This document shows positions 1-64,000 of a DNA stretch of 64,000 nt, piece after piece; position 1 is the stretch's first letter; the number at the start of each line of letters is the position of its first letter. Below the pieces are notes generated by a model that did no database searches, had not been told where the DNA came from, and was given only the letters and a program-made list of their open reading frames with translations. Made by a program: the position numbers and the translations under genes. Origin of the DNA: Caecitellus pseudoparvulus. Its lineage: Eukaryota; Protista; Bigyra: Bicosoecida. The stretch lies in the NCBI GenBank assembly GCA_965644315.1, contig CBFFRQ010000030.1:310001-374000 (forward strand). Direction: 5' to 3'.

Positions 1-655
1 CTGGATAAGGATACACTGAAGCTGCTGAAGACACAAGACATTGGATACGTGAAGTTCAAGGCCCAGGCCGAGGCGAAGGTGTGTCGCCAGCGTTTCGCGT
101 TGAAACACCACTCAGCCGCGACAGGCCTCATGTGTGCCCGCCCACTCTGCGCAGAAAATTGAGCGCTTGAAGGCGCAGTTGCATGGCATTGCCGGACCTG
201 CTGCTGCGGGGGGTAGTGGGGAGAGTGGCCACGATCAAGGCTCCGGGCGCCACATGGTGTTTGTGGACGGAGCAGAGGATGTGGCCAAGTTCAAGACCCA
301 CAAGTTCTTCGACACTGTCCCTGAGCAGGTCTCCCGCAAGCACAACCGGCAGCTGAAGAGCACAGTCAAACAGGCAGCCCGCGAGGCCGCTGAGGAGGAG
401 ACAGCCATGGAGCGCGAGGAGCTGGTGGCAGTGAAGAAGGCCGAGCGCAAAGCCCGCAAGCGAGCCCGACGGGAGCTGGATGCCAAGTACAGGGAGCTGG
501 CGGAGCGCAGTGACCGCCTCGGAAAGCTGCGTCGCACTGCCGAGCATTTCGCTGCCAAGCGTGCGACCCTGGACAAAGGCAGACGCGTCAAGGTGGCCGA
601 CGCCGCTGAGGGTCGTCCGGCAGTGTTCAAGTGGAAACCCCAGCGGAAGCGCTGA
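1..655 (+). CDS. UTP11: U3 snoRNP-associated protein 11 (5' end outside window); exons 1-78 and 155-655
   Basis: Exon 1 reads LKLLKTQDIGYV; GT-AG intron 79-154 (phase 0) joins it to KIERLK...FFDTVPE...FKWKPQRKR*, the characteristic Utp11 motifs. Confidence 0.93.
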
Positions 656-1322
656 CGCTGGCAGCAGGCGGGGCACCAGGCTGGAGCAGCGGCCTCCAAT
701 GCACGCAATGATTGGGGATGCATTTTCGCCCGGACCATATCGTGCGCACCGTCAAGAGACAGAGCAGCAGCCCCGGTGGGCCGTGTCGTCGTCACTTGGT
801 GCGATGTGCCTTGCGAGGGCTGGGCTGTCGCGGGCTCGGACCTTGGGCTCGTCTCCACGTGGCGGATTGTCGGCTCCCAGCAAGACCAGAGCCCTGGGGA
901 AGTGCACACTGCCCCGTGCCTCCCGCTTCGCCTGCAGGATGGAGACCCAGGCAGAGTAGGCTTGCGGAGTCAAGGCTGGCTTCAGCGCTCCCAGGTGCGT
1001 GCCCCAGTACGCAAGGGCTGCAGGCTCCAGGAGCCCAAAGGCGACCCTCTGCCACTGAGCAGGTGGCGCAGGGGCGCCCGCAGGGGGCTTTGGTTCAATG
1101 CAGGGCGCCGGCAAGTGTCCGCTTTTCTGCTGCCAATGCAGCCCGTGAGCGGGCACTTCGACTATGGAATCGGAGACTGAGGAGACTTTCAAACTTGCGC
1201 CATTGGCTGGTAGAGTGGCGAGGAAGGCCAGTGCGAGGGCGCGCGGGACGTGCGGGTGGTTGGCAGTCTTCTTGATGCACAGCTGAGCCGGGCATATGGA
1301 GGTCAAAGGCAGCAGTGCCAGG

Positions 1323-4300
1323 TCACTGGCCCGTGGCCGACACGGGCAGAACTTTGGAGGGGCGAAGAGATGCTTGGCGCGGGTGGACGGGGGGCTTGGA
1401 GGGGCTTTGACGCCTCTTGATCCCACCAAGCTGAGGGACGGCAGTTGCTGCCGGCCGACTAGTACCCCTGCCGGCCGCGCCTGAACCTGCCCCAGCTGGT
1501 CCAAACCTGTCAAGGTGTACTGCGAGGGGCGCTGCGGCTCTTGCGGCCAGCTCACGACTCGAGTCTCCACAGAAGCTGTGGCGCGTGGCGTGCAAGCTGC
1601 CGGTGTCAAGGAGCTGCTTCGATGCCGGAGGTGGGGGGGTTCCTGTGACGCCAGAGGCAGCGAGAAGTGCCATGACTGGACCCTGTGCAGAAGCGGGCAT
1701 TGCGCATTGTGCTGGACCCTTCTTCGCAATGCCACGTACAAGCTGGCCACTCACCGATGTAGCGCCCCCTTCCTCTGATGTCTGTCTGGTTGGAAGGGCT
1801 GGTTTCACGGCCAGCTCCACCCCAGCGCCTTGGGCCATTTTCAGCAGCGTTTCCTGTCGAGAAGACCCAGTCGCATACAGCAGTGAGCAGCCTCCCCGCA
1901 TGAACAGGTTCAATGCGCCCTGAGCCACGGGGTTCCCGAAGGTTTCCGGGTGCCGTGGCACGCCCCGGCCCAAGCCCGAAGCCGCCCAGGCTGTGTGGAC
2001 AGCATGCGTGATTACCTCGTCTTCAACAGCGCGTGCATCCACGTGCCTAGCCGCAGCGAAGAGGGCGCAATCCTCAGGACTCAGTTTGATGGTGGAGGCC
2101 AGGGCTGCTACCTTCCGCTCCGCCCGCTTCATGGCTTCGGCGGCGTTGTGACCCTCGACCTTGTCGGGAACTTCCTTCCAGTCTGTCGACACGCGCACTG
2201 CTGGGAGGAGTGGCGCAGGCATGGTGCGTGCTTCGACAAGGTCCCAATCCACATCCTTGAAGAACGCGTGGCGCTGGATGTCGGCCCAGGCGCACGGGCC
2301 CACCCCCAGCCGGTCCCCGTCTCCAATCGTGAGCAGGCGGCCCACCAGGTCCATTGCCTGCGGGGAAAACACCGACGGATCGAAGACGGGGGAAGCGTGC
2401 AGCGTCAAGCTGTTGTCTCCTGCCGGGCCTTGGCCGGATGAAAAGGGGGACCTCCCACACAGCAGCGCGTACAGCAAGCAGCCGTAGCTCCACCAGTCAG
2501 CTGACATTCCATACGCCACCCGGCCTCCGTACGAGTCGCGCACGAGCATCTCAGGGCACCAGTAAGCCGGAGTGCCTGCTCGCCCCTTGTACCAGCCGCT
2601 GCCATCATCGTGCGTGTGGTTGCAGGTGCAGGCCATGCCCATGTGCAGACGGCAATCGGACACTGCCGAGGTCGCCAGCTTGGTGCGTAGTACGTGTGGA
2701 TCTGGCTGTGAAGCTGCCCTATCAACGCTAAAATCTTCGGTACTTTGCAGAGGGGGCAGCACAGCCGCTGCGAGCGTGGAGGTGGGGCCAGTGGCCCCAG
2801 CCGCTGCTTCCTGCCCAGGCTCGCCCGCAGCTACGCAGCTGGAAATGAAGTCCAGCACCCCACCCGCGCCTCGGCGCTGCATGCCACGCACAGTGTTCAC
2901 ATGCAAGCATCCAAGGCAGCACTTGCTAAATCCTGTACTGCTCAGTACGCTCGACGACCCGCGCTGGCAGGGGCGATCTTCCTGTGGCGCTTCAGTGCTG
3001 CAGGTGTGCAGGAAGACTGACAGGCCAAGGTCGCACAGTTTCAAGTGTCCAGAGGCGTCAATCAAGATGTTGCTGGCCTTGACATCTCTGTGGATGATGC
3101 CAGCCTTGTGCAGGTGCTTCAGGCCGATGAGAATCTCTGCAGCGTAGAAGCGCACGACATGCTCCGGGAAGCACTTCTGGGGCTGCGCAAGCAGATGCCG
3201 CTCCAGATCCCCTCCCTCGCAGAAAGGCATGGCAAACTTGATGGAGGCCTGCGTCTCCCAAGCAAAGTGCACTGGGGCAACGAAGGGGGACTGCACAGCG
3301 ACGCTGCAGCACAGCTCACGCAGCGCGCAGTGAATGGCGCTCTTGTGCTTCAGCATTTTCTTGTTCATGCTCTTGACAGCGTACAAACGCGCATGCCTAC
3401 CGCGTCGCGCAACGTGGACGGTTCCATAGCTCCCTGTGCCAAGCACGCCAAGCGTCTTGAAGTCTTGCTCTCCAGCGCTGGTGCTGTGCGCGGCAATGGT
3501 GGAGGTTGCGATGCTGGGGTCACTTGCGATGCTTTGCCACCAGTCAGTGGCAAGAGGGCACACCAGGAACTCCAACGTTGCCTGGACCAAGCGGTGCAGA
3601 AGGCTGGCGGAAGGGGGCATCTGGCGAGGTGGGATGGAGCGCGGCGCGCGACCGACAGGCGAGGTGGGCGGCGCATGGAGGAAGCGCAGGAATCGGCTTG
3701 CCTCCTGTACAAGAGGGTCATCTGGAGCAGGGCCCGAGTCAGGGCCCGCTTGGTGCGCTCCAGCCAGCAGCTCGAAGGCCATGCCGGAGCCGCCATGTGA
3801 GCGGTCCTCGGCCTCCAAGTTGCTGGCAGTGCTGCGACTGCCTTCCGCTGCGATCCTGCCTGGGCTGGGACTGGGAGTTGGCCCTAGGAAGGGTGAAGCT
3901 TGTGGCGACCGGTCACACCGTGAAGCTTCGACGGAGTACCGCTGGGGCGGGCATGGGAGCGGCGGGCGTTCTGGCGTTTGGGGCTGCGTGCTGGCGCCAG
4001 CTGCGCCCGGGCCCATAACAGGAGTAGACGACCTACTGCGCGGGGCGATGACCTCCTCTTCACCCGTGCGGGGCAGTTTCCGGGATGTGTCATCCGTCCA
4101 GCTGTCTGTGTGCCCAACGGGTTCAAAGTCGACGATGCAGGTCAGTGCGTCTCTGCACTGCGCCACTTGCTCAGCAATAGAACGGAGATCGTGTGCCCTA
4201 GACATGCAGAGTCCCCCTGGGCAGATCAAAGCGAGCGATCATTGCAAAGGTGATGCCCGCAGGCGAGTTCAAGACCGATGCTGGGGCGCCTCACACTTCC

Positions 4301-4792
4301 ACCGAGTCTCCTGATTCTCGATGCCTCGGAAAACCAGGGCATCTTCCAGGAAACCGCAAATGTGGCCAAGGCCAGAAGCGTACATGTAACTCCTGAACGC
4401 AAAGAAGTGGACGGCTCCCCACGAGGGCATCTGTGTCGCACGTGGGTGTCTGGGGTGTGACGCCGGTGTGCAGTTCTTGAGGGACACGGCGGCAGGCCAC
4501 GTACGCCTTTGACAAAGCCCAGGAGGGTCGCGTCCTCGCAGATTTTGGACGCAAGAACTCCATTGCTGATGTCCACGAGTTGCGCAAGCGCGTCAGCTGC
4601 AGTGCTGGCTACATCTTGCTGCGGCATCATCTCGAAGGAGCGACACGCTCCACTGCACTGCTTGATGGACGTCCACATCTCGGCGGGAGTCACGCCACCT
4701 CCTACTGGCCGGCCTAGGGAGGCCGCCCATGCTTTGGTCCCAACACAAAGGCGTGCGTCATTGGCTGGTAGTGGGAACTTGAGGCCAGACAT
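1323..4792 (-). CDS. AGC-group Ser/Thr kinase, G-protein-coupled receptor kinase (GRK)-like, spliced; the true 3' end may extend to 752
   Basis: GTGSYG loop, YAVK, HRDVKASN, DLG (GRK-type instead of DFG), GTPAYWCPE, DWWSYG and an AGC tail (FFKDVDW). N-terminal exons (intron 4431-4504) give FFAFRSYM...GFLEDALVF...ETRWK, resembling an RGS-homology domain. Confidence 0.8.
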
Positions 4793-5055
4793 GGCGCCGT
4801 GGGACAGCGCAGGCGAGTGCGACAGGTGGCGCACGCGGGCTCGACTGAGTGACACTGCCTGAATGGCAAAGGGGCCAAGGTGAACTGCGCGCAGACTGTT
4901 CGAAGCGGAAGAGCTTGTACTTTGGGATTTGTGAGAAGGTGCAGCAGTTCAACGCGTTTGTCTAAGGTGCCATTGTGGAGTGGGCAGCGCAGGATGATTG
5001 GTGGCGGGTGTGGGGGGGGGGCTTCGCGGCCCACGTGGCTTCACCTCGCGAAACC

Positions 5056-8000
5056 TCAGAAGGGAATCATCCACTGCCCAGTAGCCGAAGGAGACATGGC
5101 ATTGACCCTGGCCCAGGCAACTGCTTCTGCCTCTGCTGCGACAAGGCCGCCGTCCAGCCGGGTCAGCCCACTCCGCACTGGGAGGGAGGAGATGGCGGAT
5201 GTAGGGCCACGCTCAGGCGAACCAGCAGCGGCGGCACCCGGACCGAGTTGGATAGCACTACTGCCAGTCATTCGACAGGCCTGGGGATGCTTTAAACTTG
5301 CAGGGCACACTGAGCCACAGGAAGGCGGGCCTTCCCCTGTGCCGCGCTCTCGGGCAGCGACCCGTGCAGTCAACGCTGCCTGGAACGGCCCAGCAAGCTG
5401 CACAGAGTGTGTGATCGTCACAGCAAAGGCCGTTTCAAATGCACTCTGATCAACTGGATCAAGCTCGACTGGGCATGGGGGAATGCATGGTGCTTCTATT
5501 GCCAGATCAGGCGCGACGGTGTGCCGCTGCAACAGCGCAAGGCTGCCATGCCAGTCGCCCGTGATCAAGGCGAGATACGCAGCCTCCACAAGCGCAAGTG
5601 CCTGAGTGGACACTGGTAGGCCTGCTGTGCGCGCATGCTGCCGCACAAGTGCGAACTGGGGACGGAGAACCACGCTGGCGCCCAGGGACATGGCGTGAAA
5701 GGCACCGAACAGAGCGAGGAAAGTCAGCACTGCGTCTCGCAGGTCTGGCTCTAATGCAGCGCATGGAAGGTGGCCCAGGAGTTGGGAGAGCTGAGAAATG
5801 GCTACATGGGAAGGGTGAGCACGCAAGTCGAACCAAGGCAAGTCTACTACGTCTCCAGATCCACCGCCTGCGGGCGGCGCAGGCAGCTGTGCGACCCCTA
5901 CTGCTGCAAGGGTGGCCGTGAGGGAAGAGGATGCCAGCTTCCACCAGCTTTGCAGGCCTCCAGCCCACAGGTTGGCCAGGGCAGTAACAAGTAGAGTGGC
6001 TGCGCGCTGGTGCTCCCCTGCCCGCAGAAGCATCGCGGCAGCTGGGCTCGGGTCGCCCCTTGTGCAGCAGTCCTTTAAGAAAGCTTCATCTAAGGCCTGT
6101 AGTCTGGGCTGCAGACCAGCCGCCTCATACAATGCCGTCATTCCCTGCAAGGCTGCTACTCCTTCGTTTTCCGCGGGTGCCTTGGCGAGAGCCGTGCTGA
6201 GTGCGGAGGCTGAGCGGGGTGCCCGCTGGGAGAGGCACTGGGCAGCAAACGCTTGCAGTGAGTGTGGGTGGGAGGGCAAGCCAGCGCCAGGCGGAGAAAT
6301 GGCGAGGCAACCAGTGGTGTCAGAGTCTGTGCTTGGGGTGGCTGGGCTCGAGAAATCTTGCAGCAGCTGTTGCACGGCCGCCTGTGCCTTCGCATGGCTC
6401 TGTGCAGACCTCTTGCCATGCGCCACACGCTCAAGTGCCAGCGCCGCTACCCCCGCGCCCAGTGGGATGCGTGCTGCATACAGGCTCTGCGTTCTTGGGC
6501 TCAGCCCGAACGCCGCCAGCGCTGCCAGCCCCAACCCCCACAATCCGTGTCTGAAGCACCGCAGGCACATTCGGTGTGCCACCTCCGCCCTGGGGGCCAT
6601 CGGCAGCAGGGGGTCCAGCAGCACTGAGTGCCTTGGAGTTCCACCTGGCAGAACACTGCCGACGACAGGGATGCAGGGCACTCTGTGTGATAGAGGAAGG
6701 CAGTCTTGCCCGGCATGGGGCAGGGCACAGGCCACTGTCCACGCAGCGAGGGTTTCGTTGCCGTTCAGCAGGAACGCCAGCGCTCGACCAGGGTTCCCGC
6801 TGGCCAGGGCCCAAGCTGCTGCTTTCACCGGCCAGCCCACTTTGCTTGTGGCCTGCGCAGGGTCGTCGACGGCAGGGTGCTCCGGTGGCGTGACGACCGA
6901 GTGCACCAGCGGGTCGGCGGCCACCTGCGGTTTGTGTGAGGTGTCAGGGGATGCTGCATGAAGTGCTGGCTCCCCAGCAGCAGACCCACTGTGAGCGCTC
7001 GCAACAGGCTCCAACACCCGGCGCAGTCCCGAGAAATGCCCATACCTAGCCGCATGCTGCAGTTGCAGCCCGTGGTTGAACAGCCCTGCGCCGGTGTACT
7101 GCGATGCGAGCTGCAAGGCCCCCCCTGTCGCAACCAAGTAGGGTGCCAGGGTGCTCAGCGCGGAGCCTGCAAGCGACTGCGCACGCTTAGCGAGGAGCTC
7201 CTGCCACAGGTCGTGGGATACGGCAGGTGCGAGAGCCAAGGCGGGTTCCCAGTCTCCCAGCTCAGCGGCAGTGCGGCAGAAGTCCTCGATGGCACCGGAG
7301 CGCAGGTAGAATCCCGCAGCACTGCGCAGCAGGTCCTCTCGACGAGGTCCCCCGATGGAGGCTACCCGGGAGGTGGCCTTGGTCACATCACAGGATCGAG
7401 CGGCAGCCGATGCCACGTCCAGCACCAAGCTGTGCGGCACAACTGCCACTTTCCCGGAGGGCTGCAGTTCTTCGTTCACCACTCGATCGACGAGTGCAGG
7501 GTCTGGGTGGGCCTCTTGAGCTTCACTGCCGGGCTGGCATGCTAGGATGGCCAGGAGCAGGTCTGCGGCGCCTTCTCCTGCTGTGCTGGCAGACATGCTC
7601 TGTCGCAGAGCATCGGCTCTCACACGTGCACTGGACCCTTCTCCGATTCCTCTCGCACTGGCGACGGCCACCAGGGCACGGGAGGCGGTGCCACACAGCA
7701 GCGGGACAGCCTGCCCCCCTCGTGACGGCCCGTGCGGAAACACTGGGCAACTGCTCGCCCCCCCCAGTGCCGCCGACCACACGTCGCTGGCTGTGAGGGA
7801 CATGCTGAGAGCGACGGAAGTCCAGCGTGTTCCGGGACTGGCCTGTGCGCGGAAGTCAGCAGCTGACACGAGGGAGCCGCTGGTTGGTGCGTCGAGGGCA
7901 GTCACAGCGTCCCGCCACAAGCTGGGAGGGTCTGACTGCCCCCCTAGCGCAAGCCCACATGCCACGATTTGAGCGGTGTGCAGCGCAGACACGGGGCCCT

Positions 8001-9960
8001 CCAACTGCCACCAGCGAATGGAAGAGTCCCTGGATACCGACACCAGCACATTCGGGCGGGCGGGGTGGCAGGCGATGCCGTACACGTCAGACGCGTGTTC
8101 CGCACAAATGCCAAGGCAGCTCCCAGACTGCGTGTCCCACAGGCGCAGGGTGCCGTCCCAAGATCCCGACAGGAGGAGGTGCGGCACTTCGTGGTGCCAT
8201 TGCAGAGCCCGCGCTCGGTCGGAGTGGCCCCGCAGAACCATGACAGCTCCCGACACGGTGTTCCACACCCGCACTGTCGAATCGTTGGAGGCAGTGGCTA
8301 GGATGTTCTCATGCAGCGGGTGAAAGGCAGCATGGAACACTGCACTCTTGTGGCCATGGAGCCGCTGCACAGGCTCGCCCGGGCTCGCCGCATCCCACAG
8401 AGTCACCAGACCAGACGCATGCCCCAACGCGAGTAGGCATGCACTGCCAGTTGAACTCGGCACTTGGCACCAGGCCACCGCGTGGCTCGGGGACATGAGA
8501 GAAATGGTGTAGTGCAGCTTGCCTGTGCTGGTATTGAACACTGCACACACGCCGTGCGTGCAGGTGGCCGCGGCGAGGTCGGGGCGCGTCGGCGACCATG
8601 CGACCCGCTGACACGGCCCTGACAGGAGGTGCGACCACGCACGTACAGCGCCAGTGGCGACATTCACCACGTAGATGCAGCCTGACCCATCGCACGCAAG
8701 GAGGCGGGGGTCGCCGGCGGGCGCCCAGCTCAGGCAGTACAGGGATGAGGGGAGGGCGGCTCGTGAGGTGCTTGGGTTGCACCTGATGGCGGTGGTGCAG
8801 GTGAAGGACGTGGCATCCCACAAGCGCACATGGCCGTCGAATCCACACGTCGCGAGGATGTGTGGGTCATCCGGCTTGAACGCGGCGCTGAAAATGGTGT
8901 CTGTGTGCCCGCCGTCCGACCTCCACGTGGTGCGACCGGCTGCACAGTCGTACGTCAGCACTGTCCCGTCCACGCATGCAATGTGCAGGTGCTCTCGCAG
9001 GCGGGGTTGGAGAGCGCTTGTTGCCTGAGTTTGCCCCGTTCCAGCTGGTGGCGGCGCAGTCACGGCCATTGCGTGGATGCCCAGCGGCGCTGCGCGAAGT
9101 GTGGCGGTGGGCGCATCTTGCGAGACATTCCACACACTGACGAGGCCACTGTGCGCATGCGCAGTGGCGAAGGAGCCAGGGGAAGAGGGGAGCCAGTGAA
9201 TGGCGCTGACGCCGCCCCGTGTGGCTGAGCCGTGGAACACCCTCAACACCGCCCCAGCCCCGACGTCCCACAGCACGATGCCGCCGAATTGGTACGCTGC
9301 CAGCAGGAAGCTGCCTTCCAGGCTGTCCCACTCCAGCGCCCGCAGGCAGCCTGGAGTGCCGTCATGCCCTGCGATGCTGTCTCGGATGCCCTGCTCAAGG
9401 TCCAGGACGGTTTCCTCTCGGGTAACTGTGTCCAGCAAGGCCACCACTCCGCCCTTTGCTGCGTCGAAGCCCACGGCAAGCACGTTGGCTTCCGAGGGAT
9501 GCCACGCAAGGCATGAAGCGTCTGCCCGTGTGGACAGTGCATACACAGCGCCGCTGTCAATGCCCAACACGGCGACCTGGCTGGGCAGCGCCACCGCCGC
9601 TTTGCGACCTGACGAAGCCCAACCAGCGCAGCGCGGAATTTGACCCTTTCCCAAGCCCCTGCGCAACACTTCCACTCCCTGGGCCACAGAAAAGACTAGC
9701 AGGAGATCATCGGTGCCGCCTGTCAACAAGAGCTCACCAGCCTTGTCCAGAGCGACACAGCTCACTGCTCGGTCGTGCCCTGTCACGAGGCTGTGCAGTC
9801 TTCGTTGGCGATTGTACAGGTAAGTTGTCAGGGTCCCGGCCACAGCCAGCGTGCCGCTGTCCGAGGCAGCGATGACAGGGCGGTGCAGTTGCTGCACTCC
9901 ACCTGCTGTCAAATGCACTTGTTTCAGGGGGGAGCCCATTTCCCAGGCTGAAGCAGCCAT
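5056..9960 (-). CDS. WDR17: WD40 repeat protein WDR17-like
   Basis: Many GH..WD repeats, GHTDTIFSAAFKPDDPHILAT, and C-terminal WARVNAMSPSATGQWMIPF matching the WDR17 terminal motif. Confidence 0.85.
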   Translation of the reverse strand: MAASAWEMGSPLKQVHLTAGGVQQLHRPVIAASDSGTLAVAGTLTTYLYNRQRRLHSLVTGHDRAVSCVALDKAGELLLTGGTDDLLLVFSVAQGVEVLRRGLGKGQIPRCAGWASSGRKAAVALPSQVAVLGIDSGAVYALSTRADASCLAWHPSEANVLAVGFDAAKGGVVALLDTVTREETVLDLEQGIRDSIAGHDGTPGCLRALEWDSLEGSFLLAAYQFGGIVLWDVGAGAVLRVFHGSATRGGVSAIHWLPSSPGSFATAHAHSGLVSVWNVSQDAPTATLRAAPLGIHAMAVTAPPPAGTGQTQATSALQPRLREHLHIACVDGTVLTYDCAAGRTTWRSDGGHTDTIFSAAFKPDDPHILATCGFDGHVRLWDATSFTCTTAIRCNPSTSRAALPSSLYCLSWAPAGDPRLLACDGSGCIYVVNVATGAVRAWSHLLSGPCQRVAWSPTRPDLAAATCTHGVCAVFNTSTGKLHYTISLMSPSHAVAWCQVPSSTGSACLLALGHASGLVTLWDAASPGEPVQRLHGHKSAVFHAAFHPLHENILATASNDSTVRVWNTVSGAVMVLRGHSDRARALQWHHEVPHLLLSGSWDGTLRLWDTQSGSCLGICAEHASDVYGIACHPARPNVLVSVSRDSSIRWWQLEGPVSALHTAQIVACGLALGGQSDPPSLWRDAVTALDAPTSGSLVSAADFRAQASPGTRWTSVALSMSLTASDVWSAALGGASSCPVFPHGPSRGGQAVPLLCGTASRALVAVASARGIGEGSSARVRADALRQSMSASTAGEGAADLLLAILACQPGSEAQEAHPDPALVDRVVNEELQPSGKVAVVPHSLVLDVASAAARSCDVTKATSRVASIGGPRREDLLRSAAGFYLRSGAIEDFCRTAAELGDWEPALALAPAVSHDLWQELLAKRAQSLAGSALSTLAPYLVATGGALQLASQYTGAGLFNHGLQLQHAARYGHFSGLRRVLEPVASAHSGSAAGEPALHAASPDTSHKPQVAADPLVHSVVTPPEHPAVDDPAQATSKVGWPVKAAAWALASGNPGRALAFLLNGNETLAAWTVACALPHAGQDCLPLSHRVPCIPVVGSVLPGGTPRHSVLLDPLLPMAPRAEVAHRMCLRCFRHGLWGLGLAALAAFGLSPRTQSLYAARIPLGAGVAALALERVAHGKRSAQSHAKAQAAVQQLLQDFSSPATPSTDSDTTGCLAISPPGAGLPSHPHSLQAFAAQCLSQRAPRSASALSTALAKAPAENEGVAALQGMTALYEAAGLQPRLQALDEAFLKDCCTRGDPSPAAAMLLRAGEHQRAATLLVTALANLWAGGLQSWWKLASSSLTATLAAVGVAQLPAPPAGGGSGDVVDLPWFDLRAHPSHVAISQLSQLLGHLPCAALEPDLRDAVLTFLALFGAFHAMSLGASVVLRPQFALVRQHARTAGLPVSTQALALVEAAYLALITGDWHGSLALLQRHTVAPDLAIEAPCIPPCPVELDPVDQSAFETAFAVTITHSVQLAGPFQAALTARVAARERGTGEGPPSCGSVCPASLKHPQACRMTGSSAIQLGPGAAAAGSPERGPTSAISSLPVRSGLTRLDGGLVAAEAEAVAWARVNAMSPSATGQWMIPF

Positions 9961-10285
9961 CTCGGGCAAGGGCCGACCCTGGCCGAGCCGCGCTCAAATC
10001 TCGTGGCGCTGGCCGGCGGTCTGCTTGCCTCGCGTTGCGGGCAAGAGCTCTCACTTGTCCGGAGGGTAAAGAGCAATGCACCATCCGTGGGGCAATGAGA
10101 GGCCAGTTTGCACCGCTCTGTGCTTGCCTCCTCCGCTGCTTCCAGACCGTCACAGCCCGCGTTGCGAATTTGGCAGCTCCGCAGATTTGGCATCCCGCGA
10201 GCCTGGCAGATTGCAGGGCCCGCTCAGGGACAAGGCAGCTTTCAACCACGGCCAAATTTCCAAGCCACAACGAAAGATAGACGCG

Positions 10286-10372
10286 CAATTTCCGTGCAGG
10301 CCAGCCACTGGCGCTAGTCTGAGGTCACAGGAGCTCGGCGCCACTTCCCGCGTGAGGAGTGTGCGGAAATTG
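10286..10372. promoter_or_regulatory. Two opposed CAATTTCCG motifs in the WDR17/IQCA1 divergent intergenic region
   Basis: CAATTTCCG at 10286-10294 (+) and 10364-10372 (-); the same 9-mer lies upstream of the genes starting at 15268 and 46327. Confidence 0.45.
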
Positions 10373-10496
10373 AGAGCCGGCCCGCCAGGCAGCAAGTTGA
10401 CGTGCACAGGGTCAGGGGCAGTGGGCAAGGCGACTTGTGTGCAAGGCTGTGCGATAGGAAGTCCAGCCCGCGGAGCTTTCGTTCCGGAAAGCAGCC

Positions 10497-13352
10497 ATGA
10501 GCTCCAAGTGGGTGGGCGCGAGGCTTGCTTTGCCGCAGCGGCCCAGAAACGTCCGACTGCCTCCTGCCTGTGCCGCAGGACGTATGGAGCCCTGTGGGCC
10601 CAGAGCATGTCTGAGCTGAACGAATTGCTGCACATTGAGAACCCAGAGCTGGACCAGCTGCCAGGGACTAAGCTGCCCGTGCGTGAGGCGGCTCGGCCGA
10701 GGCAGCCAGCGTTTCACTGCCCGTTTCACTGCCGCTGGCGCCCGTTGCTTGGCGCAGGAAGTGAAGGCCAGCCCGCTGCAGAAGTTCCAGCACTTTGCCA
10801 CGCTCTATGTGCAATACCTGCAAGTGTTCCGCAACTTGGAGAAGTGCTACCACTTCACGAAGCACCCGCAGAAACGCAAGGACTTGAAGGAGATCCTGGA
10901 GACGGTCATGGTGCGCGTGCTGCAGCTGCGGCACTCCATCGTGTACTGGAACCCGCCCTTCCCAGACTGCGAGGTGACGACCGCCCCCCAGTTCCCCGTG
11001 CCCTGGCTGTACGTGCAGCTGGACGACCTGCTGCAGGACCTGAAGCTGCAGCCCGAGGCGCTTGACGTGCCCGTGCCGGCGTACTTCCTGGAGGACGACG
11101 CCCGGCGCATTGCGGACCGGGACCTGACGGTGGAGGGGTACATGAAGACGTCCCTGGGCACCGACAAGGTGCTAGTGGAGCTGGAGGGCGTGTTCGAGGA
11201 CCTCACCCCTGCCCTCAGCGTGCAGGATGCCCTGCGAATCCTCATGCGCAACGAGCGAGGGCGGCAGGGCCTGCAGCGCGCCCTGGCCCGCCGCAAGGTG
11301 AAGGAGGAGGACGAAGCCATGAAGCGCCTGGCAGCAGCGGGGGCGGCGGGGGCGGACCTGGGCGCCGGGGAGATGGATGAGGAGACGGCAGCTGCCATGA
11401 TCCAGAAGGTGTTCCGGGGCGCCCTGGCTCGGCGCCGGGCGGTGAAGGCGCGAGATGAGGAGCTGGTGTTCCTGGGCATGAAGCCGGCGCCAGGGGACAG
11501 GCTGGCGGCGCTGGAAGCCGCCATTGACGAGACCACACGCATGGTGAAGGAGGAGCAGGTGGAGCATGCGGCGGCGTACGTGGATGCGTATGGCAGCGTG
11601 CGCGAGCGGCTGCGGGCGGAGGAGGGGCCGGAGGTGCGCGACAAACACACCAAGGCCGTCATGGACTGGTACATGGGGCAGAGGGAAGAAGCCATGAAGG
11701 TGGAGAGCCTGGAGCCGTTCCGGGCCATGCTGGCGGCACAGGCGCCGGAGGAGGCCAAGGCGGAGGAAGCACTGGCTGCGGCGGCAGGGGCGGCGGCGGC
11801 GGCGGCCAAGGGTGGTGGCAAGAAGGACAAGAAGAAGGGCGGCGGCGGCAAGAAGAAGAAGAGCAAGGTGCCGCTGCTGCAGCAGTTCAACGAGGCGGAG
11901 GTGCCGGAGGTGCCGCTGACTGGGCCCACTCCGTGGACGCGGCGCATGGAGCGGCACCTGCGCGAGTATGAGGCAGTGTGGCGGGACCGGCCCGAGGAGC
12001 ACAATCTGGCGCAGAAGCACGAGGACGCCATCATTGCAGCTGAGCTGCGGCCGGAGGTGCATGCGGAGGTGCGGGCAGAGGTGGAGGAGGCGCTGGAGGC
12101 CATGATCGCGAATGTGAACAAGCTGGCCCCAGAGAAGAAGAAGAAGAAGAAGAAGGGCAAGAAGGGCAAGAAAGGAAAGAAGGGCAAGAAGGGCAAGAAA
12201 GGCAAGAAGCTGCCCGGGGAAGCGGGCTGCGCGGGGGTGGACCTGGGGCAGATGATGTCCATCCTCGTGCAGAACAAAATTATCAACACGCGCAAGGAAG
12301 GCGCGCGTGTCTCCGACTTCCTGGGCGAGTTCAACTACCTCGGCTCGGCGTACGTGAACACCAACACGCCGGGGCAGCGCAACGCGGCGGGCGTGTGGCT
12401 GCCCCCCGACCCCTCCGCCTCCCAGCTGCGCTCCCTGGTCAGCGAGCTGATCATCCTGCCACTGGGCAGCGCCCGGGCTCGACAGGAGGTGAACCAGTAC
12501 ATGGTGGACCAGGGCATGGGCCCCCTGCCCAAGTCCTTCCTGCTGTACGGCCCCCACGGAGCGGGCAAGACTGCCATGGTGCAGGCTGTGGCCGCCCAGA
12601 CGGGCGCCATGCTCATCAACCTGTCCGCTGGTAACATCGCCAGCAAGTTCGCGGGGCCGGGGGAGGCCGCCAAGCTGCTGCACATGGCCTTCACCCTGGC
12701 CAAGGACCCGACGCTGGGCCCCGCCGTCATCTACATCGACGAGGTGGAGAAGGTGGTGCCGGACCTGGGCAAGAAGAAGAAGGTGACGGAGGGGCCGGGG
12801 CGCTTCAAGAAGGACTTGCAGGCGTACATCAACTGGCTGGCGCCAGAGGACGCCGTCACCGTCATCTGCGCGACGGCGGAGCCGTGGAAGCTGGACAAGA
12901 AGCTCCTGCACGCGTACTTCCACAGAGGCCTGTACATGCCCGAGCCAGACGCAGGCAGCCGCCTCATCGCCTGGTCCCATGCCTTGGAGACCCGCCTGGC
13001 ATCCGTGGGCGCCTCGCTGCCGCCCTCCTTCGACCTCTCCACCCTCGCCCACATCTCGTCGGGGTACACGGCAGGGTCCATCTTCAAGACTGTGCAGGCG
13101 GTGCTGACTGAGCGGCGCCTGGAGCGCCTGAGCAAGCGCAAGCTGACTGAGTCGGAGTTCGTCACGATGCTGTCTCGCTGCGTGCGGGTGGTGTCCAGCA
13201 CCGCCGCCCAGGACGGCAAGCTGGAGAGCAAGGAGGAGTACCTCAAGTTCCACATGGACTTCAACGGCCTCACGCGTGCTGTGGAGATCAGCTCGGCGCT
13301 GAACCGGGGCGAGGAGCCGGGCAAGAAGGGCAAGAAGGGCAAGAAGAAGTAA
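10497..13352 (+). CDS. IQCA1: IQ and AAA domain protein / dynein regulatory complex 11; introns 10508-10578 and 10679-10757
   Basis: Spliced start MSSKTYGALWAQS; HPQKR motif, IQ motif IQKVFRGALARR, KKGKK tracts, Walker A GPHGAGKT, Walker B VIYIDE. Confidence 0.92.
12135..12209 (+). repeat. Coding microsatellite (AAG)n then (AAGAAGGGC)n encoding a poly-K / KKG tract
   Basis: Seen directly in the sequence; lysine-rich tracts are typical of DRC11/IQCA1. Confidence 0.9.
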
Positions 13353-13479
13353 GGGGGGCAGCAGGCAAGTGCAGGCAATGCATTCTTCGCGAGCCCCAAA
13401 GCAACAGGGCAGTACACACGTAAACAGATGGCGGCAGGTAGGTTCAAGTTCCAGGCGTGGGAGCAGGCGGGCGGGCGGC

Positions 13480-15268
13480 TCAGCCCTGCCACCGCACATG
13501 TGGCTGCAGGGACTGCGCCATGCCCTGCACCGCAGCAGCCAGAGCGGGGCCCTGCAAGGCATCCGCACTGACGGGGCGTGGGGAGCTCCAGCCATCCCCC
13601 TCCCCCACCTCTGACGTCAGGGCGTACAGGCTGTTGCTGCTGGTGCCTCGCCGCAGGGGCAGCGCCGGCAAGGCGTCACGCCCCCCCCAGCCCGGCCCTG
13701 GAGAGGCGCTTGTGGTGGGGAGGGCGGGCGCGTGCAGCGGCAGGCCCGGCAGCAGTGGGGCCAGCTGGGGTGCAGCTGGCCGGGGCGGACGGGCGGGGTC
13801 CGGGGCAGGCGCAGCCAAGTCCACATCCTCATCCTCCTCCTCCGCATCCCCCTCCGCCCAGCCGGGCTGGTCGCCTGGCACGAAGGGGGAGGGTGCCGCA
13901 CTGAGCGTGGGGCTGTCGGCCTCGCCGCCCCCCAGCGCCTCACTCATCTCTGCCGACGTCCGGGAGCTGCGTGCGACGCTGGCGCTCTCGAAGGGGGGCA
14001 CGTCAGCGGCCACGGGGGGCAGGACGGCAGGCAGCGGCACGCCCGAGGGCGGCAGAGGCGACGCCGTGGCGGCGGCAGAGGCGACAGCACCCTGGCCTGC
14101 CACGCCACGGGTCTGCTCTGCAGCGGTCACCTCGGTCTGCGCGTCGTGGGTCACTCGTCGGGCCGCCCCTGCCACGGCCCAATCAGGCACCGGCCGGACA
14201 TTGGCTTGGGGAATGACGCCGCGAGACACGAGCTCTGCTTCGTATGCGGCGAGCTGGCGCAGGAAGCCAATGTTGGGCATGATGACGGGGCGGCGTGCTC
14301 GCAAGAGCTCCAAACACGATGCCAGTGCGTGCCCTTGGGACATGAGAAACGCAGCGATGAGCGTTGCCGACCTGCTCTTGCCTGCGAAGCAGTGCACCAG
14401 CACCGAGCCCCCTGCGGCCAGCGCTGAGGCAATCCAGGCCGAACTCTCTTCGAAGTGTGCCCTGATGTCTTGTGTGGGGGCGTCCAGAAGGGGCACCGTC
14501 TTGCTTTCAACCGCCGGAGCTGGCGGCTTCAACGACGCTGCTGCCGTCAAAACATGCGTCACCCGGACGGGGCACGTGCCCTCCCGCACAGCCACCGCAG
14601 CGCCAATAGAGCCAATGTATAGATCTGCAGGACAAAGCAGGTGCAGGGGTGTGTTGGACTGCAGCAGGTGCGCGGAGGGGTGACGCTGGCGCGCTTCCTG
14701 TGCGCTGGCGTTGAAACCGCACAGGTGCAGTGCACTTGCCAGGCACAGGCAGTGCTGCAAAGCACGACGAGGAGCACCCGAGCACTTTGACGCCGAACAG
14801 GTGGCAGGTGAGCCCACACTCGGGGAGCAGTGGGACATTGCTCAGACAGGGCGCAGCCCACCCTGCCACGCCGAGGAGCAACACATGCCGCAAAAAGGCT
14901 TGGGAGGTGCAGTGCACATGTTTCGACGGCAGGGACGGAAGGGCTCAGTCGAAGCTGATGTGCCCAGCTCCCACACGGGCACAGCGCCAGACACACACAT
15001 CCACGCACTTGGGATGATCTCCGCGGGCACTGCATCATCTTTGGCGAACCTGGACACCAAAATGCCTGCGGTGATGGCAGCATGAGGAAGTGCAGTGCAC
15101 ATGGCCTTCCGCGCACACGTGTAAGGAAAGGGTGCGTGGCGAGGGTATCGAAACAGGGCACCCACACTTGAGGAGGAGGAACATGATCTCGCTGCGCTCC
15201 TTGGACTTGACATGGAACAGGTCCAGCCACTTCCCTGCACGCTGCGCGACGGTTGACTTGCCCTCCAT
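13480..15268 (-). CDS. Dual-specificity protein phosphatase with low-complexity C-terminal tail, spliced
   Basis: Spliced PAEIIP|NLYIGSIGAA (intron 14625-15008), catalytic VHCFAGKSRS, IMPNIGFLRQL. Confidence 0.88.
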
Positions 15269-15520
15269 GCTCCGAGGATGTCTGAAGTTCCTACAGAGCA
15301 GTGGCAGCCCAGGGCTGCGGCTCCTTACAAGCCCGCAATGGGCTGGTGGGACAGAAGATACATGAAAAGGAAGTGTGGCACAGCACCAAGCGGCAGTTCG
15401 GGAGGGCGTTGGAGTGTAGTGCAGTCTGCACTATTGCTGCGTGCGCGGAAATTGGCCGCCACACCCCCCTTCGTCCGTGCCGTGACAAGGTGCATTCCGA
15501 GCGCAGCGAAGGCGAGGCGC

Positions 15521-16366
15521 TCATGAGTGGTGCTTGTGGGACTTCTTCTTGCCCTTGCTGCGCCCCTTGTAGGAGGAACTGCCGGACTTGGAGGCCTTGC
15601 CTGTGGACGCAGTGGCCGACACGGCAGCGCCAGAGTCCTGGGACCACATGAACAGAGCAATGGCTGTGCCCACGACAGCAAAGACGAAGACGATGTTCTC
15701 CGTTGCCTGGCTCGTGCTTTCCCAGTCCATCTCACCCGACTCGTACATCTCCACAGTCTGGTTGTAGAAGGTGATGGGGGCAGCGTTGCGCCCGTTGCCG
15801 ACGGTGTAGAAGATGTGGAACATCATCTGGAAGCTTTGGGCGGGCGTGCCGGGAGGCATGCGGAAGCGGTACGCGTAGGACACTTCCGAGTCACCCGCGA
15901 TGGTCTCATTCACTGGGATGCCCGTGAAGTTCATAACAACGTTGCCCTCCACCGGGTCGTTCAGCGTGCCAAACATGCCGGTCACGTTCAGCACCTCGTC
16001 CCCATCGTTCACAAGGGTGCACACAACTGCCATGTCCTTGTTGATGGCGATGCGGCCCTGAGGGGCTCCCACCAGGTGGGACGTCGCAAACACCACGGGG
16101 CCAGAGGGAGTGCCAAACTGCGCGAACTCGCTGGCAGCGCCGTACATGTCCTCCTCCTCCTCCTCCATGTCAGCGAACAGGTCCCCCATGTCATCCGCGG
16201 CACCTGCATCATCCACTTCGACTTCTACGTCGGCCAATGCACCTGTAAGTGGCCACGTTCACGGGTGCGGCAGGGCAGCTTGGCGGTACTGCTGCGGTCT
16301 TTGTGCCTCACCAGCTGCCAGCACGCCAAGTGCCAGCAGCACCAGCAGGCGCTGCTGAGTCATCAT
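15521..16366 (-). CDS. SSR1: Translocon-associated protein alpha (TRAP-alpha); intron 16243-16311
   Basis: Signal peptide MMTQQRLLVLLALGVLAAG, acidic N-terminus, lumenal beta domain with FYNQTV, one TM, basic tail. Confidence 0.75.
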
Positions 16367-16686
16367 ACTTGGTGCACAGGTGCGTTTGCGATCACAGTCC
16401 CAAACACTGCGGCGAGGGAGGAGCGCTGGGTGTGCCCCGCATGCAGCTGTTGGCGAGGTGTCGGTGCAGTGGCACTCGACACGTGTGGTGCAGGCGCTGG
16501 GCTCACCTGCTCAAGGCGAAAGTGGGGCTGCCCTGCTGTGCGGGCTCATACTGACTGGCAGGGTGTGCGTGGAAGGTGGGTTATTTGAGAGTGGAGGGCA
16601 GATGGCAGTGCCAGCCTGAGCGGGTGCATTTCAGCCGCAAGAAGCGGGGAAGCGCACTCACGCGCCCGGGAGCTGCAGTAGCCAGC

Positions 16687-18212
16687 TTACTCGTCGTCGC
16701 CACCGACGACCGCCAGGAGCTCCTGCACGCGAGAAGCCATGGCAGCCTTCTTGTCGGACTGGTACTTCTCCCAGCGTGCGGCGACCTTGGCGCGGCGCTC
16801 GTCACCGGAGATCTTCTTGGTCTTCTTGGTCTTGGCCTTGAGCTCAGCAGAGACGGTGAAGGGCTTCTTGGGGGCAGCCACGGGGTCCGCGCGGATGGCG
16901 GCGTGCACCTCGGCGAGCTTGGTGGGGTAGGTCTCCTCAGTCAGGCCGGCAGCGGCGTACTTGGAGAACTGCTGCTGGTTGCGGGCGGCGACACCCTCAC
17001 CCTCAGCCAGAGCACCGTCAGCGACAGCGGTGATCCACTCGCCCAGGGTCTCACCCATGATGCGGCGGCGGTGCTCCTCAGGCTCCCAGCGCTCATCCTC
17101 CTCCTCGGCCTTGCGGTCGTAGCCGGGGAAGTTCTTCACGTTGTGGGGCACATCCAGGCCACCGTCAACGGCACCCTTCAGGGCGCCGAAGACGCGGTTG
17201 CCCACGGTGGTGGCGCGCACACCCACATCCAGGTAGGCACGGAAGGGACGGCGCACGTGGTCGTCGTCATCCAGGCGGTCCATCTCGGTGTAGTAGTCGT
17301 CCTCGGCGACCCAGTAGGTGTTCTTCTTGCGCTGGCCGGCGTGCTCAGCCTCGTCAGCCTCGAACGTGACGATGTCGCCGGTCACCTCCATGTTGCCCTT
17401 GTACGCCTCACCCAGGTGTCCCTCGCGCTGCTTGCCACCGGCCTCGGTGACAGTCTGCTTCAGGCTGGTCAGCAGGCGGCGGGCCAGCAGCAGACCAGTG
17501 CAGTAGGCAGCGGAGTAGTTCTTCAGGCCGACGGTCAGGCCGTAGCGGGGCAGCTCCGAGGAGTAGGCGGCAGCCACGGTGACATCGCCGTTGACACCAG
17601 TGCGCACAATCTGGGTGATGACGTAGCGGTTGGTGATGCGCACGACCAGGCGGTGCTTGGGGGTCTGGTACTTGTTCTTGTCCTGGACCACCAGCTTGTG
17701 GCGCTGGGCGTAGTCAGTCTTGCCCTCTGCGCACGTCAGCACAAAAGGGTGCATGCATCACTTGACAAATGTAGATATCAATCACAAACCGGTAAATGAG
17801 GGCGGCCGCGTGCAGCGGAGGGCGACAAAAGAGCGTGCGCACGACGCAAGCGTGTGGCTGCTGCACAATTCCGCCGCTCACGCCGGTGCGCATCGGGCAG
17901 CTGCAACGCCGCGCCCGCTACGTGCTTGCAAGCCAGTGTCAGCACAAGAACAAGCAACTGGGCCAGCTGGCTCTGGCACCATGCACACACGGCCACATGC
18001 GGCGCAACAGCAAGTGCAGCAGGCGTGCTGCAGCGGCTCAAGACACGTACCACGGCGGCGGCGGAACTTGGTCTGGAACCGCTTGAAGTAAGACTTCGTC
18101 TTGGTGATCTTGATGTAAGGCTGTGCAAGGATGGCCGAGTGGGTGAGGCGACGGCAAGGGGCGCAGTGGATGCTCGGAAGTGCCCTGCGGAAAAAGCGCT
18201 GGCACGCACCAT
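16687..18212 (-). CDS. RPL5: 60S ribosomal protein L5 (uL18); ATG-only exon 1, introns 18121-18209 and 17727-18050
   Basis: KTKSYFKRFQTKFRRRR|EGKTDY, QDKNKY, NYSAAYCTGLLLARR, GNRVFGALKGAVDGGL; strong GC3 codon bias. Confidence 0.97.
17733..17790 (-). ncRNA. Candidate intronic box C/D snoRNA in RPL5 intron 2
   Basis: AT-rich island: C-like GTGATTGA, guide TATCTACATT, C'-like GTGATGC, guide ACCCTTTTGT, then CTGA. The guides look antisense to conserved LSU rRNA segments (from recall, unverified). Confidence 0.4.
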
Positions 18213-18370
18213 GGCTGATGCTGTTGTTGGAGAACGCGTCGCCTGGGCGAGGGGTGACACAACACTCGGAGGCTAAATTATAGGGGTCTGAAAAAGTGAC
18301 GCTCTCACGCGGACTGCGCCGCCTCCTCTGCCACAGGGTGAGAGGGGGTGTGCACTGTTCCGCTGCCCCC

Positions 18371-20986
18371 TCAGGGCCTGCTGCGCCCCCGGCCTCGCCC
18401 GCGCCCGCGCCCACGCCCGCGAGTCGCTCGCGCAGAAACTGAGCGCCCATATGCCCCGAGCTGGCGTTTGAACATCTTCTCTTGCTTGGCTGCCCGAGCA
18501 GCCTCGGCACCCCGTGCAGCCTCTGCCTCGGCCAACTCCTCCTTGGACATCTTGGCCGCCTCGGCCCGCATGGCAGCCTGGCGTTGCTCCTCCTCGCGCT
18601 TTTGTTTCGCCTTGAGCATACGAAAGAATTGTTTCGAGCGGTCCTCCGCAGTCCCAGCGGTGGTGTGCCACTCCATGTCCAGCACGGCAGCATCCATCAC
18701 AGCCATGCTTGCTCGGGGTCGCCGCGGGGGTCGCGGGCCTGAATCTGGGATAGGGGCAGCGGGCGCCTCCGGGAGCTGTGGAGCTGCAAGGCTCTCTTGA
18801 TGGGCAGCCAGCAGCTCTTCTTGTGCTTCAAGGTGTACCTCATCGACCTGGCCCCGGCACTGCTGCTGGCTGAGGGCCGGGGAGCGCAGGTGAGCAGCAT
18901 CTCCCCCCCCCTGCCCGGCAGCTGCGGCGCCCCGAGCGCCTGACTCTGCGGGGGGAAACGCCCCTGTCCCATCTGGAGGAGGGGGGTCCACATGTGAGAG
19001 GCTCTCCATGGCTTGGCGTGCTTTGCGCAGGGATTCCGCGGCGGCGTCCAGCTTCCCCAGCTTGCGCTGCACGATGGCCAGCAGCAACAGGGCCTGATCC
19101 CCAGCTTCAGTGCACTCCGCCGCACGACGGTAGCACTTCTCTGCAGCCCTCAGGAGAGAGAGGTCCACCCCATCTGCTGAATGCGGGAAGTCCATCGTGG
19201 CTACTTCCTTGGGGACTGCGGCTTGCCACTGGCGCTCACGAAGCTTACCCACGCCGATGAACACGCGGGGGTTGGACGGAAAAGCCCCTTGGAGAGTCAA
19301 AAATTGAGCAGAAGCGAGAACAAACTCCCCTGCTACGGTCAGCCCGTGAGCATACTGCAGCCGGTACGCGAGGGCGCCAGGGCACAGGTGTGTGAGTGCT
19401 TTCAGGTGCTTCAGAGCAGCTGCAGCGTCGCCTGGCCCTCGCCGACTTTGAAGTGCTGCCGCTGCGTTAGCATGCGCGATCTCCACACCCCCATCAACAT
19501 CAGCCGCGGCCACGTACTGCTTGATGGCTGCGTCGAGGTTTCCCTTCCGCTCGTACACCAGGCCCAAGTTGACGTACGCCCAAACGGCGTCGGGGTTGTG
19601 CTTGACTGCCGATGCAAAATGCTGCACGGCTGCATCAGCGTCTCCAGAACCCAGCGCAACCTCGCCCAAGAGTGTGTGGGCATCGGCGTTGAAAGGGTCG
19701 ACGTCCAGCACCCGCTTAACAGCTGACATGCACTCGACGTCCCGCTCACCGACATGCAGAAGGTGTGCCAGCTTCAGAATAACCTTGGTGTTGCGGCCTT
19801 CTGCTGCGAAGTCTGCATCGTGCAGAGCGGCCATGGCCGCTTCTGTGTCCCCCTTGGCTTCCAGCAAAGCCGCCAGCTCGGTGTTGCCCAGGACTGAAGC
19901 AGGCACATTGCTCACAGCCTCCTTCAGCACCTCGATGGCTTCATCCGACTTTCCTTGCCGAGAGAGAGTGATCCCCAACAAGATCCCAGCATGGGGCGCA
20001 GCACCTGCCTCGAACGCTTCACGCATCGCGGACACCAGACCTGCAGCACCACTGCGCCGAACGTGCGCGAGCTGCTGCAAGCCGCAGTACCAGAACTCCA
20101 CGTCTCGGAGGCTGTTGCACAAGAGGTTCAACTGCCGGGAATCCTCAGAGGCGTAAACAGTGATGGCAAGGCGCTGCATGTGTTGTGGGGAGCTGTCCGC
20201 CCCTCCCCCTGCGCCACTTCCTTGCACCTTCGCTGCCGCAGCACGCTTCAACAGCGACAGCCACATGCCTTTCTCGGCCAAGTTGGCAGCTTCCAGCAGC
20301 CTGGTGCCACTTGCTGACGCAGACGGGTACTGGATCTCGAAGGCCAATCCACCAGTGTCTACGACTTTGGCACCCGAGAGGGGCAGGGTGCCTTTCAGCT
20401 CCCCTTTGTCCGGTGACTTGAAGTACTGCAGGACATTGCCGCTCAGAACAAACCAACGCCGATTCCACTGCATCAGCGACATGCTGCTGGGCTTCTTGAG
20501 CAACCAGCCGCTCACCATTTCGTCCCCCAGGGAGGCAGCTTCGGAGCGCAGAGACATGGCCTCCTTTCTGAACCCTTCACTCGCGCAGAACTTCTGCCAA
20601 GAATCGTCACGGGTCATCCCAGCAATGACTGCCGCAATGGCATCCACGTCCAAAAAGTGGCTGCTGGCTGTGCTCTTCGAAGGAATCCAGACGACGGTGC
20701 GGTCATCTGGGGCCAGTTGAAAGTGCCGCTGCAGTACAGGGTGGGCATGGGCTGGCGTGCAGCGCGTCGCGCTCCAGTGCTTCAGGGTGACCTCACCTTC
20801 ATAGGTTTGCCTTTTGATCCAATTTTCACCAAGGGTCCACCTGTTGGGGCGCCACAGGAAATGCAAGGGCCGTGGCGCTTGTGACTCCATCGCTTCAATT
20901 CCGCACACCTTACCTGTACGCATGGCACGCAACACTTCCGGGAGGGGCAGCGCCGCAGCCCAATCATCATCTGCCTCTGCAGCCAT
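18371..20986 (-). CDS. Double-PH (nested) plus TPR repeat protein with basic coiled-coil tail
   Basis: Canonical PH (SGWLLKK..WNRRWFVL..LQYFK..KGMWLSLL) flanked by halves of a PLC-type PH; TPRs such as DAHTLLG and AYVNLGLVYERKG. Confidence 0.8.
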   Translation of the reverse strand: MAAEADDDWAAALPLPEVLRAMRTGKVCGIEAMESQAPRPLHFLWRPNRWTLGENWIKRQTYEGEVTLKHWSATRCTPAHAHPVLQRHFQLAPDDRTVVWIPSKSTASSHFLDVDAIAAVIAGMTRDDSWQKFCASEGFRKEAMSLRSEAASLGDEMVSGWLLKKPSSMSLMQWNRRWFVLSGNVLQYFKSPDKGELKGTLPLSGAKVVDTGGLAFEIQYPSASASGTRLLEAANLAEKGMWLSLLKRAAAAKVQGSGAGGGADSSPQHMQRLAITVYASEDSRQLNLLCNSLRDVEFWYCGLQQLAHVRRSGAAGLVSAMREAFEAGAAPHAGILLGITLSRQGKSDEAIEVLKEAVSNVPASVLGNTELAALLEAKGDTEAAMAALHDADFAAEGRNTKVILKLAHLLHVGERDVECMSAVKRVLDVDPFNADAHTLLGEVALGSGDADAAVQHFASAVKHNPDAVWAYVNLGLVYERKGNLDAAIKQYVAAADVDGGVEIAHANAAAALQSRRGPGDAAAALKHLKALTHLCPGALAYRLQYAHGLTVAGEFVLASAQFLTLQGAFPSNPRVFIGVGKLRERQWQAAVPKEVATMDFPHSADGVDLSLLRAAEKCYRRAAECTEAGDQALLLLAIVQRKLGKLDAAAESLRKARQAMESLSHVDPPPPDGTGAFPPAESGARGAAAAGQGGGDAAHLRSPALSQQQCRGQVDEVHLEAQEELLAAHQESLAAPQLPEAPAAPIPDSGPRPPRRPRASMAVMDAAVLDMEWHTTAGTAEDRSKQFFRMLKAKQKREEEQRQAAMRAEAAKMSKEELAEAEAARGAEAARAAKQEKMFKRQLGAYGRSVSARATRGRGRGRGRGRGRSRP

Positions 20987-21250
20987 GATACCGCGCCCCC
21001 TTTCAAGTTCTTCAAGGGAGACAAGGTTCCGGCGGCCGCAGATGAAAACGGTGCACTGTACTGAAGCTGGCTGGACTTCCTGCCTGCCACGCCAGGAAAG
21101 CAAGCTACCCAGCCCTGACTGGTCGCCTGCTCGGCACTACGTTGATGGCGCATCAACTTTCACCAAAGTCGTGCCTGTGCCTTGGCTCCTTCGAAAATGC
21201 GTTTTGTCCTGACTGTCCACGCACACCATCTGAGCCCGCGTTGGGAAGGG

Positions 21251-22423
21251 TCAACAGCGCCTCGCCTTCACTGCATGCACCAGATCCTTGCCTGTAGTGG
21301 CCCGATCTGCAGCGGAGACACTAGTCGGCATGTTTTCCGGTGGAACAGGCAAGGGTGCCTCCCGAAAGTACGCGTGCGCCAGCGCCTCCTTGGCACTGAT
21401 GCGCTGCGCTGGATCCCAGTCCAGCAGGCGGTGCAGCAAGTCAAGCCCCGCTGGAGAGATGTGACTGAACGCCTCCTGCAGGACATCCCGCGCAAAGTCA
21501 GATGCTTGTATGCCACTGCTCAAGGCCTGGGCGGCAGGGAGCTCGCGCCAGCCCGGCCACATGCTGCCTGGCCAGCCAAGAAGCTCCACCATGAGTGCGA
21601 ACTGCTGTGCGTCTGTCTGCCCAGCCAACAGCGGCTGCCCCAGGAGCAGCTCGCCAAAGATGCACCCCACACTCCATAAGTCTGCGCTGGGACCATAGTG
21701 GGTGCCACCAAGCAGAATTTCAGGTGCCCGGTACCACAACGTAACGACGCCAGCCGTGCTGGCCGCTGGCGGACAGGCAAACGACCGCGCCAAGCCGAAA
21801 TCAGCCAGGTACACGTTTCCCTCGTGGTACAGGAGGTTGGATAACTTCAAGTCCCGGTGCATGATCCAGTGCCTGTGGCAGTGCTGTAGCGCACTCAGGA
21901 GCTGCCACAGTATTGTCTTCACTTCCCCTTCGCTAAAGGGAGACTGAGGCCGGGCATCCACAAAGGCAGCCAAATCGACCGACGCGTACTCAAAGACGAG
22001 AAAAACCTGCTCCCTGCTCTTCCCCACTGCAACTTCCAGCAACTTGGCAATGTGCTTGTGTTGACCCAGGCGCCTCAAGGCCCGGATTTCCCGAAGAGCT
22101 GTCTGCGGGAAGCCTTCAGCTGCTTCGTGGTGCAGCGCCACCTGCTTCAGCGCGACAAGACGCCCTGTGCCTTTATGGCGAGCCTTGAATACAGTCCCAT
22201 ATGTTCCACTTCCGATGGCAGCCACGCGTTCGTACATGCCCACGTTGGTGCACGTGCCCGCCTGCCGGGCGGCAGCTGCTTGGCTTCCCTCCAGGCCAGA
22301 CCCATCGCTACCTGCCGCAGCTGCCACAGCGCTCACCCCGCCTGCCTGATCCCCACCCGCCTCGTTTTCTCGTTGTCGTTTTCTCCTTCGCGGGTGTGCC
22401 ACCTTGACTTTCGGGAAGTCCAT
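21251..22423 (-). CDS. Cyclin-dependent kinase, CDK10/CDK11 family
   Basis: GSGTYG, VALK, FPQTALREI, HRDLKLSNLL, DFGLAR, VVTLWYRAPE, C-terminal PENMPT similar to CDK10. Confidence 0.88.
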   Translation of the reverse strand: MDFPKVKVAHPRRRKRQRENEAGGDQAGGVSAVAAAAGSDGSGLEGSQAAAARQAGTCTNVGMYERVAAIGSGTYGTVFKARHKGTGRLVALKQVALHHEAAEGFPQTALREIRALRRLGQHKHIAKLLEVAVGKSREQVFLVFEYASVDLAAFVDARPQSPFSEGEVKTILWQLLSALQHCHRHWIMHRDLKLSNLLYHEGNVYLADFGLARSFACPPAASTAGVVTLWYRAPEILLGGTHYGPSADLWSVGCIFGELLLGQPLLAGQTDAQQFALMVELLGWPGSMWPGWRELPAAQALSSGIQASDFARDVLQEAFSHISPAGLDLLHRLLDWDPAQRISAKEALAHAYFREAPLPVPPENMPTSVSAADRATTGKDLVHAVKARRC

Positions 22424-22670
22424 AGCGTAGGGCTTGTCTTGTATGAGGAGGCGTCTGCAAAACGCGGACGAAACGCTGAGCAACTTGCCCTGGGCAGTCG
22501 AGACATAGGCCACAAATATAATTCTCGAGTGTTCGAGCTTTCTGAACCATGCTTCATGCTTGCGATTTGTCTGGGTGAGCGTTTTGAGCTTCCCGTGGGT
22601 GTTTGAGCGTGGAGGACGCCGCGCATGATTCCGCAGGCGCCTGGCAGCTCCCGGCAACAAGCACAGCACC

Positions 22671-23747
22671 ATGGCTGCCCCGGACAAGCGGACGCCAGGA
22701 ACTGTCTCCAGGCTAGATGCAGCATCCCATCTCAATCTTCTGGGAACGCGCCAGAAGATCGCTGAGCTTCAGGCGACCGAAGCTGCTCTTCGCCAGTTGA
22801 CAGCCGAAAGCGGCGGTGAGACGAGACAGGACACCCTCCTCCCCATTTCAAAGTTTGCCTTTGCGAAGGGAGCCCTGCACGCTGACCGGAAGATTCTATG
22901 CCCTCTGCACACTGGGCACGCCGAGCAGGTGTTCAACGCACAGGCCAAGACATTTGGCATCCCTGCACCCCCGTCCCAAGCAGACGAGCACGGCTGGCAC
23001 GCCTCCTTGTCACACGAGGCCGCGATCGAGCTATGCCAGCGACAGGTGCAGGAACTCATCCGACTTGCTGATGCGTTGGACACCAATGCTGCGCGGCAGG
23101 AGGTCATTTCCTCCCCTGGCCACGCTCTGCACGTGCTGCTGACCGGCGCAGAAGCGCGCAACGTCCACCTGAACTTCGCGGATGCACTGGTGGAGGGGAG
23201 CTCTGCGTCGGGGGAGCGAGAGGACCTTGACGAGGGTGACTTGTTCAGCGAGGGGCTGCTGCCCCCTGAAGACGCTGCGCGTGTGCGGGCTCCTCGTCCC
23301 ACCTCAGCTGCCCCGGCCCCCGGTGCACAGACGACGCCTCTGAGGGGGGCTGCTTGGGAAGCCCGTGTGGCCGAGCTGGAGCGCGCTGAAGCCGAGGCAT
23401 CATATGAGGAGGTCTGGGGCGAGACCCCCCCCCTGCTGCCGGGCGCCATGGAGCCCAGCACGGGTGTAGCCTCGCAGGCGTGCCGAGGGGAGCCAACAGA
23501 AGCCGGCCATCGGCCAGGTCCACATGGCGAGCTGCGGCAGCGCCCAGACGGGACTGTGGATATTGTTGAAGACGAAGCGGAAGCTGTCACTCCGCGAATG
23601 GCCCCTGCTCTGCAGCCTCCCACGCCAGCGGCGGGGCTACCGATTGAAGTTCGTGAGAGGGCGCCAGCACCCGGCGAAAGTCCAGCTCCCTCCGCGCCGC
23701 GGTCTGGGAAGCAGTCTCTCTTTCGCTCGCGCCTCAGACGTGGGTAG
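22671..23747 (+). CDS. Unconventional prefoldin URI1/Bud27-like
   Basis: Alpha-prefoldin-like N-terminus (LLPISKFAFAKGAL...SHEAAIELCQR), acidic middle, terminal KQSLFRSR resembling the URI box. Confidence 0.6.
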   Translation: MAAPDKRTPGTVSRLDAASHLNLLGTRQKIAELQATEAALRQLTAESGGETRQDTLLPISKFAFAKGALHADRKILCPLHTGHAEQVFNAQAKTFGIPAPPSQADEHGWHASLSHEAAIELCQRQVQELIRLADALDTNAARQEVISSPGHALHVLLTGAEARNVHLNFADALVEGSSASGEREDLDEGDLFSEGLLPPEDAARVRAPRPTSAAPAPGAQTTPLRGAAWEARVAELERAEAEASYEEVWGETPPLLPGAMEPSTGVASQACRGEPTEAGHRPGPHGELRQRPDGTVDIVEDEAEAVTPRMAPALQPPTPAAGLPIEVRERAPAPGESPAPSAPRSGKQSLFRSRLRRG

Positions 23748-23807
23748 CACCCGGCGAGCTCCGACTCTGCATGGCCGGCGGGCCCGCTGAACGCCTTCGA
23801 TGACAGC

Positions 23808-25484
23808 ATGAGGGAGGTGCTGGCCTGGCGTGGCAACCCTGACCTCGTCATGGAGCTGTGTGCAGAACAAGCCGCAAGTGCAGAGGCTGCTCGCCACTCA
23901 CACCACCCGCCTCCGCAGCGCAGGTGGGAGGAGCGGAGGGAACACCAGCCTCGCCATCCCGAGCAGCACCCTGCCCAGGGCGCGCCGCGGCAGTTGGAGC
24001 CGTCAGTGTGCGTCTTGCGCCTGCACCCCTCCATGGACGACCAGGCGCTCCTGGAGACGTTTCAGCCGCTGTGCCCTGACATCACTTCTGCCCACGTGCG
24101 AATGGATCGAGGCAGGTCCAAGGGGTTTGGCTTCCTGCGCTTCGCTCAGCAAGCAGCAGCCGATGCCGCTGTGCAGCGTCTAGACTACACGCGTGCGCAC
24201 GGGCGAAGACTGCGGGTGAGGCCCGCCACCCGGCCAGGGGAGAGTGCCCCTGCGCTGCGGCCTGACACCTTCCGCCTGCGCATCGAGCCCGTCCCGTTGC
24301 AGTGGTCCGACGAGGACGCCTTTTCGTTCTTCGAAGCAGGGCACCCCTCCCTCAGCAGCGCAACGGTCATCCGCGGCAAAGGCCCCCCCGTGCTGTACTT
24401 GCACTGTGAGGAGCACCAAGATATGCTGCGTGCCATGTACAACGTGCGAGGCATGACCCTGCCGGGTGCCACCGCACCCCCTTCTGCGGGCCCCAAGCTG
24501 CCCGAACACGATGGACCACCACCCCCGGGCTGCAAACTCCCAGAACACAGTCCACCAGCACGAGTGGAGCAAGGCAAAGCCGTGGCGCCTGCTGCTGTCG
24601 TGGCACCGGCTGTGTCCGCCAGCCCTTCCTCACTGCCTGTGGATGTCGGTGACCTGCTGGATGATGACGAAGAGTCGGATGCAGAAGGCGCGTCGGGGGA
24701 CAGGGGACGTGGGGAGGCACAAGCACCTGCTGCGGCCACTGCTTCTGTTGGTGCTTCCTCGTCAACCACTGGCACCGAAAAGGCAGGCGAAGGGGAACAC
24801 GCCGGGCCGCGACCCCAAGCAAAACCTGCGGGCACACGCACGCTGCTGGTTGGCTGTGTCCCACTCTCCTGGAGCCGCCAAGACCTGCTGCGTGCATTCC
24901 AAGATCGGGTGGAGGGCGCAGAGAGTGCCGTCGTGAAACGTGGGCCTGGGCAGCTGGTGGCCAGCGGCGGGTCGGTCACATTCTCAACCCCTGCAGCCGC
25001 TGAACAGGCACAGGAAGTCATGCACGGCTTGCCTGTGGACGAGGACTTGGCCCTCTCCGTCCGCAGCTCGCCCAAACTGCAACTCTCCGAATTCCACACC
25101 CACTTGCACGGGCTGCCAGCGCGTGTCCGGTGGGAAGCTGTCTTCAGCTGGGCAGTGGCAGGCCTGAACGCACACACGCCAGGTGCTGGAAGGCAGGTGC
25201 TGGGGGTGCAGGGGTGTGGCCACCGCGATGGTGCCGTCAAGCTGTTCTTTAAATCACCGCTTGCCCTGCGACAGGCATGGAAAGCGCTGCCGGGGAGGCC
25301 CTTCGCGGGGCGCCCAGTGCAGCTCACAGAGGACGGCGATGGCAAGGCTCCCACGACGACCACCACATCGTCGGGCATTGTGGTGACTCGCCGAGGGCGG
25401 ACCTCCGAGCAGACAGGTGGATCAAAGCGTGCACGGGCTGGAACGGAAAACCCCCGCCTTGCCAAGCTGCCTCGGCAGCACTGA
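23808..25484 (+). CDS. Multi-RRM RNA-binding protein
   Basis: RNP1 SKGFGFLRF with a full RRM, plus two or three degenerate RRM-like units. Confidence 0.75.
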   Translation: MREVLAWRGNPDLVMELCAEQAASAEAARHSHHPPPQRRWEERREHQPRHPEQHPAQGAPRQLEPSVCVLRLHPSMDDQALLETFQPLCPDITSAHVRMDRGRSKGFGFLRFAQQAAADAAVQRLDYTRAHGRRLRVRPATRPGESAPALRPDTFRLRIEPVPLQWSDEDAFSFFEAGHPSLSSATVIRGKGPPVLYLHCEEHQDMLRAMYNVRGMTLPGATAPPSAGPKLPEHDGPPPPGCKLPEHSPPARVEQGKAVAPAAVVAPAVSASPSSLPVDVGDLLDDDEESDAEGASGDRGRGEAQAPAAATASVGASSSTTGTEKAGEGEHAGPRPQAKPAGTRTLLVGCVPLSWSRQDLLRAFQDRVEGAESAVVKRGPGQLVASGGSVTFSTPAAAEQAQEVMHGLPVDEDLALSVRSSPKLQLSEFHTHLHGLPARVRWEAVFSWAVAGLNAHTPGAGRQVLGVQGCGHRDGAVKLFFKSPLALRQAWKALPGRPFAGRPVQLTEDGDGKAPTTTTTSSGIVVTRRGRTSEQTGGSKRARAGTENPRLAKLPRQH

Positions 25485-25598
25485 GGCTTCAAGCCGCGGC
25501 AAGCACCAGTCCTGAGACATGGGCCCTGCTGAACGCACGCGGCTGCTGCTGCGACAGGAGGGAACTAAATGCAGTAGAAATACAGGCAACCACAGGCT

Positions 25599-28500
25599 AT
25601 GGCCGCAACCAGCCCCAAGGCTGGTGTGCACGAGTGGGTTGCTGCCCTTCGCATCAACGCCAGACTGAAGAATATGGGACCGCAGCCCACATCACACGTG
25701 CTGTCCAGCAAGCTCGCATCTGCCAGACAGATGCATGCAATGCAGCCAATACTCTCCGACTGTGGCACGCCTTGGGCTGCTTTGCAAGCGCGCGGCGCGA
25801 CAAGGCGGCTGCGCAGCACATCAACGTTGCAGCATGGCAACGCAGCAACTCTCTGACGCAGGCGGTGAGCACAGCGTTCTCCGCGCCCCAAGGAGGGTGT
25901 TACGCCGCGGCCTGACACGTAAACCCATCAAGTCTTCCATCATTGTCCCTGTCGCGCAGGTGCAGCCGCTGAATCTGTGCCCGCGCACCACATCAGCGTT
26001 GCAGGCGCCGTCGCGGAATTTGAGAAGTATCGCTGGTGGAAGCGGTCTGATGACGCACGAAAAGGCACCCTCATCCAGTTCGTTGAAACCCTGCTGTCCA
26101 GTGATGAAGACTCTGACGCCATCGCTGCTGCTATTCGCGCCATCGCGGGCTGCCCAGTGAGACAGCGCCCAAGCCACGCCCGCTGCCCAGCGCATGAGGC
26201 ACGCAAGTCAACCCTCTCCAACCCTGCAGCGCTTCCCGCGAGTGGAGACCCTCTCCTTCCTCCAGGAACCAGGCATACTCACCACATTGTTTGAAGCCTT
26301 CTGTGCATCGCCTTCGAGCACCAATCCTCACCTCGCATTCCAATCGTTCATCCAAGAGTGTGCCCGTTGGCTCCCCAAGCCTTTCAGGCAGTTCATTGGA
26401 GCCCACGATGGGGCCCATTCGATGAAGCTGGAAGCTGCCGACAATCATGAACAACTTCGAGTCCTAATTGTGGGTGTGCTGGACAAGCAAGCCGCAGAGC
26501 TCGCTGACGAGCGAGACAGACAAGCCATGGAGGCCAGGATTCGTGAGCGCTTCGAGGACCGAGTCAGCCAGCTTGAGCCACGCGTACAGGACCAACTTCG
26601 CCGTGTGTTTGGCGCCCTGTCGGCTTCCACGTGCCACCCCGACGCCGTCATCGCCGTGAAGGACGCGTTTGTGCAAGTGCGTGCACTGCCACCACTCCCC
26701 CGCACACCCGCGCAAGCCCCGCACCGAGCCCACGCTGCTGCACCACAGACCCCCTCCTACCGCGTGGACACTGTCATAGCTCTGGCCAGCCCTGCTGTCG
26801 TCGAGGAGGCCTTCCGCTTGCTGGCACAGCCTGGGGGGGACGCACCATCACTGAGGCGGCTCGAGGCATCCTGGCGATCCCTCACGAGCTGGCCGCTGGA
26901 CACCCTGCAGCAGCAACTGTCTGAGGGGAGCCTTGCCAAGCCTGCTGCGGTGTCTCAGGAGGACTGGGACGTGTTCATGAATGAGCACGTGCGAGAGGTG
27001 CTGTACCAGCACACACTGCACACCATGACCGAGCGAGTGGACGCCAGGTTCAGTTTGACGCTGGATCGTCTGGATCGGTCTGCGCGAGGCAAGGCCGAGG
27101 AGGCCTTCGAGGCCTTGTCAGCTTCCACGTGCCACCCCGACGCCGTCATCGCCGTGAAGGACGCGTTTGTGCAAGTGCGTGCACTGCCACCTGCCACGAC
27201 TCCCCGCACACCCACGCAAGCCTCGCACTGAGCCCAAGCCGCTGCACCACAGGCCCCCTCCTACCGCGTGGACACTGTCATAGCTCTGGCCAGCCCTGCT
27301 GTCGTCGAGGAGGCCTTCCGCTTGCTGGCACAGCCTGGGGGGGACACACCATCACTGGTGCGGTTCGGGGCATTCTGGCGATCCCTCACGAGCTGGCCGC
27401 TGGACACCCTGCAGCAGCAACTGTCTGAGGGGAGCCTTGCCAAGCCTGCTGCGGTGTCTCAGGAGGACTGGGACGTGTTCATGAATGAGCACGTGCGAGA
27501 GGTGCTGTACCAGCACACACTGCACGCCATGACCGAGCGAGTGGACGCCAGGTTCAGTTTGACGCTGGATAATCTGGATCGGTCTGCGCGAGGCAAGGCC
27601 GAGGAGGCCTTCGAGGCCCTAGACGCTTCCACGTGCCACCCCGACGCCGTCATCGCCGTGAAGGACGCGTTTGTGCAAGTGCGTGCACTGCCACCTGCCA
27701 CGACTCCCCGCACACCCACGCAAGCCTCGCACTGAGCCCAAGCCGCTGCACCACAGACCCCCTCCTACCGCGTGGACACTGTCATAGCTCTGGCCAGCCC
27801 TGCTGTCGTCGAGGAGGCCTTCCGCTTGCTGGCACAGCCTGGGGGGGACGCACCATCACTGCGGCGGTTCGAGGCATTCTGGCGATCTCTCACGAGCTGG
27901 CCGCTGGACGCCCTGCAGCAACGACTGTCTGAAGGGAGTCTTGCCAAGCCTGCTGCGGTGTCTTTGGAGGACTGGGACATGTTCGTGAAGAAGCGCGTGC
28001 GAGAGGCGCTGTACCAGCACACACTGCACGCCATGACCGAGCGAGTGGACGCCAGGTTCAGTTTGACGCTGGATAATCTGGATCGGTCTGCGCGAGGCAA
28101 GGCCGAGGAGGCCTTCAGTACCCTGGATGCTTCCACGTGCCACCCCGACGCCGTCATTGTTGTCAAGCACACAATGTTTCGATGGCCTGTGCGTTGAGGC
28201 CTCGCCCTCCTCACCAGGAACTTTCGACCCTGGCTGCTGCCACTCACACGTCCCCCACTCCCCGCTGCCCCTCACAGCTTGACAGGGAAGGAGGCACTCT
28301 TCTGGCGCTGGTCACCCCTGCCCTGGTCCAAGAGACCTTTGCCGTGCTGGCTCAGCCTGAGGGTGACGCACAGTCACTGGTACGGTACGAGGACTTCTGG
28401 TGGCGGTGTCTGCGGACAGCACTGCCCCATCTGATCGAGGACCTGGACAGCGGGAGCTTCGAGCGGCCTGACGGGGTGTGTGAGGAGGTTTGGGGGGCTC

Positions 28501-29767
28501 TGGTGGGCACCCATATGTTGCCAGCCTTGAAAACCGCCTCTTATACGAGCACGTTGGCGCGCATGGAACTGAAAGTCCAAAAGGATCTGCGTGATGTCGA
28601 AGGCAAGCTGAAGGATACCCTGCAGCCTGAGATTCGGGGCGTGATGTCCGCGCTCGAAGAAGCGAAAGTCGACCCAGACATCATCACTGTTGTGTCGTAC
28701 TCGTTCGCCATGGCCATGCGCAGGGTAGGTTTTCCTTTGCCCGTGCGCAAAGTGGCGACCTGTGTTTATTGCGTGTAAGAGAAACACTGATCCCCTGCCT
28801 TTGCTTTGCAGTCTCGCATCCAAGGGGAGACAGTGAATGCCCTGCTTACACTCGAACTTGTGATACAGTCCTCAGCTGTTCTTGCTCAGCCCCCCATGGC
28901 TGCGCCGTCACTTGAGCGGCTTGGGGCTTTCTGGGAAGATGTCGTGCAGCGCAAGCCCGGCACGCTTCTGCGCAGGCTGTGCGGAGGGACGTGGGCGCAG
29001 CCAAAAGGGGTCGGCCAGGAGGCGTGGCATGCCTTCCTCGCTGACTGCATCATGCCCCCAGTCCGCGGTTTGCTGTACGCCGCGGGCCAGGCTCGTGCGG
29101 CGGAAGCCTCCAGGATTCGCCCGGACAAGGGCTTCCACGCCATGGACCAGGACACGCGACGCAAGGCAAAGGAAGCATTCAAGCACCTGCATGCGAGCTC
29201 GTGCAGCCCACTCGCCGCCAAAGCAGTGAGCCGAGGTTTTCGGCAGATGAGGGTGCGTGTGGGTGGTTCTTGAACCGTCCACTCCGAACGCACGACCTTG
29301 CCGTGCCTCGCACCTTCGCCACAGCCCCTCACACACTCCCCACTCCCCGCTGTCCTTCACAGCTTGTTCCTGTCAGCGACACAATTCTGGCACTGGTCAC
29401 TCCTGCCCTGGTCCAAGAGACCTTTGCCGTTCTGACTCACCCTGAGGGTGACGCCCATTCACTGGTACGGTACGAGGCCTTCTGGCGGCGGTGTCTGGAG
29501 ACAGCGCTGCCCCACCTGATCGAGGACCTGGACAGCGGGAGCTTCGAGCGGCCTGACGGAGTGTGTGAGGAGGCCTGGGGGGCTCTGTTGAGCACCCACA
29601 TCATGCCAGTGCTGGAGACGGCACATGAGAAGGCAGAGCAAGCCAGGCTGTACCAGGCCAGGCGGAGGGAAGCCGCATTGGTCCTGTTGCGAGCTTGCGT
29701 ACACCAGCGTCAATCAGGCGACATGATCCCTTCTGACGAGGTCTATGGCTGGCTCAGTCGGTTGTGA
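25599..29767 (+). CDS. Unknown modular repeat protein, one module per exon; module exons 26230-26676, 26749-27174, 27253-27678, 27757-28188, 28278-28724, 28812-29252, 29363-29767 (5' exons uncertain)
   Basis: All module-flanking introns are GT-AG and phase 0; splicing removes the in-frame stops and gives one continuous ORF of homologous helical modules. Confidence 0.75.
26622..28157 (+). repeat. Tandem repeat, 504-bp period (426-nt exon + 78-nt intron), about 3 copies
   Basis: Equivalent positions at 26749, 27253 and 27757; the copies are near-identical. Confidence 0.95.
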
Positions 29768-30247
29768 GGGCAGTGCTCGTGCTGCTCAACGTGCTCCGTC
29801 GCATTTGCATGCCACGGAGCACATGCGAAGCAGCAGCCAAGCGGCGTGGAGGGCACTCATCGCAGCCCCCCAGACGGGCCAATGCATGCTGGCCTGTGGT
29901 GGCTTGCAGTTCCAGGGCACTAGCACCTGTGCTGCTCTGACAAGGGAGTTCTGCACTTGCCGCTGCCTGACGGCCGCCCAGCTGGCCATGCAAGTTGTAG
30001 GCACCAGCGCAGCGGGCTGGACGCCTGGGTGCGGGAGGCGTCAAGCAAGCGCGGGCAGCAAGCTGGGGGTCCAGCTACCTGCAAGCTGGGCGGTGCGCGC
30101 AAGTCGCGGCTCCGCATCGTCCCGTGATTCCCACGGCTCTGCGTTGTCACACGCTCCTGACTTTCGCTTCAAAAAGTGGGCACCTCCAATTCTTCTGCAC
30201 AGTGAGGAGATTGCTTGGTGCTATTTCTGCGCCCGCAAGCCGTGGAC

Positions 30248-32770
30248 ATGGCACACCCCGTGGCAGCTGTCAGGCAGCTGCTTGATCGCCGCCATGTGCG
30301 ACAGGTGATGGCCTTCACCACCATGTCTGTCGACAAGGACTTGAGCCAGGCCTTCTGTGCCGCGCAGCCAATCCTGCTCGCACTAGCAAGGGAGGTGGGG
30401 CATGGTGTGGTGAGCTTCGCTGATGTTTGGCCTTGGTGGTCTCAGGCGGCTGCATCACTTGGTGTGTGGTCTGAGGATGGCAGCTTGGCCAGCAGGTGTG
30501 CTTGACCGCCTTCTGCTCTCTCCACTGCACAGACGTGAGCGGCACGCCCTTCACATGCAGCAAGGGATTTGTTGCCCACCTAAATCGCCGCCAAGTCAGA
30601 CCACTTGCCGTCAACGCCACAGAGTGCTGCTTGACCGATTCTGGCGTGGCCAGGTGAGTGCGGCATTTGAACGTGCCGTTTCGTATCTCCAGGATCACAC
30701 AGCGCGGCACCCCTGACTATCAACAGGCTTTTGAGAATACAGGACTTACAAACGGTGTCCATTCGAAACAACCCGCAGGTGACTGACGAAGGACTCGTCG
30801 GTGCGGCGCTCCAGGGCAGCTTGCGTGTGTTGGACTGCCGCGGGTGTCCTGGTGTCTCTGCTGCCGCTGCTTGGGCTCCGTTCACACCCCCCTCAGCGCA
30901 TCACGAGCTGCAGGCATTTGCCTCTGACCAGCCATCTCCTCATCCGCCTCGTCCTTTGCCAGTCCCTGCTGTGGGTGGCGTGGCACCTCCCAGCCTGTCC
31001 CTTGAAGAAGCCGCGTCAGCTTTGCCAGTATTGGCTGCACACAAACTCCACCTGGTGGTGGACTCAGGCATCGCACAGACTTGGCAGCGCACGGTGCGTT
31101 CTTCCATTGTTCAGCTGAAGGCTCTGTGCAGGTGGATGGCCTCACAGGATGCGACGACGGCAGATGCCTTGTCGTGTCCAGACCCATCCTCGGCTGAGGG
31201 CTGGGCGAAGGAACTCGCAGCTCTGGCTCACAGCCTCTCGGGACGCACCGCGAGGTACTTGACCAGTTCTGCTCGCCATCTGCAGCTCCCTGTCAAGGGC
31301 ACCAAGGCTGAACTGTCCATTCGCTTGGGCACCTTCTTGTGGCGTGTGGGGGCCACTGGCTGCGCCTTGGCCGAGGCCTTGGTTGACGAATGTGCGATCC
31401 TACCTACCCTGAAAGCTGAGGGGCTGCTTAGTTGGTCATGTGACAGCCCATGCATCCCTCGCTGCTTGCCCTCCTTCCTGCGCTGCATGCAGGAAGCATG
31501 GGCACTTCTGCAAAGTGGGAAAGGAGTGGCTCCGCTGGCGGCGCTGGCCTGGCCGTCAGCGCAGCAGTTTGTCGAGAACGGGGCAGTAGATCGCCGCACT
31601 TCGCATGATTGGTCATCTGCCCTTGCCTGGGAGGTGTCTGAAGGCCCGCCCCAAGGGGTGTCAGTGCGGCAAGCTCCAGCAGACTCCGGGACAGGAGCAG
31701 CTCCGCACGCCACAGACACTCCGCGCGGCCACATCTCCTCGTCAAGCCGCCGCTCAGCTTCCTCTGTAAGCAGACGTCTGGACTTCGACGACGATGCGGG
31801 GGCCCCCAAAGGACAGATGAATGAGGCCCCCGCTGTGCCGGTGCCGTCTCCGCAGACGGTGGCGGGCAAGGCTCTGGTGAGAACCACGACCATGAGGGCG
31901 TTCATGAAGAGCCTCCTTGTGCAGCCTGCGGTGCAGGCGCCCACCACGCGGATCCCCAGCAGACACACCGGCCACCCTCCAAGCTCGCCTGCTGAAACTC
32001 CGAGACGTGTCCGGCGCGGGGTGGGGCTGGTGCGCTCTTCCTCTTCCCGAAGGGCAGCTGCCATGCTATCAGCGTCAGGGCCGCATGCTCCTGCACAAGT
32101 AAGCCAGCGCGCCCGTGCGCGGGAGCTCCCGGCAGCCACACCTGCAGCAACGCCCAAGACAGCCCCCTCGCGCGGTCCGAAGCACTTGCCCGCCGGGTCT
32201 CTCCTGTCGGTCACAAAGAGCTTGTTCCGCTCGCCTGGGGAGAGGCTGAGGACCCCGATGGCCGTGGGAGGGCGGAAACGGCCCCGGGATGCGGATGCCT
32301 CCTTCCAACGGCAGCGTGGGAAAACCAGTCGAAGTGCAAACAGTGCGACTTCGGCACCTTCACTCGCAGAGGCCCGAGGCAGGCTTGGCCGTGCCCCGCA
32401 CACAGTCAGCCTTGACCAGCACAGGAGACTTCTTGCTGGAAGCCCGGTCTACGGGGCTCTTCTTTCCCTCCAAGCACGTGTGAAAGCAATCAGCGTCAAA
32501 GGTGCAGCCTTGGCGGCCTCCGCTCGCTTGTCGGCTGCCGGTGTTCGCGATCCTGCAGCGTGGAAAGCGAGGCTTTTGAAGGCTGTGCCGTTCACAGCAC
32601 TCATGTTGGCCAAGCTGCTGATGCTGCGGGAGCCCTTACTGAGCGCGTGTGGAGCCATGCAGAGTGGTGCCCCGAGAGAAGTGCAAGAGTTGTATGAGCA
32701 ACTCTTCGGAGAGTACTCTCGCGCCAAGCAGCACCTCGGGCAGCATGACATGCTACCTGCATTCAAGTAG
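30248..32770 (+). CDS. Hypothetical protein with AMN1/F-box-type LRRs and a SAP-like motif, spliced
   Basis: LTDSGVARLL..LQTVSIRNNPQVTDEGL..LRVLDCRGCPGVS; SAP-like HLQLPVKGTKAELSIRL; basic S/P-rich region. Confidence 0.6.
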
Positions 32771-32922
32771 GCCTGCCTTGAGCGCCGTTGGCGTGTTTCT
32801 TGGCACCCCTTCGTGCCCAACGCGTGCGGTCCGCTGCCATGACTGCCAGGCGGGCACCCAGTGAGCCAAGCGCGCCGAACCACGCTGCGGGCTTGGTGTT
32901 TGGGTCGAGCACATAGCACGTA

Positions 32923-35900
32923 CTATGCTGAGAACTCTCCTTTGACGTGGTCGAGGAGGGCCTTCAGACGCTGCAAGTCGAGCGGCGCTGTGGTCGCAAA
33001 GGCAGCCACGGTTCCAGAGCTTGAGCAGCTCAGCGTGTGCACCAGCGACGTTGTGGCATCAACTTCGCGCTGCATGCTCTGCAGCTCCCCTTCAATGGCA
33101 GCGAATGTAAGTCTAGATGCTGTCGCAACGCACCCTTGGGTGACTTGTGCATGGAACTCGCCCACTGCCCTGTCATTCAGCGCGCTCACCACCCTCTCAA
33201 GATAGTGCAGCGCAGTGCTCCGTCCATCTGTTGCCTTGGTGCGCTCCAAGCGAATCAGCGAGGTGACACAGACTCCGGCAATGTGAGAGCCGTCTTGCTT
33301 GCTCAGGGCCAGGGTCTTGGCTAGCAGCAGCGCAGCTCGGAGAACTGTTCGCAGCTCGGTGGATGCTCGCACGACCTTGACGGCATCCCGCAGCGTTGTG
33401 AGCTGAGCGACCACCTCCTTCGCGCGGTCGGGAAAGCTGGCTGTTGCAGCCAGCGCTTGGAGTCTCGCATTCAATCGAGGAATGCCTGCCATACTGACAG
33501 CAAGTTGCTCCAGGGTTGAAGCAGCTGGCTGAGGTTGCGTCGCGCTCTGCAGCTTGGTCAGCTCAGTTGGAGTCAGGGCCAGGCTTGGCAGCAGCTGCAG
33601 CTGCACGTCGTCCAGCTTCGCGCTGCCCTCGGCCCCTGTGTTGTCGAGCGTCGACAGGACTCTGAGCAGTGCTTTCTTTGTGAGGCCGATCCGCTTCCAT
33701 GCGATGCCCATGTTCATCTGGCGCTTCGGTTCAAGGGCCAAAGGCTTGGTCGCCTTGGCTGCGCCTCGACCTGTGCGAGGTGTTGCAGCGCTACCTCCTG
33801 GCCTGCTTGCTGGCCTTCGCGGCTGAGCTGTGAGCTTTACTTGTTTGAACATTTGACGGAACTCCTCCAGGAGTTCTGCCTTCTGCGCTTCATGGGTCAG
33901 CCGGCGTTCGGCGTACGCCCCCTCCCCGCCTGTCTCAGCGGCCGCTGCGGGAGACGCCCCTGGCGTCTCGCCGGCGCCAGTGTCGGGAGAAGCCATGGCA
34001 TCCAGCGGCATGTCAGGCAGCAAAAGGTTGATGTCTGTCGTTTCTTGCAGCTCTCTCCAGATGCTTTCAGGAGGGGGCTCTGCGATCGGGGTCCACCCGA
34101 AGCGCCTGAGCTGCAGCGGCTTGGGCGGGTGGGGAGGGCGAGTTGCCGGGGAGGGTGGGTCAGGAACGTCAGGCCTGGCACCGACAGCCCGGCGCACAGC
34201 CCGGCGCATGGAAGGAGGGAAGTCTCTCCATACACTGACAGGGCTTGCGTCGTCCAATGGCGGCTTCAGGAGCGCCACAAGCCCCTCCGCAACTTCTGGC
34301 GAACATTTCAGTGCTGCGACCACCTTTGCCTGCACTGCGCCTCGAGGAGCCCCGACTCGGAGAGCCCTGCCGAAGGCTGTCAGTGTAGGCAGACTGTGAA
34401 CATCCACATAGGGCGTGTCATCTGCTGCTGCAGCAGCCTTTTCGCCGACAGGCTTGGGCTGCAGCGGCTCAGGAGGCCGACAACCAGCGCTGACCACCTG
34501 CAGGGCCCCGGATCGTTCGCTGGCACCCATGCTCCCCCATGCTGCTTGTACAGTCGCTTCGTCGGGGCCCAAAAGGGAGACCAAGTGTTGTGCGGTGTCA
34601 TGTGTGATGCAAAGCGAGGCTGCCGCTCGCGCTGCAACCGCTGCCGGCGGAACCCCAACACTCAATGCCCGCCGAAGGGCACAGACTGCGTCACTCCCTC
34701 GAAGCTGGACGAGCAGGGGATCTAATGAGGGTGGGGCTGGCTCGGTGCTTGAAGTCGCTAACGGCTTGGGGGCTGAAAGCCATGACCATGAGACAGGTTT
34801 GCCAGACAGGCAATCGAGCATGCACTGTATCACTCTTTCTGCCTTCGCGTCAGCCCAGCCCAGCGTGGCTGCAAGCTTGGCCTGCACGGCAGGTGGTGGC
34901 GCTCCCACTTTGAGAGCACGGTAGAACTGCCTGATGTCTGGCGGAACAGCGACAGCCTTGCCTTCCTTCACGATGGGCAGCGGCTGCTGGAGACTTGGCT
35001 CAACCTCATTCGCAGCGTGGTCGCTTGAGTCAACCCGTTGCCCCTGGCGTGAGTCGTGGGATACCATTGGCTTGTTGCCAAAACTCACCTTGGTGGGTAA
35101 TGTAGCATGCTTGCCGTCTGCGTAAAGACTTGGTTGCGGCTGCGTTCCTGCTGCGGGGCGGCCTCGTGCTGCGAAGGCAGAGTCCCCCCGATCGCCCTTT
35201 CCTTGCGGCACAGAAGCGCGGGGAGCGCCCTTGTTCCACATGGGGTTGGCGTGGAATGTACACTTGCGTGCGAGGTTTGGGGCTGCAAAATGCAGATCAG
35301 GACCTTCATACGTGCGGTCTGGCAGGGCCCGAGGACGCCCCCGCCCGGTGGTGAACAAGACTCGCTGGCGCAGGTTGGGGCTCTTGAACGCCATGTAGCA
35401 GGCGAATGCTCCATGCTTCACTCGCCTCGGGTGCCGTGGCCGCTGCTGATGGCTGGGAGGCGCGTTGGCGCCTGGAAGCTCGCCCGTCTCGCTGGCGGTG
35501 GGGGAGGCCCCCATTCGTGCAGCGGTGGGAAAGCACGCAATCCGAGCCGAGATACACAAAATCACTAGCCCAATCCAGTGCAGCAAGGTGTGTAGCCTCG
35601 GAGGAGTGCCAGAGGTGGGCTTGCGGGTCGAAGTGGTGCGAGGTGGGCCACGGCGTGCTGACGGTGGGAGAAACGGAGACACCGGCAACCTCAGCAAGCG
35701 CATCGTCTCAGTTGCAATCCTTCCATCTCCAGAGAGGGATGTCACTGTCCAAGTATCGATAGAAGTGGCGCTCTGAGGTGCGCCCAGCTCGCTTCCTGAC
35801 TGCAGTTCTACGTGCAGCACACCGGCAGAGAGTGGCCCGCTGCCGTGCTCCACCAACACACACACACCTGCGAGCAAGGCAGAAGATGGCGTGCGCGATA

Positions 35901-36460
35901 CATCGGCCCTACTCGATGTGCGTGAACCTACGACAGGGTGCGTGTGCCGCTTGGCCTGGAGCGATTTCTGAAGGTGTGGTGAAGTGCAGCACCGGTGCAA
36001 CGCCAGGTTTGCCTGCAGCTCCTGCCACGCTGCCAACTGGGGCCCATCGACTGCCCCAACGGAATGGCGAGGCTTGGTCAACAGAAAACGTAACAGCACT
36101 TGCGTTGCTCGGTGATGCCTGTGCTGCGCGGAGCCCAGGGCAGAAAGTGCCCCCCTCTTTCAGCAAGAGGATCTCCTGCGTTGCTGCAACCGAAACGCCA
36201 TGCCGGCGTCCTGCTGTGCTCCGCTCTGGAGCAGCTTGGAGCCACGATGGTTCGACTATGTAGTCATGTCGACCTTGTTCCCAGTGCATGAGCGTTGTTG
36301 GGGCTTGGGAGCACGCCGCGTCCACTTGCAAGGGCACATGTTCGGCGCTGTCAGAGCGCTGGCCACCGTGGTCAACACCAAGCACCTTGGACGCTGGGAG
36401 CACTCCAAGCGCCTGTGCGACGAGGAATAGCAGTCCAGAAGCACATATTAACTTTGCCAT
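32923..36460 (-). CDS. Formin-like (FH2) protein with predicted signal peptide and TM; intron 35868-35931; frameshifted FH2 tail continues to 32763
   Basis: FH2 motifs LRRFGWTPI..SIW, LEPKRQMNMGI, IPRLNARLQAL, LERTKATDGRSTALHYL; hydrophobic N-terminus and an internal hydrophobic segment. Confidence 0.75.
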
Positions 36461-36741
36461 ACTTCCTCCTTTCACGCTACAGGGCTGATGAGGTCTGGGT
36501 GGTTGCGACAGCGCCAGCTGGCGTGGACAACAAAGACCGCTGGTGCAGGGATTGTAGCTCTGCCTGCACAGACACAGCAGGCGGACACTTTCAAGCGTGT
36601 CTGGACAATGCAGCGTCCTTGTGTGGGGCGCTTGGAAACTGCCCCTGTGCTGTGCACTGATTGCTGTGCCTGTCTTGTCAGCCGAGGGGGCGGCGTGGCC
36701 GGCTCATCGACTGGCGGCCCGCAAGGCTGAGCCAGTGCTCC

Positions 36742-39700
36742 ATGGCAGACACGTTTGCTGTGCACCGGGAGCTGCTCCCAGCGACCAGCGTTGAGCACTC
36801 AGTGTTTGCAGATGTTGTTGGTCCGGGCAGTGCGAACTTGGTGGTCGCCCGCCCGCACCATGTCAGCGTGTACTTGCTGGCAAGCGGCAGCGAGGTGAGC
36901 AGCGCAATTCCCGCACTGGTTGGGCACTCCCGAACCCGCCAGCCGCTCCCCATGCAGGCAACATGGTGTCATCTAGAACATGTAGCAACTCTTCATGTGC
37001 CGGAAACTATCCACGGCATGAGCAAGCTGCCCCTGACTGGCCTGGCAGCCTTTGCGGCCAGCGGGCTTGAAGCTGTCGATGTGCTGGTGCTGTCCTTCGA
37101 CAACTGCCGCGTGTCCATCGTTGGCTTCGACCCCTTCCGGAAGCAGCTGAAGACGTTGGCCATGTTGAACTTGTCACCAGATGCGACAGGCTTTGGGTCG
37201 GATGCGCGTGCCTTGCCTTCTGTCGTCCGCACAACGGGGGCAGCTGGCATGTGGGAGGCTTGTGTTGACCCGGAAGGCAGGTGCATTGCCGCCATGGCGA
37301 CTGAGGACCAGCTGGCCTTGATCCCCTTGCGCACTGAAGGCAGCTCTGTCGACCTAGCCCAACTTGAAGCAGCTGGGCCGCCCAGAGATCGGGTGGTGGC
37401 AGGCGGCTTGGACGCTGGAACTGACGGCAGCGTTGGTAGGGACGAGGCTCCAGCATCTGGCGTGCATGCGCTGAAGGCGATGTCATCACTGGTCCACAGC
37501 GAGCCTTTTGTTGCCCCCCTCGTGCTGATGCACCCTTCGCTTCGAGCGGGCTTGCTGCGAGACATGGCGTTTCTTCCTGGCTCCTTGGAGCCAACCCTGG
37601 CCATGTTGCACGAGCCAACGCCTTCCTCCGCCTGTAGGTTTGTGGAAGGGGAGAACATGTGCTGGCTCTCCGTGTTTTCTCTAGACCTCCCTCGCAAGAA
37701 GCACCCCCTACTGTGGCAAGTGCAGGACCTGCCCCCGGACAGCTTTTGCATCTTGCCTGTGCCACGGCCGCTGGGTGGCATCATGGTGCTGGCAGCATCT
37801 TCCGTCATGTACTGCAACCAGTCCACTCGTTTGGCCTTCCCCCTCAACGCATTCGGGCCGCACTTGCTCGCTGGCAGCCAGGGCTTCCAGATGGACCTCA
37901 GCAACGTCTCGATGGGCGTGTCTCTGGACGCACCACGCGCTACTTGGTTGGATGACGTCACCTTCATCGTGCAGACTGCAGAGGGCGCGACGCTGGAGAT
38001 GCAGCTGGACTCGCCGCCCATGTCTGGGCAGGTGAACGGCTTGAGGGTGCAGGGACTGGCAAACAGCTTGGGGTTCCCAGCCTCGGGAGCCACCACTCTG
38101 TCCACACTGCACGGTCGGTGGTTGTTTTCCGGCAGCCGACACGACGACTGTTCTTTGCACCTGTTCTACCCTCGACAATTGACGGAGGCCATGGAGGCGG
38201 CGGCTGGGGCTACATCCCAGCTTCGGCAAGCCTTGGAGGCTGGCACAGACACGCGGCAGGCGCGGGCAGCCTTGGACGCCGCTCTCTCCGCCGCGAGGGC
38301 AGCCAAGGCTGGGGCAGGCCTGCACTCGGTGGCTGGCGCCTCTGCCTTTCATTTCGAGCTGCACGACATGCTCTCCGTATTCGGCGGCGCAACAGACCTG
38401 GCTCAGGGTCTGTGCAGCGTGCCCAACCAGCACTACAAGGCCTTGCCTTGGGCACCCCGGGGGCAAGACCTGGTGGTGGCCGCAGGCCACAATCGCGCAG
38501 GGTCCATGCTTACGGTCACAAGGGGCTTGCGCCTCAACACCTTTGCGTTTTGGCAACTGGGCGGCGTGGTGGCGGCATGGGGCCTGCATGTGGACGGCGT
38601 GGTCAGCCTGCCCTCTGCGGCAGGGCGTAGCGCCGCCAGCGCGCTCCTGGGCAGCACAGGTGCGGACGCTGGGCAGGCAGACTCCCGACCATACCACAAC
38701 CTCGTCGTGGTGGGGGTGGGGCGCTACACGCGTGTGTTCTTCGCCACTGACCAGATGCTAGAAGTGTCACCACACCAAGCACCAGTGCGGGTGGACGTGC
38801 CATCCCTGGCAGTATCAGCGCTTGATGATGGGCTGGTGGTGCTGCAGGCGCATCCACATGGCGTCCGTGCCGCCGCCTCCTCCGGTAGCGTACTGTCAGA
38901 GCGGGTCATTGGGGAGGGTGCGGACGCATTCAATCTGCCGCAGGGCACCTGCTTTGTGTCTGCGCGCATGACGGGGTCATGGACGGTCCTGCGCACCTCA
39001 CAGGGGGCAGTGGTGATCGTGCAGTGGACGGGGGGTGAGTTTGTTGAGTACTCTCTGCCTGACACCTTGTGGGGGTGGAGCACTGACCCTGCCACGTCTG
39101 TGGCAGTGCATGTGGACGGCGGGGACGCCGTGCTGAGCGGCCTCATCGCAGACTTCCGCTGGCATGCGCATGCGCTGTGGGAGGGAGATGCTGTGGACCT
39201 CGTGCACGGCAAGGGCACGTGGGTGGACGCTGTGACGGGGGAGGATGAGGCGGGGGAGTCCACCAACATGAACTTTGACTTGGAGCCTGACTCCCTGGCC
39301 CACCTGCTCGTGACAGGGCACGCCGCCGCCCTGCGCCTGCCAGCCAACCAGCCGGTCGCGGCAGCCTCAGTCTCGCAAGAGCCGTCGTGGCTGGAGGGCG
39401 CTTTGGGCGCCGTGGCAGCTGCCCGGGTTCGGCGGGCGCTGCTGAGCGATGAGGGAGAGCTCAGCGACTTGGCTGCCACCCTGCACCGGTCGACAGAGGC
39501 GCCCCAGGTGCACCCTGACGACGTCTTGCCAAAGGGCTTCGTGCAGTTTCAGTCTGGCAAGGCGGGGGAGTCGGGTGAAGAGCTCCAGCAGAGCAGCAAG
39601 CGGGCCCGAGGCCTGGATGCACCGGCAGGGGGCTTGCTGGGGTCCGACGCAGACGGCGGCATCGTGCAGCTCGTGGCAGACGAAGATGAGGACGATGTGG

Positions 39701-42700
39701 ACTTGTACGGCCTGGCTGGTGCCGACGGCGTGCCTGGCGGCGTGGATGGGTTGGAGGGGGTGCACGGAGGAGCAGCCCGCATCCCTGCCCTGGCTGCGCC
39801 TGGAGCCGCCTCAGCCCCCACCACCTTCGCGGCCTTCGCAAGCGAGGCGACGGAGACAGGCGCGTGGTGCTACCCGCCCAGCGGCCCGCTGCCAGCCATG
39901 CAGGCTGTGCTGACGAGCAGCGAAGCTGGCAGCTCGGAGCCCACCTCGGGGGATGACGCCAGCCTGGCGGGCGAGGTGGGGGAGGAGGCAGTCCCTGGAA
40001 CAGGGGGCTCCAAGCGTGACCGTCTCGAGGCCTTCGGCATGGGGGGTGTGTTTTGGGGCCAGGGGGTGTTCGGCGCCGAGGCAGGGGATGCTCCTCCCCT
40101 CGTTGACGAGGCACTGGACAGCAGTGCTGAGCCTGCGGCCGCCGTCGCCCGACACTCGCGACGCAGCCGCAAAGCCAAAGACGCAGCTGAACTTGGCGCC
40201 CCATCCCAGGGAGCTGAAGATGAGGAAGAGGACCTGTACGGCGGGGAAGCCGCGCAAGATGCCGGCGCTGAAGATCCGCTGTCTGCCACCGGCGCCGAGG
40301 GCGTCGCAGCGACACCCCAGACGCAGCACGCCACAGCCAACTTGCCGCTGGTGTTCATCTCCCGCCGGTCAGGCACAGTGCAGGTGCTTGCGCTGCCCAG
40401 CCTGACACTGCTGGCCTCCTTTCCAAATGCCCATGCTGCGCCTGAGTTGCTGCTCAACACGCTGGCACCCACAACCTGCCCAGCAGCCTTCTCGTGGCTC
40501 CTGACCGCTCCAGCTGGGGCGGCATCGGCTGTGAAGCCCGCAGCTCCGCAGGGAGCCCTAGGCAGCACTGTTGCACACGCGCCGCTGACCGCCATCACCC
40601 TGAGCGTGCCTGAGCTGGTGTCGGCGTTCGAGCAAAGCCCCTTTCCGTCCTCGGACTGCGGCAGCTGTGCGACCTTGCCGCCTGGCGCCCGCCCGGCGCC
40701 GCACCGGCCCCGCACGTACGTCCGTGACATGACTGTCAGCGTCCTGAATGGAGCGCCGACGCTCTGCATGTACCTGTCAGACGGCACGGTTTCAGCGTAT
40801 GCGCTGGGCGGGGAAGGCGCTGCTGCCTCGGGCGGGCTGGGCGTGCCCCCGGCCGAAGAAGCCACCATCGCGGCCCGGTTTGGCGTCCCCCCTGCCTTGC
40901 GGCACCGCCTCGCGCCGCGCCTGAAGTGGCTCCGAGTGCAGAGCTCTGTCGTCACCCTGCCCCCGTCAGCCCAGCCTGGCGCGCAGGGAGGATCGCAGGC
41001 CGGGGCGGCAGACTGCGTGCCGCCGGTCCACATGCAGGCAGCGCAGGCTGCACAGCAGGCAGGCGTGCCTGGCGTGGTGGAGTTCCCTCTGCTGGTGGGC
41101 ATCGAAGATGCCTCAGGCTGGTCGGGAGTGGCCGCCCTGAGCAGCTCCCCGGTGCTGGTCACGGCCACCCCTTCTTCGGGCCTCACCATGACCCCCCTCA
41201 TCGTGCCTGACTGCGGCCCCCGCAGTGTACCCCGTGAGGGGGTGCAGAACGAGCACCTCCTCGCGCAGGCTCTGCGTGCCAGCAGCATGCAGCCTGCGGG
41301 GTCCATCCTGCAGGGGCGCTTCCCCCTGGGGGCTGTTGCTGCCCTGCACACGCCGCATGCCCCCACCGGCCTGGTCATGGGGCTGGCTGGCCTGCAGGGC
41401 CTGCTGTCTGGGGTGCTGCCCCCCAAGCAGGGCGTGACAGTGCTGCCGGCGGCGGCTGGCGGCGGCGGCGCGGTGGTGATGAAGTCGCCGCTGGGCGCCA
41501 CTCCCCGCCGTGTCGCGTACTTGGAGCAGGGCAGCATCACACCCTTTGTGAAGGCCGCCCCCAAGAGCGAGCTAGGCATGTCAGGCGGCGACGACGGCGC
41601 AGGGGGCTGGGGCGGTCTGGGGAAGGTCATCCTCGGCGGCGCCTCCAGCCGCATCAGCGCCGACTCCACGCCCGACGTCCGGCCTCTCTTTGCAGTGCTG
41701 TCCAGCCGTGACCTGCCCCGGGACGAGGACGCGGAGCGGGCGGCGGCTGCCGAGCGCGAGATGCGGCTGGGCACTGAGTACGTGCAGACGGCGGTGGGCC
41801 CACACAGGGACGCGGTGGTTCCACGTGTGGTGGGCGTGGATGGCGGTGCGCCACCTGTCACAGTCCCTGTGCACGACGTCCTGCTCATGAAGCGGGTGCG
41901 GGACCTGTTGCCAGGTGAAGTGCCGCTGCGCATGCCAGCTGATCAGCGCGATGCCGTGCCGCTGGAGCCCGAGCGGCTGGCTGCGCTGGCGCCCGACGAC
42001 ATGGTGCCGGTGCACCGCACACCGCTGGGGCAGACGGAGCACGGGCTGGTGGTGGCTGAGGCGGCCATGACGGAGGCCAGTGCGGCACGGTCTGAGTCCA
42101 TCGTCATGGTGGGCACGGGGGACGTGACGCCGGCTGGTGAAGACGATGCCTGCTACGGCCGAGTGGTGCTGTTCAAGGTGGCATACGTCAACGCGGGGCA
42201 GGTGGAGGGGGATGACGAGGGCCTGCCCCGCATGGTGCCCAAGCTGACCCAGACGCACGAGCTGCCTTTCCGGGCGCCTGTGACAGGTGTGCAGGCAATG
42301 TTCCTGCAGGGACGGTGGTACATCATCATCGCCGCTGGCATGACAGTGCATGCGTACCGGTGGGAGCCGCTGGCTGTGAAGCTGCCCAAGGTGGGCTTCA
42401 TGGACGTCGGGTACATGGTGTCGGACGTCATGGCGGTGAAGGACTTCCTGGTGATGGGGGACGCCCTCAGCAGCATCGGCCTGGCGCAGTACCGCTTGAA
42501 GGCCCACAACTTGGCCTGCCTGGCTGAGAATGGCGCACGGTTCCGCACGCGTGCCGTGGGCCTCATGGTGCAGGGGCAGGACATGATCCTCGTCGGCGCC
42601 GATGTGAAGGGCAACGTGTCCTTGTGGAGCTACAACCCCGCCGTCGCTGGCACGTCCCTCGTGCACACCGGCGACATGCGTGTGCATGGTGGAGGCACTG

Positions 42701-43119
42701 TCGTCACGCGCTTGCGCCCCTTCACGGCCCACGCGCCTGATGCCATGCACCTGGACCTGGGGCAGCCCTCCAGCACGCCCGGCCGCGTCGGCACGTGGGT
42801 GCTGGGGTCGGACGGCACCATCAGCATGATGCTGCCCATGAACGAGCCAGATTTCAAGCGCCTGTACAGTGTGCAGAAGCTGCTGAACTCTGCCTTGCCG
42901 CACACTGGCGGGGCGAACCCGAAACTGGGCAGGCTGTTCCACAACTCGGAAGTGCCGGGGCACCGGCCAAAGCCGAGGATCGTGGACGGCAGTCTGGTTT
43001 GGAAGTTCAATAGTCTTGACAGTCGTATGCAGCGTGAAGTGGCACGCACAGTGGGCACCTCTCGTGATCGGGTGGTGCAGACGCTGCGGGAAGTGGACAG
43101 CGTGTCGAAGGTGGTATGA
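36742..43119 (+). CDS. CPSF1: Cleavage and polyadenylation specificity factor subunit 1 (CPSF160), enlarged
   Basis: N-terminal ATSVEHS..NLVVA, VDPEGRC, GED..YGRVVLF, VKDFLVMGD, LPHTGGANPK, IVDGSLVWKF. Confidence 0.92.
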   Translation: MADTFAVHRELLPATSVEHSVFADVVGPGSANLVVARPHHVSVYLLASGSEVSSAIPALVGHSRTRQPLPMQATWCHLEHVATLHVPETIHGMSKLPLTGLAAFAASGLEAVDVLVLSFDNCRVSIVGFDPFRKQLKTLAMLNLSPDATGFGSDARALPSVVRTTGAAGMWEACVDPEGRCIAAMATEDQLALIPLRTEGSSVDLAQLEAAGPPRDRVVAGGLDAGTDGSVGRDEAPASGVHALKAMSSLVHSEPFVAPLVLMHPSLRAGLLRDMAFLPGSLEPTLAMLHEPTPSSACRFVEGENMCWLSVFSLDLPRKKHPLLWQVQDLPPDSFCILPVPRPLGGIMVLAASSVMYCNQSTRLAFPLNAFGPHLLAGSQGFQMDLSNVSMGVSLDAPRATWLDDVTFIVQTAEGATLEMQLDSPPMSGQVNGLRVQGLANSLGFPASGATTLSTLHGRWLFSGSRHDDCSLHLFYPRQLTEAMEAAAGATSQLRQALEAGTDTRQARAALDAALSAARAAKAGAGLHSVAGASAFHFELHDMLSVFGGATDLAQGLCSVPNQHYKALPWAPRGQDLVVAAGHNRAGSMLTVTRGLRLNTFAFWQLGGVVAAWGLHVDGVVSLPSAAGRSAASALLGSTGADAGQADSRPYHNLVVVGVGRYTRVFFATDQMLEVSPHQAPVRVDVPSLAVSALDDGLVVLQAHPHGVRAAASSGSVLSERVIGEGADAFNLPQGTCFVSARMTGSWTVLRTSQGAVVIVQWTGGEFVEYSLPDTLWGWSTDPATSVAVHVDGGDAVLSGLIADFRWHAHALWEGDAVDLVHGKGTWVDAVTGEDEAGESTNMNFDLEPDSLAHLLVTGHAAALRLPANQPVAAASVSQEPSWLEGALGAVAAARVRRALLSDEGELSDLAATLHRSTEAPQVHPDDVLPKGFVQFQSGKAGESGEELQQSSKRARGLDAPAGGLLGSDADGGIVQLVADEDEDDVDLYGLAGADGVPGGVDGLEGVHGGAARIPALAAPGAASAPTTFAAFASEATETGAWCYPPSGPLPAMQAVLTSSEAGSSEPTSGDDASLAGEVGEEAVPGTGGSKRDRLEAFGMGGVFWGQGVFGAEAGDAPPLVDEALDSSAEPAAAVARHSRRSRKAKDAAELGAPSQGAEDEEEDLYGGEAAQDAGAEDPLSATGAEGVAATPQTQHATANLPLVFISRRSGTVQVLALPSLTLLASFPNAHAAPELLLNTLAPTTCPAAFSWLLTAPAGAASAVKPAAPQGALGSTVAHAPLTAITLSVPELVSAFEQSPFPSSDCGSCATLPPGARPAPHRPRTYVRDMTVSVLNGAPTLCMYLSDGTVSAYALGGEGAAASGGLGVPPAEEATIAARFGVPPALRHRLAPRLKWLRVQSSVVTLPPSAQPGAQGGSQAGAADCVPPVHMQAAQAAQQAGVPGVVEFPLLVGIEDASGWSGVAALSSSPVLVTATPSSGLTMTPLIVPDCGPRSVPREGVQNEHLLAQALRASSMQPAGSILQGRFPLGAVAALHTPHAPTGLVMGLAGLQGLLSGVLPPKQGVTVLPAAAGGGGAVVMKSPLGATPRRVAYLEQGSITPFVKAAPKSELGMSGGDDGAGGWGGLGKVILGGASSRISADSTPDVRPLFAVLSSRDLPRDEDAERAAAAEREMRLGTEYVQTAVGPHRDAVVPRVVGVDGGAPPVTVPVHDVLLMKRVRDLLPGEVPLRMPADQRDAVPLEPERLAALAPDDMVPVHRTPLGQTEHGLVVAEAAMTEASAARSESIVMVGTGDVTPAGEDDACYGRVVLFKVAYVNAGQVEGDDEGLPRMVPKLTQTHELPFRAPVTGVQAMFLQGRWYIIIAAGMTVHAYRWEPLAVKLPKVGFMDVGYMVSDVMAVKDFLVMGDALSSIGLAQYRLKAHNLACLAENGARFRTRAVGLMVQGQDMILVGADVKGNVSLWSYNPAVAGTSLVHTGDMRVHGGGTVVTRLRPFTAHAPDAMHLDLGQPSSTPGRVGTWVLGSDGTISMMLPMNEPDFKRLYSVQKLLNSALPHTGGANPKLGRLFHNSEVPGHRPKPRIVDGSLVWKFNSLDSRMQREVARTVGTSRDRVVQTLREVDSVSKVV

Positions 43120-43289
43120 TTGCATCATTCGCGGAACGCAATTTGGACCTCCAATGCACGATCCACCCCGCTGCTGCTCGTATGACCCCGAGCAGCACTT
43201 TCTCAGCCCGTGTAACAGTCAACTTGTGATACAGCGACACTCTGTGTTGCTAGCGTTGTGATTGCCCTCCTCGCAATCCAGCATCAGTC

Positions 43290-44212
43290 ATGGTAAGTGC
43301 CGCTCAGAGTGGATGGGAGCACAGCAGGTTGTTGGGGACGGGCATGCGCGCGCTCAGGGAGCCTGCCCTGCACCTGCCGTTGCCAAACAGCAGGCAACTG
43401 CATCGTTTGTGTGGCATTCCTGTGCCAGGCAGCGTTGAGCTGTCCTGAGCAGGCGGCAGGCGATGGCCGTGGCGGCTTGCGGAATTAGGCAGCTGCACGC
43501 CCTCGTGCTCCAGTGTCTGCGAGCCTGGCACGGGGCCGCGTCGTGTGCATTCCCCGGGGCATGCTCGTCCCATGAGTTGTTGTGTCTGCTGCTGCTCGCT
43601 GCAGTGCTGTGCCGTTGCGCTCCACACCACCAGCCCGCACGCCTGCACTGGCTCCCTCCTCGTCTCTGTCCAGGGCCGCGTGCGTACCAAGACCGTCAAG
43701 CGCTCTGCGCGCCTTGTTGTCGAGCGATTCTACAGCAAGCTGTGCCTGGACTTCCACATCAACAAGCGCGTGCGTAGCGAGCGGCACCGCCGGCGCCAGT
43801 TTTCGCCGGCGCACATCCTTGCCCTTTGCCCTTCCAGATCTGCGACGAGGTCTGCATCGTGCCTTCCAAGCGCATGCGCAACAAGATCGCCGGTTTCGTG
43901 ACCCACTTGATGCGCCGCATCGAAGGTGGTGCCAACGTCCGTGGCATCTCCCTGAAGCTGCAGGAGGAGGAGCGCGAGCGCCGCCTGGACTTCGTCCCTA
44001 AAGAGTCCGCCCTGAAGGTCGCAGAGATCAAGGTCGACAAGGACACCCGCGCCATGCTGAAGAAGCTGGGCTGCAACCTGGATGTCGGTGATGCCGATGT
44101 GCGCCGGGACCGTGCCGGCAACCGCCGTGGCTTCCGCAAGGGAGGGGACCGCACTCGTCGCCCCCGCACTGGCGCCGCCGCCGGCCCTGTGGGCAGCAAC
44201 CCCGCCAAGTAA
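43290..44212 (+). CDS. RPS17: 40S ribosomal protein S17 (eS17); ATG-only exon 1, introns 43293-43673 and 43770-43837
   Basis: M|[13 protein letters not shown]...DFHINKR|[31 protein letters not shown]. Confidence 0.97.
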
Positions 44213-44477
44213 GCACACAATCACAGTCACTGTGTGGTGGGCTTACCCAATGCACGGTACAAACACTCGCCCAGATGTGTCGCCCAACTTGCCCTGGTGC
44301 CGCGGCAGCTGTAGCAACGAGAACGGCAGGGCAATCTCAAAACCAATTAACAAGTGTGCACACTCAAGGCTGCCGTGTCATCCATCTCACACTCCTCGCG
44401 TGTGGTGCTTACTGCCTGCCACAGCTGCCTGTCGCACGTGAAACGCCGCCCCGTCGGACGCCGCCCAATTTGTCACC

Positions 44478-45441
44478 ATGGCTGCCGTGCGTCACGCAGC
44501 CGACTCGCCTTGAGCTGTGCAGTCTCCAAACTCCACTGGCTTGGCTGCCTTGCCCCCTTGCAGATGCCCCTTGCGAAGGCCATCTCGGCTTGGGTGCGTG
44601 AGAAATGTCGCAGTGAAACGGCAGGCCGTGCACGGTGCCTGCGGGCCGCCTCGTTGCACAGGAAGCGACGTCAGGCGAAAGCGCCGCAGAGGCGAAGGAA
44701 ATCAAGATCATGGGCGGTGTGCCCCAAGACGACGGCAAGAAGCGCGTCTTCATCACGCGCCTTGACGCCACGCTTGGCTCACTGGCCAACTGCGAGTGCG
44801 TGCAGGAGCTGGCGCACGCAGCAGTTGCGGGCCCAGCAACACCCCACGGCTCTCCGCAGGCGCCTGTCTTTGTCCACGAACCTGATTGACAAGATGTTTG
44901 CTCTCACCGGCATGTCCAACCTCAAGATCCTCTCCCTGGCCCGCAACCGCCTCAAGCGCATCGAGAAGCTGGAGGATGTCGCAGACACCCTGGAGCAGCT
45001 GTGGCTCAGCTACAACGAGATCTCATCCCTGGACGGCCTGCAGGGCATGAACAAGCTGGAGGTGCTGTACATGAGCAACAACTCCATCAAGGAGTGGAGC
45101 GAGCTTGACAAGCTGGTGCGTGGCGGGCGTGGCACGAAACGCACAGCTTCGCTTTGCCGCAGCAAACTGCTGTGCCCACTGCTCAGGCTGAACTGGAGAG
45201 CTTGCGGGAGGTGCTGTTCATTGGGAATGACATTTACGACGGCTTGGAGCCCGAAATGGCCCGCCTCATGGTGGTGAAGCACCTGCCCAACGTGCGTGGC
45301 AGCGGTGGAGCAAGCTCTGCACGCAGAATCACACAGCAAGTGGCGCACTGGCGCCGCAATGCCCGTCTCCCCGCGCAGATCACCAAGGTGGACGCGGTGC
45401 TCATCAAGGACGACGACAGGCAGCGCGCAGCAGAGCTATAG
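44478..45441 (+). CDS. DNAL1: Axonemal dynein light chain 1 (LC1), multi-exon
   Basis: LSLSTNLIDKM, LKILSLARN, VADTLEQLWLSYNEI, LEVLYMSNN; about five GTGCGT..AG introns. Confidence 0.93.
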
Positions 45442-45446
45442 GCGCG

Positions 45447-46327
45447 TTATGGCCCCGCGGTCAGCTGCAGCACTGGCAGGGCAGGCTCTTCGTCAAACTT
45501 GGCCAGGTAGGCGAAGCGGAAGGCGTCATGCAGCGCCAGGATGTTGAACACGTCCAGGTATGCGTCTTTGCTGAAGGACCAGACAGACATGTCCATGAGG
45601 GACAATGCAATGTCGTGCCCCGAGGCAGCAGCGTGCTCAGCGGCGTGGCCGTTGGCGTAGCGTGAGCACAGCACAGCCCAGCAGCCCAGACACACCCACA
45701 CTTCAGCATGGCCGCACTCGCTGCAGGTGGGGGCCTTGAGGAACTCCCCTGACTCCGGCAAGGGGCCCAAGTGCTTGTGGGCGCCTTCGTACTCCGTCAG
45801 GGGCAGCACGGCCACGCCACCCTCCTGGGCCAGCAGCGCTGCCAGTGCCGCATCGGACATGTCTGCAGCTGGCGCAGGAGCTGCAGCGGTCTGCGCGGCA
45901 GCCGTGCTTGGGGCAGCCGCGGCCGCTGTGCTGGGGTGTGCGATGCGCTTGACCTCCTGCACCACCGCGTGTGAGCGCAGTTCAGGCAGCGTTGCGCCAG
46001 TCTCGAGGTCCAGCACTTCGCCGTCCAGCAGGCGGAGTGCAACGCCATGACCCGATTTCTCAGCGTGCTTGGCAGCTTGGCTGGTGCTGTCCCTGTGCTC
46101 CAGACAAGTGAAGCACTTCAGGCACACGACGAGGTGCTCGCTTGCCCCCGTCGCCTGAGCAAGGCGGGCCTTTCGGCGTGGTGAGACCTGCATGCAGGCA
46201 CCGCCCGTGGTCAAGCCAGCTCACTCACAGCGCACTGGGTGGTGTCAGCTGCAGAGAAAGTGTCTGGGACACAGCTCGCGATGCTTGATTGCGCGTCGCC
46301 GGCGCCTTGAGCTGCTTCCAAAGCCAT
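45447..46327 (-). CDS. Stand-alone tandem ZnF-UBP (BUZ) protein, HDAC6-type
   Basis: CSECGHAEVWVCLGCWAVLCSRYANGHAAEH..GHDIALSLMDMSVW; upstream degenerate copy VCLKC..HAEKSGH; first exon ends at a GTGAGT donor. Confidence 0.8.
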
Positions 46328-46714
46328 ACGTGTCGTGCGGAAATTGGAAGGCCACTACAAACGCAGACCTGTCGCTACTTCGTGGATGCGGGGCAAGTTC
46401 TAGGCACCCGAGGCAGCCACGTGTTCTGCATACCTTGTGACTGCGGTGGGCGAGCTGGATGTGTTTGCTGTCTTGAATTGGCGCGTGGCTGGTCGCAGCT
46501 GCGCCATGCCAATCCTGCAAGAGACTGTGTCGCAGCGGGGTGTAGGGGGATGATGACATGTGCCGTATCCTCCTGGGAACTATTGTGCACAATCTACTAC
46601 CGGCGGGACCAGCTGCTGTCCAGGATGGGGTTCAGGTGATTGTGTGGTTCGGATGCTCAGTCCGCGACGTGCAGAGGATGGGAGGGAATGAGTGCCAACA
46701 CAGCAGTTGGAGCC

Positions 46715-47109
46715 TTAGGTGACCTTGGTTCCGAGAGGCGTGGCTGCCACCCCCGTGTCGTGGGCAGCTTGCTGCTTGGCCATGAAGTCTGCCTGCTGGC
46801 TGGCCTGCACCTCGGCAACTCGGCGTTGGATGCGGCCAGACAGCTTCAAGTACTTGCCGACAGCGTTGGCGACGCATTCCTTCTCCTTGCCGGACAATTT
46901 GCTGCTGCGGAAGCTGTGCACACACTGCTTGAACGACACCTGCACGACTGTGTTGTACAGCCTGCGGAGACGGGAGCGGAACTTGGAGTGCGTGACACGC
47001 GCAGGGTGCTGCCAGACGGCACAGCGCCCGCGCAGCCCACGCACTGAACGCTCTGTTCCACCTGCATCATGGCCACCATCTTCTGCAGCTCGCCATCGGA
47101 GATTGCCAT
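46715..47109 (-). CDS. TIM9: Mitochondrial small Tim chaperone, Tim9-like; intron 46962-47044
   Basis: LYNTVVQVSFKQCVHSFRSSKLSGKEKECVANAVGKYLK follows the Tim9 pattern (YN..V..CF..CV..F....L...E..C...C..K). Confidence 0.8.
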
Positions 47110-47375
47110 GACTGCGCGGTGAAGTAACGAAGCTGGGCCGGCTGTCGAGAGGCTGGTGCTGTGGCTTGTGCGAGGGCTGCCCGAGGCGCGCAGACGTCGA
47201 GTTCCGGGAGACGGACGGGGCTGGGGGGACACCGATCTTCTTTGTCTTCCCAAAGTGGAGGATTTCGGATTGAATTGGGCACCATGCTCGCCTGGGTGAG
47301 GCAGCAGAGCCGCGAAGCCCTGTAGTCAGGCCACCCCCCCCCACTTCCACGCTCTGCACCGGTCGATCCTGTCGC

Positions 47376-49346
47376 CTAGCTCGCCCCCCCGCCCTCGGCA
47401 ACAGAGCTCAAGTGCAAGAGCGCAGCGCCCAGCGTTGCGTGGGCGGCGCGTGGAGTGAGGGGGGGTGTCGCCATGCCGCCCCCCTCATCCCCCCCCTCCA
47501 CCTGAGGTGGAGGCAAGCCTGCCTCCGCTGCCGCCTTCTGAGCGGCCTCGGCAGCCGCCTTGGCCCGTTCACGCGCCAGAGTAGCGGCTGTGCGGGCCGC
47601 TTCCACAGCTTCCTGCGCTGCTAGGGCAGCTGCGTCCACCTGCACGCACACGTGCAGCTCAGGCAGGAGGCGCAGGCCAGCCTGACGCAGGGTGACGTCA
47701 TTTGACAGGTGATCCAGGCACTGCCCGGCCACGGAGAGGGAGTGTGGGGGCACGCCCACCTCGGCTTCCACGCGCTGGCGCAGGGTGCCCAAGGTGGTGT
47801 TCCGTAATTCCGCCGTGGCGAAGGGAATGTCTACGTTGCGGCTGACCAGGGCGGGCGAGTCCAGAGAGGCAGGCTGGGAGGCTGTCAAAGTGATGCGTGA
47901 GCCGGGGGGGTCCAGAAAACAGTGCACGTGGTAGTGGCGGGCTGGCGGCAGACCCAGCTGGTGCAGGGGGGTGTCCGGCGCACCGCGCAGGGCAGCTCCA
48001 CCCACCAGGATGTGGTCGGGGTGGCGGCGCCCTGGCAGGTGCTGGGCACAGGCTGATGCAAGGTGGTGCAGGGTGGGCATGCCCCGTCCTGCACCGGCAG
48101 CCACCTCTGCGTGGGAGAGGGCCAGCTGCTTGTGTCGCACGCCCCACACGCGAGGCAGGTGTTCCAGAGGCACTTCCCGGAGTGTGGACGCCGTATCCAG
48201 CTGCACACCAGGCGGCACCCACAGCAGGGTGAGGGAGAAGCGCCCAGGGTGGTGTGTGTCAGCTGATGGGGGGAGGGGCTGGGTGAGATCCACACGCACA
48301 CCTCCCTCCACATCCAGCACAAAGTCAGGCGGGCGGTCAGGCAAACCCGTCGCAGCAGAGGTGATGTCACGCACGATGCTGTCGGCGGCGACGTGTCTGT
48401 CGCGCTGGGCGGCTGGAGAAGCGAAGGCCACGACACAGTGCCGCACCACGCCACGCGGCGGCCTGCACCGCAGTGCAGCGGCCAGGGGCATGACCTGCCG
48501 CGGGAAGAACGCGAGGAAGCGCAGGCTCCCGGGATGTACGCCAGGCAACAAGCTGCGCAGGGCTTCCCCTGAGCCTGCCCGCAGGACGACTCCTGTGCTC
48601 TGCTCCTGCAACGCAGCGGGTGCACCGCCCACCACGCGTTCCGCCGCCTGCAGCAACCAACCGACGCCCCGGCTCTCAAGATCCAACGCTGTGACTGGTA
48701 ACCTGAGAGGCAGGCCAACATGCGACTCAGCAGGGGGGGGTGGCTGCTGCTTCCGCTGCGCTGCCGCCTGCAGCTCAAGGCGTGTTGGTGAAGGCGGCGC
48801 TGGCGGCGGCGCCACCAGTTGCGCCGGCCCCTGCACCTGCACGCTACGCACGGGGGTTGTTCTTTCTTCCATGGGACCGTGAGGAGAGGGGGGCAGTGCC
48901 ACTGATGCCTGTGGTGGCGCCCTCCCGAAGGCTGTCACGGATTCCTCCGAGTGCCAGCTGTGTGGACTGCCGGGCTGGTCACGGCCCGGAGAGGACTGCC
49001 CTGCCACAGGCCGGGAGCCAGCCTGCGCCGAGCGAGCTTGTCGCAGGTGGGACACCCGTTCGCGGGGACTGCGCCCTTCCCGTGGGGCGGGCTCGCCGTG
49101 TGCTGCGGCGTGGGGAGCGTGGAATGGGCTGGCGCCTGGCGGCACCAGGGACAGCGCATGTGGGGAAGGGGGATGCGTCGGCCCGGGCCAGACGCCTGCC
49201 TCGTGGAAGTGGCGGTGGTGATTGGGGGCCACGTGGCCAGTCATGGCATGTGGCGGCGAGTCACTGGTCCGCGGCGCGTGCCTGCGGGTGGGGGAGGCAG
49301 GCGGGCTGCGTGGTCGGTTGCACTGCGACGCGAGAGTGCCAGCCAA
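47376..49346 (-). CDS. Hypothetical protein with Pro-rich N-terminus and tandem ubiquitin-like units (start uncertain, possibly 49244)
   Basis: Long ORF; TTLGTLRQRVEAEVGVPPHSLSVAGQCL..DVTLRQAGL resembles a beta-grasp/Ubl fold, with similar units upstream. Confidence 0.55.
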   Translation of the reverse strand: MAGTLASQCNRPRSPPASPTRRHAPRTSDSPPHAMTGHVAPNHHRHFHEAGVWPGPTHPPSPHALSLVPPGASPFHAPHAAAHGEPAPREGRSPRERVSHLRQARSAQAGSRPVAGQSSPGRDQPGSPHSWHSEESVTAFGRAPPQASVALPPSPHGPMEERTTPVRSVQVQGPAQLVAPPPAPPSPTRLELQAAAQRKQQPPPPAESHVGLPLRLPVTALDLESRGVGWLLQAAERVVGGAPAALQEQSTGVVLRAGSGEALRSLLPGVHPGSLRFLAFFPRQVMPLAAALRCRPPRGVVRHCVVAFASPAAQRDRHVAADSIVRDITSAATGLPDRPPDFVLDVEGGVRVDLTQPLPPSADTHHPGRFSLTLLWVPPGVQLDTASTLREVPLEHLPRVWGVRHKQLALSHAEVAAGAGRGMPTLHHLASACAQHLPGRRHPDHILVGGAALRGAPDTPLHQLGLPPARHYHVHCFLDPPGSRITLTASQPASLDSPALVSRNVDIPFATAELRNTTLGTLRQRVEAEVGVPPHSLSVAGQCLDHLSNDVTLRQAGLRLLPELHVCVQVDAAALAAQEAVEAARTAATLARERAKAAAEAAQKAAAEAGLPPPQVEGGDEGGGMATPPLTPRAAHATLGAALLHLSSVAEGGGAS

Positions 49347-49704
49347 CCTGCACGTACGGGTGCATGCCTCCGTTGCGCTTGTAGGCCATGGCGGAGGGGG
49401 CGTGGCAGGATTTCAGGGTTGAGGGGGCGTTGCGTGAGAGGGTGCCACCTGCGTGGCCTGCTGCTGCGCTGCGTGGTACCGCGCAATGTGGATGTGGGGT
49501 GGCAGTCTCTGGTGTGTGTTGGGCAGGTTGAGTGGGTGGGTGGTCCTTGCTTCGAGGGGGTCAACGCGCTGCACTTTGTTCAGCACACCACATCTCCCCG
49601 TCATCGCAGAAGCACTCCCTGCACACCCATTGTCAGGAGCCACGCAAGACTGAGCCCCTTCACGGTGCCTATCCGTCCCCCGAAACACGCACGCCCACCA
49701 CGCC

Positions 49705-50622
49705 ATGTCAGCTGAAGCCGCAGACGGCAAGCAGGTGAAGCTGGAAGCCGCCAAGAAGAAGTGGGACACGTTCAGTGACCTGTACGCCCACTGGATGCAG
49801 CAGTGGAGCCTGCCTCTCGCGGCCACCCTCACGACGCAGCTTCAAACACGAGTTCCTGCAGCTGAGAAACGAGGCCTGCCCAAGCTCGTGGTTGACGTGG
49901 GGTGTGGGCCAGGAGTGGGGTCCGCCCACGCGGCTCGCTGCTTGCCGGCAGACTGGACCATGAAGGCATTCGACTTGTCGCCCGAGATGGCCAAGCGAGC
50001 CGCGGAGGAGCTGCAGAAGGTGGAGGATGGCGCCGGCGCAGCTGATTCCGCAGAACCCAGGCTGAGCGCAGGCGTCGCCCCAGCTGACTCCCTGCCCCTG
50101 CCAGACGCCAGCGCTGGTGCCATCATGTCCAACCTGTGCCTCATGATCACCCCTGATCCCGACGCGGCGCTGGCTGAGCTGCGCCGCGTGCTGGCGCCGG
50201 GTGGCGTGTTGGCCTTCAGCGTGTGGGGGCGCCCTGCGCAGTCACCCATGTTCACCCTGACGGGGAAAGCCATGGAGGAGGCAGGCCTGGTGTCGCCTTC
50301 TCCCTCGAGCCCTAGCCCTGGCCCCACCAACTTCACCCTGGGCCAGGACAAGGACGCCTTGCGGGAGCGAGTCAAGGCTGCCGGCTTCGACAGCGTGCTG
50401 GCGTGGCACGTGCAGGCGGCGCTGCCTGCGACGACCCCTGAGGAGGCAGCGGCCTTCCGCTGGGCCATGTCCCTGCACCCAGCCTCTGGCAAGCCCCTGG
50501 AGGAGGAGTGTGATGCGGCAACCAAGGACCAAGTGGTCACTGCCTGGACGGCAGCCTACGCTGAAGTCATGGCAGAGGGCAAGCCCATCGCACTGGACAC
50601 CACCGTCATCGTGGCCAAGTGA
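49705..50622 (+). CDS. Class I SAM-dependent methyltransferase
   Basis: VVDVGCGPG, FDLSPEM, SLPLPDAS, LAELRRVLAPGG. Confidence 0.9.
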   Translation: MSAEAADGKQVKLEAAKKKWDTFSDLYAHWMQQWSLPLAATLTTQLQTRVPAAEKRGLPKLVVDVGCGPGVGSAHAARCLPADWTMKAFDLSPEMAKRAAEELQKVEDGAGAADSAEPRLSAGVAPADSLPLPDASAGAIMSNLCLMITPDPDAALAELRRVLAPGGVLAFSVWGRPAQSPMFTLTGKAMEEAGLVSPSPSSPSPGPTNFTLGQDKDALRERVKAAGFDSVLAWHVQAALPATTPEEAAAFRWAMSLHPASGKPLEEECDAATKDQVVTAWTAAYAEVMAEGKPIALDTTVIVAK

Positions 50623-50694
50623 TGCCGCCCGCCGTGTGTAGCGGGCCAATACGACTAAAATGCATGTTCATGTGGCAGCCCGCCCCCCCCTCCG

Positions 50695-53220
50695 TCACCT
50701 GCCCTGGCTGTACCCCCCTGCCCCGCGCACCGTGTACCTCGTGAAACCGTCCACGCTGCCGCCACTGGCGTGGGTGTAGTACTGCCCGGAGGGGGCCGCC
50801 GTGGCGGGCGTCATGCCACCACTGCTCGTCAGGGTGGGCGTGGCTCGGATGCGGGACAGGATCTCCGTCGCAGAGGGCGAGCTGTCTGCCGGGGCATCGC
50901 CTTGCCCGCCGCCGCTGCCACCGCCGCCGCTCAGCATTTGCGACAGGCGCTTCTCCGTGTCTGCGATGGCGGCGGCGCTGCGCCTGCGGCCACGCTGCAC
51001 GCCACCCACGTCCCCCCCTTCATACCCACCCCCACCAGGTTGGATGTGGGGGGCGGCGCCACCCGAGGGGGGGGTGGTCCCTCCAGCAGGGGGGGGTCGT
51101 CGCCCGCTCGTCGGGGAGTGCGCCACCACCACCTGCTCCTGCAGGGCTCTGACCTGCTTCTCTGCCTTGTTCCGGGCAGTCTCTGCCGCAGCCAGCTTGG
51201 CCTCCAGCGCAGCGATGCCCGCCTCTGCCTCCCGACCCCGCCCCTCCCAGTGGTTTGCGTACTCCTCCCACTCCTGCACCAGCTTCGTCTTGTCTGCAAT
51301 GTCCGCCCGCGCGGCAGCCAGAGCAGCCTCCATGGCCCCCGTGCCGCCGGATGCTGGCGCGGGGGCGGACCCCGCCGGGGAGCTGCTGGACACGGCGGAG
51401 CGTGCCTCGGCCAGCTGGGCTGCCAGCCGCCCCGCCTCCGCCTCCGCACTGGCCAGGCGGCTCTCCAGGGAGCGCTTCTCTGTGGCGGCGGCCGCCTGCA
51501 CGTCGTGCAGCTCGGATTTGGCCAGGGCAGCGGCGTCTTTGGCGCTGTGCGCCTCCGCCGCTGCCTCGCGCAGACGGGCCTGCAGCGAGTCCAGCTGCGC
51601 ATTCAACTGCGCCACCTGCGTCTCACGAGCCTCTGCCTCTGCCACGGCCTTGTGGGACGTCTCCTCCGCCGCCTTGCTGCGCCGGGTCACCTCGCTCAGC
51701 TGCTCGCGCAGCGTCGCCACCTCCCCCGCCGCCTCCGCCTGCGCAGCCTTGGCTTCCCGAGCAGTGGCAGCAGCAGCATCGGCCGCCTTGCGAGACTGCG
51801 CCGCCGCCCGAGCGTCTGCGTCGGCCACTTGCTGCTGCAAGGTCCCGATGCGGTGGTGAGCGTCATCCAGAGCACTCTGGGCGGCATCGGCGCGTGCGGT
51901 GGCCTCGTGTGTCGCGGCGTTGGCACTTGCCAGTGACTCCTCCAGCTCCAGCACCTGGCTCTCTAGGGTCGCGAGGGCCTGCGCCTGCTGCGCCAGCTGC
52001 GCCTCCAACTGCTCCGTGGTGGAGGAGGTGGAGCCGGGAGACCCGGCAGGCGCCCCCCCCGCCCGAGGGGACATGTGGGCCGACCGAGCAGGTGAGGCCG
52101 GCCCCCCCCCCGCCGACATGGGGGAGCCAGCCCGCGACGCCGCGCCCTCTGCCTTCCTGCGCTCCGCCTGGGCCGTCTCCAGGCGCGTCTCCAGCGCCGT
52201 AATGCGCTGGCGCAGGGCGGCCTCTGACGTGGACCGCTCTGCGCGCTCAGCCTCCAGCTGCGCCTCGAAGGCATCCGAGCGGTCCTTCCACTGCCCCGCG
52301 ATGTCGGCATTCTCCGTCGCAGACTGCTCCATGGCCAGCAGCTGCGTCTCCAGGTCCTTCAGCTCCCCGTCCAGCTCCGCCACCCGCGCCGTCAGCTCAT
52401 CCTTCTCGCTCTGCACCATTTGGCGGAAGGTGCGCTCTCGCCGGGCACGGGCATGGGCGTCCGCGATGTCCTGCGAGGGGGGGAGGGGGCGCAGCGTGCA
52501 GTTCAGCGCGGTGCCAGGACTTGTGACGCGCTGCCACCACGCACATCTCCGCGCTTCTGCCACACGGCAACCTCCTCCTTCAGGCGGGTGAGCTTGGCTG
52601 CCAGGGTGGTCAGCTCCACCCCCATGCCTGGGTGAGCCGCCGCCACCTGTGAGAAGTCCTCCAGCTCCAGGTGGGATGGGGACTGCATGGTGGCGGCAGA
52701 CAGCGCAGGGGACGCGGCAGCGCGCGCAGGGGTGCTGGGCTCCACGCCAGTGCCTTGCGGCGCCAGAGGCGGCGACGTGACGCCAGACAGCACCGCTGCC
52801 TCTGTGTGAGGCTCGTGCACTGCCAGCACGCCGCCCGAGCCGCCAGCTGGCGTGCGCAGGTACAGGTAGCACCCCCCATCAGCCATGAGTTCTGTGCGGG
52901 GCGCGGGGGTGTCAGGGGGCGGGTGCGAGGCTGAGCAGATGGTGGAGGGAAACGGCAGCACTGCCGCCCGGTCACGCACGGCTCATGGTGGTGCCGGCAC
53001 ACGCTGCTTCGCCTTGCCCAGCTGCATCCAACAACGCCACGACGATGTCCCCGACCATGTCTTCCCCTGCGATGTTGCGCAAGTTCAGGCGCTCCACGCT
53101 CCACGTCCCAGCAGCCGGCGGCAGCGTGTAAGTGAATGAACTGTCAGGCGTGCGAAGCACGAGGTGCCGCTCCTCCGGCCCGGCATCCTGCAGCACGAGC
53201 GTCGCAGACCACAGGGCCAT
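50695..53220 (-). CDS. Long coiled-coil protein with a small N-terminal beta-rich domain, spliced
   Basis: Ala/Glu-rich heptads across 51150-52450; upstream ORF pieces joinable by GT-AG introns (acceptor near 52471). Confidence 0.65.
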
Positions 53221-53759
53221 GGCGCCCTGTCCCTCCCTTGTGCTGGTTTCAGCGCAGTCTGCGCCGGTGGGTGGCTGCAGCGGGCTGCACGGCGGCGTGA
53301 CACCAGGCGCCACCCTTGGGGTGTCCTGCAACGAAACGCGGAATGAAACTCTGGTGCAAGTGCACCTGACCAGGCACACACTGCAAGGCGCCTGACCACG
53401 GCAGAGTGAGGCCAAGAGTGATTCAAAACGTTGGTTTGAAGAGTAGTGTCTGGACTCTCTGCTGTGGTTGAGGACTTGCAGGGCGCATCGTGGTGTGGGG
53501 CAGGTTCCGCACCGCAACCAGACTGCACGTCACATCACAACAGTCCCCGCGCCCAGCCAAACCTGACACGGCAACGCAGCCAGACACGGTGCATGGCTCG
53601 CCATGCACCACTTGATGCTCAGTCACAGCTCGCGAAGCCCAGGCCTCATGCCCTGCTCGCACAGCGTCACCCGTGCAGAGCGTCGAGCACTGTTGCCCGG
53701 CAAGCCAGCACACGGCCCAGTCTCCACTGTGAGGCCAAGGCACCTACGCCACGGCAGGG

Positions 53760-56700
53760 ATGGAGGAGGAGCGCACTGGGGAAGGCCCACGTAGTGTGGG
53801 TGCTGCAGAGGGCCCCGCACACAGCGACAGCGACGACGAGGCAGGGAGCGACACGGGGCAAGCAGAGGAAACCCAGCTGCCCAAGCTCGCTGCTGTGCCT
53901 CTGTTGCCGCCCACACAGCTGAGTCGGTGGGTGCCCCGGCACAACATCAGCTTGAGCAGGGCCGGGTATGGCGTTGTGAAACGCGTGGCCAAGCGCCTGG
54001 GGTGGAAGCCGGCCAAGCTGGCCAAGTGCAGCTTCGCATGGATGGACCGGTGGGGGCCAGCCGATGTGCAGCGTGTCGTGGACTACAGGCGCAATCACTT
54101 CCCAGGTAAGCCGGTGCAGGCGTCTGACAACTTGCCGCGCGCGTGCTAAGCCATGCAAATGTGGCTGTCTTTGGTTGGGTGCGCTGTGGATGCCCTGCGC
54201 GCCCCACTGGGGCCCCGCGAATTCGTAACGGTACAGCGAGCCGCCGCAGCAACTTCCGCACTTGGCGGGGTGCCCCCCGCGGCCTTCGCAGGCATGCACA
54301 GCATCGCGAACAAGGGACCCTTGGCACGAAACATGAACCGGTTGTGCAGTGGTCACCCTGAGGAGTTCTGGTTCATCCCGCCCACATTCATCATGCCTGC
54401 GGGTGGGTGGGCGCACGCGCCTCAGCGTCGCAGAACCCGGATGCGTACACTTCACCCCCGGCTCCCGCACAGAGCGCGCCGACCTGCGAGAGTTCATGGA
54501 GCGCGGCTGCTCAGGGCTGCGCTTCCGCACGCCCTCGGATCGCCTCATGCAGCACCTGGGAGCACAGGCTGCAGCCGCACCGAAACGCAGCAAGCCCAAG
54601 CGGAAAAAGGGCAGCAAGAAGAAGGCCGGAGCCTCGAGCAAGCTGGTGTTCATCGTCAAGCCAGATGTCGCTGCCCAAGGGCGGGGCATCATCGTGGAGA
54701 CGCAGCCAGAACGACTGCTGCAGACGCCGTCCCCCACTCTCGTGGAAGCAGCGCAAGCCAGCAGCACCACACGCGGCAACCCAGAAACTGCAACGGTCAT
54801 TGTGCAGCAGTATGTGCCCCGGCCTCTGACCGTGGGTGGGCACAAGTTCGACCTGCGCCTCTACTGTGCTGTGGTGTCAGTACACCCCACCATACGGGCT
54901 TTCCTGCTGGTGCGTGTGCCCTGCTGCAAGAAACTCGCGACTGTACGGCACTCTCGCGCACACGCCGCACCCTGGCGCTCCTCCCCGCAGACTGAAGGCT
55001 TGGCCCGGTTTGCAACAGTCAAGTACACCCCACCCACGAAGAAGAACAAAAACAGCAGTGCCCGCAACATGCACCTGACCAACTACTCCGTGAACAAAGC
55101 CCACAACAAGGGCCTGCCTGACCTGCTGCCAGTCACCAGCGTGCCGATCGGCGATGCGGCCTCTGTGCCCAACCTGCATGGTGCAGGTGGTGCTGGCGGA
55201 TTGACAGTGGATGACGACCGCCTCTTCTCCCACGGGGCGGCGCTGAGCCACACGCCACACACAAGCCTTGGCCGAGCAGCACTGGAAACGCATGCAGATG
55301 CGCCGCCGTGCCCCACACCAGCACCCTTCCCGCAAGTGGACCCCTTTGCTCACCTACGCCGAGACCCCGCGCTGCGTGAAGTGCGCGGCGTTAAGTGGTC
55401 CCTCTCTGCCCTCATGGCGCACTTGAGGCAGGAGTTGGGCGTGGACACGCCAGCTCTGTGGCGTGACATTCGCCTCGTCATTGCGAAAACGCTCCTCACC
55501 ATCGCGCCAGATCTGGCCCACCAGTACGCCTCTGCATCTGCTGCTGCCGGCAGCTCGGGCGGTGCTGGGCTGCCGTCCGGCTCGGCCAGGCGCAGCGGCG
55601 TGCAGGCGGGAAGCAGCGCCCCCCACAACACCCACAAGCGGGAAGGTGGCTTCATGTGCTGCGAACTGCTGGGCTTTGACATTCTCCTGGACACAGACAC
55701 CACCTGGGCCACGCCCCGCTTCAAACCACAGCCACGGCCTGCGCCAGCTGCTGCCGCACCTGGTGGAGGCGAGCCTGTCACGGGGCCTGGCGATGGGGCC
55801 GCACTGGGTCACCTGGACATGGCCACACCAGGCAGTCCTGCAGGGGGCGTGCGCATTCGCCCCCTCCTGCTGGAAGTGAATCAGTCCCCCTCCTTTGGCA
55901 CAGATGCGCGTATTGACGAGGTGGTGAAGCAAATGGCCATTGGGGACGCGCTGCGGCTGGCGGCCCCCGGGCCACAGTGGCTGCACACGTGGCACAACAA
56001 ACTGACCAAGTGGCGCAGCAAGCATGCGTCCCCGCCGACTGCCGTGGCACCTGCAGGTGGTGAGGCGGCCACTGACCCCACCACGTCACTTCCTTCTGCG
56101 GCAGGTGCAGGAAGTGTCCCTGAGAGCAGTGCGAGCCCAGGTGACGCCGCCTCTGAAAGCTCTGGAACACCGCGTTCCACTGCGTCAACCCCGCGATCCA
56201 AAGCCGTGCCTGGTGTGCCGGCAGGCATGAATGGCGCCATCACTCGCACAGAGCAGCTTCGGTGGGCGTATGAAGACTTTGTCTGCAGTGCAGGGGGCTA
56301 CCAACGACTCCTACCCGAGTGTGAGGCGTCCAGCAGCGCCTACTACACGTCACTCGTGCAGCTCGCGCAAGCGGCGCAAGACGGCTCCGTGCAAGGCAGG
56401 GGCAAAGTGGGGGAAGCCCGTCGAGCAGATGCGCTGGCCAAGCGGAAAGCTCTGCAGGAAGCCAGGGCGAAACGACTAGGCAGGGGGAAAAGCGGCGCGA
56501 GACCCTCCAAGCCGCCACGCCACGGGCAGGTTGCCAAGCCAGGGGGGCTGGGCAAGCCAGTGCGCCGCAGCTGCTCAGATGGAGTGACTGCGCCTTCCCC
56601 AGTGCTGGCACCGGGTGAGGCGAGTGACCAGCGTGCCGTGCCTGGGCTGGCGCGACATGCCTCCATGCCACACGCACTAGCCATGAGGGAGGCTGAAGGA

Positions 56701-57198
56701 CACGGAAGCGGTGGCGTCAGTACACCCCCTTCGCCCCTCTCAGCCAGAGGGCGGCTTCAATCCCCTCCACAAAAAAGTGCACTCCCGTCTGAGCCGGAGC
56801 GGGGCAGCAGGCCCACCCCTGCAGCATGGGCGACGCAGCACGCAGTACAGCGGCACCGTGCTCCGCGCCTGCGCGTGAAGTTGCCCACGCCTGAGTCCAT
56901 GGTGACGCGTAAAAGTGGAGGTGATCGTGCGGCAGGTGGATTGGGGACGGCTCAGCTCGGCAGCCGGGCGTCCGTGCCCAACCTTGCCGTGCCCACAAGC
57001 ACTGGCCTGCCATCTCTGGGGGGGCGTGACGCTCACAGCAGCGGGCGCATCACGCCACTCCGAGCTGGGCACGAACAAGACCAGGCCGGCGAGCGTGCCC
57101 GCTTCGTGTCCAGTGCCGTGGCGCCAGTTGGCGTTGTGGCACAACCTGGCGTGCCATCAGAGCTGGGAGGACTGCTGTGGGTGGCGCCGTTGAAGTAG
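53760..57198 (+). CDS. Tubulin-tyrosine ligase-like polyglutamylase (TTLL6/7/13-like), spliced
   Basis: NHFPGM, FIVKPD..QGRGI, VQQYV..KFDLRLY, EGLARFAT, MHLTNYSVNK, ELLGFDILLD, LLEVNQSPSF. Confidence 0.9.
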
Positions 57199-57507
57199 GC
57201 GAGTGGATGCTTGCGGACGCTGGGTGGAGTTTAGGAAGTTAGGCGGGTTGCTTGCAGAGTGCTGCAAGGAGGAGCTTCAGCGTGCTGCTCACGATGAGGG
57301 AAAGACACAATGCCTGACCGAAGAACGTGAACTGGAGCTGGGAAGGAAAGTGTTCAAGCGTTGAGCAACTAAGCATCCGATGGAATGCCAATGGAATTCA
57401 CTGGAGATTGATCGAGGTGAGAGCAACACTGGGAGCTGCCCCCACAGCAAAGGTGTACATTTCCCTTGGTATGGGTGAACTTATGACCTCCTCAGCAGTG
57501 CAGCCCA

Positions 57508-58539
57508 TCACAAGCTTCTCGCAGCCCTGAGGAAGACAATCATTCGGCGTCCGTGCCTGGTGCTCGTACCCTGCCAGACGGCATCTCTCCCTGTCGTTGA
57601 GAGAAGCTCAGTGCTGGCGTGCCGCGCCTGAGCTGGAATGGCTCTGTCACCTGTCAACCCAAGCAGCTCCCGAACAACACTTTCGTGGCCACCCTTGACT
57701 GCCAGCCGAAAGGGGGCATCTGACCCTGCCCTGTCTCGAGCATGCACATCCACTGCCCTCACACCAGTCAAAGAAAGCAACAGGCGCACTACATTTACAT
57801 GTCCGTTGCGACATGCTTCTCGGAAGCCACCCTCCGGATAAAAATCACCCCGCGCATGGACATCCACTGTGCGGCCGCCGTTCAGCGCAAGAAGTTCGCG
57901 CACTATGCAAGCATGGCCGTAGAAGCAAGCTCCGCGAAACGCATCCTCATCATTTATGTGCACGTCAACTTCCCGTTTGCCCGTGAGAGAGAGAAGCAGC
58001 CGTAAAACCTCCAAATGTCCATTCTCACAAGCGCTGCGGAGGCCAGCCTCTGGCCCTTGCATATCACGAGCGTGCACGTCAATGGCACGAGCTCCTTCAA
58101 GGCCCAATAATACGTCAACTACTGAAGTGTGCCCATTCCAGCAAGCCATTCGAAATCCAGCCTCAGGCCCGGCCCAATCCCGCGCGTGAACGTCCACCGC
58201 TCGATCACCTGTCAAGGAGATGAGCCCACGCACCACATCCACATGGCCATTGGCGCATGCCAGCCGAAAGCCAAGCTCTGGGCCGTCCGTGTCTCCGGCG
58301 TGCACATCCACCAAATGGCTGCCCTCAAGCTCCAGCAAACCTCGCACCAGGCGCACATCGCCAGCACTGCACGCGGCGCGAAAGCCAGCTGTTGTTTCTT
58401 CGCTTGTCAACGCACCCAACATTGTGCCTGAGGGCTCACGCGCCCCCTCAAGCATTAACACAAGGGATTCAACATCGTTCCCTTCGCATGCTGCCATCCA
58501 CCGTTCAATCAGCCCTTCGGAGCCAGTCTCAAGGTCCAT
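57508..58539 (-). CDS. Intronless ankyrin-like repeat protein (seven repeats, mostly 38 aa)
   Basis: Repeats of GFRxACxNGHxxVVRxLLxLxGxRxVDVHARDxxGPE. Confidence 0.85.
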   Translation of the reverse strand: MDLETGSEGLIERWMAACEGNDVESLVLMLEGAREPSGTMLGALTSEETTAGFRAACSAGDVRLVRGLLELEGSHLVDVHAGDTDGPELGFRLACANGHVDVVRGLISLTGDRAVDVHARDWAGPEAGFRMACWNGHTSVVDVLLGLEGARAIDVHARDMQGPEAGLRSACENGHLEVLRLLLSLTGKREVDVHINDEDAFRGACFYGHACIVRELLALNGGRTVDVHARGDFYPEGGFREACRNGHVNVVRLLLSLTGVRAVDVHARDRAGSDAPFRLAVKGGHESVVRELLGLTGDRAIPAQARHASTELLSTTGRDAVWQGTSTRHGRRMIVFLRAARSL

Positions 58540-58979
58540 GGCGTGGTGAAACGAATTCCGCAGTTCACCCCACACCTGCGAAGGCAAGAAGCAGACCAGG
58601 ACAGGAAGTGCGCATAAGAGACGGTGCGCTTTATTGACGTGTGTGTATATTCCTCGCTTGTGTCATTCATTTGGTTGCAGAATTTCATTGCCACTAACTT
58701 TGTGGGGGAGGCTGTGGATATCCAGCAAGGCTGCCGAAAACCAAAGCTGTGCGCAGAGAAAAAAGGCTGCCAGCCCACCCTAACTTCTAACAGCGAACGG
58801 GTTGTATCTTCAAGCCTAAAGATATACAGTGAGTGCCTTTGAAGCATGCCAGGGTCGATTGGGATGGCGTTATGGGAAGATGTCGACTCTTGAAGGCGCA
58901 CGATGCTGCCACCGACAAAGTCCGACAATATACCTTGACGGACAGACACTCTCAAGTACGAAGATGCTTGGTGCTTGGT

Positions 58980-61900
58980 TCACAACAGGGATAGGCCACC
59001 TCGACGTCCACGCTTCCGCCCAAGCTGCCCTTCCTCATGTTCGGGCTGTGCCCTGGAAGTGGAGGTGCGTGACGTGGAACGCCTTTGACGATGCACGACT
59101 GCACCAATGCTCGCCTTCCTGCTGTTGCTTAAGCTCCGGAGGCGAGCGCTCACAGTCGCCGATGATAGACTCGCGGTGTAAGTTGCAGCAGCTAGAACTT
59201 CCTCATCCAGCACAGGCACTGACAGTCCTGCCACTGGTGTTGAGGATGCGATGCGTCGCTGTGCTCGCCTGGGCTTCAGCATTGGGTTCTGGGACACTGC
59301 GCTTGGGGCTTGGAGCACCCCAGAAACGTCCACCTTGCCCACCTGTACCTTTGGGCTGTGCACCTGGCTTGCCAAGTCCCTATGCTTGGTCAACACGCTG
59401 CTATGAGTCGTTTGGGGCCAATGCTGGGCTGAGCGAGCTGACTCTGCCTTGCCCAACCCTGACAGCGCAGCGGAGACGACTTGTACAGACACAGTGGACG
59501 CCGATGCCCACAGAGCCGTGCACAAAGACAGAACCCGCCTTGGAAGCAGGAAATACAAACACATGCACACTGGAAGCCACAGCTGCAGCCACAGCACCCA
59601 GTCCGCCGCAGCCAGTGAGCCGCGCAGTGTGCTGGGGCGGAGACTGCCTTCCAAGTTCGCGTTGGGCGCTCCAGCGGCTGCGGCAGAGGAGGAGGACTCG
59701 GCGAACAGCATCACGCGCCAGACGTTGCTGACATGGATGGCGCCAGCGTGTACCAGCACTGCGATGACGATCACCCGCATAATCCTGGTCCGTGTCTGCG
59801 CCTCTGCATGCATGCCGTGCACCATCAACTGCTGTCGAAGGTTGCTCTTCTCCATACCGGGAGCGACAGTGGACGGCAAGCCAACCAAATGACCGACGGA
59901 CCGCTGCTGGTCCACCGCCACGTGCACGTTGTACGGCTCCAGGTACCCCAGCGCAAGCCACAGCAAGGTGCAGGTGAGCATGGCGAGGTAGGCACGCAGC
60001 CACACGGTGGCGGCAATGGCGGGCAGCAAGGCCAAGAAACACGATGCTGCAAAAAGCACCATGTTCCACCACCAAGTGCTGGGCTGGTGCCATCCCCAAA
60101 GATACCCCCATGCTCGCCAGGCGAAAGATGGCACGCCAGTGTGGCGTTCGCGGGCCACACGCCCCTCTGCGATGAAGGCGCCTTCCTCCAGCCTGTTCGC
60201 AGTGCTGTACAGCTTGGCCAGCACAAGAGGGGGGCCCAGGCACACAGCGATGATGAACAGCGCAGCCAAGATGGACAGGCCCACTCTCTGCTCCTCACCG
60301 ATGGTGGAGAAATCAGACACCAGGCGAGACTCACCTGCACGCCCTTGCACGACAGGGAGGATGGCGGTGGCCACAGCGTTCAGCGCAGGCGGCAGCGACA
60401 TCCACAGTGCCAGCGGCAGCACACATGCAACCGTGTCCAGCACTGTCCTGGGCATGCTTTGTGAACCGGAACCTGCCCGAGGCTGGAAAGTGTGCATCGC
60501 CACGCCTGCAGGCGCTGCAGCCGTCGCAGCCACAGCCAAGACCACCAACGGGAACAGCAGCCCCACGTACAGGCGATTGAGACCAATGCCAGACTGGCCC
60601 GAGGCACACACGAACTCGAAGCTATTTGGAGACAGCAAAGACGGCGCACCCAACACCGCAGATGAAAGCGTCAGAGCAGGCGAGGCATCCGTGCGCAGGT
60701 CGCGAATGGCACCATTCAGCTGCAGGAAGATGAGCAGCGCCCAAGCGGCAAAGGCGCGCAGGGATGGGCTGATCCTGCTCCGCAGTGGCGCCAACATGCC
60801 TGCCACGGTGGAGTGGGCCAAGCCAGTCACAGTGCGCACCGCGTCGGACGCCACCCAATGCAAGCCCAACACAGTGAAGCGCAGGCTGGACACACTGGCC
60901 CCGCCCCCTCGAAGCCGTCCTGTGCTTGTCGCATGAACAGTCTTCCGCGTTAGCTTCACCTTCACAACGGCCAACTGCTCGCTACCTGCACCCCAGCCCA
61001 CAATCACACACATGTACAGGCCCAGGGCGAATATGAACGCAGCAGCGATGGTGAGTCCTTGTTGGACCGCGGGAGGACACTTGCGACAAGCACCCCGTGT
61101 CCCTGATGCGGGGGGATAGTGCTGCCAACCAGCTCGGCAGTGGCCGCACAGCTCGCTGGTCGGGTCGTGCCCTTCCGCACACTGCGTGTTCTGCACGAGA
61201 ACAGACGTGTTCCCGCCCACCTCACACGCGAAGGGGTTCGGACATGCCACTGCTGTGATGTCCTCAGCATTCAGCCCCCCACGCGCCAAGCTGAACCCCG
61301 CATTCACCTGCACCTTGCCCCCCGCACACGCCGTGTTCGCAGGACATGGCCCACAAGCGCTGGCACCATCCAGCGAGTATGTGCCTGCTACACACGGCAC
61401 ACACACGCCCTCCGCATCCACAGGCCGCAGAGTGGGCAGGGAGCTGAAGGTGCCAGCGGGACAGGGCAGGCAACGCAGCGAGGCGGGGGTGACTTGGGCC
61501 GAGGCCAGACTTGGGTCCATGCCGAAGCCTGCCGCGCACATACAGCGGGTGCTATTGGCCGCGCTCACACGCCCCACACCCGAGCACAGCGCTGGCAGCA
61601 CTTCCAGCGCCGCTGTGGAGGCCAGAGCCATGCAGGCAGTTGGCGGCCCATCCCATCCCTCTGTGCTGTGCAGCACCGGCGACGCCAAGTTGCTGCTTGG
61701 CGGCGGCACATGCACAGGCGCCACGTGAAAGGTGAGGGCCAAGTCGCCTGGAGCAGTGGGTGCCACAAGCACCTCCACAGCACCTGGCCCGCCACCACTT
61801 GCCACAGTCTGCACTGCAGCTGGAGAAGCCTCCTGTAGCCAGGTTGGCACGCCGCTGCCATCCGGGCACTCGCCACCCTGAAGCCTTCGACCTCCAGCAC

Positions 61901-64000
61901 CCCGAACGGCCCCGACACGCACGGCTTGCTTGGCTGCATCGCTGGACAGCGGGAAGCCCATTGCGTCCACAACGTGCAGTACGCCCGCCATTGACACGCT
62001 CTGCCGCGTGCCAGCGGCCACCTGCGCACCGTTGGACAGCATGACTGCTGAATCCAACTGGATGGGGGTCGACCGAGAGTGCACAGAGCTTGCAGTGGCA
62101 CTGGCTGCTCCAGCCCCTGTGCTGACTTGGACGGGAATGCTGTGCAACTCCTCAGCCCCCGTCACGAGATCGCGAGTGACGAGAGCTATCGTGCCGACAT
62201 GGCTCCCAAGGTGAGGCAGGCTGTGCTGGTTGTAGTGCACTGTCACGTGCAACGCTGCCTGTGAGCCTGGCTGTGTTGCTCCCGAGTCAAGGAACGCCAC
62301 CTCGCCCACACTCCGCGCCGCTTCGCTCTCCCAGAACAACCGCTGCTCAGCCACGCCCCCGCCCAAAGCTGGCACGGGCACACTGGAGATGCCAATGGAC
62401 GCCCACTGAAGGGCACTGTGCTGGGAAGTCAAAGCTGCGAAGTCCGCACTGGCGTTGTGTGTTCCAGATGCACAGCTGGAGTTCTGACCTGGAGGTGTGA
62501 GGCTGGCACTGTCCACATCCAGCACAGCTGCTCGCTGCACACGCATGGGCCCGGTGCCGAGGTTCGTCAAGTGCACGATGCCTTGGGCAAACACTGTCGG
62601 CTGCGACGACGCCAGGCGGGGAGCTCGCAAGTCCTGAATGGACACGGAGCTGGGGCAGATGGACACCGTCGATACCAGCAGTCGCACAGGCACGGGGATC
62701 ACCTCCCAGCTTGACGGCGCCCCAGCGACTTCCATGGCGATGGACACAGTGGCTGAGTGGAGCCCGGCTCGCAGCCCAGCCACCAATGCCTGCAGCTGCA
62801 AGGTGCTGGTGCTGTGGGCGGGAACGGCAACCTGCACACAAGCATGGCCTGCCTGCATGGAAGTGGGCAAGACTTGAATGTTGGCAGAGCTGCAGGGCTG
62901 TGCAGTTGCGGGTAGCGTGAGCCAACAGACATCGTGTGGAAGCAAGGCAAGCACCATGCCAGACCTGGCGCCAGTGTTGGACATTGTGATGCTCATGGTG
63001 CTCACGCCACCCGGCACAACTGAGCTGGGGCGCAGGAACTCAGTGATGGACTGAGGCGACAAGCTGAGCTTGGAAAGGCGCGCTTCGATTGTGATGGGGA
63101 TGGAATCAAGCGCAGTCCCAGCCTCATCGCCCACCCTTGATACCGAGAGGGCGAAAGAGAACACAGCAGACACAGGGTGCGACTCCAATACTGCTGGAAG
63201 CGACACTTGGGTTGTCAAGGCGACTTCATGCACCTCACCGTTCGTGCTCAGTAGCTCTGCGCTGCCGCCTGGTTGCACTGCCACACTCGGCAGCAAGGCG
63301 AGGGTCTCCGGTGCAATGCTGGTCAGTGCTGCCTGCACCTCGGACGGTGCCGAGGATGCACAGACTGGCGCTTCTGGGCTGCAGGAGAGGTACGCCTGGT
63401 CGATCACTGCGCTTCCAAGTAGGCGAAGGGAAGCAGTCCACCGGGCTGACGTTGCCCCGATGCGCAGAATGAGAGGCAGACTTGTGCTCGAGTTGGACAC
63501 ATCGTGAAGCTCAACCCGAGGAGGCTGGCGGGGCAGGAACAGTGCATGCCAGATGGTGTCGCTCTGGAGCTGCTCGCTCAATTGTGCTGTGCTGGTGCTG
63601 GGCAGGGCAGTTGGGGAAGCACTGCTTGTGGCCGCTGCAGATGTGGTGGGTGTGGCTGTGGCCTGAGAAGTGCTTGACTCGGTTGGAGAGGGGGTGGTGG
63701 ACAGTGTGGCAGATGTGCTTGGCGTTGGCAAGCTCGGTGAAGAGCTGGATGCCGTGGCCGATGCAGTGCCCGATGCCGATTGAGTCAAAGTGCCCGAGGC
63801 CGATGGCGACACAGTACCCGAGACCGATGGAGTCACAGTCCTCGGTGGTGTGATTGAAGCTGTCTGAGTAGGAGACACAGAAGCAGTGACTGAAGCAGAT
63901 GAGGAGACGGATGAAGTCTGAGTCGGTGTGTTTGGCGCTGATGGAGAAACTGATCTGTTTGGAGTGCTACTCGGAGTTGCGCTCGGAGATGGTGATGGAG
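58980..64000 (-). CDS. Large cell-surface protein (5' end outside window): S/T-rich stalk, Ig-like beta domains, Cys-rich repeats, multi-pass TM domain
   Basis: TPS/TAS repeats, CLPCPAGTFS / CVPCVAGTYS repeats, CAEGH..LCGHC, several hydrophobic helices, YLWGWHQPSTWWW and LEPY motifs. Confidence 0.8.
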   Translation of the reverse strand, partial: PSPSPSATPSSTPNRSVSPSAPNTPTQTSSVSSSASVTASVSPTQTASITPPRTVTPSVSGTVSPSASGTLTQSASGTASATASSSSPSLPTPSTSATLSTTPSPTESSTSQATATPTTSAAATSSASPTALPSTSTAQLSEQLQSDTIWHALFLPRQPPRVELHDVSNSSTSLPLILRIGATSARWTASLRLLGSAVIDQAYLSCSPEAPVCASSAPSEVQAALTSIAPETLALLPSVAVQPGGSAELLSTNGEVHEVALTTQVSLPAVLESHPVSAVFSFALSVSRVGDEAGTALDSIPITIEARLSKLSLSPQSITEFLRPSSVVPGGVSTMSITMSNTGARSGMVLALLPHDVCWLTLPATAQPCSSANIQVLPTSMQAGHACVQVAVPAHSTSTLQLQALVAGLRAGLHSATVSIAMEVAGAPSSWEVIPVPVRLLVSTVSICPSSVSIQDLRAPRLASSQPTVFAQGIVHLTNLGTGPMRVQRAAVLDVDSASLTPPGQNSSCASGTHNASADFAALTSQHSALQWASIGISSVPVPALGGGVAEQRLFWESEAARSVGEVAFLDSGATQPGSQAALHVTVHYNQHSLPHLGSHVGTIALVTRDLVTGAEELHSIPVQVSTGAGAASATASSVHSRSTPIQLDSAVMLSNGAQVAAGTRQSVSMAGVLHVVDAMGFPLSSDAAKQAVRVGAVRGAGGRRLQGGECPDGSGVPTWLQEASPAAVQTVASGGGPGAVEVLVAPTAPGDLALTFHVAPVHVPPPSSNLASPVLHSTEGWDGPPTACMALASTAALEVLPALCSGVGRVSAANSTRCMCAAGFGMDPSLASAQVTPASLRCLPCPAGTFSSLPTLRPVDAEGVCVPCVAGTYSLDGASACGPCPANTACAGGKVQVNAGFSLARGGLNAEDITAVACPNPFACEVGGNTSVLVQNTQCAEGHDPTSELCGHCRAGWQHYPPASGTRGACRKCPPAVQQGLTIAAAFIFALGLYMCVIVGWGAGSEQLAVVKVKLTRKTVHATSTGRLRGGGASVSSLRFTVLGLHWVASDAVRTVTGLAHSTVAGMLAPLRSRISPSLRAFAAWALLIFLQLNGAIRDLRTDASPALTLSSAVLGAPSLLSPNSFEFVCASGQSGIGLNRLYVGLLFPLVVLAVAATAAAPAGVAMHTFQPRAGSGSQSMPRTVLDTVACVLPLALWMSLPPALNAVATAILPVVQGRAGESRLVSDFSTIGEEQRVGLSILAALFIIAVCLGPPLVLAKLYSTANRLEEGAFIAEGRVARERHTGVPSFAWRAWGYLWGWHQPSTWWWNMVLFAASCFLALLPAIAATVWLRAYLAMLTCTLLWLALGYLEPYNVHVAVDQQRSVGHLVGLPSTVAPGMEKSNLRQQLMVHGMHAEAQTRTRIMRVIVIAVLVHAGAIHVSNVWRVMLFAESSSSAAAAGAPNANLEGSLRPSTLRGSLAAADWVLWLQLWLPVCMCLYFLLPRRVLSLCTALWASASTVSVQVVSAALSGLGKAESARSAQHWPQTTHSSVLTKHRDLASQVHSPKVQVGKVDVSGVLQAPSAVSQNPMLKPRRAQRRIASSTPVAGLSVPVLDEEVLAAATYTASLSSATVSARLRSLSNSRKASIGAVVHRQRRSTSRTSTSRAQPEHEEGQLGRKRGRRGGLSLL

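Follow-up and report, generated by a model that had tools for sequence, protein, structure and literature searches.

Proteins of the Crinkler/RHS (CR) type are defined, in PMC5289972, by diverse and often alpha-helical headers combined with NTPase, HTH and REase domains, and they occur in free-living eukaryotes too. The gene family described here, one member of which lies in the analysed window (a 64-kb stretch of the source genome), is like those CR proteins (Zhang et al. 2016, reviewed in PMC5289972) in combining a variable header with a P-loop NTPase, followed here by a putative PD-(D/E)xK-type tail, and in being multigene, clustered and recombining with degenerate copies. On the other hand, the header here is an all-helical unit of ~142 aa with no detectable relative, repeated 1-7 times and with an intron in each repeat. 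There is no Ubl/LFLAK header, and several members have presequence-like leaders. The Ubl header with the LXLFLAK motif (PF20147) that marks the strict-sense Crinkler effectors of oomycetes is likewise absent, the module being all-helical and without a Pfam match.

The ROCO and NB-ARC-TPR receptor genes of the brown alga Ectocarpus share with this family the repeat-sized phase-0 exons, the clustered birth-and-death paralogues and, in some members, a P-loop NTPase partner. However, the repeats here are 142-149 aa long, not 24-aa LRRs or TPRs, and no ROC-COR or NB-ARC match was obtained in Pfam or the fold searches. Intronic spare exons and diversifying selection have been described for the Ectocarpus genes (PMC3341825), whereas the present genes have neither intronic nor inverted spare exons, their crossovers lie inside exons, selection on them is purifying overall and the exon is staggered against the repeat unit. 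The trypanosome RHS proteins (PMC7563717) also form a large recombining CR-type family with many partial copies. They differ from the present family, which has no RHSP Pfam match, has an intron-rich header and belongs to a different lineage.

Paired sensor/executor and toxin/antidote genes include the paired NLRs of plants, the fungal Spok genes and the het systems. The resemblance to these is that a non-enzymatic gene adjoins an enzyme-bearing relative, here at five loci. Unlike them, the orientation is convergent where theirs is divergent, and the gene in the window has no such neighbour. As far as can be judged from sequence, the gene descends from CR NTPase-REase proteins and may work with them.

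Gene structure and transcripts

The features of the gene are collected in Table 1. The initial annotation had described seven exons, and their positions and lengths proved correct, as did the module order divergent-A-A-A-B-divergent-B when the translations were aligned (30-94% identity to exon 2). Each of the seven exons scores E <= 4e-48 against the profile built from them. The six introns between them measure 72, 78, 78, 89, 87 and 110 nt, and all have GT..CAG ends and fall in phase 0 at the equivalent position, as had been claimed. Intron 1 (72 nt) has no in-frame stop; it is taken to be a true intron because its equivalents in the paralogue are 71 nt long. The description of one module per exon holds for exons 1-6, which carry full modules, and fails for the last exon, which carries only the N-part of a module (profile 3-103) followed by ~35 other residues.

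The gene is predicted to begin upstream of 26230 with two further exons, the first of which is probable. They are separated by a phase-1 intron (25865-25959), and a phase-0 intron (26157-26229) leads to the first module exon. When the nine exons are joined from the ATG at 25834, a single open frame of 1083 codons results (local script); searches with the spliced model took its exons one at a time. The ATG at 25599 has been rejected as a start, having no usable donor and being followed by a stop in two other haplotypes.

Table 1. Coordinates of the gene and its repeats in the 64-kb window
Feature	Position	Strand	Remarks
Candidate first exon	25735..25864	+	ATG 25735 or 25834; donor GTGAGC in phase 1 at 25865 fits the next exon
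Leader exon	25960..26156	+	Ends in two helices resembling module C-end, then phase-0 donor; 3 copies in genome
Module exon 1	26230..26676	+	447 nt; divergent, with 21 A-type codons at its end; other strains have a different middle segment
Module exon 2	26749..27174	+	426 nt; A type; used for folded model, seven helices
Module exon 3	27253..27678	+	426 nt; A type; 94% aa identity to exon 2
Module exon 4	27757..28188	+	432 nt; A type except last ~10 codons
Module exon 5	28278..28724	+	447 nt; B type; donor backed by spliced contig
Module exon 6	28812..29252	+	441 nt; divergent; both junctions spliced in X14; dN/dS 0.10
Terminal exon (7)	29363..29767	+	405 nt including stop; B-type module N-part, then ~35 residues matching start of paralogues' NTPase-REase exon
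Recent A-type tandem DNA repeat	26614..28158	+	Roughly three 498-504-nt units, starting and ending within exons
B-type direct repeat pair	28227-28537 and 29312-29622 (span 28227..29622)	+	Intron end and exon N-part; 80-88% identical

Transcript evidence comes from X14, a run that is labelled metatranscriptomic and is probably mixed with DNA. In its contigs, which are assembled and of low depth, the junctions 28724^28812 and 29252^29363 are spliced with GT..AG ends, in support of the proposed splicing at two of the six module junctions. No joint skipping a whole exon was seen among the same low-depth contigs. The segment 26364-26524 of exon 1 is replaced in X14, X10 and L046, and strains differ in carrying such replacements, which affect the leader exon as well as exon 1. 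A variable specificity of the gene is possible.

The module, the enzymatic tail and the family

The module is ~142 aa long (142-149 aa). In an AlphaFold2 model built from 41 family sequences (pLDDT 94, pTM 0.80) it consists of four short helices, then one of 37 residues (70-106) and a closing pair, seven in all. Pfam gave nothing above its cut-off for any of the modules, the leader or the tails. Foldseek with the whole-module model returned no match at E <= 0.001 in the PDB or among viral structures, and the Atlas structure search reached TM <= 0.39. The best VIA hit (Z 5.7) covers only the C-terminal three-helix bundle (residues 86-142) and falls on generic bundles, while the best score of the Atlas feature search, 0.88, is uninformative. 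WY/LWY effector repeats, PPR, TPR and spectrin-like repeats have been considered as the identity of the module and were supported by no search. The module had been introduced as an unrecognised helical domain, and it keeps that standing after the Pfam, fold, viral-fold and Atlas searches; a known housekeeping repeat, which would have spoken against the earlier reading, was matched in neither Pfam nor the Foldseek, VIA and Atlas searches of the module.

An exhaustive profile search of 1.84 billion representative sequences gave 38 module hits, one of them a chance match. Of the remainder, 26 correspond at 79-99% to loci analysed here and six more match this genome at 95-99%, while five of the 37 were not placed to loci. 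Those hits that carry an organism name are deposited as Symbiodinium sp. KB8, which we read as contamination of the KB8 culture by the source organism. P0038 has been dismissed as a relative, being a chance match to a repetitive protein, and a scan of JGI metagenomes for the module yielded no relative. In current data, which include few sequenced close relatives, the module looks confined to the source species.

Within the source genome (30.6 Mb) the family is large. The HMM search suggested by the initial annotation found at least 123 module matches in 41 clusters of 1-7 modules, about half of the clusters being classed from coordinates alone, in line with the repeated duplication that had been proposed. 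All 66 of the 66 junction calls in the fetched loci are in phase 0 at the equivalent position, with overlapping loci counted twice and one call spanning a gap. The common architecture is a leader, a number of module exons, a module N-part and, optionally, a P-loop NTPase followed by a helical region and a predicted PD-(D/E)xK-like nuclease. P0058, a gene model made independently by NCBI for a different strain, joins leader, modules and tail at identical junctions. The family also holds broken copies and degenerate enzyme motifs, and one member (on C38) is interrupted by a transposon-like ORF.

The related tail, ~1000 aa long, is encoded at at least 35 loci, and 9 of the 41 module clusters run directly into one, the module array standing as an N-terminal header apart from the enzymatic C-terminus. 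This continuation into a Crinkler/RHS-type NTPase and REase tail supports a conflict-type context for the gene. On C54 the tail has the Walker A motif GEGTGKT, the Walker B motif LLLVDD and a nuclease-type motif FPGVD..E-x-T. While this copy of Walker A is intact, those of C93 and C43 are degenerate; the late motif, FPG[VI]D..E-x-T across the tails, is accompanied by predicted strands. In the Atlas feature search the tail scored 0.96 against eukaryotic clusters, and one of the Crinkler family was among its neighbours at 0.91. A weak match to AAA_22 (E 0.026) was obtained, with no Pfam match to CR or RHS and no hit in PDB sequence searches. The AlphaFold model of the tail, made from three sequences, has a pLDDT of 34 and was kept out of the fold search. 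Because there is no Pfam match and the model is this poor, the assignment of an REase fold to the tail rests on the motifs and the Atlas score.

A P-loop NTPase domain is predicted in the paralogues and is absent from the gene in the window. Its terminal exon is 33% identical over 124 aa (E 6e-20) to the terminal exon of the NTPase gene on C93, and then reaches its stop. No tail homology was found downstream of the stop at 29767 or elsewhere in the 64-kb window. Since the stop falls ~35 residues into the equivalent of the tail exon and no tail is encoded in the window, the gene is a header-only relative of the CR proteins, and not itself a CR toxin. A C-terminal motif shared between this gene and another protein of the window has been rejected (best E 2.7). 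An adjacent enzyme tail is lacking in about three quarters of the module clusters, this one included. On C93, C32, C43 and C26 header-only genes converge on NTPase-REase genes, whereas on C54 the two kinds stand in tandem.

Recombination and selection in the array

Partial modules have fixed positions in the family. In the multi-module clusters the N-parts are last in 25 of 25 cases and the C-parts first in 10 of 10, with none internal, although N-last is a shared ancestral state and seven of the ten C-first genes are near-identical (C38/C54/C97), so that these counts are not independent events. Every leader of the family closes with two helices similar to the C-end of the module, followed by a phase-0 GT. 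Against profile positions 104-145 the best leader scores 12.3 bits, above 2200 shuffles, and the leader of this gene 2.8 bits. Because partial modules always appear as C-part first and N-part last, the intron would lie inside the repeated unit, and because it lies inside a tandemly duplicated unit, the uniform phase 0 would have been inherited with each copy. Most probably the array goes back to a segment consisting of a module C-part, a phase-0 intron and a module N-part, which was duplicated in tandem and so gave exons that run from N-part to C-part.

The recombination breakpoints traced all lie within exons. The A-type tandem starts in exon 1, ~63 nt short of its end, and stops in exon 4, ~30 nt short of its end (~26614 and ~28158), and the introns 2 and 3 of this gene are identical. 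An extra module in one C43 gene switches parent at aa 77-89. In the metagenome contig L045 exon 5 is fused to exon 7 at aa 51-66 (a B5/B7 chimera), possibly as an assembly artefact. A paralogue 136 kb away has the same seven-exon order, and its exon 7 carries patches of exon 5. The three A exons of this paralogue are 1-5 nt apart among themselves and 26-31 nt from those of the present gene; the A exons are thus homogenised within each gene, which is concerted evolution. Unequal crossing-over and gene conversion within exons would, very probably, let the array grow, shrink and homogenise.

The initial annotation had likened the array to the exon-per-repeat shuffling of brown-algal genes. That comparison is not sustained, as the crossovers lie inside exons, the module order is conserved between recent duplicates in all pairs, and the introns, at 59-110 nt, could not house spare exons. 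In a six-frame scan the modules of each array all lay on its coding strand, and neither spare nor inverted exons were present.

Compared with its paralogue, the whole gene has a dN/dS of 0.41 (p 2e-8), and six other pairs give 0.41-0.51. By exon, values of 0.10-0.39 have been obtained for exons 1, 5, 6 and 7 (0.22 for exon 7, with exon 6 the lowest at 0.10), and the co-duplicated flanking RRM gene has 0.26. By this measure of constraint we consider the gene to be functional. The A exons, at 0.61-0.99, are near neutral. Nine of the ten changed codons between adjacent A copies are non-synonymous, which is not significant, and the best A pair gives 1.5-1.8 (p 0.32-0.45). No significant non-synonymous excess was found in any A-exon pair. 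The changes in the A exons cluster at aa 32-45.

Possible roles of the gene

The account that we favour, by somewhat more than an even balance, is that this header-only gene belongs to a CR family with no members recorded as yet outside the source species, is built of tandem intron-spanning repeats and may act as a regulator of its nuclease paralogues. The family and recombination parts of this account can be held with high confidence. The putative role as a regulator, antidote or decoy for the nuclease-bearing paralogues is tentative. It was proposed because header-only genes sit convergent to or in tandem with nuclease-bearing paralogues, which is a positional hint; these pairs may have a single origin, and no NTPase-REase partner of this gene lies in the 64-kb window. 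In the protein, a long helix would plausibly link small helical bundles into an elongated chain that serves as a non-catalytic binding scaffold. As a putative regulator, antidote or decoy it might share the header interactions or the targets of the nuclease paralogues, and the setting could conceivably be an intracellular conflict system directed against invading or selfish DNA.

Other explanations have to be weighed against this account. The main rival is a mitochondrial role: the product could be one of a set of helical-repeat proteins that are sent to the organelle and act on its DNA or RNA, PPR/OPR- or RAP-like and domesticated from a CR ancestor, with the number and type of modules setting the target. 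Several paralogues do start with textbook-looking presequences (ML..R-S-M-S-S on C43, MRL..R-T-F-S-S on C62 and MLT.. on C38/C54), and a DAP3-labelled Atlas cluster scores 0.95 to the tail, a label that probably reflects the shared P-loop type. In this gene the first 30 aa contain four R/K and no D/E, and they are presequence-like only if translation starts at 25735 and not at 25834; the stretch is poorly conserved in the paralogue, and the filter is crude, as 15 of 51 background ORFs also pass it. Acidic starts are found on C44, in the second gene on C38 (C38 g2) and in the C93 NTPase gene. A mitochondrial presequence is thus clear-looking in some paralogues and doubtful in this gene. The module fold is moreover unlike a PPR/TPR-like solenoid, and neither Pfam nor the fold searches found PPR, OPR, mTERF or RAP sequence or fold in the module, so we regard organelle targeting of this kind as unlikely. 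A bolder version joins both ideas: a paired toxin/antidote or sensor/executor system inside mitochondria, in which imported CR-type NTPase-nucleases with a new-fold header are checked or aimed by header-only partners, and specificity is re-set by recombination among the intron-spanning repeats. To this we give little credence.

Alternatively, the gene may be a drifting leftover, that is, a truncated CR gene with neutrally expanding repeats and a product that lacks any particular function. The near-neutral A exons (dN/dS 0.6-1.0) fit relaxed constraint also, the stop lies just inside the tail-exon equivalent, and degenerate enzyme motifs and broken copies are present in the family. However, the 1083-codon frame is open in both duplicates, spliced transcripts exist, the dN/dS of exons 1, 5, 6 and 7 is near that of the flanking RRM gene, and most clusters are header-only yet under purifying selection, which makes such a leftover improbable. 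About as improbable, we consider, is the reading with which the initial annotation began, a variable recognition gene whose exons are shuffled or skipped. Skipping joints are lacking in the low-depth contigs, the crossovers fall inside exons, there are no spare or inverted exons, module order is conserved and no significant non-synonymous excess is seen; the gene has no signalling or enzyme domain, and the Ectocarpus genes differ in their intronic spare exons and diversifying selection (PMC3341825). In its favour, exons bounded by phase 0 on both sides can be skipped without a frameshift, paralogues differ in their number of modules, strains differ in the replaced segments, and the A exons have a dN/dS near 1 with clustered changes.

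Under the favoured account of a header-only CR relative, the locus carries a caution for the annotation of repeat genes, since one repeat per phase-0 exon is by itself no proof of exon shuffling. It also adds a well-modelled helical domain without known relatives. For the biology of the organism, it points to a free-living protist with a conflict family of the CR type. Most members of that family have lost the enzyme and stay under purifying selection, several of them beside a nuclease-bearing partner. Such a family may offer a handle on what CR proteins do in non-pathogens and on how cells protect themselves against these proteins.

Duplication and sequence variation of the module gene

The locus has a second copy on its own contig. 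The segment that includes the RRM gene, which neighbors the module gene, and the entire module gene is 94% identical to an inverted segmental duplicate located 136 kb away. In other strains (sequencing runs X14, labelled metatranscriptomic, and X10, and loci L045 and L046), the leader exon and module exon 1 each have a stretch replaced by a short divergent patch that leaves the reading frame intact. These patches are probably the result of conversion from another paralogue. In the subfamily represented by L050 and by contigs C66, C70, and C26 of the genome assembly, a single frame continues from the final complete module into the N-part. The two are joined by a Cys/Lys/Arg-rich linker, perhaps a former intron that is now coding.

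Coordinates of the features discussed
Feature	Sequence	Position	Strand
uL18 gene	window	16690-17751	-
Duplicated segment	window	23843-30111	
Inverted duplicate	L031	3143-9390 (contig C30, about 197.1-203.4 kb)	
Patch, leader exon	window	26027-26074	
Patch, module exon 1	window	26364-26524	
1290-aa ORF	L032	1064-4933	+
800-aa NTPase gene	L044	1071-3473	+
Continuous module/N-part frame	L050	341-1333	

Neighboring genes and contig position

Many NTPase-REase loci are located no more than a few kb from the start of a contig (for example C104:531, C206:869, C87:1611, C125:1866, C93:4028, and C74:4985), as are the module clusters of C66, C70, C93, and C97. These loci are possibly subtelomeric, but the assembly comprises 215 contigs, whose ends are not necessarily telomeric.

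A 1290-aa ORF, with another copy in L034, separates the final module exon of a C38 gene from the closest NTPase-REase frame. A Pfam search of this ORF returned no match, and Mutator-transposase-like motifs were recognized in it by eye. The C62 module gene is preceded, at a distance of about 1 kb, by an unrelated gene for an 800-aa STAND/AAA-like NTPase with AAA_22 and NACHT matches in Pfam and a nuclease-like C-terminus. This gene represents a second Crinkler/RHS-like family adjoining the first.

Copies in a Symbiodinium assembly and the source lineage

The module family is present at 80–95% identity in the public Symbiodinium sp. KB8 assembly (L048, a contig of GCA_905221625.1; CAE7819400.1), which therefore appears to be contaminated by the protist from which the window comes. 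In the KB8 gene, the leader of one C54-type gene is fused to the tail of the neighboring gene. Since the joint spans an N gap, the fusion may reflect either genuine recombination or a mis-join.

The ribosomal protein uL18 encoded in the window is very divergent; a sequence search found three relatives at 68–75% identity and all others at 52% or less. The source organism represents a long-branch lineage, and few of its relatives have been sequenced.
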